Part shown: positions 1 to 64,000 of the stretch, piece by piece
Numbering within the stretch: the stretch's first letter is position 1
How the letters are laid out: each line of letters opens with the position of its first letter
Assembly: GCA_045642485.1 (NCBI GenBank)
Contig: JAZUIV010000002.1
Coordinates: 5,107-69,106 of the forward strand
Reading direction: 5' to 3'
Source: Bacteroidales bacterium
Lineage (GTDB): Bacteria; Bacteroidota; Bacteroidia; Bacteroidales; UBA932
DNA: 64,000 nucleotides
Notes under the pieces: model-generated
Databases searched by the model: none
What the model was told of the DNA's origin: nothing
What the model saw: only the letters and a program-made list of their open reading frames with translations
Program-made: the position numbers and the translations under genes

Positions 1-843
1 GTTGAAAAAGCTCCGGAATATGTTCCGGGCGAGCAGGATCCATCAGGTGCCACAGTTGCTCCGGATATCACAGTCCAGACGAGTCTCAACCTCAACGGCA
101 CTCCCGTAGAAGTTCCCTTCACAAGAAACAGCACCGGAGACGCTCTCAGTGTTTCAGTGTCTCTTACCGACAATTCCGGTATCTTCTCTCTTGAGAGCAA
201 CACCGTTTCATTTGCAAGCGGACAAAACGTTGCGTATGCCTACGTAAACTATGACTACGACAAACTCGATGCCGCAGGAACCTACAATTTTGAGGTTACT
301 ATGACAGACGAGTCAAAGGCATCTCAGTACAAACCGGTAACCATTGCCTTCAGCTGCGTCAAAGCTTGGAAGGACCTTGGTGTAGGTGAGTTCTTCGACC
401 AACTCGCACTGATGAGCAGTGACAGCTATGGTATTGCCAAGTGTACCATTCTCCAGAGTCCTGACGGTTCACTTCGCTACCGCATTATGAATCCTTATGC
501 TGACCAGGCACAGCGTGCTGCAGCTTGGGATGCTGATTGCGCAAAGGCAACTCCCAGCGAGTACATCGAATTCTGGGTCAAGGACGAAGCAACTATGAGC
601 GTTACCTGGAACAGCTACTGGCTCACAGGTCTGTGGTACAGCGGAGTCCCCGGCAATGACATCAAAGCCTACCTACCTTCTGTAAGAGGTGCTTCAGATG
701 CCAACTGCTGCTTCATTGAGGAGAAACTGGTTCACTTCACTCCTTACTACTACATCGATGGTTTGGGAGGATTCGGTTGCTACGACTGTTTCCTTTCAAT
801 GCCCGGTGGTCCGGACCTGGAAGCCTGGCTTGATGGTGAATAG
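1..843 (+). CDS. hypothetical secreted/surface protein, C-terminal portion (5' end outside window)
   Basis: Frame 1 is open from nt 1 to the TAG at 841-843. The track lists only the part after an internal start at 157. No family recognised by eye. Confidence 0.55.
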   Translation, partial: VEKAPEYVPGEQDPSGATVAPDITVQTSLNLNGTPVEVPFTRNSTGDALSVSVSLTDNSGIFSLESNTVSFASGQNVAYAYVNYDYDKLDAAGTYNFEVTMTDESKASQYKPVTIAFSCVKAWKDLGVGEFFDQLALMSSDSYGIAKCTILQSPDGSLRYRIMNPYADQAQRAAAWDADCAKATPSEYIEFWVKDEATMSVTWNSYWLTGLWYSGVPGNDIKAYLPSVRGASDANCCFIEEKLVHFTPYYYIDGLGGFGCYDCFLSMPGGPDLEAWLDGE

Positions 844-855
844 AAAAACGGTCAG

Positions 856-2277
856 TTAATTGACTTGAAGAGGATTTTCCAGAGAACGGGAAATCCTCTT
901 CTTGTTTATCTCCACCTTGCCGCTGACAAATTCGGGAAGATTGAAAGAGAACATCCCGGTAAGATAATATTCCGGATTCTTCTGAGGTACGGCAAAAGGC
1001 TTGGAGCAGTTGCCATCCTCATCGATATGTGCGATGAAAGGACGTGTGTAAAGGCCGTCAAAGCGTCTTGAGCCGAAGGCAATCCATCTGCTGGAAAGAG
1101 ACCAACTGTGACAGCTCTCCCCTTCCGGGCTGTTAATTTCGTCCAACGCCCTGCTCTCCCCTGTTCCAAGGTCAAGAATATGGAGGTCGGACTCCTTATG
1201 CCAGGCGTGGAAATAGCCGCTTTCAGCCAGAGAATATATAAGGTATTTCCCGTCGTATGAGATTCTCGGAAAACTGACGGACCCCTCCTCCGCACCAATC
1301 TCGCATCTGCTCCGTCCATAGCACAGACCGGTATCCGGATTGAAACCGATTGAATACAGCGCATACCTTACCTTGGAGACAGAATCCTGAGGCACGGCGG
1401 CGCAGTAATAGACACGGTCCATCGAAGGGGAGAAAACGGGCATAAGCACCATCTTTGAGGAATCTATTGCAGGCTGCCTGCGAATAGTGTTGGCATTAAC
1501 GTCATAAATGAGTATCTCTGAAGAGACATCCGCTACCTCAAGTATATTTCCCGCGGCAGAATTGAACCATTGTTTCACTTTCTGTGCGGAATAAGCGATG
1601 AACCTGCCATCGGCCGACCAGTTGACGTATGTGGGATTGGGGCCGCCTTCCGTGGGGTTCCTCATATTGAGAACTTTTTCACCCACGAGTGTCCCTCCTC
1701 TCCTGCCTCTGATATGAAGGTGCAGGGAAGTGGGGTCGCAGGACGAAAAGGCGTGGCAGTTGACACAGGTTGCGTTCTCTTCCGCCCCTCCGGCATCTTC
1801 GTGCCCGAAAATCAGAGACTCCTCGAATGTGGCCAGGTCGCGCTGATATATACCCATCGCACGATATGCCCCGTATCCCGGGAAAATACGGCGGTAGCAG
1901 AGATACCCGTCAATCGGATCATCAGAAATATAAAATTTGAAAGAATCGTGCCTGAACCACTTCCCGCCACAGTTTGTGTAGATTGTAACCCGTATGCTGT
2001 CGGAATCGGCAACGATTTTGTGCCAGTCGGACATTCCAAGCTGCACATCCAGACCCTTCACAGCAAGGCTGCCGCTGCTGTATTCGAAAAGGGTGACGGA
2101 CTCTTCGGCCTCCTGCTCTATCCGGAAATTCAGGGGAGCGATAATCCGCGGTATTGTGACATCCGCATAATCGGGGAAGATGGACACAGACCCGCCTTCC
2201 ACCGCGTTTTCAGGGATTCTCACCGTACAGGATACGGTCAGCAGAAGCAGCAGGAGGAAGGTGGCACATCTATTCAT
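856..2277 (-). CDS. PD40/TolB-like beta-propeller protein with signal peptide and a single CxxCH motif
   Basis: ORF 856..2373. The preferred start is the ATG at 2277 (MNRCATFLLLLLLTVSC, signal/lipobox-like), which makes an ATGAATAG overlap with the upstream gene's stop. It has repeated beta-propeller-like segments (ADGRFIAYS, YDGKYLIYS, SRWIAFGS) and a CVNCH motif. Confidence 0.6.
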   Translation of the reverse strand: MNRCATFLLLLLLTVSCTVRIPENAVEGGSVSIFPDYADVTIPRIIAPLNFRIEQEAEESVTLFEYSSGSLAVKGLDVQLGMSDWHKIVADSDSIRVTIYTNCGGKWFRHDSFKFYISDDPIDGYLCYRRIFPGYGAYRAMGIYQRDLATFEESLIFGHEDAGGAEENATCVNCHAFSSCDPTSLHLHIRGRRGGTLVGEKVLNMRNPTEGGPNPTYVNWSADGRFIAYSAQKVKQWFNSAAGNILEVADVSSEILIYDVNANTIRRQPAIDSSKMVLMPVFSPSMDRVYYCAAVPQDSVSKVRYALYSIGFNPDTGLCYGRSRCEIGAEEGSVSFPRISYDGKYLIYSLAESGYFHAWHKESDLHILDLGTGESRALDEINSPEGESCHSWSLSSRWIAFGSRRFDGLYTRPFIAHIDEDGNCSKPFAVPQKNPEYYLTGMFSFNLPEFVSGKVEINKKRISRSLENPLQVN

Positions 2278-3532
2278 TCTTGGAAATATTGACAAATGCG
2301 ACATAATAATCCATAGCCATCTGGTTCTCCTTGTGTTCGTTGAGCATTGCCAGAAGCATAAAGTCAAGGCCACGGCCCTGAAAAGAGACGTTTTCCGTCA
2401 TACGCATCTTTCTCAACCTGCCGTAAAGGAAATGGTTGGAGATATCTTCATCGCTCATTGCCATCAACTTGCGGGCGGAATAGGAATATATGAAGTTATG
2501 TGACAGAATGGTCAGATACTTCCGGGCAAGTTCCGTGCGCCCGTCTATCAATGCGCACTCGGCAAGTCTTGAAATCCAATAGCCGCAATAACCGTCCTCA
2601 CTGGTTGACGAAAGCCTTTCGAATGCGCATCTTCTCGCTTCACTGATAAATCCGAGGTTGAACAATATCTCGCAGGCATTGATCTGGTCATATTGCTCCG
2701 GAAGCATCAGTGAGCCGGTGCCGAACTTCCTGTCGTACAAGGCATACGTATTCAGCAGAGATTTTCCGTCCTTGCCGGGGGTATTCACCAGCGCCAGATT
2801 GACGCAATTGCACATAGCCGCGCTCCTTTCAAGCCGTCTGTTCCGACTGTATTCAATCAATTTGGCCCAGTCCCTGTTTCTTGCGGCCTGGGTATATCGC
2901 ATATCCATATCCAGCTTTAAATCAGCTGCTTTATAGACCCCGAACAGCCCTGCCGCAAATATGATGAGAGTCACGGCATATCTCACGACTTTCTTCTGAC
3001 TTCCGCCATTCTTTCGGGGGAAATACGACAGCACCTGCAGAAGAGCGAAAGTCCCCGCCGGAACAATGCCGAACCCTAGAAAGAGAGCTACCGTCATCGC
3101 AATCAGCCATAGCGGCGCGAAGTATTTGTTGCCGGGCCGTATGAAGGCGAGTGAGATTGACACAAAAATGCCCACAGAGAGGCCTATGGCGGCACCTTTG
3201 TCACACATAAGAATCCACAGGACAAAAGGTATTGTCAGGACAAGCCGGCTCCAGACACCCGCAGGCACTCTCTTTTCAAAATAAAGTGACAGAAGGAAAT
3301 GAATGGCGCCGAGGATGGCAGCAATGATTGCAGCCCCAAGCATCGGCCAGAAATTGAACTGCGTCAGGAAAATTGCGACATAATCCCCCAGCCCTCCTAT
3401 GTGGGAGACTTTATCGATGAAATATTCCTTCGTATCCAGAAACAGCCACAGCCCCTGATTATAGACCAGATGGCCCTGATAGCAGAAGGCGAAGAAAAGC
3501 CAGACAGCCAGGGCGAAAATCAGGGAAACCAT
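2270..3532 (-). CDS. polytopic membrane protein with C-terminal soluble helical domain (possibly DUF6057 family)
   Basis: 420-aa ORF with ATG at 3530-3532. There are several hydrophobic helices in the first ~200 aa. The family name is recalled from memory and not verified. Confidence 0.55.
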   Translation of the reverse strand: MVSLIFALAVWLFFAFCYQGHLVYNQGLWLFLDTKEYFIDKVSHIGGLGDYVAIFLTQFNFWPMLGAAIIAAILGAIHFLLSLYFEKRVPAGVWSRLVLTIPFVLWILMCDKGAAIGLSVGIFVSISLAFIRPGNKYFAPLWLIAMTVALFLGFGIVPAGTFALLQVLSYFPRKNGGSQKKVVRYAVTLIIFAAGLFGVYKAADLKLDMDMRYTQAARNRDWAKLIEYSRNRRLERSAAMCNCVNLALVNTPGKDGKSLLNTYALYDRKFGTGSLMLPEQYDQINACEILFNLGFISEARRCAFERLSSTSEDGYCGYWISRLAECALIDGRTELARKYLTILSHNFIYSYSARKLMAMSDEDISNHFLYGRLRKMRMTENVSFQGRGLDFMLLAMLNEHKENQMAMDYYVAFVNISKNE

Positions 3533-3544
3533 AATGAAGGGATT

Positions 3545-4120
3545 CTATTGGTAAGCCTGGGAGAAGAACCTCCACTTGAAGAGTATGAGGTAGATGGCAC
3601 CGCAGGTAATGCAACTGTCGGCGATGTTGAAGATAGGGCGGAAAAATATGATGTGCTCCCCGCCCCAGATCGGGAATCCGGCAGGCAAAACGCTATCTAT
3701 CAGCGGGAAATAGAGCATATCCACGACACGTCCGTAGAACAGGGGCGCGTAGTCGAAAATCACTCCGTAGAAGATGCAGTCGATGATATTGCCCATTGCC
3801 CCACTGAGGATCGCGGCAAGTCCGAAAAGCACTCCTGCCGGGGTTTCGGGCTTCTTGAGAAGTTTCCTTATATATATTGTAATGATGACCACGAGAACGA
3901 CACGGAGCAGCGTGAGCATCAACTTGCCGATGCTTCCTCCGAACTGCATCCCGAAGGCCATCCCATTGTTTTCAATGAAAAGAATCTGGAACCAGTCCCC
4001 GAAGACGTGGATGCTCTGGCCTATATGCATAAATGTCTTGACCAGGATTTTTGAAACCTGGTCCAGAATCAGCAGGGAGAGCACGAAGATGCCCAACCGG
4101 CAACCGCGGGAGAACTTCAT
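3545..4120 (-). CDS. lspA: lipoprotein signal peptidase II
   Basis: 191 aa. Motifs ILDQVSK, FIENNGMAFG and FNIAD are typical of LspA. It lies in conserved ileS-dksA/traR-lspA synteny. Confidence 0.9.
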   Translation of the reverse strand: MKFSRGCRLGIFVLSLLILDQVSKILVKTFMHIGQSIHVFGDWFQILFIENNGMAFGMQFGGSIGKLMLTLLRVVLVVIITIYIRKLLKKPETPAGVLFGLAAILSGAMGNIIDCIFYGVIFDYAPLFYGRVVDMLYFPLIDSVLPAGFPIWGGEHIIFFRPIFNIADSCITCGAIYLILFKWRFFSQAYQ

Positions 4121-4519
4121 CTACTTATTGAGTTTGTTCTTGGCCTCAACGCTCAAAGTTGCGTGGGGCACCAGTTTCAATCTCTCCTTGGGAATCAGTT
4201 TGCCGGTCTCGCGGCAGATTCCGTATGTCTTGTTCTCAATACGGATAAGGGCGGCCTCAAGATTCTGGATAAACTTGTACTGCCTTGCCGCCAACTGGCT
4301 GATTTCCTCCTTGGACTGAGTGAATGACCCCTCTTCCAATACTTTGAAGGAAGGGGAAGTGTCTTCGGTGTCATTGCTTCCGCTGTGGGTAAGGGATGAC
4401 TTGAGCATATCATAGTCTTCCTTCGCCTTAGCCAGCTTATGGAGTATCAGTTCCTTGAATTCCTGCAACTCTTCGTCGCTGTAGCGGACCTTCCCGGCCT
4501 GTTCATTATTTGTTGCCAT
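4121..4519 (-). CDS. DksA/TraR family C4-type zinc-finger protein
   Basis: Start at the ATG at 4519 (MATNNEQAGK...). It has a coiled-coil region and a C-terminal YGICRETGKLIPKERL zinc-finger-like region. It abuts the lspA start. Confidence 0.8.
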   Translation of the reverse strand: MATNNEQAGKVRYSDEELQEFKELILHKLAKAKEDYDMLKSSLTHSGSNDTEDTSPSFKVLEEGSFTQSKEEISQLAARQYKFIQNLEAALIRIENKTYGICRETGKLIPKERLKLVPHATLSVEAKNKLNK

Positions 4520-4565
4520 ATCTTCAGATATTATAAACGTTGAAGTTACAAAATATATCGTACAC

Positions 4566-7500
4566 CTACAATTTTTGAACACTTATATTGAGAGAGGTAT
4601 CCTCCCAATCCACTTTCACGGAGTTCTCCACAACCTCCGACAAAGACAAGTCTTCCGCAAGTGTCTGCCTGCATACATAATCCTTGAACAGAGTCAGTGA
4701 ATCTTCGATATCCGGGCGTTTCTCAATCACAATCCTTATACGGTCAGTCACCTCAAATCCGCTATCCTTACGTATGTTCTGGATTCTGTTGACCAGTTCC
4801 CGGGCCACACCTTCGCGGCGGAGGGCATCGGTGACCGTCACGTCCAATGCGACGGTAAGACTGCCTTCACTTGCCACAAGCCAGCCGGGCATATCTTCCG
4901 AAGTAATCTGATAGTCTTCCGCAGTCAGTTCAACAGCGCCTCCGGGCAGAGTCAGAGAATATTCCCCTTCCCTCTCGATGGCAGAGATTGTGTTCTGGTC
5001 CAGCTGGCCGAACGCGGCTGCAATCTCCTTCATCCTGGCACCGTAGCGTTTGCCCAGAGTCTTGAAATTGGGTTTGATTTTCTTTGTAATCAGGCCGGCA
5101 GTCTCGTGGATAAATTCAGCCTCCTTCACGTTCACCTCATTGAGGATAAGCTGTTTCACAGCCTCCAGACGGGATTCCACCTCGGCATCCAGCACGGGGA
5201 TAAGAATCTTTGCAAGAGGCTGACGGACCTTAATATTGACCTTCCTGCGGAGAGCCAGAATCATCGAAGTCCCCCGTTGGGCGAGGGCCATTCTCTTCTC
5301 AAGTTCGGAATCCACGCAGACGCTATCGGCTTCGGGCATCAGATGGAGGTGCACGCAACCTGCCTCAGGGTCAAGGTCACGGAAGAGACGGTCCATATAG
5401 AATGGTGCTATCGGAGCAGCAAGCAGAGCCACGGTCTTCAATGCACCGTACAGGGTCTGGTAGGCTGAAAGCTTGGAAGCCGACATTCCACCTCCCCAGA
5501 AACGCTTGCGGTTGAGCCTTACATACCAGTTGCTCAAGTCGTCGCATACAAAATCCTGTATAAGTCGTCCGGCAGTCGTGATATCGAAGTCCTCATAACA
5601 GGTCCTCACCTTCCCTATCAGAGTATTCTGCAAGGAGATCAGCCAGCGGTCGATTTCAGTCCTTTCAGAAATCGGCACCCTGGCCGCGGCGGGGTCGAAG
5701 CCGTCCACGTTCGCATAGAGAGCGAAGAATGAATATGTATTGTAGAGCGTCCCGAAGAATTTGCGTCTGATTTCATCCACACCGGCTTCGTCGAACTTGA
5801 GGTTGTCCCAGGGCTGCGCATTGGTCAGCATATACCAGCGCAGGGCATCCGCACCGTAATTGTCGAGAGCCTCGAACGGATTGACTGCGTTTCCGAGCCT
5901 CTTGCTCATCTTGTTGCCGTTCTTATCCAATACAAGCCCGTTGGAAATCACGTTCCTGAAAGCGCACTTGCCGCTTACCATAGTATTGATGGCGTGCAGG
6001 GTGAAGAACCATCCCCTTGTCTGGTCGACACCTTCCGCTATGAAATCGGCAGTCTGTCCGAACTCGGAATGTCCCAGTTTTGCCAGTCCTTCCTGAGCAT
6101 AGGGCATCGAGCCGGAATCGAACCACACGTCAATGAGGTCCTTTTCACGGAACATCTTCCGTCCGTCATCGCTGACAAGATATATCTCATCCACATAGGG
6201 GCGGTGCAGGTCAATCTTCTCATAGTTCTCACGGGAGAAATCCCCGACTACGAAACCATTGTCAGACAAAGGATTGGTTGTCATATATCCGGCGGACACA
6301 GCTTTGTCTATCTCGTTGTAGAGTTCCTCCACGCTGCCGATGCACTTCTCGGCCGTGCCGTCTTCAGTACGCCAGATGGGAAGAGGAGTCCCCCAATAGC
6401 GGCTGCGGCTCAGATTCCAGTCCTGCAGATTTTCAAGCCATTTGCCGAACCTGCCGGAACCGGTGCTGGCCGGCTTCCAGTTTATTGTGTCGTTGAGTTC
6501 CATCATCTTCTCCCTGACAGCGGTGGAACGGATGAACCAGCTGTCGAGCGGATAGTAGAGCACCGGCTTGTCGGTGCGCCAGCAATGAGGATAAGAGTGA
6601 GTATGTTTTGCAATGTTGAACGCCTTCCCCTGCCCTTTCAGCTCTACGCAGATATCGATGTCAAGAGTGGGAGCGTCTGCCGGCAGAGAGGAATCATATG
6701 CATTCTTCACATATCGTCCGGCATAAGGTCCGTACAGTTCTCTGTTGACGCGGGCCGCAACGAAATCGGGATCCAGGTCTTCGATGCGGAACATACGTCC
6801 GGTTCTGTCCACCATCGGCTGATTATCTCCGGCGGCATCGACCACAAAGAAAGGCGGAATATTGTTCTGACGTGCCACCTTGTCGTCATCGGCACCGAAA
6901 GTGGGGGCGATGTGGACGATACCGGTACCGTCTTCGGTAGTCACGTAATCTCCGGTTATGACGCGGAAAGCCCCCTCTTCAGCCTTCATCCAGGGGATAA
7001 GCTGCTCGTAGCGCACTCCTGCAAGAGCCTTTCCGGGAATCGGTTCCCCTATCGTACTGAAAGGATTCTTATCGTTGAAATGCGCGCCCAGCAGAGATTT
7101 TGCAACGATGTATGTTGCAGGGGCCTTGGTATAGGGGTTTACGCTCTCCACGCGTATATATTCTATGTTGGGGCCGACACAGAGCGCTGTGTTGGAAGGA
7201 AGCGTCCAGGGAGTCGTGGTCCAGGCAAGAATGAACACGTCATTCCGGGTCCCTTCAAAAAGGAATTCGCTTGCGGCGTCCCTGACGACCTTGAACTGCA
7301 CGACCGCAGTGGTATCCTTCACGTCACGGTAGCAACCGGGCTGGTTCAGCTCGTGGGAACTCAATCCTGTACCGGCGGCAGGAGAATAGGGCTGGATGGT
7401 GTATCCCTTATAGAGATAACCTTTCCCGTAGATATCCTTGAGCAAATACCACAGGGTCTCTATATATCTGTTGTCGTAGGTGATATAGGCATTGTCCATA

Positions 7501-7928
7501 TCCACCCAATAGCCAATGCGTTCGGTAAGGTTACGCCACTGCTCGGTATATTTCATCACCTCGCGTCTGCAGGCATCGTTGTATTCCTTGACGGAAATCT
7601 TTTTCCCTATGTCTTCCTTGGTGATTCCCAGCATCTTCTCCACGCCCAACTCAACGGGAAGGCCGTGCGTGTCCCATCCGGCCCTGCGTTCCACGCGATA
7701 TCCGGTCTGGGTCTTGTAACGGCAGACTGCATCCTTTATGCTACGCGCCATCACGTGATGGATTCCAGGCATGCCGTTGGCGGAAGGCGGACCTTCGTGA
7801 AAGATAAAACGGGCAGCGCCTTCCCTGAGTTTCAGGGATTGTCCGAAATCATCCTCCCGCCGCCACATTTCAAGCACCTCGCGGTTGATTTCCACAAGAT
7901 CAAGATTTTTATATTCCTTGAATTTCAT
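4566..7928 (-). CDS. ileS: isoleucine--tRNA ligase
   Basis: About 1120 aa. It has the class I HIGH-type motif (PPSANGMPGIHHV) and the KMSKR motif (NKMSKRLGN). The start MKFKEYKNLD is at 7928. Confidence 0.97.
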   Translation of the reverse strand: MKFKEYKNLDLVEINREVLEMWRREDDFGQSLKLREGAARFIFHEGPPSANGMPGIHHVMARSIKDAVCRYKTQTGYRVERRAGWDTHGLPVELGVEKMLGITKEDIGKKISVKEYNDACRREVMKYTEQWRNLTERIGYWVDMDNAYITYDNRYIETLWYLLKDIYGKGYLYKGYTIQPYSPAAGTGLSSHELNQPGCYRDVKDTTAVVQFKVVRDAASEFLFEGTRNDVFILAWTTTPWTLPSNTALCVGPNIEYIRVESVNPYTKAPATYIVAKSLLGAHFNDKNPFSTIGEPIPGKALAGVRYEQLIPWMKAEEGAFRVITGDYVTTEDGTGIVHIAPTFGADDDKVARQNNIPPFFVVDAAGDNQPMVDRTGRMFRIEDLDPDFVAARVNRELYGPYAGRYVKNAYDSSLPADAPTLDIDICVELKGQGKAFNIAKHTHSYPHCWRTDKPVLYYPLDSWFIRSTAVREKMMELNDTINWKPASTGSGRFGKWLENLQDWNLSRSRYWGTPLPIWRTEDGTAEKCIGSVEELYNEIDKAVSAGYMTTNPLSDNGFVVGDFSRENYEKIDLHRPYVDEIYLVSDDGRKMFREKDLIDVWFDSGSMPYAQEGLAKLGHSEFGQTADFIAEGVDQTRGWFFTLHAINTMVSGKCAFRNVISNGLVLDKNGNKMSKRLGNAVNPFEALDNYGADALRWYMLTNAQPWDNLKFDEAGVDEIRRKFFGTLYNTYSFFALYANVDGFDPAAARVPISERTEIDRWLISLQNTLIGKVRTCYEDFDITTAGRLIQDFVCDDLSNWYVRLNRKRFWGGGMSASKLSAYQTLYGALKTVALLAAPIAPFYMDRLFRDLDPEAGCVHLHLMPEADSVCVDSELEKRMALAQRGTSMILALRRKVNIKVRQPLAKILIPVLDAEVESRLEAVKQLILNEVNVKEAEFIHETAGLITKKIKPNFKTLGKRYGARMKEIAAAFGQLDQNTISAIEREGEYSLTLPGGAVELTAEDYQITSEDMPGWLVASEGSLTVALDVTVTDALRREGVARELVNRIQNIRKDSGFEVTDRIRIVIEKRPDIEDSLTLFKDYVCRQTLAEDLSLSEVVENSVKVDWEDTSLNISVQKL

Positions 7929-7951
7929 AAACAACGTTTCGTATTAATCCA

Positions 7952-7959
7952 CAAATATA
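7952..7959 (-). promoter_or_regulatory. candidate Bacteroidota -7 promoter box (TATATTTG) for ileS
   Basis: The plus strand reads CAAATATA, which is TATATTTG on the minus strand. This matches the TAnnTTTG consensus, 24 nt upstream of the ileS ATG. Confidence 0.35.
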
Positions 7960-7999
7960 CAAAAAATGACTACCTTTACTGAAATTTATGACGATATAA

Positions 8000-8485
8000 A
8001 TGAGCACCATCGACATAATCATCGCGGTATGTTTTCTACCCTGCCTCTTCTTCGGTCTGAAGCACGGTTTGGTAAAACAGATTACAAGCCTGTGTACCAT
8101 CTATTTCGGAGTGACGCTTTCCCTGCGGTTCTCCTCTCCGGTGATGGAGTGGCTTTCCAGTCACGTGGAAATGTCTCCGCTGGCCGCGAAAATGGTGTCG
8201 TTGATCATCATCTTTTTTGTAATCGCACTTCTGCTGAGCCTTCTGGGACGTCTGGTCGAAAAAGTTTTACAGATAACTCTGCTAGGCTGGGTCAACAAAG
8301 TACTCGGTGTCGCTATGGCGTTCGTCATTTTCACCGTTACCCTCTCCGCTGTCACATTCATTGTGGATCAGGCCAACAACGCCCTGTCTTTCATACCGAA
8401 AGAGCAAATTTCAGAATCCCGGATCTACCCCGAACTCCTTAAACTTTCGAAGTTGATTTTTCCATATTTCAAACAGCTCTTCTAA
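8000..8485 (+). CDS. cvpA: CvpA family membrane protein
   Basis: 161 aa with about 4 TM helices. The N-terminus IDIIIAVCFL..GLKHGLVKQ is typical of CvpA. Confidence 0.75.
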   Translation: MSTIDIIIAVCFLPCLFFGLKHGLVKQITSLCTIYFGVTLSLRFSSPVMEWLSSHVEMSPLAAKMVSLIIIFFVIALLLSLLGRLVEKVLQITLLGWVNKVLGVAMAFVIFTVTLSAVTFIVDQANNALSFIPKEQISESRIYPELLKLSKLIFPYFKQLF

Positions 8486-8817
8486 AGTTTTTCCACATTC
8501 GTGTAAATCCGTCACCGACGCATAAAATTCATACGTTTGGAGCATATCCCTTTACCGGGGTATGCTGAACTTTGCGCTATGAAAAACGACGGAAAAATTT
8601 TACCCCTGACCGAGTTGGATGGACTTGCGGAAGATATGTTGCCTAACGCCCCCGGGGCTCTCAATTTCTTCTTCTGCTTGCTAATAACCGCAACGCTTCT
8701 GCTCTCCATCCTTCCGGTCTTTTTTTTTAACTGATGATGCGGGGGCGATTGAGGGGACGGATGTCTTTTTGAGGGGGAAGACGAGGGGAAGACGCCCCCT
8801 TTTGTTGAAATGAATTT

Positions 8818-10893
8818 ATGAAAACCGATATCAAACAACACGACGAATCGGATTGCGGCGCTGCCTGCATCGCTTCAGTGGCAAGGCATTACGGGAAGAA
8901 CATCCCCATTGCTCTCATACGTGAAGAGTCCGGAACATCGCGGAGCGGCACCACAATAAAGGGTATCATTGATGCGTGCCACGCGACCGGATTCATCAGC
9001 GGGGCATACAAGGCCCCGGAAAAGGAGATTGAGCGGCTGAGGAAAGTGCCCTGTCCGGTAATCCTCCACACAGTGAACAGAAGAGGCGATCTGCACTTCG
9101 TCGTGTTGTATAGTATCGGCAAGAAGAAGGCTATCGTAATGGACCCTGCGCAAGGGACAAGAATCAAAATGGACCTGAGCCGGCTGCAGAAGGAGTGGAC
9201 AGGTTATCTGATTACAATGGCTCCGGACCCGGAAGCCGGGCGCGACTGGGCAGGCAGCGGCGGAAAGACGAACGTGATGCGATTCTTCCGCCTGATAGAC
9301 GTGAAGGAGTACGCACTGATGCTTGCCGGGTCGCTCGCATACATCACAGCAGGCATAAGCATCGCTCTCTTTCTCCAGCTTATAATCGACAAAGTACTGC
9401 CCTCCGGAGACATAGCCGAACTTATGAAAGCAGGCGGATTTATGCTTGCCATAATGGTTTGCACGCTGCTTCTCGGTTACGGGAGGGCACTCTACTCCAT
9501 CAGGCTCAATCTTCACCTTGACAGCCGGCTGGTAATGGGATACCTCTCCCATCTGTTTCGTCTGCCGGTAAGTTTCTTCACAAAAAGAGGAGCCGGAGAA
9601 CTCAACTCCAGAATCGGAGACATATCCAAAATACGAAGTTTTCTCACGGAAGGCATCTCCGGAATTGCGACCAACCTGCTCATTCTGGCCGTATCCTTCC
9701 TGCTGATGTTCACCTACCACTGGCGGCTTGCAGCGATGATGCTGATGTTCATTCCTGTATATCTGATATTATATGCAGTTGCCAACAGAGTGAACAGAAG
9801 GCTGAACCGCGAAATCATAGAGAGTTCCGCGGAATTTGAGGAAAAGACAGTCGAAAGCATAACGGGAGTGAAGGTGCTGAAATATTTCGGTAGCGAGCAG
9901 ACCTACTTCAGGGCCATCCGCAGACAGTATATGGAACTTGTCGGGAAACTGTACAGCGGAGGAAAATATGTGGGAGCCTTCTCAAGCTGGGCTGACGCAA
10001 TCTCCAAACTGATGACCGTCACCCTGCTGACCGCCGGATCCAATTTCATCTTCGCCGGAGAACTCACCGTGGGAGAACTCGTATCATTCTATTCTCTTTC
10101 GGTTTATTTCTCAATGCCGCTCAGCCAATTGGCGGGCATCAGCGAAAGTATGACCGAGGCGAATATCTCCGCCGAGAGAATCGGTGAAATCGAAGACCTT
10201 GACAGCGAAGGTACGGACACTCTGGAATTCACCCCGAACAGAAATGCGGACATTGTACTTGACAACATAGACTTCTCCTATCCGGGCTGCCCCATCCTGC
10301 TGGAAGGCTTCTCGATGAAAATACGGGCAGGCAGGATAACGGCGCTCCAGGGAGAGAGCGGGTGCGGGAAAAGTTCGATAGCAGGGCTTCTGATGAGGGA
10401 TTTCCCTGTCCGCAAAGGGCGAATCTTCATAGGTGATATGCCCATTGACCTGATAGACCTCGGCATCTGGAGAAAGTTCGTTTCGATTGTACCGCAGGAC
10501 GCTCCGCTTATGAATGGGACGATTCTTGAAAACATAACCTGCCTGGACAGTGAGCCAGACCTTGCAAAAGTGTCGCGGATAATCGATGAACTGGGGCTGA
10601 CAGGATTCATTCGTGAACTGCCCTTGGGTCCTCTTACCAAGGTCGGAGCGAGAGGTTCAGTACTCTCCGGAGGGCAGAAGCAACGCATAGCCCTGGCCAG
10701 AGTGTTGTACCTGGACCCTCAGGTCATAATTCTGGACGAGGCGACATCCTCGCTCGACGAGGCTTCCGAAAAAATCATTCTTGATAAACTCAATGATCTT
10801 AGGGACAAGGGGAAAACCATACTGATGATAACCCACAAAAACGACAACGCCCGGATAGCGGATTACAGGATTGAAATGAATGCGCATTCATAA
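8818..10893 (+). CDS. peptidase C39 domain-containing ABC transporter (bacteriocin/peptide-cleaving exporter)
   Basis: 691 aa. The N-terminal C39 signature is QHDESDCGAACIASV (catalytic Cys13), followed by GDLHFVVL (His) and DPAQG. Six TM segments follow. ABC motifs are Walker A GESGCGKSS, signature LSGGQKQR and Walker B IILDEATSSLD. Confidence 0.92.
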   Translation: MKTDIKQHDESDCGAACIASVARHYGKNIPIALIREESGTSRSGTTIKGIIDACHATGFISGAYKAPEKEIERLRKVPCPVILHTVNRRGDLHFVVLYSIGKKKAIVMDPAQGTRIKMDLSRLQKEWTGYLITMAPDPEAGRDWAGSGGKTNVMRFFRLIDVKEYALMLAGSLAYITAGISIALFLQLIIDKVLPSGDIAELMKAGGFMLAIMVCTLLLGYGRALYSIRLNLHLDSRLVMGYLSHLFRLPVSFFTKRGAGELNSRIGDISKIRSFLTEGISGIATNLLILAVSFLLMFTYHWRLAAMMLMFIPVYLILYAVANRVNRRLNREIIESSAEFEEKTVESITGVKVLKYFGSEQTYFRAIRRQYMELVGKLYSGGKYVGAFSSWADAISKLMTVTLLTAGSNFIFAGELTVGELVSFYSLSVYFSMPLSQLAGISESMTEANISAERIGEIEDLDSEGTDTLEFTPNRNADIVLDNIDFSYPGCPILLEGFSMKIRAGRITALQGESGCGKSSIAGLLMRDFPVRKGRIFIGDMPIDLIDLGIWRKFVSIVPQDAPLMNGTILENITCLDSEPDLAKVSRIIDELGLTGFIRELPLGPLTKVGARGSVLSGGQKQRIALARVLYLDPQVIILDEATSSLDEASEKIILDKLNDLRDKGKTILMITHKNDNARIADYRIEMNAHS

Positions 10894-10944
10894 CGGCGAA
10901 TCCCCTCCGCCGTCGTGTGAGGGGAAACGGAAAAAACAAAGAAA

Positions 10945-11145
10945 ATGGAAGAAAAACTAATGAAAGGATTGGGGTTTGGAGAGCTGGATTCTTCCGAACT
11001 CCGTATTCTGGGAGGGGCATCAACCCCCCTGTGGCAAAAAATCGTCGACAAGGTGAGGAATATGATTGACTTCATCAGCGATTACATTCCCAAACTCATT
11101 CAGGGATTCAGGGACGGATTCTCAGCCAGACCTCTCATAAATTAG
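10945..11145 (+). CDS. double-glycine-leader peptide A (bacteriocin-like precursor; predicted 42-aa mature peptide)
   Basis: 66-aa ORF, 51 nt after the ABC stop. The leader is MEEKLMKGLGFGELDSSELRILGG, with an alternative start M6 at 10960. The predicted mature peptide is ASTPLWQKIVDKVRNMIDFISDYIPKLIQGFRDGFSARPLIN, starting at 11017. It is Cys-free and has a GxxxG motif (GFRDG). Confidence 0.7.
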   Translation: MEEKLMKGLGFGELDSSELRILGGASTPLWQKIVDKVRNMIDFISDYIPKLIQGFRDGFSARPLIN

Positions 11146-11157
11146 GAGGGAACTGAC

Positions 11158-11319
11158 ATGACGAAAGAGATGTTAGCAGGTTTCGCTCCTGTCGATATGC
11201 AGGAAGCGGCATTTGTTCTTGGCGGACTTGACAAGAGGGCTCAGGATGCTCTTTACACAATCGGTTATGTAATCGGGGTGGTCGTCCGTCTGTTTGCGAG
11301 AATCATTTCCTGGTTCTAA
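11158..11319 (+). CDS. double-glycine-leader peptide B (bacteriocin-like precursor; predicted 30-aa mature peptide)
   Basis: Hand translation gives MTKEMLAGFAPVDMQEAAFVLGG|LDKRAQDALYTIGYVIGVVVRLFARIISWF*, 53 aa, below the track cutoff. An AGGAGGG sequence lies 7 nt upstream of the ATG. The leader has E(-8), V(-4) and GG(-2,-1). The mature part is hydrophobic with a GxxxG motif (GYVIG). Confidence 0.6.
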   Translation: MTKEMLAGFAPVDMQEAAFVLGGLDKRAQDALYTIGYVIGVVVRLFARIISWF

Positions 11320-11332
11320 TACGCCTAACGAG

Positions 11333-12649
11333 ATGAAACTACGGCTTATTCTCATTATGGCAGGTTTGCTGGCAGTGTTCAGCGCGAGGGCAAAGAACCC
11401 CGTCACCCTGCGTGAGTGCATAGACTATGCAATGGAGCATAATCTCACTATCAGAGAGAACAATCTCACCGTTGAAGAGAAAAAGACGGACCACACAAGA
11501 AAACTGATGTCACTTTTTCCCACAATATCCCTTTATGGCAGCGGGAACCTCAACTGGGGACGCAGCGTGGATATGCAGGAACTGGTCATAATCAAGAATA
11601 AGCTTACCGAATCCGCGAGTCTGTCATTGGGAGCGGAGTGGACTGTATTCGACGGGCTTTCCGGTTTCTTTTCCAAGAAGGCGGCCCGATATGAAATAGA
11701 CGCCGCTCTGCTTGACAATGACAGGCTTAAGAATGAGATTTCCCTGAACATTACGGAAGCATATCTGCAATTGATTCTTTCCGAGGAACTTTCAAAAGTT
11801 GCGTATTACAACTACCGGAAGATGCTTTCCGAACGGGAGAGAATCGCATCCCTGGTGGAAGAGGGGCAGCAGCCCAGGAGCGCACTCTACAACATCGAGG
11901 CCCAATGCGCAGGGGAACTGGCCCGGCTCACCGGATGCAGATGCGACAACAAAAGAAATATAATGAAACTGGCTCAACTTCTCAACCTGCCGTATGACGG
12001 CAGTTTCAAGGCGGAATATCCGCTTGATGGAGAAGAAACGCCGCCACCTCCATCCAGCACAATCGAGGAGATAGAGTTGTATGCTGAACGGATGCCGGAC
12101 ATCCTCTCGATGAAGAGCATTGTGGAAAGCAAACGGAATCTTTTCTCCGCAGCAAAAGGGTCGGCAGCCCCGACAATCACACTATCCGGAGCCTATTCCT
12201 CATACTACAGCAGTACGGCGGAAGGAAAATTCGGGGCGCAGCTGCGCGGCAACGTAAACCCTTCCGTGGGAGTTTCAATCGAAGTCCCGCTGTTCGACGG
12301 CTATTACAGTGCTGCGGCCATAAAGAACGGACGGATGGAATACGAACGGGCCAGACTTCAGGTGGAGGAACGGCGGCAGGATATGGTGGCAACCATCCAG
12401 TCGGCATTCATAGAGGCGGATAATCTTTACCAGATGATGCTTTCTGCGAAAAAAAAGATGGACGCCGCCGAAAAACTGCTGGACGCGTCGCTGGTCAAAT
12501 TCGACCTGGGAGGCATAACGGCAGTGGAGTACACAGTCACCCGCACCGATTTCCTGACAGCCCAGAGTGAATACATCCGAAGCAAATGGCAATATGTCTT
12601 CCAACTCAAAATCATAGACTACTACAAAGGAAACCCGATTGAATTATAG
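11333..12649 (+). CDS. TolC family outer-membrane efflux protein
   Basis: Start at the ATG at 11333 (MKLRLILIMAGLLAVFSARA signal peptide). The rest has TolC-like repeats (LTLRECIDYAMEHNLTI, LNITEAYLQL). The track's 11294 start would overlap peptide B. Confidence 0.85.
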   Translation: MKLRLILIMAGLLAVFSARAKNPVTLRECIDYAMEHNLTIRENNLTVEEKKTDHTRKLMSLFPTISLYGSGNLNWGRSVDMQELVIIKNKLTESASLSLGAEWTVFDGLSGFFSKKAARYEIDAALLDNDRLKNEISLNITEAYLQLILSEELSKVAYYNYRKMLSERERIASLVEEGQQPRSALYNIEAQCAGELARLTGCRCDNKRNIMKLAQLLNLPYDGSFKAEYPLDGEETPPPPSSTIEEIELYAERMPDILSMKSIVESKRNLFSAAKGSAAPTITLSGAYSSYYSSTAEGKFGAQLRGNVNPSVGVSIEVPLFDGYYSAAAIKNGRMEYERARLQVEERRQDMVATIQSAFIEADNLYQMMLSAKKKMDAAEKLLDASLVKFDLGGITAVEYTVTRTDFLTAQSEYIRSKWQYVFQLKIIDYYKGNPIEL

Positions 12650-13828
12650 ATGATACGAAGATTTTTCAAGGACGGACAGGGCAAAAGGGCCCGGAAAGTT
12701 GCAGCGGTGGCTGGTGGCCTCATCATTTTCATAATGATAATTGCAAAAGCCTGCTCCGGAGACAGGATTTCGGTTCAGACAATGACCGTGTTTCCCTCAA
12801 GGCTTGAAGAGGCCATCCCTTCAAGCGGCAAGATTCATCCCGTGAAAGAGGTAAAACTTTCACCCGATGTTTCCGGAGAGATAGTGGAGGTCCGGTGCGG
12901 GGAGGGCGACTATGTCCGGAAGGGGGACACTCTGATACTCATTCGCCGGGACACCTACATCTCGCGCGTGGAGAGAGCCCGGGCTTCGCTCTCAGCACTG
13001 AAAGCCCAGCACTGCAGGAACAAGGCAGAGCTCTCGAAGGCAGAACTCGAATACAGCAGGAACACCCGCCTGTTCGAAGGAGGGGCGATATCCAAGGCCG
13101 TGTACGAAAATTCCAAAGCCGGCTACGAGATAGCGGAGCAGACGGTACTGGCCTCCAAATATACCATTCTCAGCGGAGAGGCGGAGTTGAAAGAGGCTCT
13201 GGAAAGCCTTGCGAAAACCACTATCTGCGCTCCTACGGACGGCATCATATCCAGACTGACGGTAGAGCCGGGGGAGAGAGTTGTCGGGACAAGCCAGATG
13301 GCGGGTACCGAGATGCTTCGGATAGCGGACCCCGACCGGATGGAACTCGTTGTGGACGTGGGAGAAAACGATGTTGTCAGAATATGCGAGGGGGATAGTG
13401 TCTCCATCGAAATCGATGCCCATCCACGCCACATTTTCACAGGAAAGGTCACCCAAATCGCAAATTCCGCAAAAAATCTGGACGTTTCTTTCGAAAAGCT
13501 CACTAACTTTGAAGTCCGGATGGAGATTGTTCCCGATGGGGCAAAACTTCTTCCGGGGATGTCGGCTTCGGCGTCAATAGTCACACAGTCAAAACAGGAA
13601 TGCCTGGCCATTCCTCTGGGATGCGTCTTTACGGAGGGCAGGCAGGAGTTTGTCTGGGTGTTGCGTGACGACAGGTCTGTCGAAAAGAGGGCCATATCGA
13701 CCGGCATCCAGAACCTTAAGGAAATTGAAGTGACCGATGGGCTGGAGGAAGGAGAGGAAATTGTCACCGCCCCTCTCTCGGCCATCAACAAGGACCTGAC
13801 CGACGGACAAAAAGTAAATAGAGACTGA
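12650..13828 (+). CDS. HlyD/efflux periplasmic adaptor (membrane fusion protein)
   Basis: 392 aa. It has an N-terminal TM anchor, a biotinyl/lipoyl-like hairpin (VRKGDTLILI ... ICAPTDGIISRL), a coiled coil and a beta-barrel. Its ATG abuts the TolC TAG. Confidence 0.85.
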   Translation: MIRRFFKDGQGKRARKVAAVAGGLIIFIMIIAKACSGDRISVQTMTVFPSRLEEAIPSSGKIHPVKEVKLSPDVSGEIVEVRCGEGDYVRKGDTLILIRRDTYISRVERARASLSALKAQHCRNKAELSKAELEYSRNTRLFEGGAISKAVYENSKAGYEIAEQTVLASKYTILSGEAELKEALESLAKTTICAPTDGIISRLTVEPGERVVGTSQMAGTEMLRIADPDRMELVVDVGENDVVRICEGDSVSIEIDAHPRHIFTGKVTQIANSAKNLDVSFEKLTNFEVRMEIVPDGAKLLPGMSASASIVTQSKQECLAIPLGCVFTEGRQEFVWVLRDDRSVEKRAISTGIQNLKEIEVTDGLEEGEEIVTAPLSAINKDLTDGQKVNRD

Positions 13829-13829
13829 A

Positions 13830-14516
13830 ATGGCTACAATACTTCTTGTGGAAACGAGCACTGACTGCTGCAGCGCGGCAATCTGCCAAGACAACACCTT
13901 ACTTGCCGGAATGAAGGAAACGGCGCCCAAGGTACACGCATCAAAACTTGTACCTATGATCAACGATATTCTTGATGCCACATCACTGACGATGAAGCAG
14001 ATTGACGCAGTGGCCGTCAGCGGGGGGCCAGGTTCCTACACAGGTCTGCGAGTGGGTGTCTCCACCGCAAAAGGGCTCTGCTTCGGAGCGGGGAAGCCGT
14101 TAATCTCCGTTGGCACTCTGGATATCCTTGCTGCTCAGGGCGCGCAAGGCAGAGAGCATCCCGATTTCATCGTCCCATTCATTGATGCAAGGAGGATGGA
14201 AGTCTATTGCGCAGTCTATTCCGGCGATGGCAACCGCAAGTCGGATGTCGAAGCCGTCATCCTCGATGAAAGCAGTTTCCAGCCCCTTCTGGAGCAGGGC
14301 AAAGTTCTCTTCATCGGAACCGGTGTGGACAAATTCGCCGATATTCGCCATCATCCGAATGCCGTATTCGAGGAGAGTTTTCCCACTGCCCCGTATATGG
14401 CAGAACTCGCGGTGAAGGCATACGCACAAAAAAAGTTCGAAGACGTTGCGTACTTCGAACCTTTCTATCTCAAGGAGTTCAAGCCGGGAATCAGCAAGAA
14501 GTCCCCGCTGCTATAG
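13830..14516 (+). CDS. tsaB: tRNA threonylcarbamoyladenosine biosynthesis protein TsaB
   Basis: 228 aa. Motifs ILLVETSTDCCSAAI and GPGSYTGLRVGVSTAKGL are typical of TsaB/YeaZ. Confidence 0.88.
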   Translation: MATILLVETSTDCCSAAICQDNTLLAGMKETAPKVHASKLVPMINDILDATSLTMKQIDAVAVSGGPGSYTGLRVGVSTAKGLCFGAGKPLISVGTLDILAAQGAQGREHPDFIVPFIDARRMEVYCAVYSGDGNRKSDVEAVILDESSFQPLLEQGKVLFIGTGVDKFADIRHHPNAVFEESFPTAPYMAELAVKAYAQKKFEDVAYFEPFYLKEFKPGISKKSPLL

Positions 14517-15656
14517 ATTCTTGACTATCACCTGCTCCAGTTTCTCCGTATTGAAGATATCCCTTTCAACGATATCCCCGTCCTTGTTAATGACGAACAT
14601 AGTCGGAACCCTGGAGATGTTGTAGGCCAGGACAGAAGGTGAATCGATCCCCTGACCGTCGTTCACACTTATCCAGGGAAGATTCTGGCTCCTGATTGTC
14701 GCAGCCCAGGAAGGCTTGTCAATATCGAGGGAAACCTGATAGATTTCAAGCCCTTTTGCGTGATACTTCCCATAGATGCTCTCCAGTTCCTTGTTAAACA
14801 TCTTGTGTTCGTCCTGAGCCGTACTCCAGAATGAAAGGACTATCACCTTCCCCTTCAGTTCGGACAGAGACCTTGTCTTTCCGTCTATGTCGGGCATCGC
14901 TATGTCAGGAAAACTCACTGACTGAAGTTCCAGAAGTCTGTTGTTCAGACTGGCGACTGAGGCGCGTCTTGAAATCTCATCGTTCAGGGATGAGATGTAT
15001 TCGCTTCTGGGATAGACCACTGACAGAGAATCGCAAACCCTCCTGAAGATGACAACGTCGGAAGGTTCGTCAAAAACGGGAAGATTTTCGTTGAATTTCT
15101 GGAAAAGAGCAACGGCGGAAGTGATTGAGAAAGGATGCTCCATAATGAAGTGAGTAGCCTCCCTCCGGTAATCCACATAAGTCCGGCTGAGCTTCCTGTT
15201 GATCTCCTTCAAGGCGGCTTCATTTGACTGTTCCCTGGCGGAAATACCTTCCTTGGCAAGGGCTGAGATGGTGCCAGACGCCTTGCCGAACATATTGTTC
15301 AGTTCCAGGAAAAGAGCCGACTCTTCGGACCCTTCCACGCTGTAACCTCCGGTTGTGGAAGCTTTCAGAGAGACCTTGTCCCCATCCTTGAGGACGAGCG
15401 CGGCAATCTGCCTGTCTCCGGAGAATATGTAATAGAAATAAGGTTCGTTGCCGGTCAGGGCGACCTTGTATCTGAAGGCGCCGGATGCATCCGTCTTGAT
15501 GGTATCAACCACTGCAAACTTGTTGTAATTAAGTTTGCGCAATACAACGGAACTGTCCGCAGCACCGTCTATCACCGCCGAAATCACCGCCTGAGGCCCG
15601 TTGCTGCAGGAAGAAATCAGAACCGCCGCAAGGGCGAATATCATAAGTTTTTTCAT
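14511..15656 (-). CDS. TlpA/thioredoxin-fold lipoprotein (DUF4369-like N-domain) lacking the CxxC active site
   Basis: 381 aa. The lipobox is AAVLISSCS. The C-terminal thioredoxin-like fold reads VIVLSFWSTAQDEHK where WCGPC is expected. Confidence 0.75.
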   Translation of the reverse strand: MKKLMIFALAAVLISSCSNGPQAVISAVIDGAADSSVVLRKLNYNKFAVVDTIKTDASGAFRYKVALTGNEPYFYYIFSGDRQIAALVLKDGDKVSLKASTTGGYSVEGSEESALFLELNNMFGKASGTISALAKEGISAREQSNEAALKEINRKLSRTYVDYRREATHFIMEHPFSITSAVALFQKFNENLPVFDEPSDVVIFRRVCDSLSVVYPRSEYISSLNDEISRRASVASLNNRLLELQSVSFPDIAMPDIDGKTRSLSELKGKVIVLSFWSTAQDEHKMFNKELESIYGKYHAKGLEIYQVSLDIDKPSWAATIRSQNLPWISVNDGQGIDSPSVLAYNISRVPTMFVINKDGDIVERDIFNTEKLEQVIVKNL

Positions 15657-15662
15657 ATTTTT

Positions 15663-16067
15663 TTATAACTTGTTGAATTCCTTTGAAATTGATGAAGCAA
15701 TCCCGGCAAACTGCTCCCCGGTCAGACAGAGTTTCTCCTTGCGGAAATCCATATCGCCTTCCGTGTTCAGGGGGACCAGATGGATATGGGTGTGAGGGAC
15801 TTCCATCCCTAGAACAGCCACCCCTACCCTCTTGCAGGGTATGGCAGACTGTATCGCCTTTGCCACCTTGGCGGCGAATTCCCAGAGGCCGGCATAAGTT
15901 CCGGAATCAAGATTGAAGATATAGTCCGCCTCCGTATTCCTGGGGATTACAAGGGTATGCCCCTCGGCAAGAGGGTTGATATCAAGAAATGCGTAAAAAT
16001 CCTCACTCTCAGCCACCTTGTAGGAAGGAATCTCTCCTTTTGATATTTTTGTGAAAACGGTTGCCAT
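15663..16067 (-). CDS. HIT family protein
   Basis: 134 aa with the histidine triad HTHIHLVP. The N-terminus is FTKISKGEIPSYKV. Confidence 0.9.
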   Translation of the reverse strand: MATVFTKISKGEIPSYKVAESEDFYAFLDINPLAEGHTLVIPRNTEADYIFNLDSGTYAGLWEFAAKVAKAIQSAIPCKRVGVAVLGMEVPHTHIHLVPLNTEGDMDFRKEKLCLTGEQFAGIASSISKEFNKL

Positions 16068-16081
16068 AAATCTCGGGCCTC

Positions 16082-16552
16082 CTATATGGATATGTTAAGT
16101 ATTTCGAATTTGATAAGGCCGGAAGGGACTTGCACTTCAACCACATCACCCTTGCGATGACCCATAAGGGCACGTCCGATTGGAGTGGTTGCGGCCAGCT
16201 TGCCCTCCTTGAAATTGGCCTCGCTCTCACCCACAAGAGTGTATTCCATAACGGCATTGTTAGCGAGATTCCTGATTTTCACTTTGTTGAGCATCTGTAT
16301 CTGCTCGGTGTTGATTCTCGATTCATCAACAACTTTTGCGTTGGCTATAACATCCTGAAGTTTGCTGATCTTCAATTCGAGCAAACCCTGAGCCTCCCTC
16401 GCCGCATCGTATTCGGCGTTTTCGGACAAATCCCCCTTGTCACGGGCTTCGGCGATAGCTTTTGAAATCACGGGTCTTTCGGCAATGAGCTTCGCAAGAT
16501 CATCGCGAAGTTTGTCCAACCCCTCCTGTGTCATATAATGTACTTCGGCCAT
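16082..16552 (-). CDS. greA: transcription elongation factor GreA
   Basis: 156 aa. Motifs are Y(M)TQEGLDKL..L, DLSENAEYDAAREAQ, and a C-terminal FKBP-like domain. Confidence 0.93.
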   Translation of the reverse strand: MAEVHYMTQEGLDKLRDDLAKLIAERPVISKAIAEARDKGDLSENAEYDAAREAQGLLELKISKLQDVIANAKVVDESRINTEQIQMLNKVKIRNLANNAVMEYTLVGESEANFKEGKLAATTPIGRALMGHRKGDVVEVQVPSGLIKFEILNISI

Positions 16553-16675
16553 ACATAGAAAAAATTAAAAAGAATCCCCATCTTAAGGGACCCTTTCGAT
16601 TCATCACTCAATTTTACATTACAAATATAAACTTTTTATTTGGTATTCTCCAAAACATCTTACCTGAAAATTCCA

Positions 16676-16683
16676 TATCTTTG
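16676..16683 (+). promoter_or_regulatory. candidate -7 promoter box (TATCTTTG)
   Basis: Matches TAnnTTTG. It ends 5 nt before the ATG at 16689, which would imply a very short or leaderless 5' UTR. Confidence 0.3.
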
Positions 16684-16688
16684 CGGAT

Positions 16689-17891
16689 ATGAAAAATCAC
16701 GAGAGAAAAGTCGGGACAGTCTCCCGAGGCATCCGCTGCCCGATAATCAGACAGGGCGACAATCTTGCAAATATAGTAACCGAAAGCGTGCTGGAAGCCG
16801 CGGCTGAAGAAGGTTTCACTTTGAGGGACAGAGACATCGTCAGCATCACCGAATCGGTGGTAGCCAGGGCTCAGGGCAATTACGCCCCTGTTTCCGCCAT
16901 CTCATCAGATGTCCGGCAGCAGACCGGAGGAGGCACGGTCGGTGTCATCTTTCCCATCCTGAGCCGCAACCGTTTTGCAATCTGCCTGCGCGGTATCGCG
17001 AAAGGGTGCAGCAAGGTGGTTCTGATGCTCTCCTACCCTTCCGACGAGGTAGGGAACTCCCTTGTCAGCATTGATGCTCTTGACAAAGCCGGGGTCAACC
17101 CCTACTCGGACGTCCTGTCTCTCGAAAGATACCGGGATCTTTTCGGTGTGAACAAGCACGAGTTCACCGGGGTCGATTACGTCGAATACTATTCGGAGCT
17201 TGTCCGCGGATGCGGCGCCGAGGTGGAGGTGGTCTTCGCCAACAAGCCCGAAACCATTCTGAAATACACCGACACTGTCATCACCTGCGACATACACACC
17301 CGCGCCCGGACAAAGAGAATTCTCAAAGAGGCTGGGGCAAGGATTGTTCTCGGTCTTGACAACATTCTCTGCAAGAGCGTTGAAGGAAGTGGGTACAATG
17401 AGAAATACGGCCTGCTGGGTTCCAACAAGGCCACCGAGGACACAGTCAAGCTTTTCCCCCGCGAATGTCAGGGTCTTGTGCTGGACATCCAGAAAGCGCT
17501 TCTGGAGCGCACCGGAAAGCACATTGAAGTGATGGTCTATGGCGACGGCGCCTTCAAGGACCCCAAGGGCAAAATCTGGGAACTGGCCGACCCTGTCGTC
17601 TCCCCGGCATTCACCGACGGACTGAGGGGCACTCCCAACGAGTTGAAACTGAAATATCTGGCCGACAACGATTTTGCAAGCCTCAGCGGAGCACAGCTCA
17701 GGGATGCCATCTCCGAAAGCATAAAGGCGAAGGGCAGCGACCTCAAGGGGCAGATGTCCTCCGAAGGGACAACACCCCGTCAGCTTACGGACCTTATCGG
17801 ATCGTTGTGCGACCTGACGAGCGGTTCCGGCGATAAGGGGACCCCCATAGTCCTGGTGCAGGGCTACTTCGACAACTACACCTCAGAATAG
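16689..17891 (+). CDS. CofE-like (F420-0:gamma-glutamyl ligase family) domain protein, long form
   Basis: 400 aa. The N-terminal segment PIIRQGDNLANIV...RDRDIVSITESVVARAQGNY resembles the F420_ligase fold signature. The function in Bacteroidota is unknown. Confidence 0.5.
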   Translation: MKNHERKVGTVSRGIRCPIIRQGDNLANIVTESVLEAAAEEGFTLRDRDIVSITESVVARAQGNYAPVSAISSDVRQQTGGGTVGVIFPILSRNRFAICLRGIAKGCSKVVLMLSYPSDEVGNSLVSIDALDKAGVNPYSDVLSLERYRDLFGVNKHEFTGVDYVEYYSELVRGCGAEVEVVFANKPETILKYTDTVITCDIHTRARTKRILKEAGARIVLGLDNILCKSVEGSGYNEKYGLLGSNKATEDTVKLFPRECQGLVLDIQKALLERTGKHIEVMVYGDGAFKDPKGKIWELADPVVSPAFTDGLRGTPNELKLKYLADNDFASLSGAQLRDAISESIKAKGSDLKGQMSSEGTTPRQLTDLIGSLCDLTSGSGDKGTPIVLVQGYFDNYTSE

Positions 17892-17895
17892 TTTT

Positions 17896-19161
17896 TCAGT
17901 GGCTGGTGATGACGCCTTCCGCCCAGGTTGCGAAATCAGCCCAGCGGTAGTAAGGCCCTTCTTTGGGCTGCAGTTGCGGCAGAGTCACTTCGGATTCGTT
18001 CATCAGGAGTTTGAACAGAATCTCCCCCTCCCCTTTCTTCGGCTTGTAGAAGACAAACTGGAGATTGGCCGCCTTCGGGCAGTTGAAATTCTGGAAATAA
18101 TACTTCACATCCGCCGCCATTTCAGGCTGGAATCCGCCGCCATTGATATTCAGAAGCGGGATCAGAGCATTGAGCACGGTATCGTGACCGAAACGGAAGT
18201 CTGCTCCGCTCCCGCCGCAGGAAATCACACGGTTTGCATATTCCACTATGTCCCTGAGCAGGGGGATCATCTGGAACCGGTCGCTGCTGTGTGAAAGATA
18301 GAGCCGATAGTTCTCAGCCTCCCAGAAATCCACCAGTTCCGCTTCCGTGAAGACGTCCCCGAACAAGTCGCCACTGTAATAGTTGTGGTAGCCCGACCAA
18401 AGCATAAACAGTTCGTGGAAGAACTTGTTCCTTCCTCCGATCTCCTCAAGGAACGCGCGGTCGGAGAACAGCCTGTCGAGAATATCGTCCTGGTGACGGG
18501 AAGCGACAGTAGTGGTGCTGTCCGGGGCGGGGACCTTGAAATCGAGTCTGTATTTTTGCAGAAGTTCATCCGGAGCCTCCGTGGGATTCATAATTATCAT
18601 ATTGGTATGCAGGGAGTTCATACTTATATCCGCCTTCGGAGCGCTCTTCTGGAGACTGGTGCAGAATGAGGCCATACTCGCGATTGCTCTGGGAGATGTG
18701 GAGGAACGGGCCAGAAACTCTCCCTTGGACGAGGCAAACACCTCGGGGAAATGAGCCACCATCGCGGCGGCGATTGCGGCGTGCTGCCTGTACCCCAGTT
18801 CCGTAAGGTCTCCCGTATTGATGAGGGGCTCCCTGTAGAAAGCCATATATCTGTCGTGAAAGGCCTTCCCCTTTTCGGTGAGGGAACCGCTCTTCGCCGC
18901 AGCCTCAAGGACTCTATTTATGGTCGTGTAAGTGCCGTCATTCCAGGCATATCTGGAGCCGTGCCTGCCGTAATGGCTTATATAAAAAGGCACATACCCC
19001 TTGGGTGACGGGCTCAGAGGCGCCGCATCATAGCGGTACGGGCCCTCGCAACCCGCCGCTTTGTTCATATCCGCGGCAACAATATCCCTAACGTTATAAA
19101 TCTGACCGGACACCGCCACCGACGCACATACGGCCAGAATCAATATCAGAAATCTTCGCAT
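17896..19161 (-). CDS. histidine acid phosphatase family protein (secreted)
   Basis: Start at the ATG at 19161 (MRRFLILILAVCASVAVSG). It has the RHGSRY motif (RHGxRxP-type) and a downstream GHDTV (HD) motif. Confidence 0.8.
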   Translation of the reverse strand: MRRFLILILAVCASVAVSGQIYNVRDIVAADMNKAAGCEGPYRYDAAPLSPSPKGYVPFYISHYGRHGSRYAWNDGTYTTINRVLEAAAKSGSLTEKGKAFHDRYMAFYREPLINTGDLTELGYRQHAAIAAAMVAHFPEVFASSKGEFLARSSTSPRAIASMASFCTSLQKSAPKADISMNSLHTNMIIMNPTEAPDELLQKYRLDFKVPAPDSTTTVASRHQDDILDRLFSDRAFLEEIGGRNKFFHELFMLWSGYHNYYSGDLFGDVFTEAELVDFWEAENYRLYLSHSSDRFQMIPLLRDIVEYANRVISCGGSGADFRFGHDTVLNALIPLLNINGGGFQPEMAADVKYYFQNFNCPKAANLQFVFYKPKKGEGEILFKLLMNESEVTLPQLQPKEGPYYRWADFATWAEGVITSH

Positions 19162-19295
19162 AACAAACAGATTATACTGCAATGATACCAATTTTCTTTG
19201 TCTGCCGCAAGTTCTTGTCCTTTTTCTTGCTTTCACCGAACTTTCTCCCCTAATCCTCCCTCAATATAACTGCAAGAATCGTACGACTTTTTTAT

Positions 19296-19303
19296 TAACT
19301 TTG
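19296..19303 (+). promoter_or_regulatory. candidate -7 promoter box (TAACTTTG) for the GT4 gene
   Basis: Matches TAnnTTTG, 22 nt upstream of the ATG at 19325. This argues against the TTG start at 19301 in the track. Confidence 0.35.
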
Positions 19304-19324
19304 AAAGATAATTTTCTTCCGCTG

Positions 19325-20437
19325 ATGAACTCGCAGAAAATAATAATCATAGGTCCGGCATATCCATACCGGGGAGGCATAGCGGCGTTCAACGAGAGGC
19401 TGGCTCACGAACTGGCCGCTCAAGGCAATGATGTCGAGGCCATTACCTTTACTTTGCAATACCCGTCATTCCTTTTCCCCGGCAAGACCCAGTTTTCCGA
19501 AGGGCCCGCTCCGGCAGACTTGAAAATAGAGCGGAAAATCAATTCGATGAATCCCCTCAACTGGGTTAAGGTGGGACGCCATCTCAAAAAGAGAAAAGCC
19601 GACTTGATTGTCATAGCGTTCTGGCTACCCTATATGGCCCCGGCACTGGGCACGATTGCCAGAATCAGCAGAACGCCCGTCATCGGGCTGGTCCACAACC
19701 TGATACCTCACGAGCACAAACCGGGAGACAGGCTCTTTGCCAAGTATTTCTGCGGAAGTGTTGACAGGTTCGTAGCCCTGTCGGAATCTGTCCTGAACGA
19801 TATCCACCGGCTGGCTCCAGGCAAACCCGCTTCTTTCAGCCCGCATCCCCTGTACGACAATTTCGGGGAAGCAGTCTCAAGAGAGGAGGCCTGCAGCCAT
19901 CTCGGCCTCAACCCGAAAGACAGAATCCTGCTGAGTTTCGGACTGATTCGCGACTACAAGGGTCTCGACTGGTTGCTTGAAGCGTTCGCCGCTCTCAAAG
20001 AAAGGTCTGGAGTCAAACTGGTTGTCGCCGGAGAATTCTATGCCGACGGCGAGAAATATCATAACCTTGCCCGGGACCTCGGGATTGACGATGAAGTCAT
20101 CTGGCGTACAGAATTCGTCCCCGACAGTGAAGTGAAGTACTATTTCTGCGCAGCCGACCTGGTTGTACAGCCTTACAAATCAGCCACCCAGAGCGGGGTT
20201 ACGCAGATAGCCTACCATTTTGAGAAGCCTATGCTCGTCACCCACGTCGGCGGACTCCCCGAGATTGTCCCTGACGGGAAAGTCGGATATGCCGTGGATC
20301 CCTCCCCTGCCGCAATCACTGCAGCTCTGGAAAAATTCCTGAAAGATTCTCCGGACTTCTCCGAAGGCATCAGGGATGAGAAACGGAAATACTCGTGGGA
20401 GAAGATGGCGAAAATCATAACGGCGCAACGCCCCTAA
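19325..20437 (+). CDS. glycosyltransferase family 4
   Basis: The N-terminus is KIIIIGPAYPYRGGIA. The C-terminal GT-B region (VVAGEF...PY.SATQSGV...) contains an EX7E-like stretch. GC content is core-like. Confidence 0.8.
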   Translation: MNSQKIIIIGPAYPYRGGIAAFNERLAHELAAQGNDVEAITFTLQYPSFLFPGKTQFSEGPAPADLKIERKINSMNPLNWVKVGRHLKKRKADLIVIAFWLPYMAPALGTIARISRTPVIGLVHNLIPHEHKPGDRLFAKYFCGSVDRFVALSESVLNDIHRLAPGKPASFSPHPLYDNFGEAVSREEACSHLGLNPKDRILLSFGLIRDYKGLDWLLEAFAALKERSGVKLVVAGEFYADGEKYHNLARDLGIDDEVIWRTEFVPDSEVKYYFCAADLVVQPYKSATQSGVTQIAYHFEKPMLVTHVGGLPEIVPDGKVGYAVDPSPAAITAALEKFLKDSPDFSEGIRDEKRKYSWEKMAKIITAQRP

Positions 20438-20448
20438 AAAGCAAAGAA

Positions 20449-22263
20449 ATGCAAGCTATCATTTTGGCTGCCGGGATGGGAAAAAGACTCGGCGAATATA
20501 CCAAAGACAACACTAAATGCATGGTCCCTGTCAACGGCGTATGCCTGATAGACAGGATGCTTGGCCAACTGTCGAATTTTGACCTTTCGCGGGTTGTGAT
20601 TGTTGTGGGTTATCAAGGTCAGAATCTGATAAATCATATCGGAGACAGGTTTGACGAAAAACTGAAAATCGAATACATCACGAACCCTGTATTTGACAGG
20701 ACGAACAATATTTATTCTCTGTTCCTGGCGAAGGATAAGTTATGCGAGGATGACACAATTCTCCTTGAGAGCGACTTGATTTTTGAAAGCGCTCTACTGG
20801 AGAAAATCATATCTGATTCACATCCAAATCTGGCGCTTGTGTCAAAGTACGAGGCCTGGAATGACGGCACGATGGTGAGGTTGGATGATGGAAACAACAT
20901 CGTCAACTTCATAACAAAGGACGCCTTCCGGTACAGCGAAGCAGACAGTTATTACAAGACCGTAAATATCTACAAATTCTCCAAAGAATTCAGCCGGACG
21001 AAATACGTCCCTTTTCTTGAGGCTTATTCCACCGCAGTTGGAAACAACGAGTATTATGAGAATGTTCTCCGAATCCTCTCTTTCCTGAACTCGCACGATT
21101 TGAAAGCTCTTCCCGTCATCGGCGAAAAATGGTATGAAATAGACGACAAACAGGATCTCGACATTGCTGAAGCGCTTTTCGCGGATGATGAAGATGTCCT
21201 GAGAAAATTTTACGGAAGGTTCGGCGGTTACTGGAGATTCCCTAAACTCCTTGATTTCTGCTATCTTGTCAATCCCTTCTTCCCTACAAAGAAAATCCTT
21301 GATGAAATGCAGGCCAATTTCGCGACCCTGCTTACACAGTATCCGTCCGGGATGAAAGTCAACACGCTGCTGGCATCAAAATGTTGGAAAGTGAAAGAGG
21401 ATTACATTGTCCCGGGGAACGGGGCCGCCGAATTGATAAAACTGCTGGCAGAGAAGATTTCAGGGAAAGTAGGAATCATACGCCCCACTTTCGAAGAATA
21501 CCCGAACAGGCTGAACCCAGAGCAAGAGGTAACTTTCGTCCCCTTCAGAGATGATTTCCGCTACACGGCGGAAGATTTGATTCTATTCTTCGGGAAGCAT
21601 CCGGTTGACGCCTTGTTTTTAGTCAACCCCGACAACCCTTCCGGCAATTTCATACCGATTGATGACATTCTGAAACTTGCCGCCTGGTGCAAGGAGATTG
21701 GAACACGGCTGCTGGTTGATGAAAGTTTTGTGGATTTCTGCGACAGTTGGGAAACTAGTTCGCTTTTGCGGGATTCCGTTCTGGAACAATATCCTGATAT
21801 GATTGTGATGAAAAGCATCAGCAAAAGCTACGGCGTGCCCGGCCTCAGGCTCGGAATCCTTGCATCCGCTGACAAAGATTTGATTGCGGATTTAAAGCAT
21901 TCCGTCAGCATCTGGAACATCAACAGCTTTGCCGAATATTTTATGCAGATTCTAACAAAGCATGAAAAAGATTACACGAAGGCCTGCTCCGCATTCATCG
22001 CCGAAAGAAAAGATTTCGAAGAAAAACTGCGGACAATCAATTTCCTCAAGGTGATGCCATCACAGGCAAACTATTTCCTTGCCGAAGTCCTTCCTCCGAA
22101 GAATGCGACAAACCTTGTGATAAAATTGCTTAAGAATCACAACATCCTCACCCGCGATTGTTCTTCCAAGAAGGGCCTTGACGGCAAGCAATATATGCGC
22201 ATCGCGATAAGAAGCCACAGTGACAATGCAAAACTTGTCGAGGCACTGAAAAGTTTAGAATAA
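20449..22263 (+). CDS. bifunctional LicC-like nucleotidyl(cytidylyl)transferase / class I-II PLP-dependent aminotransferase-or-decarboxylase (HisC/CobD-like)
   Basis: Start MQAIILAAGMGKRLG (NTP-transferase G-loop). KWYEIDDKQDL closes the LicC-like domain. The C-terminal half has LVNPDNPSGN, LLVDESFVDF and the PLP-lysine region MKSISKSYGVPGLRLG. Confidence 0.75.
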   Translation: MQAIILAAGMGKRLGEYTKDNTKCMVPVNGVCLIDRMLGQLSNFDLSRVVIVVGYQGQNLINHIGDRFDEKLKIEYITNPVFDRTNNIYSLFLAKDKLCEDDTILLESDLIFESALLEKIISDSHPNLALVSKYEAWNDGTMVRLDDGNNIVNFITKDAFRYSEADSYYKTVNIYKFSKEFSRTKYVPFLEAYSTAVGNNEYYENVLRILSFLNSHDLKALPVIGEKWYEIDDKQDLDIAEALFADDEDVLRKFYGRFGGYWRFPKLLDFCYLVNPFFPTKKILDEMQANFATLLTQYPSGMKVNTLLASKCWKVKEDYIVPGNGAAELIKLLAEKISGKVGIIRPTFEEYPNRLNPEQEVTFVPFRDDFRYTAEDLILFFGKHPVDALFLVNPDNPSGNFIPIDDILKLAAWCKEIGTRLLVDESFVDFCDSWETSSLLRDSVLEQYPDMIVMKSISKSYGVPGLRLGILASADKDLIADLKHSVSIWNINSFAEYFMQILTKHEKDYTKACSAFIAERKDFEEKLRTINFLKVMPSQANYFLAEVLPPKNATNLVIKLLKNHNILTRDCSSKKGLDGKQYMRIAIRSHSDNAKLVEALKSLE

Positions 22264-22272
22264 ATCCGTATT

Positions 22273-23238
22273 ATGAAAGTGATATCCGGACAGATAATCC
22301 GTTCTCTTGACATCTCCCCCAGGCAATGCGTTGACTGGATTTATGAAAGTTTCAGCATCAAAAGGGATGCACAATTACCGGCCAAAATCAGTGTTCACCC
22401 GGCCGACAGCGATTTTTTTACTTCAATGCCTTGCCTGCTTCCGCCTGACAAGAACGGAAATATTCAATATTTCGGAATAAAGGAAGTTCACAGAATTGCC
22501 GGAGCCATTCCCAGTCTGGGAAGCGATATGATGCTGTATAACGCAAAGAACGGCGAGTTGCTGGCCCTTTTGGATTGCGACTGGATTACGGCAATGCGAA
22601 CAGGAGCAGTTGCAGCCGTTTCAGCCAAAGCCCTGAGAAAAGAGAACGCTTCTATTTATGGTTTTGTTGGATTGGGGAATACCGCGCGTGCGACACTTCT
22701 TTGCGTTCTCGGGGCCGAACCAGACAAATTATTCAAGGTCAAGTTATTAAAATACAAAGATACCGCCGATTCATTCATCAGCAGGTTTAAAAATCATATA
22801 AACATTCAATTTGAAATTGTTGACAGCATTGAAGAATTAGCCCGTTCTTCCGATGTATTTTTCAGTTGTATTACGAGCGCGGACGGATTACTCGTTGAAG
22901 ACGAAAGCATTTTTCAACCTGGCGTTACCGTAATCCCCATTCATATGCGTGGTCTGCAGAATTGTGACACAACGTTCGACAGAGTATTCGGGGATGACAC
23001 CGACCACATCAAAGGGTTCAGATATTTCAGCCAGTTCAAGGATTACAACGAAATAGGCGAAGTTCTTGCCGGCCGGGACAAGGGCCGTAAATCAAATCAG
23101 CAGAGAATTATTGACTACAACTACGGTCTGGGATTGCACGATGTAGTCTTCGCTTCACGGATATATGAACTTATCAAGAAAAGGCAGGACATTCCCGAAA
23201 TATCGGTTGTCAAAGAGGCGAAGAAATATTGGGTATAG
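22273..23238 (+). CDS. ornithine cyclodeaminase/mu-crystallin family NAD(P)-dependent enzyme
   Basis: 321 aa. Motifs are ITAMRTGAVAAVSAKAL and the Rossmann stretch GFVGLGNTARA. Confidence 0.8.
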   Translation: MKVISGQIIRSLDISPRQCVDWIYESFSIKRDAQLPAKISVHPADSDFFTSMPCLLPPDKNGNIQYFGIKEVHRIAGAIPSLGSDMMLYNAKNGELLALLDCDWITAMRTGAVAAVSAKALRKENASIYGFVGLGNTARATLLCVLGAEPDKLFKVKLLKYKDTADSFISRFKNHINIQFEIVDSIEELARSSDVFFSCITSADGLLVEDESIFQPGVTVIPIHMRGLQNCDTTFDRVFGDDTDHIKGFRYFSQFKDYNEIGEVLAGRDKGRKSNQQRIIDYNYGLGLHDVVFASRIYELIKKRQDIPEISVVKEAKKYWV

Positions 23239-23306
23239 CGGCGTTTTATGGGGAAAACTTCCTCGGCCCCACCGTGGCACTATGTCAAGAAATGAAGCGG
23301 CGCCGT

Positions 23307-24824
23307 TCAGAAAACAAGTTGTCGTATCCTTTTGAGGACGGTCCCCCTCTCTTTTGAAGTCATCCCGAATGAAAGCACGGAAATCACCAGAGACATTGTG
23401 CAGGCAACGGTAACCAAAACAAGTCGCAACCATCCTTGATCCATAGTAGCCTTGACCACACACCCTGCCGCGACGCTCAAAACCATCACGAAGAGCACCG
23501 GAAGAATGGCTTTAAGTGCAAATCTCCAAGGGTCAATTCCGACAAGTTTCCATCCGAAATACAACTTGGCTGTTAAAGCAAGACAAGACATCGCGATTGC
23601 AATAAAGAACACGGACTGCGGTTGGTGGGGCCCAAATTTCAGCAAAAAATATGATATAGGCAGCCCCGACATCTGGATGGACCCTACTACAATCTGAAAC
23701 CATTTGATATTTCCTGAAGCAGAAATCGCAGACTGCACCGGATAGTCAATATAATCAATCAGCGCTCCGACCAGCATCAATACCGCAAAGATTGCCGTAT
23801 ATTGGGGAACTTCCTTGAGCCATATTCCAAGCAGAAAATCTATCTCCAGAACAACCGGGACGGAAACAAGCAGCATCAGATAAGCGGAAAATTTGGAAGC
23901 TTGCCAGACAAGACGGGTCATTTCTCCATATTCGCCGTCGGAATATGATTTTATAATCTGGGGCTTGGAGGCAAGCATAAAATTCTCCTGAAGTTGGACA
24001 ATTGCCCCGTAGACCTTGAACGCCATCCCTCTGGCCGCATTTACCGCAGGCCCGAAAAACATATTCAACAGAACATTAAGGCCGTGAACCTTGAACACGG
24101 ATGAAGCAGTACCTATCATCCACCAGCCGGAAAAAGAGAATATCTCTTTAAAATAGCCCGCATCCCAATGGAACTTATAGCGGCACTCGTTAAAATACAT
24201 CAGGCAATAAGCCATATACAGCAGTGTCACAACCACCTGTATTCCAAGCATCAAAGCCGCATAAACCACCAGATGGTCAGCGCTGGAGCGCCCGAGCATA
24301 AGAGCTATCGCCAAGGCTCCCACCGCTTCAAAAACTCCAATATAAGCAAAAGCCTTCATCTTTTCACGAGCGACTACCATTCCCTGGTATGGCAGCCTTA
24401 TCACAACAAAGACAAAGGAAACAATGCTGAGGTGGAATACCCAATTGGCAGCATCCGACCGTCCCGCGAGCAACATCTTATTGTTAAGGAACCACAACCC
24501 CGCAGGCTCGCCCACAGCAATCACAAGAATGGCCAACGCGGCAAACATCTGCAAAAACATACAGAATGAATTCCTGAGCCCGATCTGCCGACCCTCCCCC
24601 ATCTCTATCAGAAAAAAGCGCTGACAGGCGGAAGATAAAGTTCCGCCTATGAAAGTTGCCATAGCGACAAGCCCGCCGACAGCATTATAAATTCCCAGAT
24701 CCGTCTCACCCAACACATCAAGAACAACGCGCGAGGTATAAAGACTGATAAGCAGGACCACGCCCATGCGAAGATAAAGCATAAGCGTATTTATTGCTAT
24801 TCTATTTCTGTCGATTGCTGACAT
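23307..24824 (-). CDS. Wzx-like oligosaccharide flippase (polysaccharide biosynthesis protein, MOP superfamily)
   Basis: 505 aa with about 12-14 TM helices. The N-terminus NTLMLYLRMGVVLLISLYTSRVVLDVLGETDLGIYNAVGG is typical of this family. Confidence 0.8.
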   Translation of the reverse strand: MSAIDRNRIAINTLMLYLRMGVVLLISLYTSRVVLDVLGETDLGIYNAVGGLVAMATFIGGTLSSACQRFFLIEMGEGRQIGLRNSFCMFLQMFAALAILVIAVGEPAGLWFLNNKMLLAGRSDAANWVFHLSIVSFVFVVIRLPYQGMVVAREKMKAFAYIGVFEAVGALAIALMLGRSSADHLVVYAALMLGIQVVVTLLYMAYCLMYFNECRYKFHWDAGYFKEIFSFSGWWMIGTASSVFKVHGLNVLLNMFFGPAVNAARGMAFKVYGAIVQLQENFMLASKPQIIKSYSDGEYGEMTRLVWQASKFSAYLMLLVSVPVVLEIDFLLGIWLKEVPQYTAIFAVLMLVGALIDYIDYPVQSAISASGNIKWFQIVVGSIQMSGLPISYFLLKFGPHQPQSVFFIAIAMSCLALTAKLYFGWKLVGIDPWRFALKAILPVLFVMVLSVAAGCVVKATMDQGWLRLVLVTVACTMSLVISVLSFGMTSKERGTVLKRIRQLVF

Positions 24825-24837
24825 AACGCTCCTAACG

Positions 24838-24845
24838 CAAAGATA
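24838..24845 (-). promoter_or_regulatory. candidate -7 promoter box (TATCTTTG on minus strand) for the flippase gene
   Basis: The plus strand reads CAAAGATA, 14 nt upstream of the flippase ATG (24824). Confidence 0.3.
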
Positions 24846-24867
24846 GCGTTTTTAAAATAAAGATTTT

Positions 24868-24875
24868 TAACTTTG
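24868..24875 (+). promoter_or_regulatory. candidate -7 promoter box (TAACTTTG) for licD-like operon
   Basis: Matches TAnnTTTG, 23 nt upstream of the GTG at 24898. It is divergent from the flippase promoter. Confidence 0.3.
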
Positions 24876-24897
24876 CACTGTTGGAGATTCTATCAAA

Positions 24898-25707
24898 GTG
24901 GACAATTTGAACAGATACAATCCTCCCGAATCAATTTTACGGAAGGCTCAACTCAGGATGCTGGATATTCTGATAGAAGTTGACAGAATTTGTCGGCAGG
25001 AAAAAATTGATTACTGGATGGATGCCGGAACGCTTTTGGGAGCCGTACGGCATCAGGGGTTTATTCCTTGGGACGATGATTTGGATATATGCATTCTCAA
25101 GAAGGATTACAAACGGTTCAAGAACGCTATGAATAAACATCTTTCAGATTGTTTCGTTTATCAGGATTGGACTACCGACCCCCACCATTTTGAGATGTCT
25201 CCGAGAATTCGCGACAAGCATTCATTCATTGACATTCCCATCGAACGATTGCAGAAACATAAAGGGCTGTTCCTTGATGTCGTGCTGCTTGAGAGAATTC
25301 CCTCAATGGCAGTTCAGCACCTTGTTTACCTCATTTATGGCAGAGTGTCCAGAGAAATCCATAACTATGGAGATACGGCATATACATCAATTGCAAAAAG
25401 AGCTTTTGCCAAGACAGCAGCATATATCCTCTTTCCTTTCGTATGGACATTATTGGGAGCATTGAGAGCGTATGCCAGCATTGCAAAATGCGATTTGATA
25501 GGACGTTATTATGCAGGATTTAAAAATCCGCGATATTTGAGCAATATTTTTCCCCTGACAGAAATCGCATTTGAAGGGCATCTGTTTTTTGCTCCGGGCA
25601 ATTATGATTCATATCTCAAAGATATGTTTAATGATTATTCAAAATTACCTCCTGAAAATCAAAGAGGAGGACATACTTCTCATTTGGAGATATACCCTAT
25701 TCCATAA
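24898..25707 (+). CDS. LicD family phosphotransferase
   Basis: 269 aa. The LicD signature is DAGTLLGAVRHQGFIPWDDDLDI. The start is a GTG, and the first in-frame ATG would delete conserved N-terminal residues. Confidence 0.82.
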   Translation: MDNLNRYNPPESILRKAQLRMLDILIEVDRICRQEKIDYWMDAGTLLGAVRHQGFIPWDDDLDICILKKDYKRFKNAMNKHLSDCFVYQDWTTDPHHFEMSPRIRDKHSFIDIPIERLQKHKGLFLDVVLLERIPSMAVQHLVYLIYGRVSREIHNYGDTAYTSIAKRAFAKTAAYILFPFVWTLLGALRAYASIAKCDLIGRYYAGFKNPRYLSNIFPLTEIAFEGHLFFAPGNYDSYLKDMFNDYSKLPPENQRGGHTSHLEIYPIP

Positions 25708-25719
25708 TATTCTGATTGA

Positions 25720-26733
25720 ATGAAAAAAATACTGATACTCGGCCCGGATTATTTTCATTTCATTTCAGCCGTTGACAACGCCTTCCGCGCTTTGGGTTGC
25801 CAGACCTACACATTACCCTATATGGACTTCTCCTTTTTGCAGAAGAGTATTATGAAAATTCGGTGCAAACCGATTAATGTCCGGGTTGAAAGGAGGCATA
25901 AGGAACACTATGCATTGAAAGTACGCGAAGCCTTCAAGAACAATGGCCGAATTGACTTGGTTTTCATTATGAATGGGGACTTTCTTGATTCAAGGACACT
26001 CGATTATTTGTGTAATACCACCCACGTCGCAATCTGGCTCTTCGACAACATTTCAAAGATGCCGGGCATTATTGATAATCTCAGGCATTGCGACCATATC
26101 TTCAGTTTTGACAAGAATGACATCAAGATTCTTGAAGATAACGGATTGAATTCTTCCTTTTTACCTCAAGCTTGTGATATGAAGACGTATTTCCCTATTG
26201 CAGGCAACAAAAAAGACATTGACATTCTTTTCGTTGGGAACTTATATTTTTATCCCAACAGACAAAAAACAATACAAAAAATCATAGAAACCTTCCCCGA
26301 CAAAAAAATCAAGGTAATCGGTGAATACAAGCCCTGGTACAAAGGTATCCTCAAGTGCCTGTTCAGAGAAAGGCGTGACATCTATACCAACCGCAATGTC
26401 TCTCCGGAAGAGGTCAACAAATATTATAGCAAATCCAGAATAGTGTTGAATATCCATCGGGAAGACCAAAAAGACGGGGCCAATCCAAGGCTCTTTGAAA
26501 TCTGCGGTAGTGGTGCGTATCAAATATCTGATTCGAATCCGTACATCAAATCTATTTTCCCCCACAGAGAAATCGGGTTGTTTAAGACGGACGATGAATT
26601 GATTGATGCTATTTCTGATGCCTTGGCTCACGATAAGTCAGCAAATGCACAAGCAGCACACGAGATTGTCGTTCAGCAACATAACTACGAAAGCAGAATG
26701 AAGCAAGTCCTTCAATCCATCATCCCTTCGTAA
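25720..26733 (+). CDS. CgeB-like glycosyltransferase (DUF3880/GT1-like)
   Basis: 337 aa. Motifs are DILFVGN...R, LNIHR......NPRLFE..G.GA and a C-terminal ..HNYE.R. Confidence 0.65.
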   Translation: MKKILILGPDYFHFISAVDNAFRALGCQTYTLPYMDFSFLQKSIMKIRCKPINVRVERRHKEHYALKVREAFKNNGRIDLVFIMNGDFLDSRTLDYLCNTTHVAIWLFDNISKMPGIIDNLRHCDHIFSFDKNDIKILEDNGLNSSFLPQACDMKTYFPIAGNKKDIDILFVGNLYFYPNRQKTIQKIIETFPDKKIKVIGEYKPWYKGILKCLFRERRDIYTNRNVSPEEVNKYYSKSRIVLNIHREDQKDGANPRLFEICGSGAYQISDSNPYIKSIFPHREIGLFKTDDELIDAISDALAHDKSANAQAAHEIVVQQHNYESRMKQVLQSIIPS

Positions 26734-26777
26734 TCCACCTCATAGAGAATGGGCCCGCCAGTTCGTAACATACTGAT

Positions 26778-27740
26778 TTATTTCCGGGCATCAAAGTGCG
26801 CATCAATGCGTAATCTTTCTGCAAGCAAAGCCTGGTAGTCGGCCTTCATCCGTTCGTCAAGGAAGGATGAATCAATGAAGTCACAAAACGCAGGGTAGAG
26901 TCTGATGTATTTCTTCTTAAGGTTGGAGAATACCTTTGCCGGGATACCGCAGGTCTCGAAAGCTTTCTCGAAATCGGAATCCCTGAGTTTCCTTTTCTTT
27001 CCATTCAAAGTCAGCGCCAGTTCCTCATCATCCGCAGGATTGACTATGGCAACGTTAAGCATATCGTACGCCGGAGTCAGACGCACATCACTGCCTGGCT
27101 GATATAGCGAAAAATTCTTCAGGTGCATATCGTTATTGCCGGTCAGCCAGGAAAAATACACCACCTCAAGGAAATCTGTCACGTCCATTTGAGGACTAGT
27201 GGAATACTTCCTTACAGCCTTTGCATTCTGCTCGTATGAACTCTTGTATTTGTGCTCAGTCTGGCGCTCGGTGAGTTGGCACATATCCTCCATCGCAATC
27301 TTGTCTCCGTCTTTCGTGCGGTCAATCCTTCTGGTGATGTATCCGAGCGAACCATCCTTCATCCTTATCAGGGAATGGGGGACAATTTTGATCTTGGCGA
27401 GCCGGGCTAGATGCATTGTCAAATCCTCGTTTTCCGGAAGCAGTCTGAATTTTTCGGTCTGAGGCTTGAAAATGAAATCCCCCCAAAGACCAACGATTGT
27501 AAGTTTCTTACTGTTACGATGTTTGTCCAGATGAAGAGACAACTTAGGCTGGACACCTGTCAGAGTTGTCTGCGAGTGAATGATCTGTTCAGCAAGCGCG
27601 TCCATTTCATCTCTTGAGTAGTCCAACGCCGGTGCCTCAGAAGTCCCGAAGAACTTCTTTGCGCACTCCCTGTGGAAATCGACTTCTCCCGGAGCCAATT
27701 CCTTATAGCAATACAGACATTTACTCATTGGATTCATCAT
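26778..27740 (-). CDS. HipA-core serine/threonine kinase toxin (HipT-like)
   Basis: 320 aa. It has the Gly-rich loop TLTGVQPKLSL and the catalytic loop WLTGNNDMHLKNFSL, then PAYDMLN. Possible starts are at 27740, 27737 and 27728. It overlaps the upstream gene's end (27721). Confidence 0.85.
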   Translation of the reverse strand: MMNPMSKCLYCYKELAPGEVDFHRECAKKFFGTSEAPALDYSRDEMDALAEQIIHSQTTLTGVQPKLSLHLDKHRNSKKLTIVGLWGDFIFKPQTEKFRLLPENEDLTMHLARLAKIKIVPHSLIRMKDGSLGYITRRIDRTKDGDKIAMEDMCQLTERQTEHKYKSSYEQNAKAVRKYSTSPQMDVTDFLEVVYFSWLTGNNDMHLKNFSLYQPGSDVRLTPAYDMLNVAIVNPADDEELALTLNGKKRKLRDSDFEKAFETCGIPAKVFSNLKKKYIRLYPAFCDFIDSSFLDERMKADYQALLAERLRIDAHFDARK

Positions 27741-28056
27741 TCAGTGGTTCAACACTCACTGCTCCGATACAGTCCTTACAACAAAGCAGAAGCAGCGCAT
27801 AGCGGTCCAGTTCGCTGATATCCGTGTTTCTGAGCGCCACATCCAGCAACCAGCCCTCCGGAATCAACCCATCAAAGAAAGGAAAAAGAACAGGTGACTT
27901 GTACGGCTTGTCGCTGAGCGGCAAAGTAAGGCTGACGGCAGCAGGTGAGTCAGAGGCCAGGTATTCCGCAGCATATTGGAATTCGTAGCCTTCATCTGTC
28001 TCCTTCAGCAGACCGGCTCTCTTGTTCTTGTATTTGACCAATGCCGCTTTCATCAC
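27721..28056 (-). CDS. HipA N-terminal-subdomain protein (HipS-like putative antitoxin)
   Basis: 111 aa. Motifs are LLKETDEGYEFQY, LFPFFDGLIPEGW and CIGAVSV. Its start overlaps the hipB-like stop (ATGATGA). Confidence 0.8.
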   Translation of the reverse strand: MMKAALVKYKNKRAGLLKETDEGYEFQYAAEYLASDSPAAVSLTLPLSDKPYKSPVLFPFFDGLIPEGWLLDVALRNTDISELDRYALLLLCCKDCIGAVSVEPLNDESNE

Positions 28057-28262
28057 TCGCCACCTTTCTTCTGCGGTACCAATTCATAGTCGAACAGAGC
28101 GAACACCTGAGCCACCTTGTCCATACGGACGGTTGCTTTTCCTTGTTCCAGCTCCCTTACGAAGTTCAGCCCTACGCCGGACTTCATCGCCAGGTCAACT
28201 TGGGTCATCCCATTCTCCTTTCGAAGCACCTTCAGTTTTGCCGCTATTAAATTTGTCGCCAT
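28053..28262 (-). CDS. XRE-family helix-turn-helix protein (HipB-like)
   Basis: 69 aa. LRKENGMTQVDLAMKSGVGLNFVRELEQGK is a classic HTH_3 motif. Confidence 0.85.
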   Translation of the reverse strand: MATNLIAAKLKVLRKENGMTQVDLAMKSGVGLNFVRELEQGKATVRMDKVAQVFALFDYELVPQKKGGE

Positions 28263-28281
28263 AATTACATCCTTTCGGCTG

Positions 28282-28289
28282 CAAAGATA
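28282..28289 (-). promoter_or_regulatory. candidate -7 promoter box (TATCTTTG on minus strand) for hipB/S/T-like operon
   Basis: The plus strand reads CAAAGATA, 20 nt upstream of the hipB-like ATG (28262). Confidence 0.35.
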
Positions 28290-28306
28290 TAAAAGTTTTT
28301 TTGAAA

Positions 28307-28365
28307 TACATTCGCTCAGATGTAAAAATATATCACGAAGAGATAATTACATTCGATAGAATGTA
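28307..28365. promoter_or_regulatory. two palindromes sharing half-site TACAT(TC): candidate operator sites
   Basis: The first is TACAT-N8-ATGTA at 28307-28324. The second is TACATTC-GATA-GAATGTA at 28348-28365. The first overlaps the expected -33 region of the minus-strand promoter. Confidence 0.35.
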
Positions 28366-28482
28366 GCGGCACTATAACGGCACTACTAAAATGATTGATT
28401 TTCGGTTCATCCAAAATCAGACAAAGTAATTATTAGTAACTTGCAAGTACACTGATTTTTTATCAAAAACTGTTATAAACTT

Positions 28483-29427
28483 ATGATAGTTCTATTTCTG
28501 AAGGATGGCTTTGGCAATCAACTTTTTGAGTATGCTTTCGTGAGGAAACTCTCTTTGTTGTGTAAAGACAGGATTGTCATCAATCGAATATATTTCAAAC
28601 GGAAAAAGGACCGTACGTGTCAACTTGAAAAACTCGTTCTGAATGATAATGTAACATTCTCAACCGGCTTTGTCTCTTTTCTTCTTCTCCTGCTTCTTGA
28701 ATTCAGGATTTTTCTTTCCCTCGGATTCAGGTTCTATCGTATTCATACCGACAGAGAATTTTTCAATAAATCATTTTGTGGCGCCACTAATATATTTTCC
28801 CGATGCCAGCGATTTGGGGTTTACTTGAGCACGGATCCATTTGCATTTTTTGATAACATAAGACCATCCTCCAGAAAAATCAAACTTGTGTTCGGTAACT
28901 TTGAAAACGCATCATTCTTCAAAGATTGTTTTAATGAACTGAGGGATGAACTCAAACTGAAAACGCCTGTTGATATATCAACCCACCTGGATACATCGGC
29001 TTGTAATGTTGCCGTACATATAAGAAGAGGCGATTATATGTCTCCTCAATGGAAAAGTTTGAATGTATGCACCAAGTCTTATTATGTCCAGGCTATGAGG
29101 ACAATCCGTAAAATGTTCCCCGATGCCGTATTCAATATCTTCTCCAACACCTCTGAAGATTTGGAATGGATAAAAGAAAACTATCAGCTGGAGGATGAAG
29201 GGTGCGTAAAATATATGAACACCGGATTGGATGATGTCAGTGATTTTTTCATAATGTCCGCTTGCCGTCATTTCATTATCGCAAACAGTACTTACAGTTG
29301 GTGGGCAGCTTATTTATCACGCAGTAAGGGCAAAGTTGTCATTGCTCCGGATATCTGGTCGATAGGCAGCCCTCAGAGCGAAGGCCTTTACCTGCCTGAA
29401 TTTATAAGACTGAAAATACAGAACTGA
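28483..29427 (+). CDS. glycosyltransferase family 11 (alpha-1,2-fucosyltransferase)
   Basis: 314 aa with GT11 motifs GFGNQLFEYA, VAVHIRRGDY and ANSTYSWWAAYL. GC content is low. Confidence 0.85.
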   Translation: MIVLFLKDGFGNQLFEYAFVRKLSLLCKDRIVINRIYFKRKKDRTCQLEKLVLNDNVTFSTGFVSFLLLLLLEFRIFLSLGFRFYRIHTDREFFNKSFCGATNIFSRCQRFGVYLSTDPFAFFDNIRPSSRKIKLVFGNFENASFFKDCFNELRDELKLKTPVDISTHLDTSACNVAVHIRRGDYMSPQWKSLNVCTKSYYVQAMRTIRKMFPDAVFNIFSNTSEDLEWIKENYQLEDEGCVKYMNTGLDDVSDFFIMSACRHFIIANSTYSWWAAYLSRSKGKVVIAPDIWSIGSPQSEGLYLPEFIRLKIQN

Positions 29428-29434
29428 CCAGCGA

Positions 29435-30451
29435 TTATCTCTTAATCATCCTGTCAATCTTCCAGAAGAGCCAGTTTCTTCGCCTCCACTTCCAGAGAGT
29501 ATTCTTATAGACGGTTTCTGCAATCCCTCTTGGTGACATTCTATATGAGTGTTCACGAATCAGGGCAAGATTGATATATCGCCGCCCCCAGTAGAAACGA
29601 TTGAATCGGGTGGCTTCAGATGGATTCTGATCAAATATATGATAGAGGTAACAACGGAGCCTCTCTATCATTTCGTCCCGTGAAGAGGTTTCAGGTAGGA
29701 ATATCGGCGCATTTAAGACTTCCAGGCAGGCGGCATCGTCATTGTCAAGCTCCCTTACTCGCTCAACAACTTTCTCCCAGGATTCGAAAGAGTGACAATT
29801 GATGAATGAATTCTCGTTGAAAGTCTGCCCGATTAAAGGATCCCCCCAATAAATCGGGACTGTCCTTGCCGCAAAAGCTTCAAGTATTTTTTCAGTGGAA
29901 TAACCAGGTTGTGAGCAGTTCTCAAATGCAATGGCGAACTTGTGTTTTTTCTGGAACTCAAGTTTGTCAGAAACAGGTCCTCCAACGTTGTTCCGATATC
30001 TTCCGCCCGATGATACCTGTTTATATTCAGACAGTTTATCAAAAATGACATCGCGTTCGGGAGATGCGTTGTTGTTGGATACAACAAAACTGCAAAAATC
30101 AGTCTTTGAAGATAAATCAACGAGTTTTTTCCTGTTTGAGATTTCCTTATACGAATTTTCATATAGGAGATAGATAGGAAACCTGAAATAGCGGTCGCCA
30201 AATACAATGTGGTCGAAACCTATGGCATAATCGCATAAGTTGAAATCCGGCGATTGATTCTCTCCCGTATAGTATATTTTTACGCAATCATATTTCAAAT
30301 GTTCCTGCCCGAAGACCGAAAAGAAGATATAATCCGGCTTATCTGACAGAACCACATCAAATTTATCATTCAGAATCTTATAGAACAGGGACTCCTCCGG
30401 AATAAAATTATCCCAGAAGTCAACGAATCTTATTCTAATCTGCTTCCTCAT
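29435..30451 (-). CDS. glycosyltransferase family 10 (alpha-1,3/4-fucosyltransferase)
   Basis: Start at the ATG at 30451 (MRKQIRIRFVDFWDNF). The track's 30460 start is a TTG. The GT10 signature is KFAIAFENCSQPGYSTEKILEAF. The C-terminal tail is basic and aromatic. Confidence 0.85.
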   Translation of the reverse strand: MRKQIRIRFVDFWDNFIPEESLFYKILNDKFDVVLSDKPDYIFFSVFGQEHLKYDCVKIYYTGENQSPDFNLCDYAIGFDHIVFGDRYFRFPIYLLYENSYKEISNRKKLVDLSSKTDFCSFVVSNNNASPERDVIFDKLSEYKQVSSGGRYRNNVGGPVSDKLEFQKKHKFAIAFENCSQPGYSTEKILEAFAARTVPIYWGDPLIGQTFNENSFINCHSFESWEKVVERVRELDNDDAACLEVLNAPIFLPETSSRDEMIERLRCYLYHIFDQNPSEATRFNRFYWGRRYINLALIREHSYRMSPRGIAETVYKNTLWKWRRRNWLFWKIDRMIKR

Positions 30452-30452
30452 A

Positions 30453-31232
30453 CTATCCAAAAATCAAATCCTTCACCGCCATTCCATAGCCTTTCTTCAA
30501 CAGGAGCAGATTCAATGCGCATCTGTACTGAGAATAGCAGTCATTTAGTTTTGCAAAGCGAATTATTGATTTTATTGAGTTCAGGCGGGCAAAGGCGCGC
30601 CTGCGATTTTTCCTCCTGCTGACAGATTCATCGTGCAGGACATAGTGATACAAAGGTTTGTGTATCTGTGCCATTCTGTCGGAAGAAAGGACACAACAGG
30701 CCAAAAAACAGGTATCCTCAGCACTCGAGTTTTTAGGGAAACGCAGCCCCTTGGCATCAAGCATTGCTTTCTTATAGACAAAAGTCGTGAAATACGAGAC
30801 AAAATGCTTCAAAAAATGCGATTTGTCATATACATCGGCATTCCGTTTCACCTCTTCACCTATTCTTATGTCACAGCAGGCCAAATCCGCACCGGCAGCA
30901 ATTGCCTCATTATACAGTTCCTCGCAATATGTCGGCTCCACATAATCATCACTATCCACGAACGCCACATACTCCCCTTTCGCCAATTCAATACCCACAT
31001 TTCTTGCAGCACCCGGGCCGCTGTTCTTCGGAGTCTCAGCACAAACAAACGATTTCCTGCCGGAATATCCTGAAATAAACGAGCGCACTTTGTCCATACT
31101 GTCATCCGTCCCGTGATCATCGACCAGAATGACCTCCATCTCATCCATAGTTTGGGAGGAGAGAGAGCCCAGGCATCGGGCAATGAACCCGCTCGAATTA
31201 AAAACCGGAACTATTATGGATATCCTGCACAT
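30453..31232 (-). CDS. glycosyltransferase family 2
   Basis: 259 aa. Motifs are ISIIVPVFNS, ILVDDHGTDDS and FVDSDD (DxD). Confidence 0.85.
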   Translation of the reverse strand: MCRISIIVPVFNSSGFIARCLGSLSSQTMDEMEVILVDDHGTDDSMDKVRSFISGYSGRKSFVCAETPKNSGPGAARNVGIELAKGEYVAFVDSDDYVEPTYCEELYNEAIAAGADLACCDIRIGEEVKRNADVYDKSHFLKHFVSYFTTFVYKKAMLDAKGLRFPKNSSAEDTCFLACCVLSSDRMAQIHKPLYHYVLHDESVSRRKNRRRAFARLNSIKSIIRFAKLNDCYSQYRCALNLLLLKKGYGMAVKDLIFG

Positions 31233-31233
31233 A

Positions 31234-32187
31234 TTATGTTATCCCGACAACTTTATTCGGAACAAATTTACATTTTTCCATAAACATACAGAAAAAGTAT
31301 TCCATAATCGTCACTATCGCTGTCATCAGGACCGGCATCAGGCTATTCGAAGAGAAAATACCCGGGAGAAGAGTGAACAGCATACGGATAAATATAAAAT
31401 GTGTCAGATATGTCGTATAACTGTACCTGCTGAATCTTTGGATGACGGAATTTGCGTGATTTACACTGGACAAGCCTATGAACAGACAAACGAGGCCCGC
31501 CAATTGCAGAATGTAACCGAAAGATGCGGAAGAGATGAACGGGCATACGGCAAACAGTGAAATGAAGCCTCCTAATCCCCAGATTAAAGAAGCATCTGTT
31601 CGCTTTACCAAATTGTCAATGAAAAAGCCCAGAAGATACAGGCCGGTATAGAAGACTGCTATACCGACCGGGCCCTTGACCGTAAGGAAAACCTCAACGG
31701 CAAGCCAAATCACAAGAACTATGGCAAGAAGTTTCCGGTTGCGGCCGAACACCACCGCAAACAGCGGAGTCATCACATACAGCAGCAATATCAGATAAAT
31801 ATACCAATATGCCACATTGATTCTGTGGAGCAATAAGGCCGGGATATAGTTGACAGCGGCATCCCGGGCAGAATGGATATTGTCATACTTACCCATAACG
31901 GATGAGATGACATAGACTATTGTGGCCCAGAAGACAAAAGGGACAAGTATCCTGACAAACCTCTTTTTGTAAAATTCAGAGACACTGTACTTTCCCTTCA
32001 CCTGCAAAGCACCCGACAGCATCGTGAACAATCCAAGTCCGAAAAATGTTGTCTTTGAATAAAAAAGACCGTTCAAGAAACTGTCTGGATTATCAAAACC
32101 CAGGATTGAAGTACTGTGAGTAACGATTATCAAGACAGTGGCCACTGACCTGACAATATCAAACCCAGGATTCCTGCTGTATGTCAT
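31234..32187 (-). CDS. acyltransferase family 3 (putative glycan O-acetyltransferase)
   Basis: Start at the ATG at 32187, an ATGA overlap with the upstream stop. The N-terminus is NPGFDIVRSVATVLIIVTH. There are about 10 TM helices. Confidence 0.75.
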   Translation of the reverse strand: MTYSRNPGFDIVRSVATVLIIVTHSTSILGFDNPDSFLNGLFYSKTTFFGLGLFTMLSGALQVKGKYSVSEFYKKRFVRILVPFVFWATIVYVISSVMGKYDNIHSARDAAVNYIPALLLHRINVAYWYIYLILLLYVMTPLFAVVFGRNRKLLAIVLVIWLAVEVFLTVKGPVGIAVFYTGLYLLGFFIDNLVKRTDASLIWGLGGFISLFAVCPFISSASFGYILQLAGLVCLFIGLSSVNHANSVIQRFSRYSYTTYLTHFIFIRMLFTLLPGIFSSNSLMPVLMTAIVTIMEYFFCMFMEKCKFVPNKVVGIT

Positions 32188-34637
32188 CTCTGCCTTCTGC
32201 AAGTTTTTATATGCTTGAAGATGCAGGTACCTATTATCACTGCACAGGCGAGATACATAATGATTATGCAAATCATCGCAATCGTATCGCCTTTGCGAAC
32301 GCTGTCGGGGTCGAAGATGAAATGAATATTATGCTGCCCGGCAGGAACATTGAGGGCACGGAGTAAATAATTGACCCGGTAGTGGTCGACAGGCTGTCCG
32401 TCAATTGTCGCCTTCCATCCATAAGGATAGTATATTTCAGAGAATACTATCGTTCCGGGCTGAGAAGTGGAGTATGAATAATCCAATTCCTTCGGAGTGT
32501 ATTTTTTCAGGACAACACTTGCATCCTCCGGAAGAGCAGGCTCAGGATTCTGCACATACGAAGCGAATTCCCTGTCAAGAACAGCCTCGTGAGTAAGGTC
32601 TATCGTATTGAGCGCCTCGGACTCCTCGTTGGCATTCTCCACAACGTGCAGTTTATCAACAAACCAGGCGTTTCCAAGTGCAAACGGATTGATCTGAGGA
32701 ACGGCCTGACCGTCCTCTCCGGGCACTATGATATACTTGGCATTCAACATCCCGATGACAGGCCAGTGCATCTTGCTCAAGTGCTGGTCAATCAGGTCCT
32801 GATATCTGCGGAGTTTGGCGGCGTGGTAGCCTCCAAGCGACTTAAGATAATACGAAGTGCGGGCATCGCTCCAAGTGTTTGTCGTCAGATTGAGCACTCT
32901 GAAATGGGAAGAATCCTTGAGAAGCTGCTCTTCGTATGGCTGCAGGGCAAAAGCATTTTTGTTCTGCTTGACGGTGACGAAATTGTCATCGTTGAAATAG
33001 CGTTTGTCAACTGGCCACATATCGGCAATTACGAGAACTCCAAGGACGGCAATCATCCAACCGGTCCTGAGTTTGCCCTTTGCATAAAGCCAAAGCAGGC
33101 CGAAGGCCGCCGCAATGAACAGGAACGAGCGGAAACTGTCCGAACGGAGCAAGGCTGCCCTCTCATCCACAATCGCGGCATAAAGCCAATCCGGAACAGA
33201 AGAAGACCAGTTTGCATCATATTGGGATGTAAAACTGAAGAGCGAACCTCCGAACAGGGCGAACAACAGACAGATGCCGGCGGTCACCCCTCCTGAAATA
33301 TACAAACTCCCGAAAAGTTTCTTCTTCTCAACTGTCCCGTCCATAATCTGCTTGATGGCCAGGAACCCCAGCAAAGGCATGGCGATTTCAGCAACTATCA
33401 GGATTGACGAAACGGCCCTGAACTTGTTGTATAGCGGGAAGTATTTGAAAAAGAATTCCGTAAGCCAAAGGCAGTTATGCCCCCAGGCAAGAGCTGTCGA
33501 GAACAACGTTGCAGCCAGAAGCGCCCATTTGTACGGTCCTTCCACAATAAGAAGACCCAGGAGAAACAGGAAGCATACTACAGCGCCCATATAGACATTA
33601 CCGGCCGTGAAGGGCTGGTCGCCCCAATACATAGGAACACCCTGGCAGAAATTGGCGGCATCCTTCGGAGCAACGCCCTTTTTGACAAGTGTCTTGTACA
33701 AATCGGAGTCATTGCCGACTGCGACACTGTTTGCACCTCCCATAAAGCCGGGAATCAGAAAACTCATCGTCTCATCGATGCCGTAACTCCACTGGGTAGC
33801 ATATTCTATGTCCAGACCTTTGGGTTTTGCGGCATCCGCCGGTTCACCTTCCGTCACAATGTCAGAATGACCGCCTCGCATCGTCTGCTCAGCATATTCA
33901 CTGTTGACAAAGATATTGGACGTACCTGTTCCAAGACCGACACCGAGAGATACGGCAAAAATGGCGGTTGCGACAACCAAATCCCGAAGTCTCTTCTCCT
34001 TTATATGAATCCACAGTTCAGCGAACCACAGAAGCCCAATCATCATAAAGAGATAGTAGGCCATCTGCGGATGGGCGCTGAACCCGATTGCGGCGAAAAT
34101 CATTACGAAAATGGCCCCAAGCCCATATTTCTTCCTGAATATCAGATAGAATCCCGCCATTACCACCGAAATGAGAGCAATGGTGGATGTCTTGCCGTTA
34201 TGCCCTGCCGCAATGATTACTATAAAATAGGACGAAAGAGCGATGGCTATTGCTCCTACAATACTCAGCCACTTGTCGATACCGAATGAGCGCAGCAGGA
34301 TAAAGAAGCAGAAAAAATAGATGACGAACACCCAGGCCGTATTCCAATGACCTCTATGAAGAAGTTTGTTCAACGGAGCGAGCAGGGTGGAAGACTTGTA
34401 CGATCCTCCGCCAACCTGATAGCCCGGCATACCGCTGAACATATTGCCAATCCACCAGGTATGGTCTCCCGTTTCCTGAGTATATCTTTCCGCCTCCTGA
34501 ACTGCCGCCGTGGCCGTTATGCCATCCCCGGCATTGACAACTTTGCCGCTCAATTGCGGCTTGCAGTAAGCATATGCCAGCGCGAAAAAGATTACCGCCG
34601 CCACTATGTACGCCCCATATTTTTCAAAAAACTTCAT
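32184..34637 (-). CDS. YfhO family membrane protein (GT-C-like)
   Basis: 817 aa. It has a polytopic N-terminal two-thirds, a C-terminal soluble domain and a final TM helix. GC content is core-like. Confidence 0.7.
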   Translation of the reverse strand: MKFFEKYGAYIVAAVIFFALAYAYCKPQLSGKVVNAGDGITATAAVQEAERYTQETGDHTWWIGNMFSGMPGYQVGGGSYKSSTLLAPLNKLLHRGHWNTAWVFVIYFFCFFILLRSFGIDKWLSIVGAIAIALSSYFIVIIAAGHNGKTSTIALISVVMAGFYLIFRKKYGLGAIFVMIFAAIGFSAHPQMAYYLFMMIGLLWFAELWIHIKEKRLRDLVVATAIFAVSLGVGLGTGTSNIFVNSEYAEQTMRGGHSDIVTEGEPADAAKPKGLDIEYATQWSYGIDETMSFLIPGFMGGANSVAVGNDSDLYKTLVKKGVAPKDAANFCQGVPMYWGDQPFTAGNVYMGAVVCFLFLLGLLIVEGPYKWALLAATLFSTALAWGHNCLWLTEFFFKYFPLYNKFRAVSSILIVAEIAMPLLGFLAIKQIMDGTVEKKKLFGSLYISGGVTAGICLLFALFGGSLFSFTSQYDANWSSSVPDWLYAAIVDERAALLRSDSFRSFLFIAAAFGLLWLYAKGKLRTGWMIAVLGVLVIADMWPVDKRYFNDDNFVTVKQNKNAFALQPYEEQLLKDSSHFRVLNLTTNTWSDARTSYYLKSLGGYHAAKLRRYQDLIDQHLSKMHWPVIGMLNAKYIIVPGEDGQAVPQINPFALGNAWFVDKLHVVENANEESEALNTIDLTHEAVLDREFASYVQNPEPALPEDASVVLKKYTPKELDYSYSTSQPGTIVFSEIYYPYGWKATIDGQPVDHYRVNYLLRALNVPAGQHNIHFIFDPDSVRKGDTIAMICIIIMYLACAVIIGTCIFKHIKTCRRQR

Positions 34638-34664
34638 AGTTCAAATGTTGATGATTCAATTAAT

Positions 34665-36875
34665 CTAGTTCCCCAGTTCAGAGAGGAACTTGATGCGGAC
34701 GAGACGGACCTCCTCCTCTTCGTAGTCGCGGCCGAGTTCCTTCATCGCGTCGGTGACGGAGTCAGACTGGGCCTCCTCCTTGAAATAGGTGAAGATATCG
34801 TCTATTTTGTCTTCATCGATAGTCTGCTTGATATAGTAGTCGATATTGAGCCTCATCCCGGAATTGACGATGCTCTCGATGTCCTCTATCAGTTCACTCA
34901 GTTCCATATCACGGGCACGGGCAATGTCCTCAAAGGGCATCTTCCTGTCAATGCTTTGGATAATAAACAGTTTGTTGCTGCTCTTGCTGGCCATGGTCCT
35001 CATCACGAAATCATCCGGACGGGAGATATCGTTCTCCTCCACATATCTGGCGATAACTTCCACAAACGGCTGACCGAACTTGCGGGCCTTGCCATCTCCT
35101 ACTCCTTGACATTTCTTGAGTTCTTCAATCGTTATGGGATAGAAAATGGCCATATCCTCGATGCTCGGATCGGAAAAGACTACCCAGGTCGGAACTTTCT
35201 GTTTTGCGGCAACATCGCGGCGGAGATTCTTCAGTATCGCTACAAGGGTGGGATCTCCAGCCCCGTCCACGCCCGAAGCAGGGTGTTTGGTGGCCACCCC
35301 GTTGTCGTCGTCATCATCCTCACCTTCCTCGAATTCTCTGTCCTCAGTAAGCATCACGTCATAGGGATTTTCATAATACTCCTTTCCGGAGCGGGTGACA
35401 GAAATCAGCCCGTAGCGTTCTATGTCCTTGTCAAGGAAATGAAGAATCAGCGCCTGCCGGATTACCGCATTCCAGAATCGGAGCCCCTTGTCTTTGCCGA
35501 AGCCGAACAATTCGTGGTGGTGATGGTGATAGGATTTGATAATGGAATTGCTGACACCGCATAGGATGCTGCCCAGATATTCCGCCTTGAACGACTCCTT
35601 GAGAGACAGGACCAACTCTATCACGGTGCAGAGGTATTCCTTTCCGTTGAACTTCTTCTTCGGGTAGAGGCAGTTGTCGCACTGACCGCAGTTGCATTCA
35701 GTATAGTCCTCGCCGAAATAGTTCAGGAGCACTCTTCTGCGGCATTGGTTGGACTCGGCGTATGAAACCGTCTCCATCAGCAACTGGCGGCCTATTTCCT
35801 GCTCGGAAACCGGCTTGCCCTGCATGAACTTCTCAAGTTTCTGTATATCCTTGTAGCGGTAGAAGGCGATGCATTTCCCCTCCTGACCGTCGCGGCCGGC
35901 ACGACCGGTCTCCTGATAATACCCTTCCAGACTCTTGGGAATATTGTAATGTATCACAAACCTTACATCCGGCTTGTCGATTCCCATACCGAAAGCTATC
36001 GTGGCCACTATCACGTCCACATCCTCCATTAGAAATGCATCCTGATTGCGGCCACGGGTGGCGGCATCCATTCCCGCATGGTAAGGAAGCGCCTTTATTC
36101 CATTGATATTCAGCAATTCCGCAATCTCCTCAACTTTCTTTCTGCTCAGGCAATAGATGATTCCGCTCTTGCCGGGATTCTCCTTGATGAACTTGATGAT
36201 GTCCTTCTTCGGGTTGGTCTTGCTGCGAATCTCATAGTAGAGGTTGGGACGGTTGAACGACGACTTGAACACTTTGGCGTCGGTCATTCCGAGGTTGCGC
36301 TGAATGTCGGACTGAACCTTGGGTGTGGCCGTTGCCGTGAGCGCTATTATCGGAGCCTTGCCGATTTCTGCGATAATGGAGCGGATGCGTCTGTACTCAG
36401 GCCGGAAATCGTGCCCCCATTCGGAGATACAGTGAGCTTCGTCTATGGCGTAGAATGAAATTTCAATCTGCTTCAGCAACTGGATATTCTCCTCTTTGGT
36501 CAAGGATTCCGGAGCGACATACAGCAACTTCGTCACGCCGCTGAGAAGGTCTTTCTTCACCTCAGCGGCCTGTGCCCGGCTCAGGGAGGAATTGAGGAAA
36601 TGGGCGATCCCTTCCTGATTGTGGGCAAAACCCATAATTGCATCCACCTGATTCTTCATAAGGGCAATCAGAGGGGATATCACAATAGCCGTTCCTTCCA
36701 TACACAGGGCCGGCAACTGATAGCACAGGGATTTGCCGCCTCCGGTGGGCATCAGCACAAAGACGTCATTCCCTTCGACAAGGGACTTGATGACGGCCTC
36801 CTGATTACCCTTAAAGGAGTCAAAACCAAAGAATTTCTTCAGTTTGTCGTGCAATATGTCATATGTTATTTCCAT
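34665..36875 (-). CDS. recQ: ATP-dependent DNA helicase RecQ
   Basis: Start MEITYDILHDKLKKFFGFDSFKGNQ at 36875. Motifs are MPTGGGKSLCYQLPA, DEAH (IDEAHCISEWGHDFRPEY) and a Zn-binding CRR...C..CDNC. An acidic linker precedes an HRDC-like C-terminus. Confidence 0.95.
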   Translation of the reverse strand: MEITYDILHDKLKKFFGFDSFKGNQEAVIKSLVEGNDVFVLMPTGGGKSLCYQLPALCMEGTAIVISPLIALMKNQVDAIMGFAHNQEGIAHFLNSSLSRAQAAEVKKDLLSGVTKLLYVAPESLTKEENIQLLKQIEISFYAIDEAHCISEWGHDFRPEYRRIRSIIAEIGKAPIIALTATATPKVQSDIQRNLGMTDAKVFKSSFNRPNLYYEIRSKTNPKKDIIKFIKENPGKSGIIYCLSRKKVEEIAELLNINGIKALPYHAGMDAATRGRNQDAFLMEDVDVIVATIAFGMGIDKPDVRFVIHYNIPKSLEGYYQETGRAGRDGQEGKCIAFYRYKDIQKLEKFMQGKPVSEQEIGRQLLMETVSYAESNQCRRRVLLNYFGEDYTECNCGQCDNCLYPKKKFNGKEYLCTVIELVLSLKESFKAEYLGSILCGVSNSIIKSYHHHHHELFGFGKDKGLRFWNAVIRQALILHFLDKDIERYGLISVTRSGKEYYENPYDVMLTEDREFEEGEDDDDDNGVATKHPASGVDGAGDPTLVAILKNLRRDVAAKQKVPTWVVFSDPSIEDMAIFYPITIEELKKCQGVGDGKARKFGQPFVEVIARYVEENDISRPDDFVMRTMASKSSNKLFIIQSIDRKMPFEDIARARDMELSELIEDIESIVNSGMRLNIDYYIKQTIDEDKIDDIFTYFKEEAQSDSVTDAMKELGRDYEEEEVRLVRIKFLSELGN

Positions 36876-36935
36876 AAACCCGAGCAAAAAACCATTTTCC
36901 CGCATATAAAAGTACAAATAAATAACGTCTGACGC

Positions 36936-36977
36936 AAAAAAAAGAAGGATACCGAAGCTCCGGCATCCTTCTTTTTT
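36936..36977 (-). terminator. putative intrinsic terminator downstream of the ROK kinase gene
   Basis: The sequence is AAAAAAAAGAAGGATACCG-aagct-CCGGCATCCTTCTTTTTT. The stem has one mismatch and is flanked by A/T runs, so it gives a hairpin plus U-tract on either strand. Confidence 0.55.
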
Positions 36978-36991
36978 GCGTTCAGGACCTG

Positions 36992-37951
36992 TTACCAGGC
37001 CAGTGCACTGGCACCGAGGATGGCGGCATCGCTCTCCTTGAGACTTGAGAAAATAATCTTCACTTTGTCTCTCCAGAGTTTGAGGACACTCTCGTTCATA
37101 GCCTTTAACATAGGCTCATAGAGGAACTCCTTGGAGCGGGCAAGACCGCCGAAAAGGACGATAGCCTCGGGAGCACTGAAGGCGATGAAGTCCGCAAATG
37201 ACCTTCCGAGCAGAGTGCCTGTATATTCAAATACGGAAAGGGCAAGTTTGTCCCCTTCACGGGCGGCTTCATATACATCTTTTGAGGTGATATTCTCAAC
37301 CTCGCGCAGAAGAGAAGGCTCGTTGGAATGTTCAAGCCACTCGCGTGCCGTACGGGCAACTCCGATTGCAGAGCAGTATGCCTCAAGGCAACCCTGACGG
37401 CCGCAGCCGCAGGTACGTCCGTTGTGACGTACGACTGTGGTATGACCCAACTCACCTGCAAAACCATCGTGACCGTAAACGACATTGCCGTCGATGACGA
37501 TACCGCTGCCGACACCCGTTCCGAGAGTAATCATAATGAAATTCTTCATACCGCGGGCGGCGCCGTATGTCATCTCACCCATAGCCGCCGCATTGGCATC
37601 ATTGGTAAGGGTCACGGGAATGCCGTCGAGATTGCGGCTGAGAATCTCAGCAAACTTCACGGAATTCTTCGAAGCCCAGGCCAAGTTGGGTGCGTATGCA
37701 ACTTCGCCCGTGTAATAGTTTCCGTTGGGAGCGCCTACGCCCACACCACGGATTTCACCTTCCTTGCCGGAAGCCTTGATGCAGCCCTTGACGGCCTCTG
37801 CCAGAGCGGCAAGAAAAGCCTCAGCGTCGTCACCGTAAATATCTGAGCGGATAACTGTCTGATAAAGGACATCTCCACGTGTGTCAACCACACCGATTTT
37901 GGAGGTCTGGCCTCCCACGTCGATACCGACTACATATTGTTTGTCCACCAT
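36992..37951 (-). CDS. ROK family sugar kinase (glucokinase-like)
   Basis: Start at the ATG at 37951 (MVDKQYVVGIDVGGQTSKIG). The track's 37972 start is a TTG. Motifs are the ROK signature GFAGELGH and the Zn site C.CG..GCLE. Confidence 0.88.
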   Translation of the reverse strand: MVDKQYVVGIDVGGQTSKIGVVDTRGDVLYQTVIRSDIYGDDAEAFLAALAEAVKGCIKASGKEGEIRGVGVGAPNGNYYTGEVAYAPNLAWASKNSVKFAEILSRNLDGIPVTLTNDANAAAMGEMTYGAARGMKNFIMITLGTGVGSGIVIDGNVVYGHDGFAGELGHTTVVRHNGRTCGCGRQGCLEAYCSAIGVARTAREWLEHSNEPSLLREVENITSKDVYEAAREGDKLALSVFEYTGTLLGRSFADFIAFSAPEAIVLFGGLARSKEFLYEPMLKAMNESVLKLWRDKVKIIFSSLKESDAAILGASALAW

Positions 37952-37964
37952 AGTGATATATGAA

Positions 37965-39257
37965 TTAGTCAACTTTGATATCCTTATTTACGTTCTTGCT
38001 GCCGGCAACTGCATAGTAAAGGAGGTATGCAAGCATTGCAACCACCAGCCAGTAGCTGTTCATATAACCAGCGCTGCTCTTTGCGATGAATTCCTGAATC
38101 AGAGGCATTATACCGCCACCGACTACGAGAGTCATGAAGATACCTGAAGCCTGCTCGGTATATTTGCCGAGCCCCTCGACTGCAAGATTGAAGATTGCGC
38201 CCCACATAAGGGAGGTGCAAAGACCGCAGAGGACAAGGAACAGACAGCTTACGGGAACCTCGAACATTGCGAAACCGTCAGCGGCGCTGTAACCGGGCAT
38301 ACTGACTGTAACGGCCTTGGGAGTAAAGATGGCGGCGATTACGAGAACCAGAGCCACGGAGCATACGGTAACCATCTGGGCGCGTGTGCTGATCTTGCCG
38401 GAAATGGCTGAAGAGCAGGCACGTCCTACCATCATAAGCAACCAGTAGATAGCTGCGATTGCACCTCCGATAGCGGCACCACCCGCAAATCCTGCAGGAA
38501 ATGCACCGTGTCCGGTAGCGTCAGCAAGGTAGAAGTTGACCTGTGAAGGGATGCCGATTTCAATGCCAACATAGAAGAATATTGCGAGCGCGCCCAGAAC
38601 GAAGTGGCGGAAATGCCAGGCGCTGCTCTCGAATTTCTCGACCTTGCGCTCCTGAGCGGGCTCGGGAATATTGACGAATTTGATGATTACAAATGCGATT
38701 GCGAAGACTGCCATTGCGATGAAGAGCAGAGGAGAAACGTCTGACATAGCAGTAGAGTCGCTTACAGTACCGATGAGAACACCCACCAGAAGAGGGGTAA
38801 GAGTACCGGTCAGGGAGTTCAGAGTACCGCCAATCTGGATGTACTGGTTACCCTTGTTTCCGCCACCGCCGAGGATGTTGAGCATCGGGTTCACAACGGT
38901 GTTGAGCATACATACGCAGAAACCGCAGATGAATGCGCCGAGCAGATAGACATAGATTGCGCTTCCGGCAAGGGCTTTGAAGCTGGATACATACTGAACG
39001 CAGATTCCGATGAAGCCCACTGCGAGGGCGATGAGAGTGGTTTTCTTGTAACCTACCTTGATAAGCATCTTGCCTGCGGGAATACCCATAAAGAGGTATG
39101 CGGCGAAGTTCATCATGTTACCCATCATCTTGGACCACTCATACTGATTGCCCCAGATGTTTCCGAAAGGCGCGGCCATATTGGTGACGAATGAAATCAT
39201 CGCAAAGATGAAGCACATTGTCACGATTGCCACGATGTTGGTTTTTTGTTTTGTCAT
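37965..39257 (-). CDS. sugar MFS transporter (FucP/GluP-type)
   Basis: 430 aa with 12 TM helices. It sits in an operon with the ROK kinase. Confidence 0.75.
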   Translation of the reverse strand: MTKQKTNIVAIVTMCFIFAMISFVTNMAAPFGNIWGNQYEWSKMMGNMMNFAAYLFMGIPAGKMLIKVGYKKTTLIALAVGFIGICVQYVSSFKALAGSAIYVYLLGAFICGFCVCMLNTVVNPMLNILGGGGNKGNQYIQIGGTLNSLTGTLTPLLVGVLIGTVSDSTAMSDVSPLLFIAMAVFAIAFVIIKFVNIPEPAQERKVEKFESSAWHFRHFVLGALAIFFYVGIEIGIPSQVNFYLADATGHGAFPAGFAGGAAIGGAIAAIYWLLMMVGRACSSAISGKISTRAQMVTVCSVALVLVIAAIFTPKAVTVSMPGYSAADGFAMFEVPVSCLFLVLCGLCTSLMWGAIFNLAVEGLGKYTEQASGIFMTLVVGGGIMPLIQEFIAKSSAGYMNSYWLVVAMLAYLLYYAVAGSKNVNKDIKVD

Positions 39258-39286
39258 AATGTTTGTATTAGATGAAAAAAAATGTT

Positions 39287-40525
39287 TCAGAAAGTGTGTA
39301 TCGCAAGTCCGCTCCGGAGCTTGGGTTCGAACCAGGTCGTCTTGGGAGGCATTATCGCCCCGCTGTCGGCAATGTCCGTCAGTTGTTTCATTGACACCGG
39401 ATAAAGAGCGAAGGCCGCTGCCATCTCCCCGCTGTCAACTCTGCGCTTGAGTTCTCCCAAACCTCGGATTCCACCCACAAAATCGATGCGCTCGCTTGTC
39501 CGGAGATCCCCCAGATGGAGAATCCTGTCGAAAATCAGATTCGAGCAGATGGTCACGTCCAGCACCCCGATAGGGTCGGTGTCATCGTAAGTGCCGGGCT
39601 TTGCAGTGAGGCTGTACCATTCCCCGCCCAGATACATCGAGAAGTTGTGCAAAGCACAGGGACGGTAGGTTCCCTTCCCCTTCGGCTCCACATCGAAACT
39701 TTCGGACAGCCGGTTGATGAAATCTTCTGCAGAGAGGCCAGCCAAATCCTTCACCACCCGGTTGTAATCTATGATTTTCAATTGGTTGTCCGGGAAACAG
39801 ACTGCCATGAAATAGTTGTATTCCTCGGTCCCGTCGTGAGATGGATTCGCTTCGCGACGTTTCTGCCCCACACGGGCAGCGGCGGCTGTACGATGGTGTC
39901 CGTCAGCGACATAGAAAGCCTCGATTCCCGCAAAAATCGCGGTGATGCGGGCAATGTCGGCATCGTCGTCAATCACCCAGAACTTGTGGCCGAACCCGTC
40001 CTCATCTGCTATGAAGTCATATTCCGGGACTCGTGAGATATAACGGAACATTATCGCGTCAAGCTCAGGATTGTCGGGATAAGCAAAGAACACCGGCTCT
40101 ATGTTGGCGCTCTGAATATCCACGTGGACCATACGGTCGTCTTCTTTCTCCTTGCGGGTGAGTTCGTGTTTCTTGATGGCTCCGGTTGCGTAGTCATCGG
40201 TATGCGCGCAGAGGATGATGCCGTACTGCGTGCGTCCGTCCATAGTCTGCGCATAGATGTAGTAACACTCCTTGGGGTCCCGCACAAGCCATCCGCGGCT
40301 CTGCCACAGTTTGAAATTGCTGACGGCCTTGTCGTAAGTGCGCTGTTCCCTTTCCTCCGCAATGGGCTCGAAGTCAATCTCGGGTTTGGTTATATGCAGC
40401 AGGGATTTCTCCCCCGCCTCGGCTTTCGCCTCCACTGAATTCATCACGTCATAAGGGCGGGATGAAACCTCCTTGCCTATTTCCTTGGGAGGGCGAAGCG
40501 CCGCAAAAGGTTTTACCTTTACCAT
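39287..40525 (-). CDS. DUF1015 domain-containing protein
   Basis: Start MVKVKPFAALRP at 40525, with YVADGHHR further in. It is the conserved neighbour of serA/serC in Bacteroidales. Confidence 0.75.
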   Translation of the reverse strand: MVKVKPFAALRPPKEIGKEVSSRPYDVMNSVEAKAEAGEKSLLHITKPEIDFEPIAEEREQRTYDKAVSNFKLWQSRGWLVRDPKECYYIYAQTMDGRTQYGIILCAHTDDYATGAIKKHELTRKEKEDDRMVHVDIQSANIEPVFFAYPDNPELDAIMFRYISRVPEYDFIADEDGFGHKFWVIDDDADIARITAIFAGIEAFYVADGHHRTAAAARVGQKRREANPSHDGTEEYNYFMAVCFPDNQLKIIDYNRVVKDLAGLSAEDFINRLSESFDVEPKGKGTYRPCALHNFSMYLGGEWYSLTAKPGTYDDTDPIGVLDVTICSNLIFDRILHLGDLRTSERIDFVGGIRGLGELKRRVDSGEMAAAFALYPVSMKQLTDIADSGAIMPPKTTWFEPKLRSGLAIHTF

Positions 40526-40527
40526 AT

Positions 40528-41451
40528 TCAGAATTTGTTTAGTTGGAATTTCGTATCGCCCGTAGCGAAGAAGTTGCAAATCTGGGAGGCGGCCGCAAGA
40601 CCGGCATTCACGTTTGCCTCGGCTGTCTCGGCACCCATCTTCTTGGGTGTCGCAAAATACCGGGCTCCGAATTTTTCAGCGAACTCCGCAGCCTTTCCGG
40701 GGGCCACGTCAGCCACATACCGCAAATCCTCCCTTTCGGTCAGCACTTTTATAAGTCCATCTTCGTCAATCACTTCCTTGCGGGCTGTATTGATCAGGCA
40801 TCCGCCTTTGGGCATCCGGGAGACCAGATCATACCCTATCGAACCTTTTGTCTGTTCGGTTGCGGGGATGTGGAGGGAAACGAAATCAGATTTTGCATAG
40901 AGTTCCTCAAGGCTTGAGGCGACCTCCGCCCCAGTAGCCTCAATCTTTTCCGCGCTCAGGAAGGGGTCGAAGGCGAGGACTTTCATCCCGAACCCCTGTG
41001 CGAGGGCCCCCACCAGACGTCCGACATTGCCGTAGGCCTGGATTCCGATTGTCTTCCCCTTGAGTTCACGGCCCGTGCCGGGAGTGAACTGGTTGCGGTT
41101 CATATATATCATCAGTCCGATGGCAAGTTCCGCCACGGCGTTGGAATTCTGTCCCGGCGTGTTCATCGCCACCACCTTGTGCGCACTGCAGGCGGCAAGG
41201 TCCAGATTGTCGAAGCCGGCTCCGGCACGGACGACAATCTTCAACTTCGGTGCGGCCTCAACTACAGCGGCAGTCACCTTGTCCGAACGGACTATCAGCG
41301 CGTCTGCATCGGCCACAGCCTTGATGAGTTCATCTTCACCTTCGTATTTTTCAAGCAGGGCAACAGTATGACCGTTTTCCCGAGCTATCTTAACTATTCC
41401 GTCAGTGGCAGCCTTGGCGAAAGGCTTCTGAGTCGCTACAAGTATTTTCAT
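40528..41451 (-). CDS. serA: D-3-phosphoglycerate dehydrogenase (short form, 2-hydroxyacid dehydrogenase family)
   Basis: 307 aa with the NAD-binding stretch GIQAYGNVGRLV. It is adjacent to serC. Confidence 0.85.
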   Translation of the reverse strand: MKILVATQKPFAKAATDGIVKIARENGHTVALLEKYEGEDELIKAVADADALIVRSDKVTAAVVEAAPKLKIVVRAGAGFDNLDLAACSAHKVVAMNTPGQNSNAVAELAIGLMIYMNRNQFTPGTGRELKGKTIGIQAYGNVGRLVGALAQGFGMKVLAFDPFLSAEKIEATGAEVASSLEELYAKSDFVSLHIPATEQTKGSIGYDLVSRMPKGGCLINTARKEVIDEDGLIKVLTEREDLRYVADVAPGKAAEFAEKFGARYFATPKKMGAETAEANVNAGLAAASQICNFFATGDTKFQLNKF

Positions 41452-41463
41452 ATCTTCCGGAAT

Positions 41464-42534
41464 CTATTTGTGGAGTTTCTCGAATTCCTGCATACAGGCC
41501 ACCAGGGCATTCACGGCCTCGACAGGGCAGGCGTTGTACAATGAAGCCCGGAAGCCTCCCACGCTGCGGTGCCCCTTGATGCCCACCATACCGCGCTCCT
41601 TGGCGAAAGCGAAGAATTCATCCTGAAGAGCCTCCTTGCCGGGAGCCATCACGAAGCAGACATTCATAATGGATCGGTCCTCGACGGCGGCCGTACCGAC
41701 GAACATTGAGTTTCTGTCAATCTCATCGTAGAGGATTCCAGCCTTTTCGACGTCAATCTTGTGAATAGCCTCTACACCTCCTATTCCCTTGAGCCACTTG
41801 AGGGTCTCGTTCATAATGAAGATGGAGAATACGGGAGGGGTGTTGAACATACTTTCACCGTCGATATGGGTGCGGTAATCGAGCATTGTGGGGATGTAAC
41901 GGGTAACTTTTCCCAGCACATCCTTGCGGACAATGGCGAAAGCCACCCCCGCAGGGCCGACATTCTTCTGGGCGCCTCCATAAATCAGGGCATATTTCGA
42001 AACATCGACCGGACGGCTCATAATGTCGGATGACATATCGGCCACAAGGTTGACGGGGCAGTCCATATCGTATTTGATTTCCGTACCGTAGATGGTGTTG
42101 TTCGTCGTGATGTGGAAATAGTCCAGGTCGGACGGGATTTCATACCCCTTGGGTATATATGAATATGTCTTGTCCGCGGAAGATGCGATTGCATATGCAT
42201 TTCCGAGACCTTTTGCTTCTTTGAGAGCCTTCTTCGCCCAGACGCCCGTCTCAAGATAGGCCGCCTTGTTCTCCAGGAGGTTCATCGCCACATAAAGAAA
42301 CTGGAGAGAAGCACCTCCTCCAAGGAAAAGAACTTCGTGTGTATCGGGGATATGCAGAAGTTCACGCCAGAGTGACCTGCACTCATCCATAACAGCCTCC
42401 CACTCCTTTGTCCTGTGGGAAACGCTGATTACCGGAATACCTGTGTTCTTGAAATCTTTAAGAGCTTCTATAGCTGCATCTATCGCGGATTGCGGAAGTA
42501 CGCACGGACCCGCATTGAAATTGTACGCTTTCAT
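41464..42534 (-). CDS. serC: 3-phosphoserine/phosphohydroxythreonine aminotransferase
   Basis: 356 aa. Motifs are [16 protein letters not shown] and [10 protein letters not shown] (PLP lysine). Confidence 0.93.
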
Positions 42535-42552
42535 ATTATTGTCAATAGATTC

Positions 42553-43155
42553 TCAAATATAGTGATTTATTTGGCAAAATTTCAACTGTTCCTCAAAATC
42601 TTTCACCAGAGAGAGCCGTACCTTAACCTCCAGCGTGCACTCCAGGTCGAAGGACTGTCCTGTGGCAGAGAGCCCCATCTCCTTGAGAATCTTCATCACA
42701 TCGTTCATACGCTCATACCCGAACCTGAGGATGAAATGTTCCTGAGCCAGTTTTTCCACAATCCTCGCCCCTGCAATCGCATCCTGTGCCGCGCTTTTGT
42801 AAGCCTTGATGAGTCCCGGCACACCGAGTTTCGTCCCGCCGAAATACCTGACCACCACTATCAGAATGTCACTGAGGCCCGCGGACAGAATCTGCCCGAA
42901 AATCGGGCGCCCGGCCGTGGAAGACGGCTCTCCGTCATCATTGACACGCCATTTCTCCCCCTGCGGACCTATCCTGTATGCAAAACAGTGATGACGGGCA
43001 TCAAAATATTCCTTTCGCACAGAGGCGATTAGTTCTTTTGCCCGGGCCTCTGTCTCAACGGGAAAGGCGAACGCAAGAAATTTGCTCCCCAAATCCTTGT
43101 ACAGCCCTTCGGACTTCTCCCCGATACTTTTGTAGCAATCTGATGCCGAATTCAT
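42553..43155 (-). CDS. YigZ/IMPACT family protein
   Basis: 200 aa. Motifs are KGSKF.A.A.PV, ARHHCFAYRIG and VVVRYFGGTKLG. Confidence 0.85.
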   Translation of the reverse strand: MNSASDCYKSIGEKSEGLYKDLGSKFLAFAFPVETEARAKELIASVRKEYFDARHHCFAYRIGPQGEKWRVNDDGEPSSTAGRPIFGQILSAGLSDILIVVVRYFGGTKLGVPGLIKAYKSAAQDAIAGARIVEKLAQEHFILRFGYERMNDVMKILKEMGLSATGQSFDLECTLEVKVRLSLVKDFEEQLKFCQINHYI

Positions 43156-43206
43156 ATTGTAAATGTACGCAAAAAACGTAAATTTGCGTTACAAATCGGT
43201 TTCAAG

Positions 43207-43746
43207 ATGATTTTAAAATTCAGAGCCACGATACCCCAGAGCAAGATTTTCTACAGAATCTATGCTGTGGAGGGAAGTATGAACCTCTTCGATTTCAACA
43301 CCTTCATTCTCGGAGATCTCGGCTTCGCACCCGACCAGATGGTGCTTTTTGAAGGATATGACGAAAGCGGAAAACTCTGCGGAGAATACGGGCTGTTCGA
43401 TATGGGAGACGGGTCGATGGACAGAATCTCATTTGAAAAGTTGGCGAAAGACGGGCAGACAGAACTGCACTACATCTATGATATGCGGAACGACCGCTAC
43501 ATCCGGCTGGTGCTGGAAGGGCAGGAGATTCTCCCGCTGTCAACTCTCCTACCCTGCCTTCTCGAGGAGAAAGGGCACGCCCCGGAGCAGTTCTCAGTGG
43601 CGTATGAAGACTATGAGGCCGTCCAGACAATCATCCCGAAGGCCTCCGCTCCCGTAGGAGACGAGGACCTCGATGATGATGACGATGATGATGAAGAAGA
43701 GGATGACGATGAGGAGGGTGAAGAGATTTATGATGAGAATGAATAG
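43207..43746 (+). CDS. hypothetical protein with poly-acidic C-terminal tail (possibly MM3350/pRiA4b-ORF3-like fold)
   Basis: 179-aa ORF ending in EDLDDDDDDDEEEDDDEEGEEIYDENE. The fold guess is from memory only. Confidence 0.5.
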   Translation: MILKFRATIPQSKIFYRIYAVEGSMNLFDFNTFILGDLGFAPDQMVLFEGYDESGKLCGEYGLFDMGDGSMDRISFEKLAKDGQTELHYIYDMRNDRYIRLVLEGQEILPLSTLLPCLLEEKGHAPEQFSVAYEDYEAVQTIIPKASAPVGDEDLDDDDDDDEEEDDDEEGEEIYDENE

Positions 43747-43755
43747 TTCTCGCTG

Positions 43756-44613
43756 ATGCCCGTTCTCAAGGTAATTCTAGGCCCCACCGCAGTCGGCAAG
43801 ACAGACTACAGCATTGACCTGGCGCTGAAGTTGCACTGCCCTATAATTTCCTGTGACTCAAGACAAATTTTCCGGGGGATGGCAATAGGCACCGCCCAGC
43901 CGTCAAAGGAACAGCTGGAGATGGTCAGGCACTATTTCATAGCCTGCAGGAATCCTGACGAACATTACACGGCCGGACTTTTCGAAATCGAAGCCCTGAG
44001 CCTTCTGGAAGAACTTTTCAAGGAATACGACACCGTCGTGATGACCGGAGGGAGCGGTCTCTATGTGGATGCCCTATGCAACGGACTGGACAATTTCCCC
44101 GCCGCAGACCTTGAACTGCGCAAAAAACTGACCGCAAGGGCGAAGGAGGAAGGGCTTCCCGCTCTCCGCCGGGAACTGCAGATTCTGGACCCCGAATCCT
44201 ATGCGACAATCGACATCGCCAATCCGCAAAGGGTGGTCCGCGCATTGGAAGTGACTCTGTCCACGGGCCGCAAATTTTCCGCATTCAAGACCAACACCGC
44301 GAGGAAGCGCCGGTTCGACATAGAAAAGTACTGCCTTGTACGCCCACGTGAAGAACTGTACGGGCGGATTGAGGCCCGGGTGGACGCAATGTTCGAAGCC
44401 GGGCTCGTGGAGGAAGTCCGCCGCCTGACTCCGTACCGGGATATGCCGGCGCTGAACACGGTGGGATACAGGGAGGTTTTCCAATACCTCGACGGGGATA
44501 TCGACATAAAAGAAGTGTTGCGCCTGATAAAGCGCAACACCCGTCATTATGCCAAGCGCCAGATTACTTACTGGGCGCGGGATCCTCAAATCGAATATAT
44601 TACTTCTTGGTAG
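43756..44613 (+). CDS. miaA: tRNA dimethylallyltransferase
   Basis: 285 aa. Motifs are the P-loop GPTAVGKT, SCDSRQIFRGM.IGTAQP and RHYAKRQ.TW. Confidence 0.92.
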   Translation: MPVLKVILGPTAVGKTDYSIDLALKLHCPIISCDSRQIFRGMAIGTAQPSKEQLEMVRHYFIACRNPDEHYTAGLFEIEALSLLEELFKEYDTVVMTGGSGLYVDALCNGLDNFPAADLELRKKLTARAKEEGLPALRRELQILDPESYATIDIANPQRVVRALEVTLSTGRKFSAFKTNTARKRRFDIEKYCLVRPREELYGRIEARVDAMFEAGLVEEVRRLTPYRDMPALNTVGYREVFQYLDGDIDIKEVLRLIKRNTRHYAKRQITYWARDPQIEYITSW

Positions 44614-45328
44614 CCTGTGTCTGGGGCTCTACGTAAGGGGAGACCTTGATTACCTCAACTTTGAACTTGAGAGCCTCGTTGGGGCCGATCTTGTCACCCT
44701 GAGCACGTTCACCGTAAGCGAGGTTCGCGGGAATCCAGAGAGTGATTTCTCCACCTTCGCCGACAAGCTGCATTCCTTCAGTCCAGCCTTTGATGACCCT
44801 GTTGAGAGGGAAAGTGACTGCTTCACCCCTTTCGTACGAAGAGTCGAAGACAACACCGTCAAGAGTCGCGCCTTCATAGTTGACCTCGACTGTATCCTTC
44901 TCACTTGCGGCTTTTACTGTGCCCTCGCGGACTATCTGATACTGAAGACCGCTTTCGGTAGTCTTGACTCCTTCCTTTGAAGCATTCTCCGCGAAGAATT
45001 TTTCAGCCTTTGCCAGGTTTGCCTCACCGACAATCTCCATCCTCTTCTGGATGAAGCCGTTCACTGTGCCATAGAATTCTTCCTGAGAGATTTCAACGCC
45101 GTCACCGGCAGCCTTGATGCCTTCGACAATCTTGTTGATGTTGAGAGCGCCCATATTGGAGTAGGTGATTGAACGGCCGAGGTTGTAGCCGAGCATATAA
45201 CTGACTGAATCCACCTGGGCTTTGGATATGCCGGCGGGCTGTTTTTCAGATGATGTCATAGAGGAGCAGGATGAAAATGCAAATGCTCCGAGTGCGCATA
45301 CAGCGACAATCAAAAGTGTTTTTTTCAT
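44600..45328 (-). CDS. FKBP-type peptidyl-prolyl cis-trans isomerase lipoprotein (FkpA-like)
   Basis: 242 aa. The lipobox is AFSSCSS. The FKBP C-domain reads VNYEGATLDGVVFDSSYERGE..TFPLN.VI.GWTEG. Confidence 0.9.
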   Translation of the reverse strand: MKKTLLIVAVCALGAFAFSSCSSMTSSEKQPAGISKAQVDSVSYMLGYNLGRSITYSNMGALNINKIVEGIKAAGDGVEISQEEFYGTVNGFIQKRMEIVGEANLAKAEKFFAENASKEGVKTTESGLQYQIVREGTVKAASEKDTVEVNYEGATLDGVVFDSSYERGEAVTFPLNRVIKGWTEGMQLVGEGGEITLWIPANLAYGERAQGDKIGPNEALKFKVEVIKVSPYVEPQTQATKK

Positions 45329-45464
45329 TATAGTAGATATTTACGAAATTGACTATGTTACAGTTTTTTCCGAACAGCCGGCAAATATAGTAAATTTTGA
45401 AAATGTCAACAAAATTATTAGATTTGCACGTATTGAGCAATCGAAAAAACAGAAACACCATACA

Positions 45465-46544
45465 ATGAAGAAACTCCTGATTGTCCTGGCCGTATGGGCC
45501 GCACTAGCCCAGGGCTGCACTCCCAAAGGCAGTTATGTCCTCAAGGGAACCGTGAAAGATTCATTGGCCACCCTCCCCGGGGCGGCAATCGTCATCACCG
45601 ATATGGCAAGTGGCGAAAAAGACACTGTCGCCATTGAAAACGGCTCTTTCTCCCTGACCGGGACCGCCGACATAACCAGCTGCAAGCAGGTGATGCTGGC
45701 CTTCATAGACGCACCGGCAGTCAAGCACAAACTCTACGCATCATTCATTCCCGAAGAAGGGACAATCAAGCTGGACCTTGACAATCGCACCGTCAAAGGA
45801 GGGGCTGTCAACAAATCGATGGAGAGTTTGGCCGAACGTTCCAAAATACTGATTGACACACTAATGGCCAAATACGAAAAACTGAATGCGGGAAAAATCC
45901 TGGAAACCGAATTTGAAGAGGCCGAAAAAGCCTACATTGAAGTGACCAAGGACGCCGTCAGGTCAAATCCCGACAATTACGTCGGTCTCAACGCACTCAG
46001 GGAAATCATCTACGACATCGATCTGGCCGAACTCGACGAACTTCTGTCACTCTGCTCCGACTTTATCAGGAACGACGCCAAAGTCTCAAGGATAAGAGAA
46101 CTCAAGGTTGCCGAGAATGCCTCAGGTGAAGGCAAGATGTTCATCGACTTCAACGGATCCACCCCCGACGGCAGATTTACCAAACTCTCCGACTTTGTGG
46201 GTCAGGGGAAATATGTCCTGGTCGATTTCTGGGCCTCCTGGTGCGGCCCGTGCCGTCAGGAAATCCCCAACATCAGGGAAGCCTACGACAGATTCTCAAA
46301 GAAGGGGCTCACCGTTGTGGGCGTAGCCGTATGGGATGGCGACAACAGTGCATCAAAGAAGGCAATGAAGGAGTTGGATATGAAGTGGAATCAGATCTTT
46401 GTAGGGAACGACCGCACAGCCACGGATTCCTATGGAATCGCCGGCATCCCTCATATCATCCTCTTCGCTCCCGACGGGACCATCTACAAGAGAGACCTGC
46501 GTGGAGAGGACATTTGCAAAACAATAGCAGGAGTACTCGAATAA
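45465..46544 (+). CDS. TlpA family thiol:disulfide oxidoreductase lipoprotein (DUF4369-like N-domain)
   Basis: Start at the ATG at 45465 (MKKLLIVLAVWAALAQGC). The active site is intact (DFWASWCGPCRQE). Confidence 0.85.
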   Translation: MKKLLIVLAVWAALAQGCTPKGSYVLKGTVKDSLATLPGAAIVITDMASGEKDTVAIENGSFSLTGTADITSCKQVMLAFIDAPAVKHKLYASFIPEEGTIKLDLDNRTVKGGAVNKSMESLAERSKILIDTLMAKYEKLNAGKILETEFEEAEKAYIEVTKDAVRSNPDNYVGLNALREIIYDIDLAELDELLSLCSDFIRNDAKVSRIRELKVAENASGEGKMFIDFNGSTPDGRFTKLSDFVGQGKYVLVDFWASWCGPCRQEIPNIREAYDRFSKKGLTVVGVAVWDGDNSASKKAMKELDMKWNQIFVGNDRTATDSYGIAGIPHIILFAPDGTIYKRDLRGEDICKTIAGVLE

Positions 46545-46556
46545 CATCAACACAAT

Positions 46557-47591
46557 ATGAAAAGTGCAGCATTGACCTCCATATTTCTGGCTTTCGCATT
46601 TGCATTGCAGGCGCAGGCCGTCCCCAACGGAGCCGTGATATACGCCTTGCCCCAAACAACCATAACCCTCACTGTAGAAGCCCGATACAGCGTCTTCACA
46701 GCAGGCCCCTATGCCCAATATGCCCAAAAATATCTCGGATATGAAGCCAAACGTTCGTCCTTCACGGAGTGCACCGTTACGGACATAACGGTCACCCCCT
46801 ATGTAGAGGCCGACCCGGCCGGAAGATATGCCATCAACCTCTCCGAGAAAATTCCCTCCAATTTCCTGCAATTCTGCAGCCAGGGGCTCATCGTAATGTC
46901 TGACAGCTACACCGGAAAGCCCGCCGGATTCAGGTTTCCCAGTCAGGCTGGAGCGGAAGTTTTCATCGGCAAGGCTCCTGAAGGGAATCTCGCGGGAGAG
47001 ACCACAACCCTGTACAGAATGGTGAAAAAGGAGACGGGATTCGAAAAAGTGGCCGTACCCCAAAGTCAGGTAGTGGAAAAATCTCTCGAAAAGAAGGCTG
47101 AGGAAGCTGCAAAGCATATCTTCAACATTCGCGAAAAGAAGACTCAGATAATCACGGGCGACACTGATGCCACATTCAGCGGAGAAGCGCTCGGAGCCGC
47201 CGTCGCGGAGCTCAACAGGATGGAGGACGAGTACCTCAGCCTATTCTACGGCATCACCGAAACCTTCACGCAGAAAATGTCCTTCGATGTCACTCCGAAA
47301 GCTGGAGTAAACAAATACACTGCATTCAAGATTGCCGACGGCCAAGGGCTTGTCAGCGCCTCCTCACCTCAGGGCCGGGCCGTCTCCATCGAGTTGACCG
47401 CCGAAAGCGTCGCACCCGTCAATGACTCCGGCGCCAAATCCAGCAACGCACCCGTGGTGAATTACCGAATCCCCGCCGTGGCATCCTGCAAGATAGTGGA
47501 TTCAGGCAAGACTCTGCTCGAGACCCGAATCCCTGTCTATCAGATGGGCCAGACCTGCTCATTCCCTATCAACACCCTGCTAACCAAATAA
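46557..47591 (+). CDS. hypothetical secreted protein (possibly DUF4831 family)
   Basis: 344 aa with signal peptide SIFLAFAFALQAQA. The family name is recalled and not verified. Confidence 0.5.
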   Translation: MKSAALTSIFLAFAFALQAQAVPNGAVIYALPQTTITLTVEARYSVFTAGPYAQYAQKYLGYEAKRSSFTECTVTDITVTPYVEADPAGRYAINLSEKIPSNFLQFCSQGLIVMSDSYTGKPAGFRFPSQAGAEVFIGKAPEGNLAGETTTLYRMVKKETGFEKVAVPQSQVVEKSLEKKAEEAAKHIFNIREKKTQIITGDTDATFSGEALGAAVAELNRMEDEYLSLFYGITETFTQKMSFDVTPKAGVNKYTAFKIADGQGLVSASSPQGRAVSIELTAESVAPVNDSGAKSSNAPVVNYRIPAVASCKIVDSGKTLLETRIPVYQMGQTCSFPINTLLTK

Positions 47592-47600
47592 GAAGTTGTT

Positions 47601-49064
47601 ATGCCTATAAGAAATCTCGAACCGAAGAATGTGTGGACCAATTTCCACGCACTCACGCAAATACCCCGCCCCAGCGGACACACCCAGAAAGTAGCGGATT
47701 TCCTCGTGAAGTTCGGAAAAGACCTCGGTCTTGAATCATTCAAGGATGAATGTGGGAACGTGATAATAAGGAAGCCTGCCACTCCCGGAATGGAGAACCG
47801 TAAAGGCATCATCCTGCAGGCCCATATGGATATGGTGCCCCAGAAGAACAACGACAAGGTTCACGACTTCACCAAAGACCCCATCTCCACCCGCATAGTG
47901 AAGGAGGAGGACGGTGACTGGGTATATGCCTGCGGCACAACCCTCGGCGCCGATGACGGGCTGGGCATTGCGGCCGCGATGAGCGTACTCGAGTCGAAAA
48001 CCATCAAGCACGGCCCCATCGAGGCTCTCTTCACTGTTGACGAGGAGACCAGGATGGTCGGAGCAAAGGCGCTGAAGCCGGGCGTACTGCGCGGAGAGAT
48101 TCTTTTGAACCTCGACTCCGAGACAGAGGGCGAGCTCTATGTGGGATGCGCCGGCGGAATCGATGCAAATGTAGAATTCAAATACAGGACGGAGCCCCTC
48201 CCTGAAGGATACAAGGCTCTGAAGATAGTTGTCACCGGACTTCGCGGCGGCCACTCAGGAATGGAAATCAACGAAGGTCGCGGGAATGCCAACAAAACTA
48301 TGGCAAGAGTACTCCTGCCGCTGCTCCGCAATTTCAAGGGCCGTCTGGCCAGTTTTGACGGAGGCAATATGCGCAATGCCATCCCCCGCGAAGCGGAAGC
48401 CGTCATTGCCGTCCCCGCAGAGAAAATCGCCGCCGCCACCGAACTGGTTGAAAAAACTTTCGGGACAATCAAATCCGAACTGCATCGCATCGACCCGGGG
48501 CTCGTAATCACGGTAGAGCCGTCACGCTCCCGCAAGGTGATTGCCGGGACAACAGGCAAGAAACTCGTTCAGGCCATCTATGCCTGCCCCAACAACGTGG
48601 ACCGTATGAGCCTTGAGATTGAAGGATTGGTGGAAACCTCAAACAACCTGGCAATTGTCAAGACAGGCAAAGATAAAATCACCGTGAATACACTGCTCAG
48701 AGGAGCCACGGATTCACTGAAGGAGGACCTCGCGGAATCCGTTCGCGCGGCGTTCGAACTGGCTGGGGCAAAAGTCTGGTTCGACGGAGGCTACAGCGGC
48801 TGGAGCCCTAACCTCGAATCCCCGATTCTCAAGACTATGAAGGCCCAGTACAGGAAACTTTACGGGACCGACCCCGCAGTGATGGCCATTCACGCCGGCC
48901 TCGAATGTGGAATCTTCGGAGAAGCCTATCCCGACTGGGATATGATTTCCTGCGGCCCTACCCTGAAATCACCCCACTCTCCCGCGGAGAGATGCTTCAT
49001 CCCTTCAGTAGGGAAATGGTGGAATTTCCTGACGGCGGTCCTGGAGGATGCTCCGGCAAAATAG
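47601..49064 (+). CDS. pepD: aminoacyl-histidine dipeptidase (Xaa-His dipeptidase, M20C)
   Basis: 487 aa. Motifs are F..L..IPRPSGH, LQAHMDMV and TTLGADDG.G. Confidence 0.92.
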   Translation: MPIRNLEPKNVWTNFHALTQIPRPSGHTQKVADFLVKFGKDLGLESFKDECGNVIIRKPATPGMENRKGIILQAHMDMVPQKNNDKVHDFTKDPISTRIVKEEDGDWVYACGTTLGADDGLGIAAAMSVLESKTIKHGPIEALFTVDEETRMVGAKALKPGVLRGEILLNLDSETEGELYVGCAGGIDANVEFKYRTEPLPEGYKALKIVVTGLRGGHSGMEINEGRGNANKTMARVLLPLLRNFKGRLASFDGGNMRNAIPREAEAVIAVPAEKIAAATELVEKTFGTIKSELHRIDPGLVITVEPSRSRKVIAGTTGKKLVQAIYACPNNVDRMSLEIEGLVETSNNLAIVKTGKDKITVNTLLRGATDSLKEDLAESVRAAFELAGAKVWFDGGYSGWSPNLESPILKTMKAQYRKLYGTDPAVMAIHAGLECGIFGEAYPDWDMISCGPTLKSPHSPAERCFIPSVGKWWNFLTAVLEDAPAK

Positions 49065-49087
49065 TTTGCATATTCAATTATTATTCT

Positions 49088-49095
49088 TATATTTG
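49088..49095 (+). promoter_or_regulatory. candidate -7 promoter box (TATATTTG) for rpsF-rpsR-rplI
   Basis: Matches TAnnTTTG, 52 nt upstream of the rpsF ATG. Confidence 0.4.
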
Positions 49096-49122
49096 CAGCC
49101 CTTTCGGATTCCGAAGGGGCTG
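49096..49122 (+). promoter_or_regulatory. 5'-leader hairpin of the rpsF operon
   Basis: CAGCCCTTTCGG-att-CCGAAGGGGCTG forms a 12-bp stem with one G-T pair. It sits immediately after the -7 box and 25 nt before the rpsF ATG. Confidence 0.45.
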
Positions 49123-49146
49123 ATTTATTAATTAAACCTTTAAAAA

Positions 49147-49518
49147 ATGATCAAACAGTACGAAACCGTTTTCATTGCAACTCCCGTTTTGTCTGATGTC
49201 CAGATGAAGGAAGCGGTTGCCAAGTACACAGGCCTCATTGCCGAGAACGGAGGCAAGGTCGTGTACGAAGAGGACTGGGGTCTGCGCAAACTCGCCTACC
49301 CTATCCAGAAGAAGACCACTGGATTCTATCACCTTATCGAATTCCAGGCTGAGCCCGCATTCGTTGCGACTCTCGAAACTCAGTACAAACGTGATGAACG
49401 CATCATCCGTTTCCAGACAGTAGCTTTGGACAAGCACGCCATCGCATATGCAGAGCGTCGCCGCGCCAAAATCAACGGAACCAAGGCCGAAGCTCCCGCA
49501 GAGCAGAGCGCTGAATAA
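49147..49518 (+). CDS. rpsF: 30S ribosomal protein S6
   Basis: 123 aa, starting [10 protein letters not shown]...DWG.RKLAY.I. Confidence 0.95.
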
Positions 49519-49535
49519 TAAAGGAGGATATACAA

Positions 49536-49802
49536 ATGGCACAGCACGATGACATCCGCTATCTGAATCCTGTAAACGTAGAGGTAAAGAAAAAGAAATA
49601 CTGCCGCTTCAAGAAGGCCGGTATCAAATACATCGACTACAAGGACGCCGAGTTCCTGAAGAAGTTCCTCAACGAGCAAGGCAAGATTCTCCCCCGCCGT
49701 CTTACCGGCACATCACTCAAATTCCAGAAGAAGGTTTCTCAGGCAATCAAGAGAGCAAGACACCTTGCACTTCTTCCTTATGTAACTGATATGCTCAAAT
49801 AA
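49536..49802 (+). CDS. rpsR: 30S ribosomal protein S18
   Basis: 88 aa with [18 protein letters not shown] and [10 protein letters not shown]. An AAGGAGGA sequence lies 7 nt upstream. Confidence 0.95.
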
Positions 49803-49813
49803 AGGAGGGTATT

Positions 49814-50266
49814 ATGGAAGTTATTCTTAAACAAGACGTTCAGAACCTTGGCAACAAGGACGATATCGTAACCGTAAAGAACGGATACGGCGCAAACTGG
49901 CTGATTCCCCAGGGTCTTGCCATTATGGCAACTCCCACAGCCAAGAAGATTCACGCAGAAAACATGAAGCAGCGCGCCCATAAGGAAGCCGCCCTTCGCT
50001 CTCAGGCAGAGGCCGCAGCATCCAAGATGGAAGGTGCAACTGTCAAACTGACCACGAAGGTCAGCGAGAAAGGCAAGGTATTCGGAAGTGTCAACAACAT
50101 TCAGGTTGCCGAGGCTCTCGTTGCCGCCGGATTTGACTGTGACCGCAAGAACATCACCCTCGTCGGTGAACCTCTCATCAAACAGGTCGGCACATATCAG
50201 GCTGTAGTGAAGATTTACAAAGACATCAAGGCCACGGTGAACGTGGAGGTTGTCGGAGAGGAATAA
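49814..50266 (+). CDS. rplI: 50S ribosomal protein L9
   Basis: 150 aa, starting MEVILKQDVQNLG.KDDIV.VK.GY..N.LIP.G.A. Confidence 0.95.
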   Translation: MEVILKQDVQNLGNKDDIVTVKNGYGANWLIPQGLAIMATPTAKKIHAENMKQRAHKEAALRSQAEAAASKMEGATVKLTTKVSEKGKVFGSVNNIQVAEALVAAGFDCDRKNITLVGEPLIKQVGTYQAVVKIYKDIKATVNVEVVGEE

Positions 50267-50282
50267 GATTTTCTCAATCAAT

Positions 50283-50320
50283 AAAAAAGATGGCTGGAAT
50301 AAATTCCAGCCATCTTTTTT
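50283..50320. terminator. bidirectional intrinsic terminator between rplI and the convergent lipoprotein gene
   Basis: Perfect palindrome AAAAAAGATGGCTGGAAT-aa-ATTCCAGCCATCTTTTTT. It gives a hairpin plus U-tract on both strands. Confidence 0.8.
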
Positions 50321-50321
50321 A

Positions 50322-50735
50322 TCAGTTACCGGCATCGGTACTCTTTGCCGGCATAATCCAGGACAAGGCTCCTTTCTGATTGAAATATTCTCCCTTTACT
50401 TCATACAGCATAAGGTGGAACTGCTCACCGTTCACCAACATATTTGCAACCACGGAAGTGTCAATCTTCTGGCAGGTATTGTAAAAGTCTTTCCATGCGG
50501 CAACGTCGGTATCGGCTTCATACCCGAAATAAGTGTGCTGTTTCTTGAAATAATCGGCATCGATACTCTCGATATAAGATGTAATCATCCCATATCTTGC
50601 CTTGCCGTCATCATTATTTTCCATACTGGCCTGGTACCCGGTCTGATAAATGTGGTTCGACTCCTTCTCCGAGCAGGAGGAGAAAAGCAGCAACGCAACG
50701 GCTGCCACACAAGTGAATTTAAGTAGTGATTTCAT
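50322..50735 (-). CDS. hypothetical lipoprotein
   Basis: 137 aa with lipobox LLLFSSCSE. No family recognised. Confidence 0.6.
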   Translation of the reverse strand: MKSLLKFTCVAAVALLLFSSCSEKESNHIYQTGYQASMENNDDGKARYGMITSYIESIDADYFKKQHTYFGYEADTDVAAWKDFYNTCQKIDTSVVANMLVNGEQFHLMLYEVKGEYFNQKGALSWIMPAKSTDAGN

Positions 50736-50765
50736 AGTATTTCTTTTTGCTTTGATTTTCTTGCA

Positions 50766-51773
50766 TCAAAACCGGATTTCTCCGAATCTGAGTTTGCGGC
50801 CGCTCAGGAAAAATTGCAGAATGATGCTGTGAGGATAATATCCGGAATTGTTGCGTTCCTCCTCCACGGGAGAGGGCTCTATGTTTCTTTTCATCCTGCA
50901 GTAATCCCGGTGGGCCTTTGCAACTGCCTTGAAATACTCCCACCTGAAGGTGAAAAGATATACCGCGGCAGAAGCACAGTCAAGACACATACGGAAGAAA
51001 ATCCTGAACCTGCGAATACTTTCAGGAAGATTCTTGCGGAGCATAAGCAGATTGTTGCGGTAGTTCAGATACAACTTGCGGGGGGAGTTGTTGGGGAGAG
51101 TCCCGCCACCGACGTGATAGACTCTCGACTGTGGCACACACCATACCTGATACCCAAGCAGTTTGGCTCTCCAGCAGAAGTCGATTTCCTCCATATGGGC
51201 GAAGAAATTGTCATCCAGACCGCCAAGATGGTGATAGAGCGAACTGCGGACCATCATACAGGCACCGGTGGCCCAGAAGCACTCCTTCGGAGTGTCATAC
51301 TGACCCTCATCCTTTTCCAGTGAAGAGAGAATACGTCCCCTGCAGAAAGGATAGCCGAAACGGTCGATGAAGCCTCCGGCAGCTCCGGCATATTCGAAGT
51401 ATTCCGGATTCAGGGCCGATAGAATCTTCGGTTGGCAGATACCCACCTGAGGGTTCGACTCCATAAATTCCACAAGGGGGGACAGCCACCCTTCGGGGAC
51501 ATCCACGTCACTGTTCAGCAGCACGTAATAATCCGCGTCCACCTCCTTCAAAGCCCTGTTGTATCCTCCGGTGAAGCCGTAGTTCCTGTCAAACCGGAGA
51601 AGTCTGATATCAGGAAAAGATTCCTCCACATACTTCAGGGAACCGTCAGTGGAACCGTTGTCAGCGATGACAATGAATGAATCGGGGCCGGGCGTATTGG
51701 CAACAAGAACAGGAAGATACCGTCTGAGCATCTCTTCCCCGTTCCAATTCAATATCACTATTGCCGTATCCAT
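50766..51773 (-). CDS. glycosyltransferase family 2
   Basis: Start at the ATG at 51773 (MDTAIVILNWNG). The track's 51782 start is a TTG. Motifs are IADNGSTDGS, NYGFTGGYN and LLNSDV. Confidence 0.85.
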   Translation of the reverse strand: MDTAIVILNWNGEEMLRRYLPVLVANTPGPDSFIVIADNGSTDGSLKYVEESFPDIRLLRFDRNYGFTGGYNRALKEVDADYYVLLNSDVDVPEGWLSPLVEFMESNPQVGICQPKILSALNPEYFEYAGAAGGFIDRFGYPFCRGRILSSLEKDEGQYDTPKECFWATGACMMVRSSLYHHLGGLDDNFFAHMEEIDFCWRAKLLGYQVWCVPQSRVYHVGGGTLPNNSPRKLYLNYRNNLLMLRKNLPESIRRFRIFFRMCLDCASAAVYLFTFRWEYFKAVAKAHRDYCRMKRNIEPSPVEEERNNSGYYPHSIILQFFLSGRKLRFGEIRF

Positions 51774-51829
51774 TTGAGGCAAATATAAGAATATTTGCGT
51801 AAATTTGGAAAAGAGAAAAACGGAGGACT

Positions 51830-52777
51830 ATGGCCCAGACAATAATGTTCTATAATCTGGAGAACCTTTACGACACGATTAATGACCCCACAAAGGATGA
51901 CTTTGAGTTCACCCCGATGGGAGACAAACGATGGACACAGGACAAGTATCTGCTCAAACTCCAGAACTTGAGTTCCGTCTTCGGAGCGGTGGCCTCATCC
52001 TACGGAGGGTTTCCCAGCGTCGTCGGTGTATCAGAAGTGGAAAACATAGGCGTTATGCGGGATCTGGCCGCACAGAAGCGTATGGCCGGAGCGCACTACA
52101 AGGCCATACATTTCGAATCGAATGATGCAAGAGGCGTCGATGTGGGGATGTATTACCGCCCGGACAAATACAAACCGCTCGGAAGCGAACCTGTCAAATT
52201 GGTCTTGAGGAGCGGGAGAGAATACATCGGAAGGGATATCCTGGCTTCCTGGGGGCTGCTTGACGGAGAAATGTTCGCATTCTATGTCTGCCATTTCCTC
52301 TCCCGGCGAGCCGGCGTCAGTGCATCAGCCGGATTCAGAAGGGCCGGCGCAGAGACTGTCCGCGACCACGCCGCCGCCCTACGGCAAAAATATCCGGATA
52401 TCAAGGTAGTGATTATGGGAGATATGAACGACTGCCCCTCCGATGAATCCCTTTCAAAACTGCTGAAAGCCCACAAGACAATCTACAACATTCCGGAGGG
52501 CGAATATTTCAACCCGTTCTGGATTCTTGAGGAAGAGGGAAAAGGGACCAGTCTCCACAACCACAGATGGGTTCTCTACGACAATATTATTGTCTCCCAT
52601 AACCTGATTCCACCGACAAAAGGTCTCGCCCTGGGCCAGATTGACCGCAGGCACTACGGCGAAATCTTCAGAAAGAATTTCATGATGAGTCACGGGGCCC
52701 CAAAACGGAGCTATTACGGCAACATTTTTGAAAACGGATTCAGCGATCATCTCCCCGTTGTAATCAAAATTGTATAA
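51830..52777 (+). CDS. endonuclease/exonuclease/phosphatase (EEP) family protein
   Basis: 315 aa. Motifs are MFYNLENL, GDMND and a C-terminal SDHLPV. Confidence 0.75.
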   Translation: MAQTIMFYNLENLYDTINDPTKDDFEFTPMGDKRWTQDKYLLKLQNLSSVFGAVASSYGGFPSVVGVSEVENIGVMRDLAAQKRMAGAHYKAIHFESNDARGVDVGMYYRPDKYKPLGSEPVKLVLRSGREYIGRDILASWGLLDGEMFAFYVCHFLSRRAGVSASAGFRRAGAETVRDHAAALRQKYPDIKVVIMGDMNDCPSDESLSKLLKAHKTIYNIPEGEYFNPFWILEEEGKGTSLHNHRWVLYDNIIVSHNLIPPTKGLALGQIDRRHYGEIFRKNFMMSHGAPKRSYYGNIFENGFSDHLPVVIKIV

Positions 52778-52808
52778 ATTTGTGAATTCTAAAGGAACTT
52801 TCATATAA

Positions 52809-53945
52809 ATGAAACGCACCATCATCATAACCGGAGGAGCGGGATTCATCGGATCCCACGTAGTACGTCTGTTCGTCAACAGATATCCGGAATATACCAT
52901 CATCAATCTCGACAAACTCACATATGCCGGTAACCTGGCCAATCTCAAGGACATTGAGGGGCGCCCCAACTACCGCTTCGTCAAGATGGATATCTGTGAC
53001 TTCGAAGGAGTCCTGAATCTGATGCGGCACGAGAATGTGGACGGTATCATTCATCTGGCCGCAGAGAGCCACGTGGACCGCAGCATCAAGGACCCGTTCA
53101 CCTTCGCGCAGACAAACGTGATGGGAACCCTAAGCCTGCTCCAGGCCGCAAAAGTTTATTGGGATTCTCTTCCCGAAAAATACGAAGGAAAGCTTTTCTA
53201 CCATATCTCCACCGACGAGGTTTATGGAGCTCTTCAAATGACCCACCCCGATGGAATCGAGCCGCCCTTCTCAACAAAGGCATCCAGCGGCGAGCACCAT
53301 CTGGCATACGGCGAGAAGTTCTTCACCGAAGATCTCAAGTACCTGCCCCACTCTCCCTACAGCGCCTCAAAAGCAAGTTCAGACCATTTCGTCAGGGCAT
53401 TTCACGACACCTACGGACTTCCGACAATAGTGACAAACTGCTCTAACAATTACGGCCCGTACCAATTCCCCGAAAAGCTGATACCTCTTTTCATCAACAA
53501 CATCAGGCACCGCAAGCCGCTGCCGGTTTACGGCCAGGGGCTCAACGTCCGTGACTGGCTCTACGTGGAAGACCACGCAAGAGCAATCGACCTTATCTTC
53601 CACAAGGGAAGAATCGCCGAAACCTACAATATCGGAGGTTTCAACGAATGGAAGAACATCGACCTTATCAAAGTTATCATCAATACCGTTGACAGGCTAC
53701 TGGGAAGGGCCGAAGGCGAAGACCTCAACCTCATCACATACGTGACTGACCGCGCGGGGCATGACCTTCGATACGCCATCGACTCCTCTTTCCTGCAGAA
53801 GGAACTCGGCTGGGAGCCATCTCTCCAATTTGAGGAAGGAATCGAAAAGACCGTCCGCTGGTATCTCGAAAACCAGGAATGGATGGACAACGTCACCTCG
53901 GGCGATTATCTGAAATACTACCGGGATATGTATTCCGCCAGATAA
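52809..53945 (+). CDS. rfbB: dTDP-glucose 4,6-dehydratase
   Basis: 378 aa. Motifs are TGGAGFIGSH, HLAAESHVDRS, YSASKASSDH and NCSNNYGPYQFPEKLIP. Confidence 0.93.
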   Translation: MKRTIIITGGAGFIGSHVVRLFVNRYPEYTIINLDKLTYAGNLANLKDIEGRPNYRFVKMDICDFEGVLNLMRHENVDGIIHLAAESHVDRSIKDPFTFAQTNVMGTLSLLQAAKVYWDSLPEKYEGKLFYHISTDEVYGALQMTHPDGIEPPFSTKASSGEHHLAYGEKFFTEDLKYLPHSPYSASKASSDHFVRAFHDTYGLPTIVTNCSNNYGPYQFPEKLIPLFINNIRHRKPLPVYGQGLNVRDWLYVEDHARAIDLIFHKGRIAETYNIGGFNEWKNIDLIKVIINTVDRLLGRAEGEDLNLITYVTDRAGHDLRYAIDSSFLQKELGWEPSLQFEEGIEKTVRWYLENQEWMDNVTSGDYLKYYRDMYSAR

Positions 53946-53979
53946 ACAACGAAGCCGGCTTCCGCCGGCTTCGTTGTTT
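53944..53979. terminator. bidirectional intrinsic terminator between rfbB and the convergent phosphodiesterase gene
   Basis: AAACAACGAAGCCGGC-ttcc-GCCGGCTTCGTTGTTT, a perfect 16-bp stem with A/T-rich ends on both sides. Confidence 0.75.
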
Positions 53980-53994
53980 ATCTCCAGACCACTT

Positions 53995-55587
53995 TTATTT
54001 CTTGAGGTCAACGATGTTGAAGGGGAACACCGGCCCGCCGTTAAGTCCCCAGGAGAGGTTGAGGCTCTGTCCTTCGCAATCCTCGAAATACTCGAGTTTG
54101 ATGATATGCTCACCCTCGGTGAGATCTGCAACGCCCATCTTCTCCATATAGGTATGGGAGCCGTCGTTATCCACAACCTTGTTTCCGTCAATAATAAGGC
54201 GTGAACCGTCATCGGATCCGAGAAGGAAACGGTACTTGCCACTCTTTTTCACAATCATTCTGGATGAGAAGATTACCGCAAAATCATCCTCTTCAGGTCT
54301 GACGGGGATTCCGTCGAGCGTGAAGTTGGAGACATAGCCAACAGCATCGGCGCGTCCGAACTTTGTGAAATCGGGAAGGGATTCACCCGTATAGTTCCTG
54401 TAGAGTTTGTATTCTATGGGGGCCTCGCCAGCGGGAGCTTCTGCATAGAGAAGGTTCTCCGCTACAGCGCTGTACTGTCCGTTCTTGTAAGTGACTGATT
54501 TGACAACCGTATTCCCGTCAATCTTGAAGGGACCCGTGTAACGGATGGACTCTTTGGTGGGGATACTGCCGTCAAGAGAATAGTAAATCTCGGCATCCCG
54601 GGCATCAGCAGTGATAGTTACTTCAGAAGCGACGCCGCGGAAAGGACTTACGAAAGGAAGGGGTACATAATTCAGTTCTCCCTTGGGCTCGAAAGCTTCC
54701 CAAAGGAACTGGCCGCGGCATTCACGGGGCATCTCGACACCAAGAAGGCCCGCGATGGTCACCGCATTGTCATATATCATATTGGTATGCTCCATAACTT
54801 TGCCCTTGGTCACACCTTTTCCATACATAATGACAGGCACTTCAAGTTCACTCTCGTTGTCGCCGCCGTGTCCGAAACGGACTCCGCCGTGGTCACCGGT
54901 AATCATAATGACGATATCCTTCATCAGGCCTCTCTTCTCCAACTCGGTGACGAATTCTCCGATTATCTTGTCGCACATTGTGATGGCGTCAAAGTAGCCC
55001 TGATTCTCGTGGCCGTATTTGTGACCTGCGTGGTCGGTTTCGTCAACGGAGACGAAAAGGAACTCGGGCTGATTCTCCAGATATGAATCAAACGCTTTTC
55101 TGAGAGTTGCCTCTCCGTTTTCACATCTTTCGGAGTAATCGAAGGAATTCATATCATACATACGAGTCTGGCCATTCCACTCATAGAACCCGTACACTTT
55201 GGCATCCGGACGCTGCTGTTTCACCACGTCGAATATAGTGGGGAACCGGCCTGTGGCATTGTGGACGGCAGGCTCAATCATTCGTGTTTCATATTCCCAG
55301 TCATTGCCGGTGACACCGTGCATCTCAATCGGAGCGCCGCTGAGCATACACATCCAGTTCTGTGATGAGGATGTTTCACGGGCAACACGGGTGTGGATGG
55401 AGACCGCGCCGTTTTCAATCATATAGTTGAAATTCGGCGTTTCGGCCCTCTGAAGCCCGACGGCGCTCAGTGCGTCGAGCCCGATGAAAATCACGTGTTT
55501 TGCTCTGGGAGTCTTCTGCTGATGGCAACAGGAAGCGGTCACCAATGCCAGACAGAGGCAGGTGACGGCGATGGTTTTTAATTTCAT
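53995..55587 (-). CDS. secreted type I phosphodiesterase/nucleotide pyrophosphatase (alkaline-phosphatase superfamily) with C-terminal Fn3-like and PA14-like domains
   Basis: Start at the ATG at 55587 (MKLKTIAVTCLCLALVTASCC). NPP motifs are GLDAL, DETDHAGHKYG and ITGDHGG. The C-terminus has IYYSLDGSIPT and a PA14-like stretch (GKYRFLLGSDDGSRLIIDG). Confidence 0.7.
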   Translation of the reverse strand: MKLKTIAVTCLCLALVTASCCHQQKTPRAKHVIFIGLDALSAVGLQRAETPNFNYMIENGAVSIHTRVARETSSSQNWMCMLSGAPIEMHGVTGNDWEYETRMIEPAVHNATGRFPTIFDVVKQQRPDAKVYGFYEWNGQTRMYDMNSFDYSERCENGEATLRKAFDSYLENQPEFLFVSVDETDHAGHKYGHENQGYFDAITMCDKIIGEFVTELEKRGLMKDIVIMITGDHGGVRFGHGGDNESELEVPVIMYGKGVTKGKVMEHTNMIYDNAVTIAGLLGVEMPRECRGQFLWEAFEPKGELNYVPLPFVSPFRGVASEVTITADARDAEIYYSLDGSIPTKESIRYTGPFKIDGNTVVKSVTYKNGQYSAVAENLLYAEAPAGEAPIEYKLYRNYTGESLPDFTKFGRADAVGYVSNFTLDGIPVRPEEDDFAVIFSSRMIVKKSGKYRFLLGSDDGSRLIIDGNKVVDNDGSHTYMEKMGVADLTEGEHIIKLEYFEDCEGQSLNLSWGLNGGPVFPFNIVDLKK

Positions 55588-55609
55588 AGCGTATTTTAGA
55601 TTATTAGAC

Positions 55610-57370
55610 TTAGAATAATTCTTTATCCTTGATATCCTTGACCCTGAGCTGTATATTGGCAATGCCCCTGTAATAGTTCTCCGCTATGGAATAGCAGATG
55701 TCAACGGGGTTGCCGGCGTGCATATGGTCATAGTGTTCGGCAAGATTGAAAGCGATTGCCGACACGTGGTGATATGGTTCGTCCTCCTGAATCAGCTCCA
55801 ACTTGAGATGCTTGGATTCCTGTCTTCTGGAGCCGTCGTCGGCATCAGTTGCCCCTACTTTGCGGATGTTCCCGTTGTCATATACATTCTCGGTAATGAA
55901 GACAGGCGACTGGTTGCCGGGGCCGAAAGGCTGGAACTGCTTCAGCAACCGGAAGAATTTGGGAGTAATCTGATTGAAGTCCAGGTAGGAGTCGATTGTG
56001 ACGATGGGGGTCAGATCGACTTTTGAAATCTTGGCCGCGACATCCTCTTCGAATCTGCGGCAGAATTCATCGAAATTTTCCTCCTTGATTGTCAGACCCG
56101 CGGCATACATATGACCTCCGAAGTTCTCCAGAAGGTCCGCACAGGATTCAATCGAAGCATACAGGTCAAAGCCGGCAACCGAACGGGCCGACCCTGTGAT
56201 GAATCCGTTGGATTTGGTCATCACGATGGTGGGTTTGTAGTATGCCTCCACCAGACGTGAAGCCACAATACCCAGCACACCCTTGTGCCACTTGGGGTTA
56301 TAGAGAATCGTGGACTTCCTTTCCGCATAGAGGGGATGGTTCCTCACCATCTCTATCGCTTCCCTGGTAATCTCACGGTCAATTTTCTTTCTGTCGTTGT
56401 TGTGCTCGTTGATGGCGGCGCCTATCTCACGGGCATCCTCTTCATCGCGGGAAGTGAGCATATCCACCGCTGTCCTGCCTGATTCCATACGGCCGGCGGC
56501 ATTGATACGGGGACCGATTTTGAAAACAATCTCGTCGATTGTTATCCTGTGCTTCTCCAGTCCGGAGAGCTTAATTATGCTCATCAGGCCCTTGCGGGGA
56601 TTCTCGTTCAGTTGTTTCAACCCGTAATAGGCAAGGACTCTGTTCTCACCCGTTACGGAGACAAGGTCGGATGCGATACTTACCACCAGCAAATCAAGGA
56701 GGCTTACGATATCCTCAAAAGGGATTCCGTGCCTTGAGGCATATGCCTGAACAAGTTTGAAACCCACTCCACAGCCCGACAAATCGTCGAACGGATAGGT
56801 GTCATCCTCCCTCTTGGGGTCGAGCACCGCCACAGCAGGAGGCAACTCCGAGTCCGGAAGATGGTGGTCACAGACTATAACGTCTATCCCGAGAGATGCG
56901 GCGTATTTGACTTTCTCTATGGCCTTTATCCCGCAATCCAAGGTGATTATCAGGCTGCAGCCGTGCTCCTTTGCACAGTCGATACCCTTGTAGGAGACTC
57001 CGTATCCTTCGTCATACCTGTCAGGGATATAATATTCTATCTCCTTTGTCAAAGTGCGGAAGAAGGAATAGACCAGCGAGACCGCCGTCGTTCCGTCAAC
57101 GTCATAATCTCCGTAAACGAACAGTCTCTCTTTGTTCTTGATTGCCTCGTCCAGGCGCTGCACGGCCTTTTCCATATCTTTCATAAGGAAAGGGTCGTGA
57201 AGCATCGACAAATCGGGCCGGAAGAAGGCTCTCGCCTTGGCGAAGGTATCAATCCCCCGCTGTACCAGCAGATTTGCAAGAATCTGGTCTATGCCCAGTT
57301 CCTGTGCAAGCTGGCGGACAACTGCGGGATTGCCCTGCTCTTTGACGTACCATTTCTTCTCTATACCCAT
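55610..57370 (-). CDS. recJ: single-stranded-DNA-specific exonuclease RecJ
   Basis: 586 aa. Motifs are DHH-family (VYGDYDVDGTT, TLDCGI, VCDHH) and DHHA1 (GGH..AAG). Confidence 0.93.
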   Translation of the reverse strand: MGIEKKWYVKEQGNPAVVRQLAQELGIDQILANLLVQRGIDTFAKARAFFRPDLSMLHDPFLMKDMEKAVQRLDEAIKNKERLFVYGDYDVDGTTAVSLVYSFFRTLTKEIEYYIPDRYDEGYGVSYKGIDCAKEHGCSLIITLDCGIKAIEKVKYAASLGIDVIVCDHHLPDSELPPAVAVLDPKREDDTYPFDDLSGCGVGFKLVQAYASRHGIPFEDIVSLLDLLVVSIASDLVSVTGENRVLAYYGLKQLNENPRKGLMSIIKLSGLEKHRITIDEIVFKIGPRINAAGRMESGRTAVDMLTSRDEEDAREIGAAINEHNNDRKKIDREITREAIEMVRNHPLYAERKSTILYNPKWHKGVLGIVASRLVEAYYKPTIVMTKSNGFITGSARSVAGFDLYASIESCADLLENFGGHMYAAGLTIKEENFDEFCRRFEEDVAAKISKVDLTPIVTIDSYLDFNQITPKFFRLLKQFQPFGPGNQSPVFITENVYDNGNIRKVGATDADDGSRRQESKHLKLELIQEDEPYHHVSAIAFNLAEHYDHMHAGNPVDICYSIAENYYRGIANIQLRVKDIKDKELF

Positions 57371-57379
57371 AACCTGCTA

Positions 57380-57838
57380 TCAGAACGGAAGATCATCAGT
57401 TCCCTCATCGGAAAGGTCCGCAGGGGAGACTATCGGTGTGGACTGAACGGGCGCGGCAGGTGCCGGAGCCGGAGAATAACTGCGCTCTGAAGGAGCCGCG
57501 CCTTCATTGCGGCGGCTGCCGAGGAGCTGTATGGCATTCGCCCTTATTTCAGTGGCATAATGCTTTACGCCGGACTGGTCATCCCAGGTACGGGTACGGA
57601 TAGCCCCTTCAACGTAAATCTGTGTCCCTTTACGAATATAGTTTTTGGACAAATCTGCAAGCTGGCCCCAGGCCACTACGGTATGCCATTCGGTCACTTC
57701 CCTGACCTCTCCGCTACGATCCTTGAACCTTTCATTTGTGGCAAGTGTAAGCGTTGCTACTGAAGAGCCGCCTTCCAGATGCCGGATTTCCGGGTCTTTC
57801 CCCACATTCCCAATCAATAAAACTTTATTAAGACTCAT
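57380..57838 (-). CDS. ssb: single-stranded DNA-binding protein
   Basis: 152 aa. The sequence is NKVLLIGNVGKDPE.R....VA.L.LATNE...EWH.VV.W, with an acidic C-terminal tip DDLPF. Confidence 0.93.
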   Translation of the reverse strand: MSLNKVLLIGNVGKDPEIRHLEGGSSVATLTLATNERFKDRSGEVREVTEWHTVVAWGQLADLSKNYIRKGTQIYVEGAIRTRTWDDQSGVKHYATEIRANAIQLLGSRRNEGAAPSERSYSPAPAPAAPVQSTPIVSPADLSDEGTDDLPF

Positions 57839-57977
57839 AGTGCATAAATTTTGCTAAAATTACTAAATAAAGGCGAGTTTATGAAATCTTTTTTCTCAAA
57901 TCCTGACAAGAGAAAAAAGCGTGCCGCTTTAAATGGTTAATTGATAAATATTTGTAATAAAAAAAGATTTTTTGAAT

Positions 57978-58556
57978 CTACGATTCAAGCATTTCCATAA
58001 CCGGTTTGAGGGACCTGGCCGCTATCCCCTGTCTTATAGCTTCTTTCTGCTTCGCTTCAAGCTGTTTTGAGAGATTTCTTAGATATGTTTCAAGATCGAC
58101 CGACTGAGGGATGTCCATCTTTTTCCTGATTTTGTACCGTCTGTTGTAAAACGAAACCGGATGATCATACCCGCAGGCATAATCCACGTCAGCCGCAGAC
58201 AGTCCCATGGCCAGCAGACTGCAAAAATCCAAATCAAGCTGAGTCAGAAGAGGATATCTCTTTCTGAGATATTCGGTCAGCCCGTAGCAGTATCGGTTTG
58301 ACAGGACCGGAAGGACCGTCACCATAGTCTGGGATTTCGAAATTTTAATGGAGAAACTTTTACGGAGCCTCTTCATCAGCAGGACTGGATTGTCTCCACT
58401 TGCAGAGAGGGTTGCCATAACGTCTGAAACTATCTCAACGGCTGCATCTATGGCCCTTTTCTCCCCGAACTCCAGTTCATAAAGAAAAATCAGAATCTTT
58501 CGGGTCCACCTGCGCTGACGGATGTCCCTTACCGCCAGGAACACCACAAGAGCCAA
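57978..58556 (-). CDS. hypothetical protein (start codon uncertain)
   Basis: 192-aa ORF beginning at a TTG. The first in-frame ATG is at 58418. No family recognised. Confidence 0.45.
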   Translation of the reverse strand: MALVVFLAVRDIRQRRWTRKILIFLYELEFGEKRAIDAAVEIVSDVMATLSASGDNPVLLMKRLRKSFSIKISKSQTMVTVLPVLSNRYCYGLTEYLRKRYPLLTQLDLDFCSLLAMGLSAADVDYACGYDHPVSFYNRRYKIRKKMDIPQSVDLETYLRNLSKQLEAKQKEAIRQGIAARSLKPVMEMLES

Positions 58557-58597
58557 AAGAAGAAGGATAAGCGAAAAAAAATATATTACTCATAATT

Positions 58598-59362
58598 TTA
58601 TTTGATGCGGAACTTGCTTAATTTCTGCAAGTCAGGATGTTTCCCAGTCATAACGGCGAAACCCGCGGCAGCTTGCTCCACAAGCCATTCCGTACCGTGG
58701 ACATAACGGCATCCGGATTTCCTGCACAAGTTCAGCAATCCGGGGTCCCTGTAGTTGGCCTCGACGACGGTTCTGCCCGTCAGGTCAAGTTGCCGCATAT
58801 ATTCGGGCACAAGCGGAATCGTATGGATAAGAATGTCAAAGCCGCACTCTGACAAAGATTCCCTGTCCGGGCGGACAGGCTCAAGATTTTCCACTGATTC
58901 ACAGAATATCCGGGCCTTGGAGAAATCCCTGTTGGCCACTTTGGTCGGGAATCCCAGCATAGCAGAAGCCAAGGCCGCCGCCTTTCCGGCACCGCCGCAC
59001 CCCGTGACAAGTACCCGCGGGCAACCGATGAAGCCCTCTGTCAGATTCCTCAGGATAGTCTGGACAGCAGTAAAATCCGTATTGTATGCCTTGACTCCGG
59101 ACTTCTCCTTGACAAGGAGATTGGTAGCCTTCAGAAAAGCCGCCGCTTCATCTGTGGCATCGGCACGGAGAAAAGCCTTCTCCTTGAATGGAGCCGTCAC
59201 ATTGATTGCATCATAATCCCGCTCGAAAAGGGATATGGCTTCATCGAAAGAGTCCGTTTCAATCAATTCATATGTATCTTCAGTGCAGGGATAGCCGGCA
59301 CGGAACAGTTCCGGGCTCAGGCTGTGGCCGATCGGGTATCCTATGAGGCCGAAACGTCTCAT
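58598..59362 (-). CDS. aroE: shikimate dehydrogenase
   Basis: 254 aa. Motifs are FGLIGYPIGHSLSP, NVTAPFKE and GCGGAGKAA. Confidence 0.9.
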   Translation of the reverse strand: MRRFGLIGYPIGHSLSPELFRAGYPCTEDTYELIETDSFDEAISLFERDYDAINVTAPFKEKAFLRADATDEAAAFLKATNLLVKEKSGVKAYNTDFTAVQTILRNLTEGFIGCPRVLVTGCGGAGKAAALASAMLGFPTKVANRDFSKARIFCESVENLEPVRPDRESLSECGFDILIHTIPLVPEYMRQLDLTGRTVVEANYRDPGLLNLCRKSGCRYVHGTEWLVEQAAAGFAVMTGKHPDLQKLSKFRIK

Positions 59363-60138
59363 CTTTTAGGGGTATTCCTCTGTCGGACAGCCTCGAAGCA
59401 GAGTATTGCAGCCGATACGGACACGTTAAGGGAATCCATCAGGCCGGCCATAGGAATCCGTATCCTTGAATCCGAACGCACGCGCCAGAAATCCGTCAGC
59501 CCCTTGTCCTCGGTTCCGAAGACAAGCGCCGTGCCCCCTGTCATATCCGTGTCGTAATAGATTTCTGAATCCTGCAACTGCGCCGTCAGCACATTGAGCC
59601 CTGCCGACTTTATCACTCCGTATGCCTCCTCGGAAGTACAGCAGACCGTAGTGACACTGAATACAGCCCCAAGACTCGCGCGAATCAGATTGGGATTGTA
59701 GAGGTCCGTAAGCGGGTCGCATATGAATACAGCATCCACCCCCGCGGCGTCAGCCGTGCGGAGGACCGCGCCCAGATTGCCGGGCTTCTCAACGCTTTCG
59801 AGGACCAGAACCAGGGACTTGGTGGAAAGTCGCAACTTCGCAACTTCTGCGTACCTGGCCTTCATAACCGCAATCACCCCTTCAGTGCCTTCCCTGTATG
59901 CAATCTTGCCATAAACCTTCTCATTAACCCCGAAAACCGGGCAGGAAGGTATTCCGGGGACGTTGTTTTCATCCGTACAGAAAATCTCCACCGGCTCGAA
60001 ACCGCAGGCCATCGCCCTTTCGATCTCTCTCCTTCCCTCCACAACAAAAACCCCGCGTGACCGGCGTTCGCGGGATTTTGTTTCAAGGGTCACAAGATCC
60101 TTGATTTTCGGATTCTGCAAAGACGAAATCAGTTCCAT
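59359..60138 (-). CDS. TrmH/SpoU family RNA 2'-O-methyltransferase
   Basis: 259 aa. Motifs are E.VEKPGNLGAVLRTADAAG, FGTEDKGL and SLNVSVSAAI. It has an ATGA overlap with aroE. Confidence 0.85.
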   Translation of the reverse strand: MELISSLQNPKIKDLVTLETKSRERRSRGVFVVEGRREIERAMACGFEPVEIFCTDENNVPGIPSCPVFGVNEKVYGKIAYREGTEGVIAVMKARYAEVAKLRLSTKSLVLVLESVEKPGNLGAVLRTADAAGVDAVFICDPLTDLYNPNLIRASLGAVFSVTTVCCTSEEAYGVIKSAGLNVLTAQLQDSEIYYDTDMTGGTALVFGTEDKGLTDFWRVRSDSRIRIPMAGLMDSLNVSVSAAILCFEAVRQRNTPKR

Positions 60139-61680
60139 CTACTCCTGTTCGTTATTCTGGGGCGACCTGGTCGCCTGAGGGCGCATCTGCGGGAAGAAGA
60201 GGACGTCCTGAATGGTGGTGGCTCCCGTCATCATCATAGTCAGACGGTCGATACCCATACCAAGCCCCGATGTAGGAGGCATTCCGTATTCCAACGCGCG
60301 GACGAAGTCCATATCGATATACATTGCCTCGTCGTCTCCGGCATTTTTCAGGCGGGCCTGCTCATTGAAGCGGTCCAGCTGGTCGATGGGGTCGTTCAGC
60401 TCGCTGTAAGCGTTGGCCAGTTCCTTCCCGTTGACGAAAAGTTCGAACCTTTCCGTAAGTGCGGGATTCTCCCTGTGGCGCTTGGTCAGAGGGCTCATCT
60501 CCACGGGATAATCCGTAATGAAAGTGGGTTGGATGAGGTTCTTCTCGCAATATTCGCCGAAGATGGCATCAATCAGCTTGCCCACTCCCATCTCCTTGGA
60601 AACCGGCACGTTCAGTTTGGCGCAGACCTCACGCAGAGCGGCCTCGTCCATACCTGCCACATCCACACCGGCATATTCCTTTATTGCCTCAAGCATAGGA
60701 AGTTTGCGATAAGGAGCCTTGAACTCAATCTCGTTGCCCCAGACGTCGAATTTGGTCTTGCCGTTGATGGTCATAGCTATCTTCTCGAGCATCTTCTCGA
60801 CGAACTCCATCATCCATTTGTAGTCCTTGTAGGCCACGTATATCTCCATACAGGTGAATTCAGGATTGTGAGTGCGGTCCATACCCTCATTGCGGAAATC
60901 CTTCGCGAATTCATATACACCACTGAATCCACCGACTATCAGTCTCTTGAGATACAGTTCATTGGCGATACGCAGGTACAGGGGAATATCCAAAGTGTTG
61001 TGATGGGTGATGAAAGGACGCGCGGTCGCACCGCCGGGTATCGACTGGAGAATCGGAGTCTCCACCTCAAGGCATCCGTTCTCATTGAAATACTCTCTCA
61101 TAGTGGCGATGATTTTCGCCCTCTTGACGAAAGTATCCTTGACCTGGGGATTTACAATGAGATCCACATATCTCATCCTGTATCTCAACTCGGGATCGGA
61201 GAAGGCGTCATACACCTCTCCTTCCTTTTCCTTGACAATGGGCAGGACTCTCAATGACTTGCTCAAGACGGTAAGGTTCTTTGCGTGGATGGAAAGCTGG
61301 CCTGTCTGGGTAATGAAGGCGAAACCCTCGATACCGATGATGTCGCCGATGTCAAGCAACTTCTTGAAAACGGTGTTATAGAGGGTCTTGTCCTCTTCAG
61401 GGCAGATTTCGTCGCGCTTCACATAGACCTGAATACGGCCCGTGCTGTCCTGCAGTTCGATGAATGATGCCGCTCCCATAATGCGGCGGCTCATCATACG
61501 GCCTGCAATCACAACCTGAGGAAAACTGTTCTTTTCGGGGTCATAACCGTCCTTGATTTCCTGCGCAGTGGCATTGACTTTATATTGTGCGGCCGGGTAG
61601 GGTTCAATCCCCAGTTCCCTGAGTTTTGCAAGCGATTCCCTTCTGCCTATTTCCTGTTCGTTGAGATCTGTGAATTCCAT
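60139..61680 (-). CDS. lysS: lysine--tRNA ligase (class II)
   Basis: Start [10 protein letters not shown] at 61680. Motifs are an OB-fold, class II motifs (FRNEG.D..HNPEFT, GMGIDRL) and a short Pro/Gln-rich C-terminal tail. Confidence 0.95.
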
Positions 61681-61687
61681 TTGTATT

Positions 61688-62455
61688 TTAATTGATTCCG
61701 GACGCGAAAATAAACATTTTTGGGTCAAATTTCAAATCCCCGCGGCTGAAAAAAGTCTCAATGGTTCCGTCTGAAGCCAACTTTTCCGGAGTCCCGCTGA
61801 CAATGCCCCCACCCTTACGCATAAGCCACAGAGTATGAGCAGTCCGAAGCGCAGTGTCAAGATCGTGCGTGGAAACTATGATTGACTTCCCCTGCTCATC
61901 CGCCAGACGCCTCAGGAGAAGCATCATCTCAGCCCTGCTGGTGATATCAAGGAACGCTGTGGGTTCGTCGAGAATTATGACGGGGCATTCCTGGGCCAAA
62001 GCCTTGGCTATGAAGGCTTTCTGCCTCTCGCCATCACTGAGTTCCGCGAGTTGTTTGCCCTCCAGTGCCATTATTCCGGTAAGAGTCAGGGCAGTGTCAA
62101 CAATCTCCCGGTCCTTTCCGGTCAATCTTCCGAAAAAACCGGTATAGGGAAGCCGGCCCGTCGAGACCAGTTCCCGGACAGTGACTCCTCCGGGACAGAC
62201 CTTCTCCGTGAGCACGATTCCCATTACCCTTGAGAAATGTTCCGGGCTGAGCCGCCCCATTTCCCGCCCCATAATTTCCAACCTCCCTTCAAGAGGTCTG
62301 ACAAATCCGCATAACGTCTTGAGCAGAGTCGATTTGCCAGCCCCGTTGAGTCCGAGCAGGCAGACCAGTTCCCCTTCATTCAGATTCAGATTCAAACCCC
62401 TGTAAAGCGGGGTGTCATACCCAATCGAAAGATTGTTCGCGTTTATTGCCACCAT
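61688..62455 (-). CDS. ABC transporter ATP-binding protein (iron-siderophore/cobalamin/heme importer type)
   Basis: Start [13 protein letters not shown] at 62455. Motifs are Walker [10 protein letters not shown], signature LSDGERQK and Walker [12 protein letters not shown]. Confidence 0.88.
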
Positions 62456-62456
62456 T

Positions 62457-63470
62457 TCAAAACAGATTCTGATTATGTTTACGGCTGACAATCACATAGA
62501 TTATGACCGGAGCGCATATTATCGGCGTTATGGCATTGAGGGGGAGCGACTGTCCGCCGCCCGGCAAGACTGTCAGCAGATTGCACAGCAGGGCAATTCC
62601 TGCTCCCGTCAGGATGGTCACCGGCACCAGCCGGATGTGGTTGGATGTGCCGAGCATCAGCCGGGCCATATGGGGTACTGCAAGGCCTATGAATGATACA
62701 GGCCCGCAGAATGCCGTGACGGCTGCAGTAAGAACTCCGGTACAGAGCAGTATCAGCACCCTCGCCCTTTCAATCCTGATTCCCAGGTTGGCCGCATACG
62801 CCTCTCCCAGAAGCAGGGCGTTCATCGGTTTTATCAGGAGAATTGAAAGCAGCAGCCCGGCGGAGGCGGCAGCCGTAAAGACAGGAAGTTTTTCCGCAGA
62901 CACGCTCCCGAAATCTCCCATTCCCCACATCACGTATTGATGGACCGTATCCGCAGCGGCCCTGTAGTTCAGTATGGATATGACGGATGAGGCGAGATAT
63001 CCCACCATTATTCCGATTATCAGAAGCATCACGTTACTTCTCACTTTCCTGGAGAACCGGATTATGAGAGCCAGGATGACTGAAGCGCCGATAAAAGCGG
63101 AAATTATAACGGAAAAATAACTGCTTGTCCCAAGATATATCATCACGACCGCCACTCCAAGATTGGCACCGTCACTGATTCCGAGGATGGAGGGGCCCGC
63201 AAGAGGGTTTCTGAAGAGAGTCTGGAGCATAAGTCCGCCCACCGCAAGGCAGGCCCCCGCGACCGCAGCCGTAACTGCCTGAGGGAGGCGGTTCTGCAGG
63301 ATAATATCCCGCCAGGTTGACTTCCCCTCGTAAGAACCGGCAAGGATATCGAGCACATCTTCCACTGGGATGTGCACAGCTCCGTACATAAGGCTCGCGG
63401 CAAAAAGCAGGACTACCGCAAGGGATGGAATCAGAATCCTCAATATCTCTTTTGCATCAGTTTTCATCAT
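62457..63470 (-). CDS. FecCD/BtuC family ABC importer permease
   Basis: 337 aa with about 9-10 TM helices. Motifs are RLPQAVTA..AGA.LA..G...Q and NPLA.P..LG.S.GA. Confidence 0.88.
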   Translation of the reverse strand: MMKTDAKEILRILIPSLAVVLLFAASLMYGAVHIPVEDVLDILAGSYEGKSTWRDIILQNRLPQAVTAAVAGACLAVGGLMLQTLFRNPLAGPSILGISDGANLGVAVVMIYLGTSSYFSVIISAFIGASVILALIIRFSRKVRSNVMLLIIGIMVGYLASSVISILNYRAAADTVHQYVMWGMGDFGSVSAEKLPVFTAAASAGLLLSILLIKPMNALLLGEAYAANLGIRIERARVLILLCTGVLTAAVTAFCGPVSFIGLAVPHMARLMLGTSNHIRLVPVTILTGAGIALLCNLLTVLPGGGQSLPLNAITPIICAPVIIYVIVSRKHNQNLF

Positions 63471-64000
63471 CGGTTTTCAACGGGAAATAATAAGCGGGGA
63501 TATGCTCCGGCAACAATTCCGGATGGTAGATATGGATGAAATCGGCCAGAATAAGGTCCGGGTGGAGAAAAATGTCGTCATAATATTTCGTAACGCCCGT
63601 ATTGCAGGCATAGACCGAATGGTTCTGAAATGCCTTGAAGGATTTGTACGGAGGATAATCGGACTCCATATCCCCATATGTGAGGGGTTTGCGGGAATTG
63701 TACTTGATGAGCCAATAATCCGCATCAACCGCCCGTTCGAGCACGGTCTCAAACGGTAGAGGCACGCTCCCTCCCCCGCACAGCCCGTCGAAGAGATAAT
63801 CGGCTCCGGCATCTCTGTGCAGAGTTCCGACATAGCTGTCCCCGGCCGGCATCGGCCACTGTCCCCCATAGCGTCTTTCCAGCATCACTGTCGGTTTCTC
63901 CACCGCCGTGGCGGCAAGCCTCTTGAGAGCATTGTACTTTCTCTCGGTCCGACAGAACAGCGAGTCCCCTTCGGCCTGCCTGCCGAACAGACGGCTGAAG
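63457..64000 (-). CDS. ABC importer periplasmic substrate-binding protein (BtuF/FhuD-like), C-terminal part (5' end outside window)
   Basis: The frame stays open from 63903 to the window edge (hand translation gives ...FSRLFGRQAEGDSLFCRTERKYNALKRLAATAVEKPTV...). It overlaps the permease start by 14 nt. Confidence 0.75.
   Translation of the reverse strand, partial: FSRLFGRQAEGDSLFCRTERKYNALKRLAATAVEKPTVMLERRYGGQWPMPAGDSYVGTLHRDAGADYLFDGLCGGGSVPLPFETVLERAVDADYWLIKYNSRKPLTYGDMESDYPPYKSFKAFQNHSVYACNTGVTKYYDDIFLHPDLILADFIHIYHPELLPEHIPAYYFPLKTDDEN

What the first reader, a model, noticed from the sequence alone, without database searches (positions are those of the whole stretch)
8818..13828. Self-contained two-peptide, GG-leader bacteriocin/microcin-like cassette with a tripartite (C39-ABC / TolC-like / HlyD-like) exporter
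There are five co-directional, tightly packed genes.
1. A 691-aa ABC exporter with an apparently active N-terminal C39 peptidase (QHDESDCGAAC catalytic Cys, GDLHFVVL His, DPAQG) and complete Walker A, signature and Walker B motifs.
2. A 66-aa ORF with a double-glycine leader.
3. A 53-aa ORF with a double-glycine leader.
4. A TolC-family outer-membrane factor.
5. A HlyD-type adaptor whose ATG abuts the TolC stop.

Established knowledge: C39-ABC exporters cleave GG leaders during export of class II bacteriocins and of colicin V/microcins (the CvaB-CvaA-TolC paradigm).

Seen here: both predicted mature peptides (42 and 30 aa) lack Cys, are net cationic (about +2 each by my count), and each has one GxxxG motif (QGFRDGF and IGYVIGV). 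GxxxG is the hallmark of class IIb two-peptide bacteriocins of Firmicutes.

Inference: this is a two-component membrane-active peptide toxin or signal that carries its own Gram-negative-type exporter. I cannot match it to a described family. The Bacteroidales GG-leader toxins I recall (bacteroidetocins) are single, disulfide-containing peptides.

The cassette is wedged between the core genes cvpA and tsaB, with a 1-nt gap to tsaB. It contains no recognisable immunity gene.
Basis: partly seen in the sequence, partly recalled or inferred. Interest (0 to 1): 0.85.

Follow-up and report, generated by a model that had tools for sequence, protein, structure and literature searches.

The report
Ancient two-peptide export operon in Bacteroidales
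An uncultured group of gut and rumen Bacteroidales carries, at one fixed chromosomal site, a peptide-cleaving exporter plus two small helical peptides that look like a two-part bacteriocin; the set has been inherited vertically for a long time and sits behind a previously undescribed structured RNA leader.

Summary
Window 8818-13828 encodes a C39-peptidase ABC exporter, two double-glycine-leader peptides (66 and 53 aa), a TolC-family channel and a periplasmic adaptor, packed tightly and ending 1 nt before tsaB.

Both peptides are real genes. They are conserved with the exporter in about 26 distinct lineages of uncultured Bacteroidales, with dN/dS of 0.05-0.32, like the neighbouring genes. The GG site and one GxxxG motif per peptide are among the very few invariant positions. 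Neither peptide matches Pfam, NCBIfam, PDB or the searchable literature.

The interpretation needs correcting:
- The cassette is not a recent island. It occurs only between cvpA and tsaB, diverges at a rate similar to its host genes, and is absent from viral contigs. Related genomes with a clean cvpA-tsaB junction show at least one loss or a second gain.
- The adaptor is MacA/RND-type. OEP-MFP-tsaB is an older Bacteroidota linkage onto which the C39-ABC and peptides were grafted.
- Peptide 1 is amphipathic and near-neutral, not reliably cationic.

Whether the peptides are a toxin or a signal remains unresolved.

The parts
8000..8485 (+). cvpA, an inner-membrane 'colicin V production' family protein. 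It is the invariable upstream neighbour and a possible accessory factor. It is also present at empty sites.
   Evidence: PF02674, E 5.6e-24. It lies directly upstream in every cassette locus. It abuts tsaB at empty sites.
8567..8574 (+). GAACTTTG, which resembles the Bacteroidetes -7 promoter box (TAnnTTTG). This is a candidate promoter for the leader and operon, by inference only.
   Evidence: The nAAnTTTGC motif is conserved upstream of sORF0 or the leader in all three spacer types. The consensus is recalled from established knowledge of Bacteroides promoters and was not tested here.
8579..8734 (+). sORF0, a conserved 51-aa ORF with a C-terminal hydrophobic helix (…ATLLLSILPVFFFN) and no GG leader. 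Its role is unknown: candidate leader peptide, regulator or immunity factor.
   Evidence: It is kept open at 50-51 codons in 13 or more distinct loci. It is precisely absent in the L001-type and other lineages. dS is 0.1-0.35 against 0.8-1.2 for the neighbours, and dN/dS is 0.4-0.7. It matches no family.
8738..8807 (+). Structured leader. P1 is GGGGGCG (8741-8747) paired with CGCCCCC (8793-8799). P2 is GTCTT/AAGAC. The internal loops are G/A-rich. A T-run follows (8800-8807), ending 10 nt before the ABC start codon.
   Evidence: Model R1 hits the window at 31 bits (E 4.7e-5) and hits the same position in other loci, with no significant hit elsewhere in 470 kb. P1 is 99% paired, 6 of 8 pairs show double changes, and 0 of 500 shuffles reach this. 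The predicted fold contains P1 and P2. There is no Rfam match.
8818..10893 (+). Peptidase-containing ABC transporter (PCAT): N-terminal C39 domain, six-helix membrane domain and ATPase.
   Evidence: The catalytic Q7, C13, H93 and D109, plus the Walker A, signature, Walker B and H-loop motifs, are invariant in 34 orthologues.
10945..11145 (+). pep1 precursor. The leader is 10945-11016 (MEEKLMKGLGFGELDSSELRILGG). The mature 42-aa amphipathic helix is 11017-11142, with the invariant motif Y..P….G…G.
   Evidence: Homologues and alignments. dN/dS 0.05-0.32. GxxxG in 24 of 24 sequences. AF2 models a helix at residues 28-61. μH about 0.65, reached by ≤2% of shuffles in most sequences.
11158..11319 (+). 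pep2 precursor. The leader is 11158-11226 (MTKEMLAGFAPVDMQEAAFVLGG) and fits the canonical pattern: F at -15, V at -12, E at -8, V at -4, then GG. The mature 30-aa hydrophobic cationic helix is 11227-11316, with the core DKRAQDALYTIGYVIG.
   Evidence: Only 18 clusters among 1.84 billion representative proteins. dN/dS 0.05-0.27. AF2 models a helix with pLDDT above 90 for residues 31-50.
11333..12649 (+). TolC-family outer-membrane factor with a Sec signal peptide. An alternative TTG start at 11294 would overlap pep2.
   Evidence: PF02321, two repeats. TIGR01844 at 88 bits, below its cutoff. Start and signal peptide read.
12650..13828 (+). Periplasmic adaptor (membrane fusion protein) of the MacA/RND_mfp type, with an N-terminal membrane anchor.
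   Evidence: TIGR01730 at 200 bits (above cutoff) and MacA NF008606 at 124 bits. HlyD_D23, HlyD_3 and Biotin_lipoyl_2 in Pfam.
13830..14516 (+). tsaB, the t6A dimerisation subunit. It is tightly packed against the adaptor gene and is the last gene of the co-directional array.
   Evidence: TIGR03725 at 181 bits. The MFP-tsaB junction has a gap of 15 nt or less, or an overlap of up to 8 nt, in all loci. OEP-MFP-tsaB also occurs with MacB-type pumps.

Best explanation
This is a chromosomally fixed, vertically inherited operon that makes and exports a pair of unmodified helical peptides.

**Shown here**
- The genes and their order.
- The invariant catalytic and ATPase residues of the C39-ABC.
- The invariant GG sites and GxxxG motifs of both peptides.
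- Purifying selection on both peptide genes.
- Strict co-occurrence of the three core genes.

**Inferred from established knowledge of PCATs (CvaB, ComA, LagD)**
Transcription enters from upstream, through a terminator-like structured leader that gates read-through. The two precursors are translated from adjacent genes 12 nt apart. The C39 domain recognises their leaders and cuts after Gly-Gly. ATP hydrolysis drives the 42-aa amphipathic pep1 and the 30-aa hydrophobic, cationic pep2 through the ABC dimer. A MacA-type adaptor and a TolC-like channel carry them across the periplasm and outer membrane.

**Inferred by analogy with class IIb two-peptide bacteriocins**
Outside the cell the two helices pack through their GxxxG faces. 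They then act together on a membrane or a membrane protein of other bacteria. The strictly conserved polar N-terminus of pep2 (DKRAQDALYTIGY) probably binds a conserved partner.

No dedicated immunity gene seems to be needed. Possible reasons are that export bypasses the producer's inner membrane and the outer membrane shields it, or that sORF0 or CvpA provides protection.
For: - **Anatomy and domains:**
- **Active PCAT:** invariant Q/C/H/D and ATPase motifs in 34 orthologues.
- **pep2 leader:** fits the canonical GG-leader pattern (E at -8, V/I at -4, hydrophobic at -12 and -15) in every member.
- **pep1 leader:** MEEK…SSEL…GG is almost invariant.
- **Co-occurrence:** ABC, pep1 and pep2 occur together in every cassette lineage. 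This includes L085, whose ABC is only 35% identical (hhalign 96% and 94%), and L028/L029, which lack OEP and MFP.
- **Spacing:** the pep1-pep2 gap is 2-18 nt.
- **Selection:** dN/dS is 0.05-0.32 with dS in the same range as the neighbours.
- **GxxxG:** the two glycines are two of only three invariant mature positions in pep1. In pep2 they are among the five most conserved.
- **Structure:** both mature peptides model as single helices. pep1 is strongly amphipathic and pep2 is hydrophobic with a basic tail.
- **Class IIb criteria** (adjacent genes, 15-30 aa GG leaders, dedicated ABC, GxxxG in all members) are taken from PMC2850506.
- **Precedents:** Bacteroidales GG-leader toxins without immunity genes (PMC6671954) and Gram-negative two-protein GxxxG bacteriocins exported by a T1SS (PMC5380434).
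- **Dispensability:** empty sites show the system is accessory, as expected for a competition factor.
Against: - No activity, cleavage or expression data exist, because all carriers are uncultured MAGs.
- Long vertical inheritance at one site, and near-invariance of the mature peptides across lineages whose IleS is only about 65-75% identical, is unusual for antagonistic toxins. Those usually diversify, move horizontally and show strain-level presence/absence.
- There is no recognisable immunity gene in the operon. sORF0 is missing from many cassette lineages.
- pep1 is near-neutral, unlike the typically cationic class IIb peptides.
- There is no sequence similarity to any known bacteriocin family. 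A single pep2 member touches PF10439 at E 0.02.
- The operon is tightly packed against the housekeeping gene tsaB, which suggests steady basal expression.
Confidence: 0.5

Rival explanations
1. The exported pair is not a weapon. It is a lineage-wide signal or physiological factor, for example a cell-cell signal, an envelope or vesicle-associated factor, or a host- or community-directed peptide. The PCAT/MFP/OMF machinery works as above, but the mature peptides bind a conserved receptor in the producers themselves.
For: - The family occurs only at one syntenic site and diverges at a rate similar to its host genes.
- The mature cores are extremely conserved. DKRAQDALYTIGY is invariant across the 18 sequences of alignment A2, while ABC identity to the window falls to about 53% and OEP identity to about 36% in such lineages.
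- There is no immunity gene.
- Expression appears gated by a dedicated structured leader.
- The operon is packed against tsaB.
- There is no association with mobile elements or phage.
Against: - There is no sensor kinase, regulator or receptor gene nearby. The neighbours are lspA, dksA, ileS, tsaB, a thioredoxin-like gene, HIT and greA.
- The system has been lost cleanly in related lineages.
- A hydrophobic 30-36 aa helix with GxxxG paired with an amphipathic partner is typical of membrane-active peptides, not of known Gram-negative signals.
Confidence: 0.25
2. Only pep1 is cargo. pep2, with or without sORF0, stays in the producer's membrane as a small immunity or accessory protein. It sits immediately downstream of the structural gene, as class II immunity genes do.
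For: pep2 lies directly after pep1 and is dominated by one hydrophobic helix. Class IIb operons normally carry an immunity gene next to the structural genes (PMC2850506).
Against: - pep2 has an invariant GG preceded by a canonical leader pattern (E at -8, small residue at -7, V/I at -4, hydrophobic at -12 and -15). The rest of the N-terminal segment varies in sequence and length (15-26 aa), which is the signature of a cleaved leader.
- The pep1 and pep2 profiles resemble each other through the leader (hhalign 86%).
- Known immunity proteins lack GG leaders.
Confidence: 0.1
3. The small ORFs are chance reading frames or decaying remnants, and the transporter exports something else, such as a lipid, a drug or another peptide encoded elsewhere.
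For: Neither peptide hits any curated family. Gene callers often missed or mis-started them.
Against: - Both ORFs are retained in every cassette lineage, with conserved length, GG sites and motifs.
- dN/dS is 0.05-0.32.
- They appear as called genes in public data, as 6 and 18 clusters.
- The C39 catalytic residues are invariant, which implies a GG-leader substrate.
Confidence: 0.03

Closest known systems
Class IIb two-peptide bacteriocins of Firmicutes (lactococcin G, plantaricin EF/JK, enterocin 1071)
   Same: - Two different 30-45 aa unmodified helical peptides are encoded side by side in one operon.
- Both have 15-30 aa double-glycine leaders and a dedicated C39-ABC transporter.
- Each peptide has a conserved GxxxG.
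- One partner carries a basic C-terminal tail (…FKKDKPTA in most pep2 sequences).
   Different: - The producer is Gram-negative, so an adaptor and an outer-membrane channel are added.
- There is no immunity gene and no sequence homology.
- pep1 is near-neutral.
- The locus is fixed in the chromosome and vertically inherited instead of variable or plasmid-borne.
- A structured RNA leader precedes the operon.
- Activity is untested.
Colicin V / class II microcin export (CvaB-CvaA-TolC, with the chromosomal cvpA requirement)
   Same: - A GG-leader peptide is cleaved and exported by a C39-ABC with a periplasmic adaptor and a TolC-type channel.
- A cvpA gene is genetically associated. Here it is the invariable upstream neighbour.
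   Different: - The adaptor is MacA/RND-type, not CvaA/HlyD-type.
- The outer-membrane factor is encoded in the operon.
- There are two peptides instead of one, and no cvi-like immunity gene.
- The carriers are Bacteroidales, not Enterobacteriaceae.
- cvpA also sits at the same place in genomes without the cassette, so the adjacency may be historical only.
Bacteroidetocins (Bacteroidales GG-leader toxins; PMC6671954)
   Same: - The host order is Bacteroidales.
- There is a GG leader of about 15 aa and a mature peptide of about 42 aa.
- A C39-ABC transporter is present.
- No immunity protein is encoded.
   Different: Bacteroidetocins are single peptides with four Cys. Their loci encode a thiol oxidoreductase and a 5-TM protein and lie on horizontally acquired mobile elements. 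Here there are two Cys-free peptides, no such accessory genes, an OEP and MFP, and a fixed non-mobile locus.
Caulobacter Cdz system (CdzAB T1SS, CdzC/CdzD glycine-zipper proteins, CdzI; PMC5380434)
   Same: It is a Gram-negative two-protein bacteriocin-like system. The small proteins bear GxxxG motifs, are exported by an ABC/adaptor type I system, and are encoded in the chromosome.
   Different: - Cdz proteins carry extended glycine zippers, aggregate on the cell surface and kill by contact.
- Cdz needs the essential 3-TM immunity protein CdzI.
- The paper's text does not mention a C39 domain or a double-glycine leader.
- There is no sequence relationship to the peptides here.
MacAB-TolC-type tripartite ABC efflux pumps of Bacteroidota
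   Same: The OEP and MFP genes here are of this type. They sit immediately upstream of tsaB, as they do in other Bacteroidota, where the pump is ABC ATPase + MacB_PCD/FtsX permeases + MFP + OEP.
   Different: The MacB-type ATPase and permease genes are replaced by a single C39-ABC half-transporter plus its two peptide substrates.

Membership tests
Class IIb two-peptide bacteriocins (criteria from PMC2850506) | [quoted passage not shown] | tested here: met
   pep1 and pep2 are co-directional and 12 nt apart in the window (2-18 nt in all loci), and always co-occur.
Class IIb two-peptide bacteriocins (criteria from PMC2850506) | A 15-30 residue double-glycine leader on both preforms | tested here: met
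   The pep1 leader is 23-25 aa (15 aa in L085) and the pep2 leader is 15-26 aa. GG is invariant. The pep2 leader fits the canonical -15/-12/-8/-4 pattern.
Class IIb two-peptide bacteriocins (criteria from PMC2850506) | A dedicated ABC transporter with a leader-cleaving peptidase domain | tested here: met
   A C39 + ABC protein is encoded in the same operon, and its catalytic residues are invariant. Cleavage itself was not tested.
Class IIb two-peptide bacteriocins (criteria from PMC2850506) | A GxxxG (or AxxxA/SxxxS) motif in both peptides | tested here: met
   pep1: 24 of 24 at a fixed position. pep2: 22 of 24, with AxxxG in the other two. In the divergent L085 pep2-like peptide the corresponding position reads IAECIG, i.e. 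AxxxG. The glycines are among the few invariant columns.
Class IIb two-peptide bacteriocins (criteria from PMC2850506) | An immunity gene in the same operon | tested here: not met
   There is no immunity-like gene between ABC and tsaB. sORF0 (51 aa, one TM helix) lies upstream but is absent from many cassette lineages.
Class IIb two-peptide bacteriocins (criteria from PMC2850506) | Both peptides are needed in about equal amounts for antibacterial, membrane-permeabilising activity | not testable with these tools
   This needs synthetic peptides or expression.
Class IIb two-peptide bacteriocins (criteria from PMC2850506) | Sequence membership in a described bacteriocin family (for example Pfam PF10439) | tested here: not met
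   No member reaches threshold. One of 19 pep2 members hits PF10439 at E 0.022.
Colicin V / class II microcin systems | A GG-leader precursor plus a CvaB-type C39-ABC | tested here: met
Colicin V / class II microcin systems | A CvaA/HlyD-family adaptor | tested here: not met
   TIGR01843 (type I HlyD) scores 58 bits against a cutoff of 209, and TIGR01000 scores 25 bits. The best matches are RND_mfp (200 bits, above cutoff) and MacA.
Colicin V / class II microcin systems | A dedicated immunity gene (cvi-like) next to the structural gene | tested here: not met
   None was found.
Bacteroidetocins (PMC6671954) | A single peptide with four cysteines, plus thiol oxidoreductase and 5-TM protein genes | tested here: not met
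   There are two peptides with 0 Cys in the window and 0-1 in homologues. The nearby thioredoxin-like gene (14511-15656, minus strand) is part of the conserved flank and is also present at empty sites.
Bacteroidetocins (PMC6671954) | Location on horizontally acquired mobile elements | tested here: not met
   The locus occupies one fixed syntenic site in all lineages, its dS is in the same range as the flanks, its GC matches the flanks, and it has no hits on viral contigs.
Known cis-regulatory RNA families (Rfam 15) | A match to a curated covariance model | tested here: not met
   There is no hit at gathering score on the window, nor at E≤10 on the window leader. The majority-type leader gives only a 9.7-bit chance hit.
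Intrinsic terminator / transcription attenuator | A G+C-rich stem followed by a U-run, lying between the promoter and the first gene | tested here: inconclusive
   The P1 stem plus U-run lies 10-35 nt before the ABC start, and the stem covaries. However, the enclosed loop of about 45 nt with conserved G/A-rich sequence is atypical, L026 lacks the U-run, and termination or read-through was not measured.

The most novel reading that the evidence does not exclude
The pair is not a bacteriocin. It is a clade-wide exported two-helix factor whose production is controlled by a new class of structured RNA leader: a riboswitch-like or protein-dependent attenuator with G/A-rich internal loops, optionally preceded by a 51-codon leader ORF. 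The always-adjacent CvpA would be a working partner of the C39-ABC exporter. That would give the first genomic-context clue to the 35-year-old 'colicin V production' phenotype of cvpA.
Probability: 0.15. Interest if true: 0.8.

Novelty: new variant of a known kind. Interest (0 to 1): 0.6.

Why it matters
If the peptides are antimicrobial, this would be a class IIb-like two-peptide bacteriocin native to Bacteroidales. No such system turned up in the literature searched here. It would be made by abundant but uncultured rumen and gut bacteria, and its small unmodified peptides (4.86 and 3.48 kDa) can be synthesised directly and tested.

Its evolutionary pattern is unusual for bacteriocins. It has one chromosomal site, long vertical descent, strong purifying selection and no immunity gene. 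The locus therefore bears on how a peptide weapon, or signal, can become a stable lineage trait.

The locus also shows how a peptide exporter can be assembled by grafting a C39-ABC and its substrates onto a resident MacA/TolC pair.

Finally, it supplies a candidate new cis-regulatory RNA and a natural cvpA-PCAT neighbourhood that could be used to probe CvpA function.

Tried and rejected
1. **Recent insertion or mobile island: rejected.** The family occurs at one syntenic site only, its dS and GC match the flanks, and it has no viral-contig relatives.
2. **Universal, essential core locus: rejected.** About 15 related metagenomic loci have cvpA abutting tsaB (gap 3-57 nt). The IleS+TsaB tree needs at least one loss or a second gain.
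3. **pep1 as a small TetR-like HTH protein: rejected.** The only support is a single 19-bit stretch to one PDB chain (2ras_A). No TetR_N hit appears for any member. AF2 gives a disordered leader plus one long helix.
4. **Anti-terminator pairing between the C/U-rich sORF0 region and the G/A-rich 3' half of the leader: dropped.** It looked attractive by eye and in MFE folds. However, duplex energies are no better than shuffles (fraction ≤ observed 0.10-0.99), and the best site is inconsistent between loci.
5. **CvpA co-diverging with the cassette: weakened.** L085 has the cassette but a CvpA only 26% identical to the window's, like CvpA at empty sites.
6. **Anti-phage defence: rejected.** PADLOC gives only generic ABC-ATPase similarity.
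7. **RiPP precursor: rejected.** No modification enzyme is encoded in or near the operon.
8. **Dead ends.** The window's own record could not be identified. The simple sigma-70 and terminator scan found nothing above shuffles. The IIBacFinder supplements are not held as text.

Full report

Yes. The ORF listing gives five co-directional genes:
- a 691-aa ORF at 8818-10893;
- a 66-aa ORF at 10945-11145;
- a 53-aa ORF at 11158-11319;
- an outer-membrane factor, with its ATG at 11333 followed by a signal peptide (an upstream TTG at 11294 would overlap pep2);
- a 392-aa adaptor at 12650-13828, whose ATG directly follows the OEP stop and whose own stop lies 1 nt before tsaB (13830-14516).

Pfam and NCBIfam find Peptidase_C39 + ABC_membrane + ABC_tran in the first gene. 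The best NCBIfam model is TIGR01193, 'peptide cleavage/export ABC transporter'. They also find two OEP repeats in the channel gene, and RND_mfp (200 bits, above cutoff), MacA-like and HlyD_D23 in the adaptor. cvpA (PF02674) and tsaB (TIGR03725) flank the array. The two peptides hit nothing.

The C39 catalytic Gln, Cys, His and Asp, together with the Walker A, signature, Walker B and H-loop motifs, are invariant in 34 distinct orthologues.

**2. Are the small ORFs genes?**

- A word-indexed search of 5.8 billion proteins found 6 clusters for pep1 and 18 for pep2.
- An exhaustive HMM search of 1.84 billion representatives found only 18 clusters for pep2, so this is a very small family.
- I extracted both ORFs from every fetched locus. 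The GG is invariant in both.
- The pep1 leader is almost fixed (MEEK.M…G…L.SSEL…GG). Its mature part keeps …KIRN.ID.I.DY.P.L..G..DG..
- pep2 keeps E at -8, V/I at -4 and hydrophobic residues at -12 and -15 before the GG, which is the canonical leader pattern. Its mature core is [VI]DK.AQ.ALY.IGY..G.
- Pairwise Nei-Gojobori dN/dS on eleven locus pairs gives 0.05-0.32 for pep1 and 0.05-0.27 for pep2. dS is in the same range as for ileS, ABC, OEP, MFP, tsaB and greA.
- The GxxxG glycines are two of only three invariant mature positions in pep1 (Y47, G54, G58). In pep2 they are among the five most conserved.
- AF2 models each mature peptide as one continuous helix. For pep1 this is residues 28-61, pLDDT about 70-77, with a disordered GG region. 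For pep2 it is residues 14-52, with pLDDT above 90 for residues 31-50.
- pep1 is strongly amphipathic (μH about 0.65 at mean hydrophobicity about 0, reached by ≤2% of shuffles in most sequences). pep2 is hydrophobic, usually with a basic C-terminal tail.
- pep1 is not reliably cationic across the family (-1 to +3).

**3. Where does it occur?**

Every pep2 relative whose context I could read lies in the same slot, including the most divergent ones (P0038 and P0035). The slot is lspA-dksA-ileS(-) | cvpA-[sORF0]-ABC-pep1-pep2-OEP-MFP-tsaB | thioredoxin-like(-)-HIT(-)-greA(-).

A scan of species-representative genomes with CvpA as bait returned 23 loci, 20 of them uncultured Bacteroidales/Bacteroidia MAGs, mostly from rumen (goat, buffalo, sheep, yak, deer). 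All 20 have ABC-pep1-pep2 after cvpA. L028 and L029 lack OEP and MFP. No viral contig encodes a relative. The cassette's GC matches its flanks.

All these loci were found through cassette-linked genes. I therefore used TsaB as bait on metagenome contigs. About 15 loci have the same flanks, but cvpA abuts tsaB directly (gap 3-57 nt). Their IleS identity to the window (62-71%) is similar to that of cassette-bearing lineages. One further locus (L046) has the full cassette.

L085 has a 35%-identical C39-ABC with a divergent but homologous peptide pair (hhalign 96% and 94%).

A neighbour-joining IleS+TsaB tree places cassette lineages in two groups, separated by empty-site lineages. One empty lineage is sister to a cassette group. 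The tree has no support values, so it is only indicative.

The cassette is therefore old at this site and has been lost cleanly at least once, or gained twice. It is dispensable. It is neither a recent island nor an essential core function.

**4. Origin of the exporter**

In many non-syntenic Bacteroidota loci, tsaB is immediately preceded by OEP and MFP genes. These belong to MacB-type pumps: ABC ATPase, two MacB_PCD/FtsX permeases, MFP, OEP, MFP, tsaB.

The OEP-MFP-tsaB linkage is thus older than the peptide system. This explains why the adaptor here is MacA/RND-type and not CvaA/HlyD-type. The simplest reading is that a C39-ABC and its two substrates replaced the MacB components in front of a resident adaptor/channel pair.

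**5.

The 332-nt cvpA-ABC spacer contains two features.

(a) sORF0 (8579-8734) is a 51-codon ORF ending in a hydrophobic helix. It is kept open at 50-51 codons in 13 or more lineages but precisely deleted in others. Its dS is three- to four-fold lower than that of its neighbours, and its dN/dS is 0.4-0.7. This points to a nucleotide-level constraint that I could not explain.

(b) A structured element of about 70 nt (8738-8807) ends in a T-run only 10 nt before the ABC start codon, which leaves no room for a promoter.
- A covariance model built on 14 majority-type copies finds the window copy (31 bits, E about 5e-5). It also finds copies in L011, L037, L046 and, weakly, L026. Every significant hit is at this position, with none elsewhere in about 470 kb.
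- The outer stem is 99% paired. Six of its eight pairs show compensatory double changes, 0 of 500 shuffles reach this, and slid controls give about 60% pairing. One caveat applies: the alignment was fitted to the model.
- L034, L025 and L028 show analogous hairpins by eye, with different stem sequences. L085 has none.
- No Rfam family matches.

I read this as a candidate attenuator or riboswitch-like leader. What it senses is unknown. One specific idea, anti-termination by pairing with sORF0, failed a shuffle test.

**6. Mechanism**

Shown here:
- the gene set and its order;
- the invariant catalytic machinery;
- the canonical leaders;
- co-inheritance of the three core genes;
- purifying selection;
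- helical, GxxxG-bearing mature peptides.

Inferred from established PCAT biology: cleavage after GG coupled to ATP-driven export, with passage through the adaptor and the TolC-like channel.

Inferred by analogy with class IIb bacteriocins (criteria in PMC2850506): the two helices associate through their GxxxG faces and act together on a target membrane or membrane protein.

The missing immunity gene is not disqualifying in this order. Bacteroidetocin producers also lack one (PMC6671954). A Gram-negative two-protein GxxxG bacteriocin exported by a T1SS also exists, the Cdz system (PMC5380434), although Cdz needs CdzI.

Some features fit a conserved signal or physiological factor better than a weapon. 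These are the long vertical descent, the near-invariant mature cores, the tight packing against tsaB and the dedicated leader RNA. I keep that as the main rival.

**7. Comparison with known systems and novelty**

The locus meets four of the class IIb criteria that sequence can test: adjacent genes, GG leaders, a dedicated C39-ABC, and GxxxG in both peptides. It fails two: an immunity gene and sequence membership.
- It is not a ColV-type system in its adaptor or immunity.
- It is not a bacteroidetocin locus: it has no Cys, no thiol oxidoreductase or 5-TM genes, and it is not mobile.

Large-scale mining already predicts thousands of GG-leader precursors in Bacteroidota by context rules (PMC12648112). 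The existence of such a locus is therefore not surprising. However, these peptide motifs appear nowhere in the searchable literature.

I rate it a new variant of a known kind, for four reasons:
- a class IIb-like pair in Bacteroidales;
- a chimeric PCAT/MacA/TolC exporter;
- an unusual evolutionary mode;
- an undescribed RNA leader.

**8. Limits**

- All carriers are uncultured, and there are no expression, cleavage or activity data.
- Taxonomy below the order is unknown. One locus is labelled Muribaculaceae.
- The tree is distance-based and has no support values.
- The window's own public record could not be retrieved.
- CvpA's role is open. Its function is 'largely unknown' apart from the historic colicin V link (bioRxiv 10.1101/2020.09.25.314492). 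It also sits next to tsaB at empty sites, and in a more distant genome it sits in an infB-suf context.

Noticed in passing
window 8738-8807 (+): A conserved, covarying stem-loop with G/A-rich internal loops and a T-run ends 10 nt before the ABC start codon. It matches no Rfam family. It is a candidate attenuator or riboswitch-like leader of the operon.
   Followed up: partly
window 8579-8734 (+): sORF0 is a 51-codon ORF with a C-terminal hydrophobic helix. It is conserved in 13 or more lineages but precisely deleted in others. Its dS is 3-4 times lower than its neighbours' and its dN/dS is 0.4-0.7, which implies an unexplained nucleotide-level constraint. The last 30 nt or so are nearly invariant DNA (CTGTCC[A/G]TCCTGTCGGTC[A/G]TTTTTTTCC in the majority type).
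   Followed up: partly
L069 2926-10666; L109 4146-10663; also L065, L073, L075, L084, L094-L097, L102, L110, L118: In diverse (including marine) Bacteroidota, tsaB lies immediately downstream of a MacB-type tripartite efflux operon (ABC ATPase, two MacB_PCD/FtsX permeases, MFP, OEP, MFP). The linkage between an essential tRNA-modification gene and an efflux pump appears widespread, and I cannot explain it.
   Followed up: partly
L044, L045, L050, L052-L056, L058, L059, L061, L062, L067, L082, L086: These are empty sites: cvpA and tsaB are separated by only 3-57 nt in related Bacteroidales, with the same ileS and trx-HIT-greA flanks.
   Followed up: yes
L028 4772-5930; L029 12848-14000: One cassette lineage keeps cvpA-ABC-pep1-pep2-tsaB but lacks the OEP and MFP genes. 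The minimal conserved core is therefore the C39-ABC plus the two peptides. The outer-membrane passage must be supplied in trans, or it is not needed.
   Followed up: no
L040 8001-8516 (and L041, L042): A distant CvpA (28% identical) sits in a nusA-infB-cvpA-sufBCDS context. I could not check whether cassette-bearing genomes also hold such a second cvpA.
   Followed up: no
alignments A7 and A8 (pep1 and pep2 families): The two peptide profiles align weakly with each other (hhalign 86%, E 4.7e-6), mainly through the leader. They may descend from a tandem duplication.
   Followed up: partly
window 14511-15656 (-): A thioredoxin-like (DUF4369/AhpC-TSA/Thioredoxin_8) gene converges on tsaB and overlaps its end by 6 nt. 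It belongs to the conserved flank and is present at empty sites too, so it is not a bacteroidetocin-style oxidoreductase for these Cys-free peptides.
   Followed up: yes
window 16689-17891 (+): A 400-aa protein matches the F420-0:gamma-glutamyl ligase family (PF01996, E 4e-55). This is an unexpected annotation for a Bacteroidales genome.
   Followed up: no
window 5994-7982 (+), 8875-9720 (-), 13123-13791 (-): These long ORFs lie antisense to ileS, the ABC gene and the MFP gene. They are mechanical by-products of codon bias and have no independent support.
   Followed up: no

Follow-up and report, generated by a model that had tools for sequence, protein, structure and literature searches.

This locus raises the question of whether a short reading frame behind a peptide exporter gene in a Bacteroidales genome is a gene at all and, if so, what its product does. 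To our knowledge, Bacteroidales peptide toxins are few, and the bacteroidetocins are the only characterised family with a double-glycine (GG) leader. Large in silico surveys predict thousands of GG-leader precursors without telling them apart. Coordinates below are positions in the window, the whole 64,000-nucleotide stretch of DNA that was analysed, and every feature named lies on its + strand. The ORF for peptide A spans 10945-11145, from an ATG at 10945 to a TAG stop at 11143-11145, and, as first described, its 66 codons start 51 nt past the stop of the exporter ORF (8818-10893). Its product divides into a leader of 24 aa, MEEKLMKGLGFGELDSSELRILGG (10945-11016), with predicted cleavage after Gly24, and a core of 42 aa, ASTPLWQKIVDKVRNMIDFISDYIPKLIQGFRDGFSARPLIN (11017-11145 with the stop). 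The core is predicted to be an amphipathic helix and carries the conserved motif DYIPxLxxGFxDGF in its C-terminal part.

One explanation would be that the peptide A ORF arose by chance in intergenic or regulatory DNA and is never translated. The exact peptide A of the window was absent from the protein collection results, in which the window's peptide B, encoded just downstream, was returned; apparently no gene was therefore called for A in this genome. However, homologues were called as genes in other assemblies (MBP9991992.1 and MDD2594646.1, both annotated 'hypothetical protein'). Moreover, the ORF was intact in 20 of the 20 loci examined, and disruption in otherwise intact cassettes, which the preliminary description had named as evidence that would count against a gene, was thus not found. 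Variable sites were distributed among the three codon positions as 11:7:38, dN/dS (0.03-0.18 overall and 0.00-0.08 in the core) was far below 1, third-position changes dominated, and functional residues were invariant across the family. These results show that peptide A is a real gene under strong purifying selection, and the chance-frame explanation, to which we give hardly any credence, is already refuted.

Clustered at 50% identity, the homologues of peptide A in Bacteroidales metagenomes from guts and fermenters formed about 30 groups; they were 80-92% identical to it in five related genomes and 32-53% in distant ones. All carriers were uncultured metagenome-assembled genomes (MAGs) or metagenome contigs. 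The closest genomes to the window were Bacteroidales MAGs, and the producer is a gut Bacteroidales bacterium close to 'Candidatus Cacconaster'. An exhaustive profile search with peptide A returned 36 matches at E <= 0.001, 30 of which were short peptides of its family, with the signature MEE..SSEL..GG ... DYIPxLxxGFxDGF. Long repetitive proteins that matched the profile (P0025, P0040, P0046 and others) were set aside as surface-repeat proteins with GDGSITSTELTVVGGANA-type repeats, and their leader likeness was attributed to chance.

The family searches bore out the initial impression that peptide A has no named bacteriocin relative. Pfam and NCBIfam scans of peptides A and B gave no family at E <= 1, scans of this type with all 32 peptide A family members gave subthreshold matches only, none of which was accepted as homology, and a profile search of peptide A against PDB sequences gave nothing meaningful (best match, a TetR regulator at E = 0.03). 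The weak matches to the ComC and BlpC pheromone models came from single family members, and the BlpC match that was inspected falls in the leader region. Peptide A belongs to an unnamed family that has a clear signature and is always paired with a second GxxxG peptide.

Two ATGs had been put forward as possible starts of peptide A. The second, Met6 at 10960, is present in the window, but its proposed use as an alternative start did not hold. M1-E2-E3 was conserved, with MEE near-universal at the N-terminus of the family and ATGGAA invariant at the nucleotide level in 20 loci, whereas codon 6 varies among relatives, encoding V, L, I or other residues, and reads GTG in L012. We therefore regard the translation start at the first ATG, 10945, as settled by this pattern of conservation. 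The leader does end in GG, with G23 and G24 invariant in 32 diverse family members and M1 and E18 conserved in at least 90% of them. Its reported departure from the LSxxELxxIxGG consensus was also found: the interval from EL to the hydrophobic -4 position is one residue short, placing E at -7 and L at -6 rather than at -8 and -7. Compared with the leader pattern of substrates of peptidase-containing ABC transporters (PCATs), in which -8 is acidic and -4, -7, -12 and -15 are hydrophobic, the peptide A leader is one residue off (E at -7; L or F at -6, -11 and -14) with -4 in place. Canonical spacing, with the extra residue, was present in a few relatives (P0034, P0053 and P0056). The one-residue offset was counted against the reading of A and B as a bacteriocin pair.

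The core likewise has the properties first ascribed to it. Its 42 aa contain no Cys, and cores were Cys-free in 29 of the 32 family members. Amphipathicity was reflected in a maximal Eisenberg hydrophobic moment of 0.65 over an 18-residue window, a value reached by 1.9% of shuffles, and AlphaFold2 predicted a single helix at residues 27-60 (block pLDDT 74-81 for residues 31-60). The GxxxG near the C-terminus is G54-F-R-D-G58, and both of its glycines, together with Y47, were invariant among the 32 members. Net charge ranged from -4 to +4 across the family, and in one subgroup peptides A and B were both neutral or slightly acidic. Because the charge of A is not consistently positive, a simple cationic pore-former does not fit. 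The near-neutral charges were also counted for a reading of A and B as something other than weapons.

The exporter gene (8818-10893) encodes a PCAT with a C39 domain, a 6-TM exporter and an ATPase (Pfam Peptidase_C39, 2.6e-33; ABC_membrane, 3.6e-43; ABC_tran, 2.7e-25); its best NCBIfam match, TIGR01193 bacteriocin_ABC (2.2e-110), is below the curated cutoff. Alignment of the C39 domain to ComA (3K8U, 5XE8) and PCAT1 (4RY2) showed that the catalytic Cys, His and Asp are conserved, with Gln7 and Cys13 in QHDESDCG, the His in DLHFVV and the Asp in VMDP. Upstream are cvpA, of the colicin V production protein family (8000-8485; Pfam Colicin_V, E = 5.6e-24), and a small ORF (8579-8734). Downstream of A and B are genes for a TolC-like outer-membrane channel (11336-12649; Pfam OEP, 1.3e-39; TIGR01844 type_I_sec_TolC, 3.9e-25, below cutoff) and a periplasmic adaptor, or membrane-fusion protein (12650-13828; TIGR01730 RND_mfp, 3e-59, above cutoff; Pfam HlyD_D23 and HlyD_3). 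The conserved module comprises cvpA, the exporter and both peptides, together with the small membrane ORF in most loci and, as a rule, the TolC-like protein and the adaptor; no modification enzymes and no thiol oxidoreductase are encoded in it. Peptide A is, in our assessment, very probably an exported substrate of the PCAT.

The small ORF encodes a 51-aa protein, hydrophilic at its N-terminus and with a transmembrane helix at its C-terminus, which is a candidate immunity or accessory protein. It was intact and exactly 51 aa long in 5 related genomes (dN/dS 0.29-0.60), and ORFs of the same design occupied this position in the distant loci L012, L016, L018 and L020 and were absent in L007 and L010. 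A Pfam scan of the 51-aa protein gave no match, and its designation as a candidate immunity protein is a guess. The small transmembrane ORF occupies the usual position of an immunity gene. Immunity to class II microcins is normally conferred by a small inner-membrane protein encoded alongside (PMC12219008), and a recognisable immunity gene is normally lacking for Bacteroidales peptide toxins (PMC6671954).

Peptide B (11158-11319) is a 53-aa precursor with a canonical 23-aa GG leader and a hydrophobic 30-aa core, LDKRAQDALYTIGYVIGVVVRLFARIISWF, that contains a GxxxG and has a net charge of +2 in the window. Its leader is fully canonical, with E at -8 and a hydrophobic residue at each of -4, -7, -12 and -15. 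GxxxG was present in 17 of 18 complete peptide B sequences; E(-8), GG, D(+2) and the second Gly of GxxxG were invariant, and the first Gly was at least 90% conserved. AlphaFold2 predicted a helix at residues 14-52 with pLDDT >90 in the core, and the best 19-residue Kyte-Doolittle averages of 1.3-2.1 imply a hydrophobicity suited to a membrane helix. In the window, 12 nt separate the two ORFs, and the stop codon of A is fused to a Shine-Dalgarno-like GGAGG (TAGGAGG, 11143-11149) upstream of B. Of 19 loci, 14 have GGAGG in the interval from the stop of A to the start of B, 12 of these as the exact TAGGAGG.

The order A then B was kept in all 19 loci with enough sequence, with a gap of 10-18 nt or, in L016, an overlap. 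This arrangement shows that the pairing of A with B is obligate, and, because A always lies beside a second peptide, the two most likely make up a two-peptide bacteriocin. Descent of the two peptides from a common ancestor by duplication was rejected, since no homology was detected beyond the leader (hhalign probability 13.7%). The same lack of relatedness fits a different arrangement, in which A and B act separately as one-peptide bacteriocins that share an exporter, or are one toxin and one export or induction factor, and do not form a heterodimer; loci with several bacteriocins on one PCAT are indeed common. However, toxins that act independently tend to be acquired and lost one by one, whereas the order of A and B is strict and their spacing close, and GxxxG, the hallmark of interacting class IIb pairs in the account of Nissen-Meyer (2011) as relayed in PMC5380434, is invariant or nearly so in both peptides. 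We therefore consider an arrangement without a heterodimer quite unlikely and lean slightly towards peptide A as half of an unmodified GG-leader pair with B, which in a Gram-negative producer would make up a bacteriocin of the two-peptide type or a microcin-like system.

The history of the cassette bears on whether such a pair would be a weapon. Across genomes with IleS 68-76% identical to that of the window, the cassette occupied a single site in the chromosome, flanked by cvpA and tsaB. The identity of peptide A to its counterpart in L007 (53%) equals that of the PCAT (53%) and TsaB (53%), such that peptide A diverges at the pace of its neighbours, and GC content was uniform across the cassette. 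An origin from a mobile element was rejected: tblastn gave no match in plasmids, and phage matches were at chance level (E 0.4-0.7). The shared position and matching divergence show an old chromosomal module that is vertically inherited. Bacteriocin loci are typically accessory and variable, and such core-genome behaviour is unusual for them.

This inheritance, with the strong purifying selection on the mature peptides, is what might be expected if A and B were exported but were not weapons, forming instead a conserved secreted or surface pair with a signalling or envelope role, perhaps linked to CvpA. In every locus with enough upstream sequence, including those with different outer neighbours, cvpA immediately preceded the cassette, and the function of CvpA is still largely unknown as summarised in one preprint (bioRxiv 10.1101/2020.09.25.314492). 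The absence of a recognised immunity gene, the near-neutral net charges and the weak matches of single family members to the ComC and BlpC pheromone models point the same way. On the other hand, no receptor gene, such as one for a histidine kinase or a response regulator, was found in or beside the conserved module, and mature lengths of 42 and 30 aa, invariant GxxxG motifs and a membrane-competent helix in B are typical of class II bacteriocins and not of short pheromones. A non-weapon role is thus improbable in our view, though it keeps some weight, and an antibacterial two-peptide toxin is a proposition on which we are evenly balanced. Its fixed chromosomal place beside cvpA makes the cassette an entry point to the part that CvpA plays in peptide export, which has long been unclear.

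Like A and B, the class IIb bacteriocins (lactococcin G, plantaricin EF/JK, enterocin 1071) are encoded by two adjacent small genes with GG leaders, have unmodified helical cores of ~30-40 aa with a conserved GxxxG, and have a C39-ABC exporter in the locus. In contrast to those systems, which are Gram-positive, A and B come from a Gram-negative Bacteroidales bacterium and would be exported with an adaptor and a TolC-like channel; they are also not consistently cationic, and their locus is core and vertically inherited. The resemblance between FIKGFGKGA of lactococcin G-beta and LIQGFRDGF of peptide A is at motif level only, at the GxxxG. NF038034 (lactococcin G-beta / enterocin 1071B) was matched by 6 of 32 relatives at E 0.006-0.24, the two matches inspected scoring 11.7 and 13.9 bits against a cutoff of 37, and was not matched by the peptide A of the window; hhalign against the 2JPK sequence (lactococcin G-beta) aligned 10 columns around GxxxG with a probability of 19.5%. 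Membership of peptide A in the lactococcin G-beta family was therefore rejected, since scores were far below cutoff and the likeness reduces to the GxxxG stretch. In weighing the two-peptide reading, the subthreshold matches were counted for it and the short, low-probability alignment against it.

Class II microcins of the MccV/colicin V type share with A a GG-leader peptide of <10 kDa and a Gram-negative producer, and share with the locus a PCAT (CvaB-like), a membrane-fusion protein (CvaA-like) and TolC export, all three components being encoded in the operon here; cvpA, historically tied to colicin V production, adjoins the A/B cassette. The known examples covered in PMC12219008, however, are single peptides; most come from Enterobacteriaceae, and plasmids or islands often carry them. 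In contrast, A and B are an obligate pair, A has a 24-aa leader, and no microcin model resembles either in sequence. Bacteroidetocins (class IIf; Coyne et al. 2019, PMC6671954) are, like A, Bacteroidales GG-leader peptides of ~42 aa when mature that depend on a C39-ABC transporter, and, as at the A/B locus, no classical immunity gene accompanies them (PMC6671954); their target is BamA in the findings reported in PMC8546649. Unlike A, with its 24-aa leader, Cys-free core and partner, they have leaders of 15-16 aa, at least two Cys that form disulfides, and act as single peptides, and their loci contain genes for a transmembrane protein and a thiol oxidoreductase, with no adaptor or outer-membrane genes described (PMC6671954), whereas the A/B locus has both of the latter. 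Assignment of peptide A to the bacteroidetocins was rejected, as the published description sets it apart (PMC6671954).

The Cdz system of Caulobacter crescentus (CdzC/CdzD; PMC5380434) is likewise a Gram-negative two-peptide bacteriocin with type I secretion and glycine-based helix-packing motifs, and its immunity protein is a small inner-membrane protein, for which the A/B locus has a candidate. Cdz proteins differ in having 84-86 aa, extended GxxxGxxxG glycine zippers, surface aggregation and contact killing (PMC5380434), whereas A and B are short peptides with a single GxxxG each; Cdz loci are also often horizontally acquired (PMC5380434), whereas the A/B cassette is vertical. If active, A and B would be the first class IIb-like two-peptide system described in Bacteroidota and would offer narrow tools to edit herbivore-gut communities.

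We infer a course of cleavage, export, A-B interaction, antibacterial activity and immunity. The operon would be transcribed through the genes for the small membrane ORF, PCAT, A, B, outer-membrane protein and adaptor, with A translated from 10945. The C39 domain would bind the 24-aa leader of A and cleave after Gly24, and the 42-aa amphipathic helix of A and the 30-aa hydrophobic B would leave the cell by way of the ABC exporter, adaptor and TolC-like channel. Outside the cell, the A and B helices may pack through GxxxG and act on a competitor's membrane or membrane protein, with the C-terminally anchored product of the upstream small membrane ORF as candidate immunity protein. The mode of action would then resemble that of class IIb two-peptide bacteriocins, and the export route that of class II microcins.

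A scan for sigma-70 promoters and intrinsic terminators found sites no commoner than in shuffles, and none between PCAT and A. A Bacteroidetes-type -7 motif (TAnnTTTG), TACGTTTG, occurs once upstream of the small ORF, at 8532-8539; because it is shared with L001 only, it is not claimed as a promoter. Two RNA structures are predicted next to the PCAT stop codon. Hairpin 1 (ATGAAT-GCGC-ATTCAT, 10876-10891) has a nearly invariant GCGC loop and a 3' arm that touches the stop codon (10891-10893); across 19 loci, both-side changes occurred in 5 of its 6 pairs, with some G-U wobbles. A candidate H-type pseudoknot (10893-10925) follows, with stems S1 (ACGGCG, 10893-98, with CGCCGT, 10908-13) and S2 (TCCCCTC, 10901-07, with GAGGGGA, 10919-25) and loops L1 (AA) and L3 (CGTGT), and a 19-nt A-rich tail then leads to the ATG.

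The pseudoknot topology was found in 20 of 20 loci with differing stem sequences, L007 fitting once a 3-nt L2 was allowed, and the mean score was 11.4 compared to 2.8 in shuffles. For hairpin 1 and S1 together, 84.5% of cells were paired and 8 pairs had double changes, a result matched by 0 of 500 shuffles. RNAalifold on a plain MAFFT alignment recovered hairpin 1 and S1 and missed S2 because of register shifts, and after realignment with a covariance model the window group was still off by one column. S2 pairs were therefore counted after fitting the register, with matched shuffles as the control. Counted in this way, 6.63 of its 7 pairs were formed compared to 4.59 in the control, and 7 of 7 positions covaried. 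An Rfam scan of 8400-11400 at E <= 10 gave nothing at the element.

We interpret this conserved, covarying hairpin and pseudoknot just upstream of the peptide A start codon as a candidate new cis-regulatory RNA. It probably tunes expression of the peptides against that of the transporter, acting either on the processing or stability of the mRNA or on its translation. Translation initiation in Bacteroidota is independent of Shine-Dalgarno pairing, and a covarying pseudoknot before a start codon would be a candidate regulator of a new kind in such a phylum. A broader and more speculative idea, which we hold to be doubtful, is that cvpA, the small ORF, PCAT, A and B form an ancient housekeeping peptide export system of a Bacteroidales lineage rather than a locus for antagonism, in which an A/B heterodimer tied to CvpA would serve the cell's own envelope or signalling and its output would be under an undescribed class of structured RNA, possibly responsive to a ligand or protein. 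The hairpin and pseudoknot RNA is present in a single copy per locus.

Peptide A is encoded on the forward strand by an ORF of 66 codons that runs from the ATG at 10945 to the TAG stop at 11143-11145, and its product consists of the leader MEEKLMKGLGFGELDSSELRILGG followed by the core ASTPLWQKIVDKVRNMIDFISDYIPKLIQGFRDGFSARPLIN. Re-reading the sequence bore out the 66 codons reported in the preliminary description, the 51-nt distance of this ATG from the stop codon (10891-10893) of the gene for the adjoining peptidase-containing ABC transporter (PCAT), the Cys-free 42-aa core, and its GxxxG motif (G54-F-R-D-G58). Counting back from the GG confirmed that the leader lacks one residue relative to the LSxxELxxIxGG spacing, with E at -7 and L at -6 rather than at -8 and -7. 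Of the two starts that had been considered, the ATG at 10945 stood and Met6 (10960) did not. M1-E2-E3 is near-universal in an alignment of 32 diverse family members, and the nucleotides ATGGAA are invariant at the start in 20/20 loci. By contrast, relatives have V, L, I, T, F, or K at position 6, and one locus (L012) has the codon GTG there. In every locus, an A/T-rich stretch of 16-25 nt precedes the ATG, as is normal for translation initiation in Bacteroidota, which mostly do without Shine-Dalgarno pairing. Together, the conserved start, the variable position 6, and the A/T-rich stretch imply translation from 10945 and a leader of 24 aa.

On comparative sequence evidence, peptide A is a real gene. 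A word-indexed search returned six clusters with 80-89% identity, and a profile search run exhaustively over 1.84 billion representatives returned 36 matches at E <= 0.001, among which 30 are short peptides (56-87 aa) of like design; the other six are long repetitive proteins that were judged spurious. The 32-member alignment is invariant at G23, G24, Y47, G54, and G58, with M1 and E18 conserved in at least 90% of members. Variable sites in five related genomes are distributed 11:7:38 over the three codon positions, and dN/dS is 0.03-0.18 for the whole peptide; the core alone gives 0.00-0.08 and the leader a higher value. These comparisons show that peptide A is translated and under constraint and that its GG is invariant. 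Disruption of the ORF in otherwise intact cassettes had been proposed as evidence against it, and none of the 20 inspected loci has a disrupted ORF. Three protein-database clusters of the family (P0045, P0052, and P0060) appear truncated or frameshifted, which we attribute to errors in assembly or to rare decay. The protein collection yielded peptide B of the window but not its peptide A; homologues of peptide A in other assemblies carry no annotation beyond "hypothetical protein".

Peptide B (11158-11319, forward strand) is a second GG-leader peptide, whose leader is canonical (E at -8; hydrophobic residues at -4, -7, -12, and -15) and whose core, LDKRAQDALYTIGYVIGVVVRLFARIISWF, contains GxxxG. 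This motif occurs in 17 of 18 complete peptide B sequences and in peptide A across the whole family. The pairing of the two peptides is obligate: an ORF whose GG leader precedes a core of the DK.AQ.ALY.IGY.IG type follows peptide A in 19/19 loci with enough sequence, after a gap of 10-18 nt or, in L016, with an overlap. Descent of A and B from a common peptide was ruled out beyond the leader (hhalign probability 13.7%). In the window, the peptide A stop is fused to a Shine-Dalgarno-like GGAGG (TAGGAGG, 11143-11149, forward strand) 8 nt ahead of the start of peptide B. Of 19 loci, 14 have GGAGG between the two ORFs, in 12 cases as the exact TAGGAGG; such conservation is unusual for Bacteroidota, in which Shine-Dalgarno pairing is generally unused.

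The peptide A core has a net charge of +2 and a maximum hydrophobic moment of 0.65, equalled in 1.9% of shuffles, in agreement with the amphipathic character first ascribed to it. Amphipathicity is family-wide (moment 0.50-0.75), and 29 of 32 members are Cys-free. Using the family alignment, AlphaFold2 predicted a single helix over residues 27-60 of peptide A (mean pLDDT 65.6; block means 74-81 over residues 31-60). For peptide B, it predicted a helix over residues 14-52 with core pLDDT > 90. The best 19-residue hydrophobicity of peptide B (1.3-2.1) is sufficient for a membrane helix. Across the family, net charge ranges from -4 to +4 for peptide A and from -1 to +4 for peptide B.

All three parts of a Gram-negative type I route are encoded in the cassette on the forward strand: the PCAT (8818-10893; 691 aa with Peptidase_C39, ABC_membrane, and ABC_tran domains), a TolC-like outer-membrane protein (11336-12649), and a periplasmic adaptor (12650-13828), which is followed by tsaB. 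Alignment of the C39 domain with the ComA and PCAT1 structures shows that the exporter keeps the catalytic Cys (QHDESDCG), His, and Asp intact, and the domain should therefore be an active protease rather than a degenerate C39-like domain. Upstream is cvpA (8000-8485, forward strand; colicin V production protein family, Pfam Colicin_V, 5.6e-24), separated from the PCAT gene by an ORF of 51 aa (8579-8734, forward strand) that has a transmembrane helix at its C-terminus. This ORF is constant in length in five related genomes, has counterparts of like design at the same position in distant loci, and is without a family match; it is a candidate for an immunity or accessory role. At 8532-8539 (forward strand), 47 nt ahead of this ORF, is a -7 promoter motif of the Bacteroidetes type, TACGTTTG, which is weak evidence for an operon promoter, since the exact motif is common to the window and L001 only. 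Downstream of tsaB, a TlpA/AhpC-like thioredoxin-fold gene (14511-15656, reverse strand) is syntenic in most loci and probably unrelated to the cassette, given its opposite strand and the Cys-free peptides.

Bacteroidales MAGs, among them "Candidatus Cacconaster" from horse faeces, are the nearest genomes, and further carriers came from hare gut, a fermenter, and additional metagenome assemblies. All loci with sufficient sequence keep the order cvpA, PCAT, A, B, and most also have the small membrane ORF. Downstream usually lie the genes for the outer-membrane protein and the adaptor, along with tsaB and the same housekeeping neighbours (ileS, greA, and a HIT protein gene). In the hare-gut lineage (L016 and L017), an 888-aa protein without a Pfam domain (6813-9479 in both) replaces the outer-membrane and adaptor genes, and L020 has a different gene upstream of cvpA. 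The cvpA-PCAT-A-B block is unbroken in all three despite these altered neighbours, which suggests that CvpA is functionally linked to the colicin-V-type export module. Peptide A identity to the window declines in parallel with that of neighbouring genes; in L007, it is 53% for A, 53% for PCAT, 48% for the adaptor, 53% for TsaB, 60% for CvpA, and 68% for IleS. This parallel divergence, the uniform GC content of the cassette, and the lack of a peptide A homologue in the plasmids and phages searched rule out a mobile island and imply an old, vertically inherited chromosomal module.

Peptide A matches no Pfam or NCBIfam family. The initial finding of no similarity to a named bacteriocin held except for a 10-column match in the GxxxG region between LIQGFRDGF and FIKGFGKGA of lactococcin G-beta (hhalign probability 19.5%; sequence checked against PDB 2JPK). 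Six of the 32 family members match the lactococcin G-beta family, all below threshold, and we rejected membership in favour of resemblance at the motif level only. Leader length, cysteines, and locus content all set peptide A apart from bacteroidetocins as described (PMC6671954). In operational terms, it qualifies as a candidate class II microcin substrate. The nearest Gram-negative two-peptide precedent is the Cdz system of Caulobacter, which consists of longer glycine-zipper proteins and kills by contact (PMC5380434). In Bacteroidota, large surveys have already put the number of predicted GG precursors in the thousands (PMC12648112; PMC12219008), and thus this kind of precursor was known; new here is a form that comes as two peptides, is linked to cvpA, and is inherited vertically.

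Our best description of peptide A is half of a conserved double-glycine export system with two peptides in gut Bacteroidales, and the overall reading in the preliminary description is supported. Peptide A is very probably an exported PCAT substrate. The C39 domain would cleave after Gly24, and the 42-aa and 30-aa cores would leave through the PCAT, adaptor, and TolC-like channel. Outside the cell, the amphipathic A helix may pack against the hydrophobic B helix through GxxxG, and the pair may then target the membrane of competitors or a membrane protein there, with the small membrane ORF possibly conferring immunity. By analogy, this scheme joins the logic of class IIb two-peptide bacteriocins to the class II microcin export route. 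A bacteriocin function of peptide A is plausible but unproven, and we give about even chances that A and B form a two-peptide antibacterial toxin. The core-genome behaviour of the module weighs against toxicity. The inconsistently positive charges also do so, but not decisively; class II microcins are often neutral or anionic. A third such point, the absence of a proven immunity gene, is not decisive either; such genes are likewise missing in bacteroidetocin producers (PMC6671954).

The 51-nt spacer and last PCAT codons contain a conserved RNA structure (10876-10925, forward strand). Hairpin 1 (10876-10891; ATGAAT-GCGC-ATTCAT), whose GCGC loop is nearly invariant, is followed by an H-type pseudoknot (S1, 10893-98 with 10908-13; S2, 10901-07 with 10919-25) and a 19-nt A-rich tail that reaches the peptide A ATG. 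The pseudoknot topology is shared by 20/20 loci (19, plus L007 with a 3-nt L2 allowed) with differing stem sequences, and its mean score is 11.4 compared to 2.8 in shuffles. All stems covary over 19-20 loci. In hairpin 1 and S1, 84.5% of cells are paired and 8 of 12 pairs have both-sided changes, a result reached by 0/500 shuffles, and slid controls are paired at 29-46%; in S2, 6.63 of 7 pairs form compared to 4.59 in the matched control, and 7/7 positions covary. To terminate on the PCAT gene, a ribosome would need to open hairpin 1 and, probably, some of the pseudoknot. Our guess is that the element controls how much peptide is made relative to the transporter, by way of mRNA processing, mRNA stability, or translation. 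Rfam contains no match to it, and a covariance model found no copy elsewhere in the window and exactly one in each locus.

What the first reader, a model, noticed from the sequence alone, without database searches (positions are those of the whole stretch)
11158..11319. Peptide B: unlisted 53-aa ORF with a canonical GG leader, a hydrophobic GxxxG core and a strong SD-like sequence
This ORF is not in the supplied track because it is under 60 aa. Hand translation gives MTKEMLAGFAPVDMQEAAFVLGG|LDKRAQDALYTIGYVIGVVVRLFARIISWF*. The leader has E at -8, hydrophobic residues at -4, -7 and -12, and GG at -2/-1, which fits the canonical spacing better than peptide A does.

The core has a polar, charged head (LDKRAQD) followed by a roughly 20-residue hydrophobic helix containing GYVIG. 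AGGAGGG lies 7 nt upstream of the ATG.

The track's TolC ORF start (11294) overlaps this peptide. Moving TolC to its signal-peptide ATG (11333) removes the overlap.

The hydrophobic core could instead be a small membrane (immunity-like) protein. However, a cleavable GG leader argues for export.
Basis: seen in the sequence. Interest (0 to 1): 0.7.

Follow-up and report, generated by a model that had tools for sequence, protein, structure and literature searches.

The report
Conserved exported peptide pair, Bacteroidales
The 53-codon ORF is a real, strongly conserved gene for a small peptide with a cleavable double-glycine export leader. It always sits beside a partner peptide and a dedicated three-part exporter in an uncultured gut Bacteroidales family, so it looks like a two-peptide bacteriocin but is inherited like a housekeeping gene.

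Summary

**The gene is real.** Relatives of 46-65 aa occur only in Bacteroidales MAGs (Ca. Cacconaster, which is GTDB family UBA932, and unclassified Bacteroidales from rumen and hindgut).
- Invariant residues are written with 2-4 synonymous codons; core dN/dS is about 0.06.
- E(-8), G(-2) and G(-1) are invariant.
- The core carries a fixed motif, DKRAQDALYTIGYVxG.

**The context never changes.** In all 18 distinct loci examined the order is cvpA | small TM ORF | C39-ABC exporter (PCAT) – peptide A – peptide B – TolC-like – MFP – tsaB. IleS identity across these loci ranges from 66% to 93%. This indicates vertical, core-genome inheritance, not a mobile island.

**Most likely mechanism.** The adjacent PCAT cleaves B after Gly23 and exports it with A through the tripartite pump. 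A is an amphipathic helix with a GxxxG motif; B is a hydrophobic helix with a GxxxG motif. Together they form a class IIb-like membrane-active pair. Antibacterial activity is inferred, not shown.

**What does not fit a classical bacteriocin.** Conservation is very high, there is no consistent immunity gene, and the locus is syntenic with housekeeping genes.

**Extras.** A conserved Shine-Dalgarno sequence precedes B in an SD-blind class, and a covarying terminator-like leader RNA lies upstream of the PCAT.

Verdict: new variant of a known kind; moderate interest.

The parts
8579..8734 (+). Small ORF 'U' (51 aa, acidic N-terminus plus C-terminal transmembrane helix). It is the promoter-proximal gene of the cassette and a candidate accessory or immunity protein, or an upstream ORF coupled to the following terminator.
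   Evidence: It was found by aligning the cvpA-PCAT intergenic regions. The family has 45 clusters, all annotated 'hypothetical' and all from Bacteroidales. It is cleanly deleted in L001/L010, L014 and L016 and absent in L021, so it is dispensable.
8741..8806 (+). Terminator-like structured leader RNA 11 nt upstream of the PCAT start codon. The outer stem is GGGGGCG/CGCCCCC, the inner hairpin is GTCTT.../...AAGAC, and a T-run follows.
   Evidence: Per-sequence MFE folds recover the outer stem plus a T-rich tail in 15 of 16 loci. The stem occurs in five different but complementary versions, and its span is 59-67 nt. There is no Rfam match.
8818..10893 (+). PCAT: a peptidase-C39 / ABC-membrane / ABC-ATPase exporter that would cleave and export A and B.
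   Evidence: Pfam gives Peptidase_C39 at 2.6e-33, plus ABC_membrane and ABC_tran. NCBIfam gives bacteriocin_ABC at 2e-110. The best PDB matches are PCAT1 (4ry2, E 6.8e-96) and ComA (8hf4). The QHDxxDC[AG]AA motif containing the catalytic Cys is kept in 16/16 loci.
10945..11145 (+). Peptide A precursor (66 aa). The leader ends in SSELxxxGG and the core is about 42 aa, amphipathic and helical, with invariant K..RN.ID...DY.P....G..DG.
   Evidence: Translation is and the alignments. The family has 152 clusters, all 'hypothetical'. AF2 predicts helices at 16-23 and 29-60 with pLDDT 62. The hydrophobic moment is 0.55-0.72.
11144..11150 (+). Shine-Dalgarno-like AGGAGGG. It overlaps the last base of A's stop codon and lies 7 nt before B's ATG.
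   Evidence: An SD core of at least 5 nt lies 4-9 nt before B's start in 17 of 18 distinct loci, and never before A. Only 5 of 57 long ORFs in the window have such a core.
11158..11226 (+). Peptide B leader (23 aa, MTKEMLAGFAPVDMQEAAFVLGG), of double-glycine type.
   Evidence: E-8, G-2 and G-1 are invariant. Position -4 is V or I, position -7 is A or C, and position -12 is hydrophobic in the Cacconaster-like and rumen-clade sequences. This matches the published recognition motif L(-12)x3E(-8)L(-7)...GG (PMC6363468).
11227..11319 (+). Peptide B core (30 aa, LDKRAQDALYTIGYVIGVVVRLFARIISWF) plus the stop codon. It has a polar head and a hydrophobic helix with GxxxG.
   Evidence: D2, A8, Y10, I12, G13, Y14 and G17 are invariant in 16 loci and are written with 2-4 synonymous codons. 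dN/dS is about 0.06. AF2 predicts a single helix with pLDDT above 90 in the core. Net charge is +2 and pI is 9.7.
11333..12649 (+). TolC-like outer-membrane factor (OEP), starting at the signal-peptide ATG and not at TTG 11294.
   Evidence: Pfam gives OEP at 1.3e-39. Orthologues start after B's stop.
12650..13828 (+). Periplasmic adaptor (membrane-fusion protein) of the tripartite exporter.
   Evidence: NCBIfam gives RND_mfp at 3e-59 with MacA-like similarity, and Pfam gives HlyD_D23 and HlyD_3.

Best explanation
Peptide B is the second of two ribosomal, unmodified double-glycine-leader peptides encoded inside a dedicated type-I-like export operon (PCAT, A, B, TolC-like OMF, MFP).

**Proposed steps:**
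1. A and B are translated from one mRNA. B is translated from a conserved SD-led start 12 nt after A's stop.
2. B's 23-aa leader forms a short helix. V-4, A-7 and V-12 dock in the hydrophobic groove of the PCAT's C39 domain, and the catalytic Cys13 cuts after Gly23.
3. The 30-aa cationic helical core (mono-isotopic mass 3481.96 Da) passes through the ABC-MFP-OMF conduit to the outside, together with the roughly 42-aa amphipathic core of A.
4. Outside, A and B pair helix-to-helix through their GxxxG motifs. They act on a membrane, or a membrane protein, of a target cell in the manner of class IIb two-peptide bacteriocins or class II microcins.

**What is shown:** gene reality, leader motif, obligate A-B-exporter linkage, intact protease motif, and helical/GxxxG character.

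**What is inferred:** cleavage, export, pairing and antibacterial activity.
For: **The ORF is real and under selection.**
- The ORF and its translation are verified.
- There are 18 relatives among 5.8e9 proteins, and 18 representatives among 1.84e9 by exhaustive HMM search.
- GG-x-DKRAQDALYTIGYV-x-G is invariant in alignment A1.
- Invariant residues use synonymous codons.
- Core dN/dS is about 0.06 and leader dN/dS about 0.14, with pS about 0.7.

**The leader fits a PCAT substrate.**
- It fits the experimentally defined PCAT recognition motif (PMC6363468).
- Only A and B match a GG-leader pattern in the whole window, against 0.27 expected.

**The exporter is present and intact.**
- The PCAT has a conserved catalytic-Cys motif in 16/16 loci.
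- It shows full-length similarity to PCAT1 and ComA.
- OEP and MFP genes lie directly downstream.

**A and B are always together.** They are adjacent (4-18 nt apart) in all 18 distinct loci.

**The peptides look like a membrane-active pair.**
- GxxxG is invariant in both.
- Both cores are cationic: net charge +2, pI 9.5-9.7.
- Both are predicted helical.
- There are no modification enzymes nearby, and neither window core contains Cys.
Against: - There is no sequence homology to any described bacteriocin, microcin or solved two-peptide bacteriocin.
- No immunity gene is consistently present. ORF U is the only candidate, and it is deleted in 4 of 16 lineages that keep A and B.
- The cassette sits at one fixed site between cvpA and tsaB in every locus, while flanking housekeeping proteins diverge to 66-71% (IleS). 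This pattern is vertical and core-genome, unlike typical strain-variable, mobile bacteriocin loci.
- The core is more conserved than the leader, the opposite of arms-race diversification.
- The carriers include reduced genomes of 1.4-1.9 Mb (PMC8957277), which hints at an indispensable function.
- No activity, cleavage or expression data exist.
Confidence: 0.5

Rival explanations
1. The same processing and export occur, but the pair is not a weapon. A and B would be a lineage-wide, conserved secreted or envelope-inserted peptide pair with a physiological role, such as a cell-cell signal, an outer-membrane or envelope factor, or a host- or community-directed effector. That role would be maintained by purifying selection in family UBA932.
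For: - Synteny is strictly vertical across loci whose IleS is only 66-71% identical to the window's.
- A 16-residue stretch of B is identical between the window and loci with 67% IleS identity.
- Core dN/dS is about 0.06.
- The cassette is retained in 1.4-1.9 Mb genomes.
- No obligatory immunity gene is present.
- The essential gene tsaB follows the MFP gene by 1 nt, which suggests routine transcription through the operon.
- Control elements are dedicated and conserved: the leader RNA and the SD.
Against: - No sensor kinase or receptor gene lies nearby.
- The peptides have the physico-chemical profile of membrane-active bacteriocins: cationic, amphipathic or hydrophobic, with GxxxG.
- Bacteroidetocins also lack immunity genes (PMC6671954), so the absence of one does not exclude a toxin.
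Confidence: 0.3
2. Peptide A is the exported toxin and B stays in the producer's inner membrane. B would be a small single-pass protein acting as an immunity factor or exporter accessory subunit, possibly inserted N-out by the PCAT.
For: - B has an 18-20-residue hydrophobic segment, with a KD 19-residue window up to 2.0.
- In the rumen clade a Lys-rich C-terminal tail (KKDKPTV) fits a C-in membrane anchor.
- Microcin immunity proteins are small TM proteins encoded next to the toxin (PMC12219008).
Against: - The GG motif and E-8 are invariant and under purifying selection, which an uncleaved membrane protein would not need.
- The window clade lacks the cationic tail.
- The more divergent family members (L018, L021) have amphipathic rather than TM-like C-terminal halves.
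- No known immunity protein carries a double-glycine leader (background knowledge).
Confidence: 0.1
3. The ORF is a chance open frame, or the region is really the 5' end of the TolC gene starting at TTG 11294.
For: The only support is that a mechanical ORF call starts TolC at 11294.
Against: - B shows protein-level conservation with synonymous substitutions in 16 loci.
- Orthologous OMF genes start after B. In the rumen clade they are separated from B by a GC hairpin.
Confidence: 0.02

Closest known systems
Class IIb two-peptide bacteriocins of Gram-positive bacteria (lactococcin G, plantaricin EF/JK)
   Same: - Two adjacent genes in one operon.
- Both products carry double-glycine leaders.
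- Both cores are unmodified, 30-42 aa, cationic and helical.
- Both cores have GxxxG motifs.
- A dedicated C39-ABC exporter is present.
   Different: - No detectable sequence homology.
- The producer is Gram-negative, with its own OMF and MFP genes.
- No consistent immunity gene.
- Core-genome vertical inheritance with very strong conservation.
- Synergy and activity are untested.
Class II microcins (e.g. microcin V with CvaA/CvaB/TolC)
   Same: - Gram-negative producer.
- GG-leader peptide.
- PCAT plus MFP plus TolC-type export.
- Small unmodified peptide.
   Different: - Microcins described so far are single peptides with an adjacent TM immunity gene, usually on plasmids or islands (PMC12219008).
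- Here there are two peptides.
- The OMF is encoded in the operon.
- The locus is chromosomal and syntenic across divergent members of the lineage.
Bacteroidetocins (class IIf, Bacteroidales)
   Same: - Bacteroidales origin.
- GG leader, 15 aa in the rumen clade of B.
- PCAT-dependent.
- No immunity gene.
   Different: - Bacteroidetocins are single 42-aa peptides with four Cys and a thiol-oxidoreductase gene, carried on mobile elements (PMC6671954).
- The window's A and B have no Cys in either core.
- They come as a pair.
- They have their own OMF and MFP genes.
- They are vertically inherited.
ComC/BlpC-type GG-leader pheromones exported by ComA/BlpA
   Same: - GG leader cleaved by a PCAT. 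ComA is among the best solved relatives of this PCAT.
- Conserved within a lineage and chromosomal.
   Different: - No two-component sensor lies nearby.
- The cores are longer and hydrophobic or amphipathic, unlike short soluble pheromones.

Membership tests
Double-glycine-leader PCAT substrates | Gly-Gly (or GA/GS) at positions -2/-1 of a 15-30-aa N-terminal leader | tested here: met
   GG is invariant in 16 loci and written with 3 codons at each position. The leader is 23 aa in the window clade and 15 aa in the rumen clade.
Double-glycine-leader PCAT substrates | Recognition motif: hydrophobic -12, Glu -8, hydrophobic -7 and hydrophobic -4 (PMC6363468) | tested here: met
   The window has V-12, E-8, A-7 and V-4. 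E-8 is invariant, position -4 is V or I in 16/16 loci, and position -7 is A or C in 16/16 loci.
Double-glycine-leader PCAT substrates | Cognate C39-peptidase ABC transporter with a catalytic Cys, encoded nearby | tested here: met
   The PCAT ends 265 nt upstream of B's start. Peptidase_C39 scores 2.6e-33. The QHDxxDC motif is kept in 16/16 loci. PCAT1 is the best solved match at E 7e-96.
Double-glycine-leader PCAT substrates | Match to a curated leader model (e.g. TIGR01847 bacteriocin_sig) or a Pfam bacteriocin family | tested here: not met
   There are no Pfam or NCBIfam hits, even at E up to 1-10.
Double-glycine-leader PCAT substrates | Demonstrated cleavage after GG and export | not testable with these tools
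   This needs biochemistry or mass spectrometry. The predicted core mass is 3481.96 Da.
Class IIb two-peptide bacteriocins | Two adjacent structural genes, each with a GG leader, always co-occurring | tested here: met
   A and B are 4-18 nt apart in all 18 distinct loci.
Class IIb two-peptide bacteriocins | GxxxG helix-helix motifs in both peptides; cationic helical cores of 25-60 aa | tested here: met
   B has invariant G36xxxG40 and A has invariant G54xxDG58. Net charge is +2 for each, pI is 9.5-9.7, and AF2 predicts helices.
Class IIb two-peptide bacteriocins | Dedicated immunity gene in the operon | tested here: inconclusive
   The only candidate is ORF U (8579..8734). It is conserved but deleted in 4 of 16 lineages that retain A and B.
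Class IIb two-peptide bacteriocins | Sequence homology to known members | tested here: not met
   Profile searches of the A and B families against all PDB chains, which should include the solved two-peptide bacteriocins, gave only chance hits. There were no family-model hits.
Class IIb two-peptide bacteriocins | Synergistic antibacterial activity of the two peptides | not testable with these tools
   This needs synthetic peptides and indicator strains.
Bacteroidetocins | Four-Cys mature peptide, thiol-oxidoreductase gene and a mobile-element location (PMC6671954) | tested here: not met
   Neither window core contains Cys. The locus is syntenic with housekeeping genes in all relatives.

The most novel reading that the evidence does not exclude
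The cassette would not be a classical bacteriocin locus. It would be an ancient, family-wide (UBA932 / RC9-type rumen and hindgut Bacteroidales) housekeeping-like module that secretes, or inserts into the envelope, a co-evolving peptide pair. The invariant DKRAQDALYTIGYVxG head of B would contact a conserved partner. Output would be gated in two ways:
- by a previously undescribed terminator-type leader RNA upstream of the PCAT;
- by a conserved Shine-Dalgarno sequence before B, in a class whose standard ribosomes ignore SD. That would make B a candidate target of specialised (bS21-free) ribosomes or of SD-dependent translational coupling.
Probability: 0.25. Interest if true: 0.75.

Novelty: new variant of a known kind. 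Interest (0 to 1): 0.5.

Why it matters
- **Unannotated gene families.** UBA932 (including Ca. Cacconaster) and related rumen and hindgut Bacteroidales are so far known only from MAGs. This analysis identifies three unannotated small-protein families (U, A and B) and a complete dedicated exporter conserved in every related locus examined.
- **If A+B is antibacterial.** It would be the first two-peptide (class IIb-like) system described in a Gram-negative. It would also be a lineage-wide weapon of an abundant livestock-gut clade.
- **If A+B is not antibacterial.** It would be a conserved secreted-peptide system of unknown physiology in streamlined genomes.
- **A test case for translation.** The conserved SD before B is a natural test of SD use in SD-blind Bacteroidia.
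- **A candidate regulatory RNA.** The leader RNA is a candidate new cis-regulatory element.
- **An annotation lesson.** Gene callers that miss ORFs of about 50 aa, or extend the TolC gene over them, hide this family.

Tried and rejected
- **Family scans.** Pfam and NCBIfam scans of A, B, U and their cores gave nothing beyond noise.
- **PDB profile searches.** The searches for A and B gave only chance hits: a PAC1-receptor TM helix, a TetR protein and syntaxin. A resemblance to plantaricin J/K and lactococcin G that I recalled from memory (GFxDG and IGYxIG-type motifs) could therefore not be confirmed as homology. I count it only as a shared GxxxG character.
- **Rfam.** A search of 8300-11500 gave no credible family.
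- **Leader RNA alignment.** RNAalifold on MAFFT alignments failed because MAFFT did not put the covarying stems in register. I relied on per-sequence folds instead.
- **Exact-sequence look-up.** The window's B peptide was not on record.
- **AF2 job.** I repeated it with database sequences as A5.
- **Fold searches.** I did not run them, because both models are single helices (A at pLDDT 62) and matches would be meaningless.
- **Consensus scan.** The sigma-70 promoter and short-loop terminator scan was uninformative here: no site was reported in the cvpA-PCAT leader. Bacteroidales promoters are also not covered by that consensus.
- **Readthrough of A's TAG into B.** I considered this because A and B share a frame in the window, and rejected it. 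The gap is 10, 11 or 4 nt in other loci, so they are not always in frame.

Full report
**1.

The ORF at 11158..11319 (+) exists with an ATG start.
- Counting back from the putative cleavage site, the leader has G-1, G-2, V-4, A-7, E-8, V-12 and F-15.
- AGGAGGG lies at 11144-11150, 7 nt before the ATG.
- The mechanical TolC ORF begins at TTG 11294 and overlaps B. An ATG at 11333 opens a typical signal peptide.
- A GG-leader pattern ([LIVMF]x3[ED][LIVMFA]x2[LIVMF]xG[GAS] in the first 40 residues of ATG-started ORFs of 30-110 aa) matches exactly two ORFs in all six frames of the 64-kb window. These are peptide A (10945..11145) and peptide B. Block-shuffled sequence gives 0.27 on average.

**2. 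The surrounding genes**

Reading left to right on the + strand:
- cvpA, 8000-8485.
- A C39-peptidase ABC exporter (PCAT), 8818-10893.
- Peptide A, 66 aa.
- Peptide B, 53 aa.
- A TolC-like outer-membrane factor, 11333-12649.
- A periplasmic adaptor (MFP), 12650-13828.
- tsaB, 13830-14516.

The PCAT aligns over its full length with the solved PCAT1 (4ry2, E 6.8e-96) and with ComA. Its N-terminal QHDxxDC[AG]AA motif, which holds the catalytic cysteine, is intact in the window and in 15 orthologues.

**3. B is a real gene under strong constraint**

*Relatives.*
- A word-seeded search of 5.8 billion proteins found 18 relatives of 46-57 aa.
- An exhaustive profile search of 1.84 billion cluster representatives found only 18 hits.
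- A scan of one genome per GTDB species found 13 species. All are Bacteroidales MAGs from horse faeces (Candidatus Cacconaster) or from ruminant and deer guts.
- Cacconaster is GTDB genus Bact-11 in family UBA932, with genomes of 1.4-1.9 Mb (PMC8957277).

*Conservation.*
- In alignment A1, GG-x-DKRAQDALYTIGYV-x-G is invariant.
- Across 16 loci, including the most divergent, E-8, G-2, G-1, D+2, A+8, Y+10, I+12, G+13, Y+14 and G+17 are invariant.
- Most of these residues are written with three or four synonymous codons, which is the signature of selection on the protein.
- Nei-Gojobori counts over 120 pairs give pS of about 0.74 (near saturation).
- pN/pS is 0.23 and dN/dS about 0.06 for core residues 1-24. 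dN/dS is about 0.14 for the last ten leader residues.

So the ORF is translated, and its core is more constrained than its leader.

**4. The context is invariant and vertically inherited**

tblastn of the window's proteins against all fetched loci shows the same order everywhere:

lspA - dksA-like - ileS | cvpA - PCAT - A - B - OMF - MFP - tsaB | thioredoxin-like - HIT - greA

Identity to the window falls in parallel for the cassette and the housekeeping flanks.

| Protein | Identity to window across loci |
|---|---|
| IleS | 93% down to 66% |
| GreA | 96% down to 71% |
| PCAT | 87% down to 41% |
| Peptide A | 92% down to 35% |
| Peptide B | 87% down to 43% |

- The 16-residue stretch DKRAQDALYTIGYVIG of B is identical between the window and L001, whose IleS is only 67% identical.
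- A B-like ORF follows an A-like ORF by 4-18 nt in all 18 distinct loci.
- This pattern is that of an old, core-genome module. It does not look like a strain-variable or mobile bacteriocin island, in contrast to the bacteroidetocins, which lie on mobile elements (PMC6671954).

**5. Anatomy of the peptides**

*Leader of B.*
- It matches the experimentally defined PCAT recognition code. That code is Leu-12-x3-Glu-8-Leu-7 plus GG/GA/GS, with residues -4, -7 and -12 packing into a hydrophobic groove of the C39 domain (PMC6363468).
- The leader is 23 aa in the Cacconaster-like clade and 15 aa in the rumen clade. In both clades the SD-like element sits about 4-9 nt before the first ATG, which supports those starts.

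*Core of B.*
- It is 30 aa, net charge +2, pI 9.7.
- It has a polar head, LDKRAQDALY, and a hydrophobic helix carrying the invariant GYV-x-G.
- AF2 with the family alignment gives one helix over residues 14-52, with pLDDT above 90 in the core.

*Peptide A.*
- It has an invariant SSEL...GG leader.
- Its core is about 42 aa, cationic and strongly amphipathic (hydrophobic moment 0.55-0.72).
- Invariant residues are K..RN.ID...DY.P....G..DG, so A also has a GxxxG motif.
- AF2 predicts helices at 16-23 and 29-60 with pLDDT 62.

*Both.*
- Neither window core contains Cys, and no modification enzymes are nearby.
- Neither peptide matches any Pfam, NCBIfam or PDB sequence.
- All database relatives are annotated 'hypothetical'.

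**6. Mechanism**

The best-supported model has three steps.
1. A and B are made from one transcript.
2. The adjacent PCAT recognises and cleaves their GG leaders.
3. The cores leave the cell through the PCAT-MFP-OMF conduit.

These steps follow from established knowledge of PCAT and type-I systems, and from the motif and linkage evidence above. None of them is shown here.

What the exported pair does is less certain.
- *For a class IIb-like membrane-active duo:* two adjacent GG-leader genes, cationic helical cores, one amphipathic and one hydrophobic, and GxxxG in both.
- *Against a classical bacteriocin:* vertical core-genome inheritance, extreme conservation of the core, retention in reduced genomes, and no obligatory immunity gene.

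My estimates are:

| Reading | Probability |
|---|---|
| Full 'exported two-peptide bacteriocin-like' model | about 0.5 |
| Same export, but a non-antagonistic conserved function | about 0.3 |
| B is a membrane-resident immunity or accessory protein | about 0.1 |
| Chance ORF | essentially zero |

That B is a PCAT-processed exported peptide, whatever its function, I put at about 0.8. The immunity reading is disfavoured because the GG and E-8 positions are under selection.

**7. Additional elements found while working outward**

*(a) A third conserved small gene, ORF U.*
- It lies at 8579..8734 and encodes 51 aa, with an acidic N-terminus and a C-terminal TM helix.
- It sits between cvpA and the PCAT. 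Its family has 45 clusters, all from Bacteroidales.
- It has been cleanly deleted in four of 16 lineages that keep A and B. If it is an immunity factor, it is not indispensable.

*(b) A terminator-like leader RNA.*
- It lies immediately after ORF U and 11 nt before the PCAT start, at 8741-8806.
- It is a structure spanning 59-67 nt, followed by a T-run.
- Its outer stem occurs in five different but complementary versions across clades: GGGGGCG/CGCCCCC, GAGGGAGC/GCTCCCTC, GGGGCTGC/GCAGCCCC, GGAAGGGGCC/GGTCCCTTCC and AGAGAGTGGCG/TGCCGCTCTCT.
- It encloses a conserved inner hairpin and purine-rich internal loops.
- It has no Rfam counterpart.
- Because it sits between the putative promoter region and the PCAT, it is a candidate attenuator for the whole operon.
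- The stop codon of ORF U lies 6 nt before the stem, so translation of U could modulate it (inference).

*(c) The SD-like element before B.*
- It is conserved in 17 of 18 loci, while A has the A-rich, SD-less upstream region typical of Bacteroidia.
- Only 5 of 57 long ORFs in the window have an SD core.
- Bacteroidia ribosomes are reported to be blind to SD unless they lack bS21 (PMC9976891, PMC13000453).
- The element may therefore mediate coupling to A or selective translation.

*(d) A hairpin after B in the rumen clade.*
- A GC-rich hairpin (GGGTCTCTC...GAGAGACCC; -18 to -27 kcal/mol for the region folded) with a short T-containing tail follows B there.
- The Cacconaster-like clade lacks it.
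- It is a plausible partial terminator that would raise peptide mRNA relative to pump mRNA, as in many bacteriocin operons.

**8. Comparison with what is known, and novelty**

GG-leader class II peptides with PCATs are now known to be very numerous in Gram-negatives, including Bacteroidota (PMC12219008; PMC12648112). The kind is therefore known.

What is different here:
- a two-peptide arrangement in a Gram-negative;
- its own OMF and MFP genes in the operon;
- fixation in the core genome of an uncultured gut lineage;
- three unannotated small-protein families;
- two unusual conserved control elements.

It is not a bacteroidetocin: it has no Cys, no oxidoreductase gene, and it is not mobile. 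It also cannot be filed as a homologue of any class IIb family. I rate it a new variant of a known kind, with interest 0.5.

Noticed in passing
window 8579..8734 (+): A third conserved small ORF ('U') encodes 51 aa (MKNDGKILPLTELDGLAEDMLPNAPGALNFFFCLLITATLLLSILPVFFFN) with a C-terminal TM helix. It lies between cvpA and the PCAT. Its family has 45 clusters, all 'hypothetical'. It is cleanly deleted in 4 of 16 related loci that keep A and B.
   Followed up: partly
window 8741..8806 (+); equivalent positions in L001-L021: A terminator-like structured RNA lies just upstream of the PCAT start. The outer stem covaries in five complementary versions and spans 59-67 nt. It has an inner GTCTT/AAGAC hairpin, purine-rich loops and a T-run. 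There is no Rfam family for it, so it is a candidate attenuator or cis-regulatory RNA. MAFFT-based covariation tests failed on alignment register.
   Followed up: partly
window 11144..11150 (+) and the same position in 17 of 18 related loci: A strong Shine-Dalgarno-like sequence is conserved before peptide B but not before A. This occurs in a class (Bacteroidia) whose ribosomes are reported to ignore SD unless they lack bS21. Only 5 of 57 long ORFs in the window have an SD core (PMC9976891).
   Followed up: partly
L001 8157..8203, L011, L017, L008 (between B and the OMF gene): The rumen clade and L008 carry a GC-rich hairpin (GGGTCTCTC...GAGAGACCC in the rumen loci; -18 to -27 kcal/mol for the region folded) with a short T-containing tail right after B. 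The window clade has only a 13-nt spacer. This is a probable partial terminator that would set the peptide-to-pump mRNA ratio.
   Followed up: partly
window 8000..8485 (+): cvpA ('colicin V production protein') lies immediately upstream of the cassette in every locus where that flank was captured. In E. coli, CvpA is needed for production of the GG-leader microcin V (background knowledge). The adjacency may be coincidental or functional.
   Followed up: no
window 13830..14516 (+): The t6A gene tsaB starts 1 nt after the MFP stop and follows it in all loci. Either it is co-transcribed with the export operon, or it has a promoter inside the MFP gene.
   Followed up: no
window 10945..11145 (+), peptide A leader: A's leader fits the canonical -4/-7/-8/-12 spacing only if cleavage in the window clade is after GG-A (Gly-Ala type). 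The residue after GG is mostly A, G or S across the family. In the rumen clade neither register fits perfectly.
   Followed up: partly
window 10902..10924 (+): A hairpin, CCCCTC...GAGGGG (about -17 kcal/mol for the region folded), lies between the PCAT stop and peptide A. Its conservation was not examined.
   Followed up: no
window 16067..16090 (-): The HIT-family gene (15663..16067, - strand) also has AGGAGG 10 nt before its ATG, inside the end of greA. It is one of the few other SD-led starts in the window.
   Followed up: no
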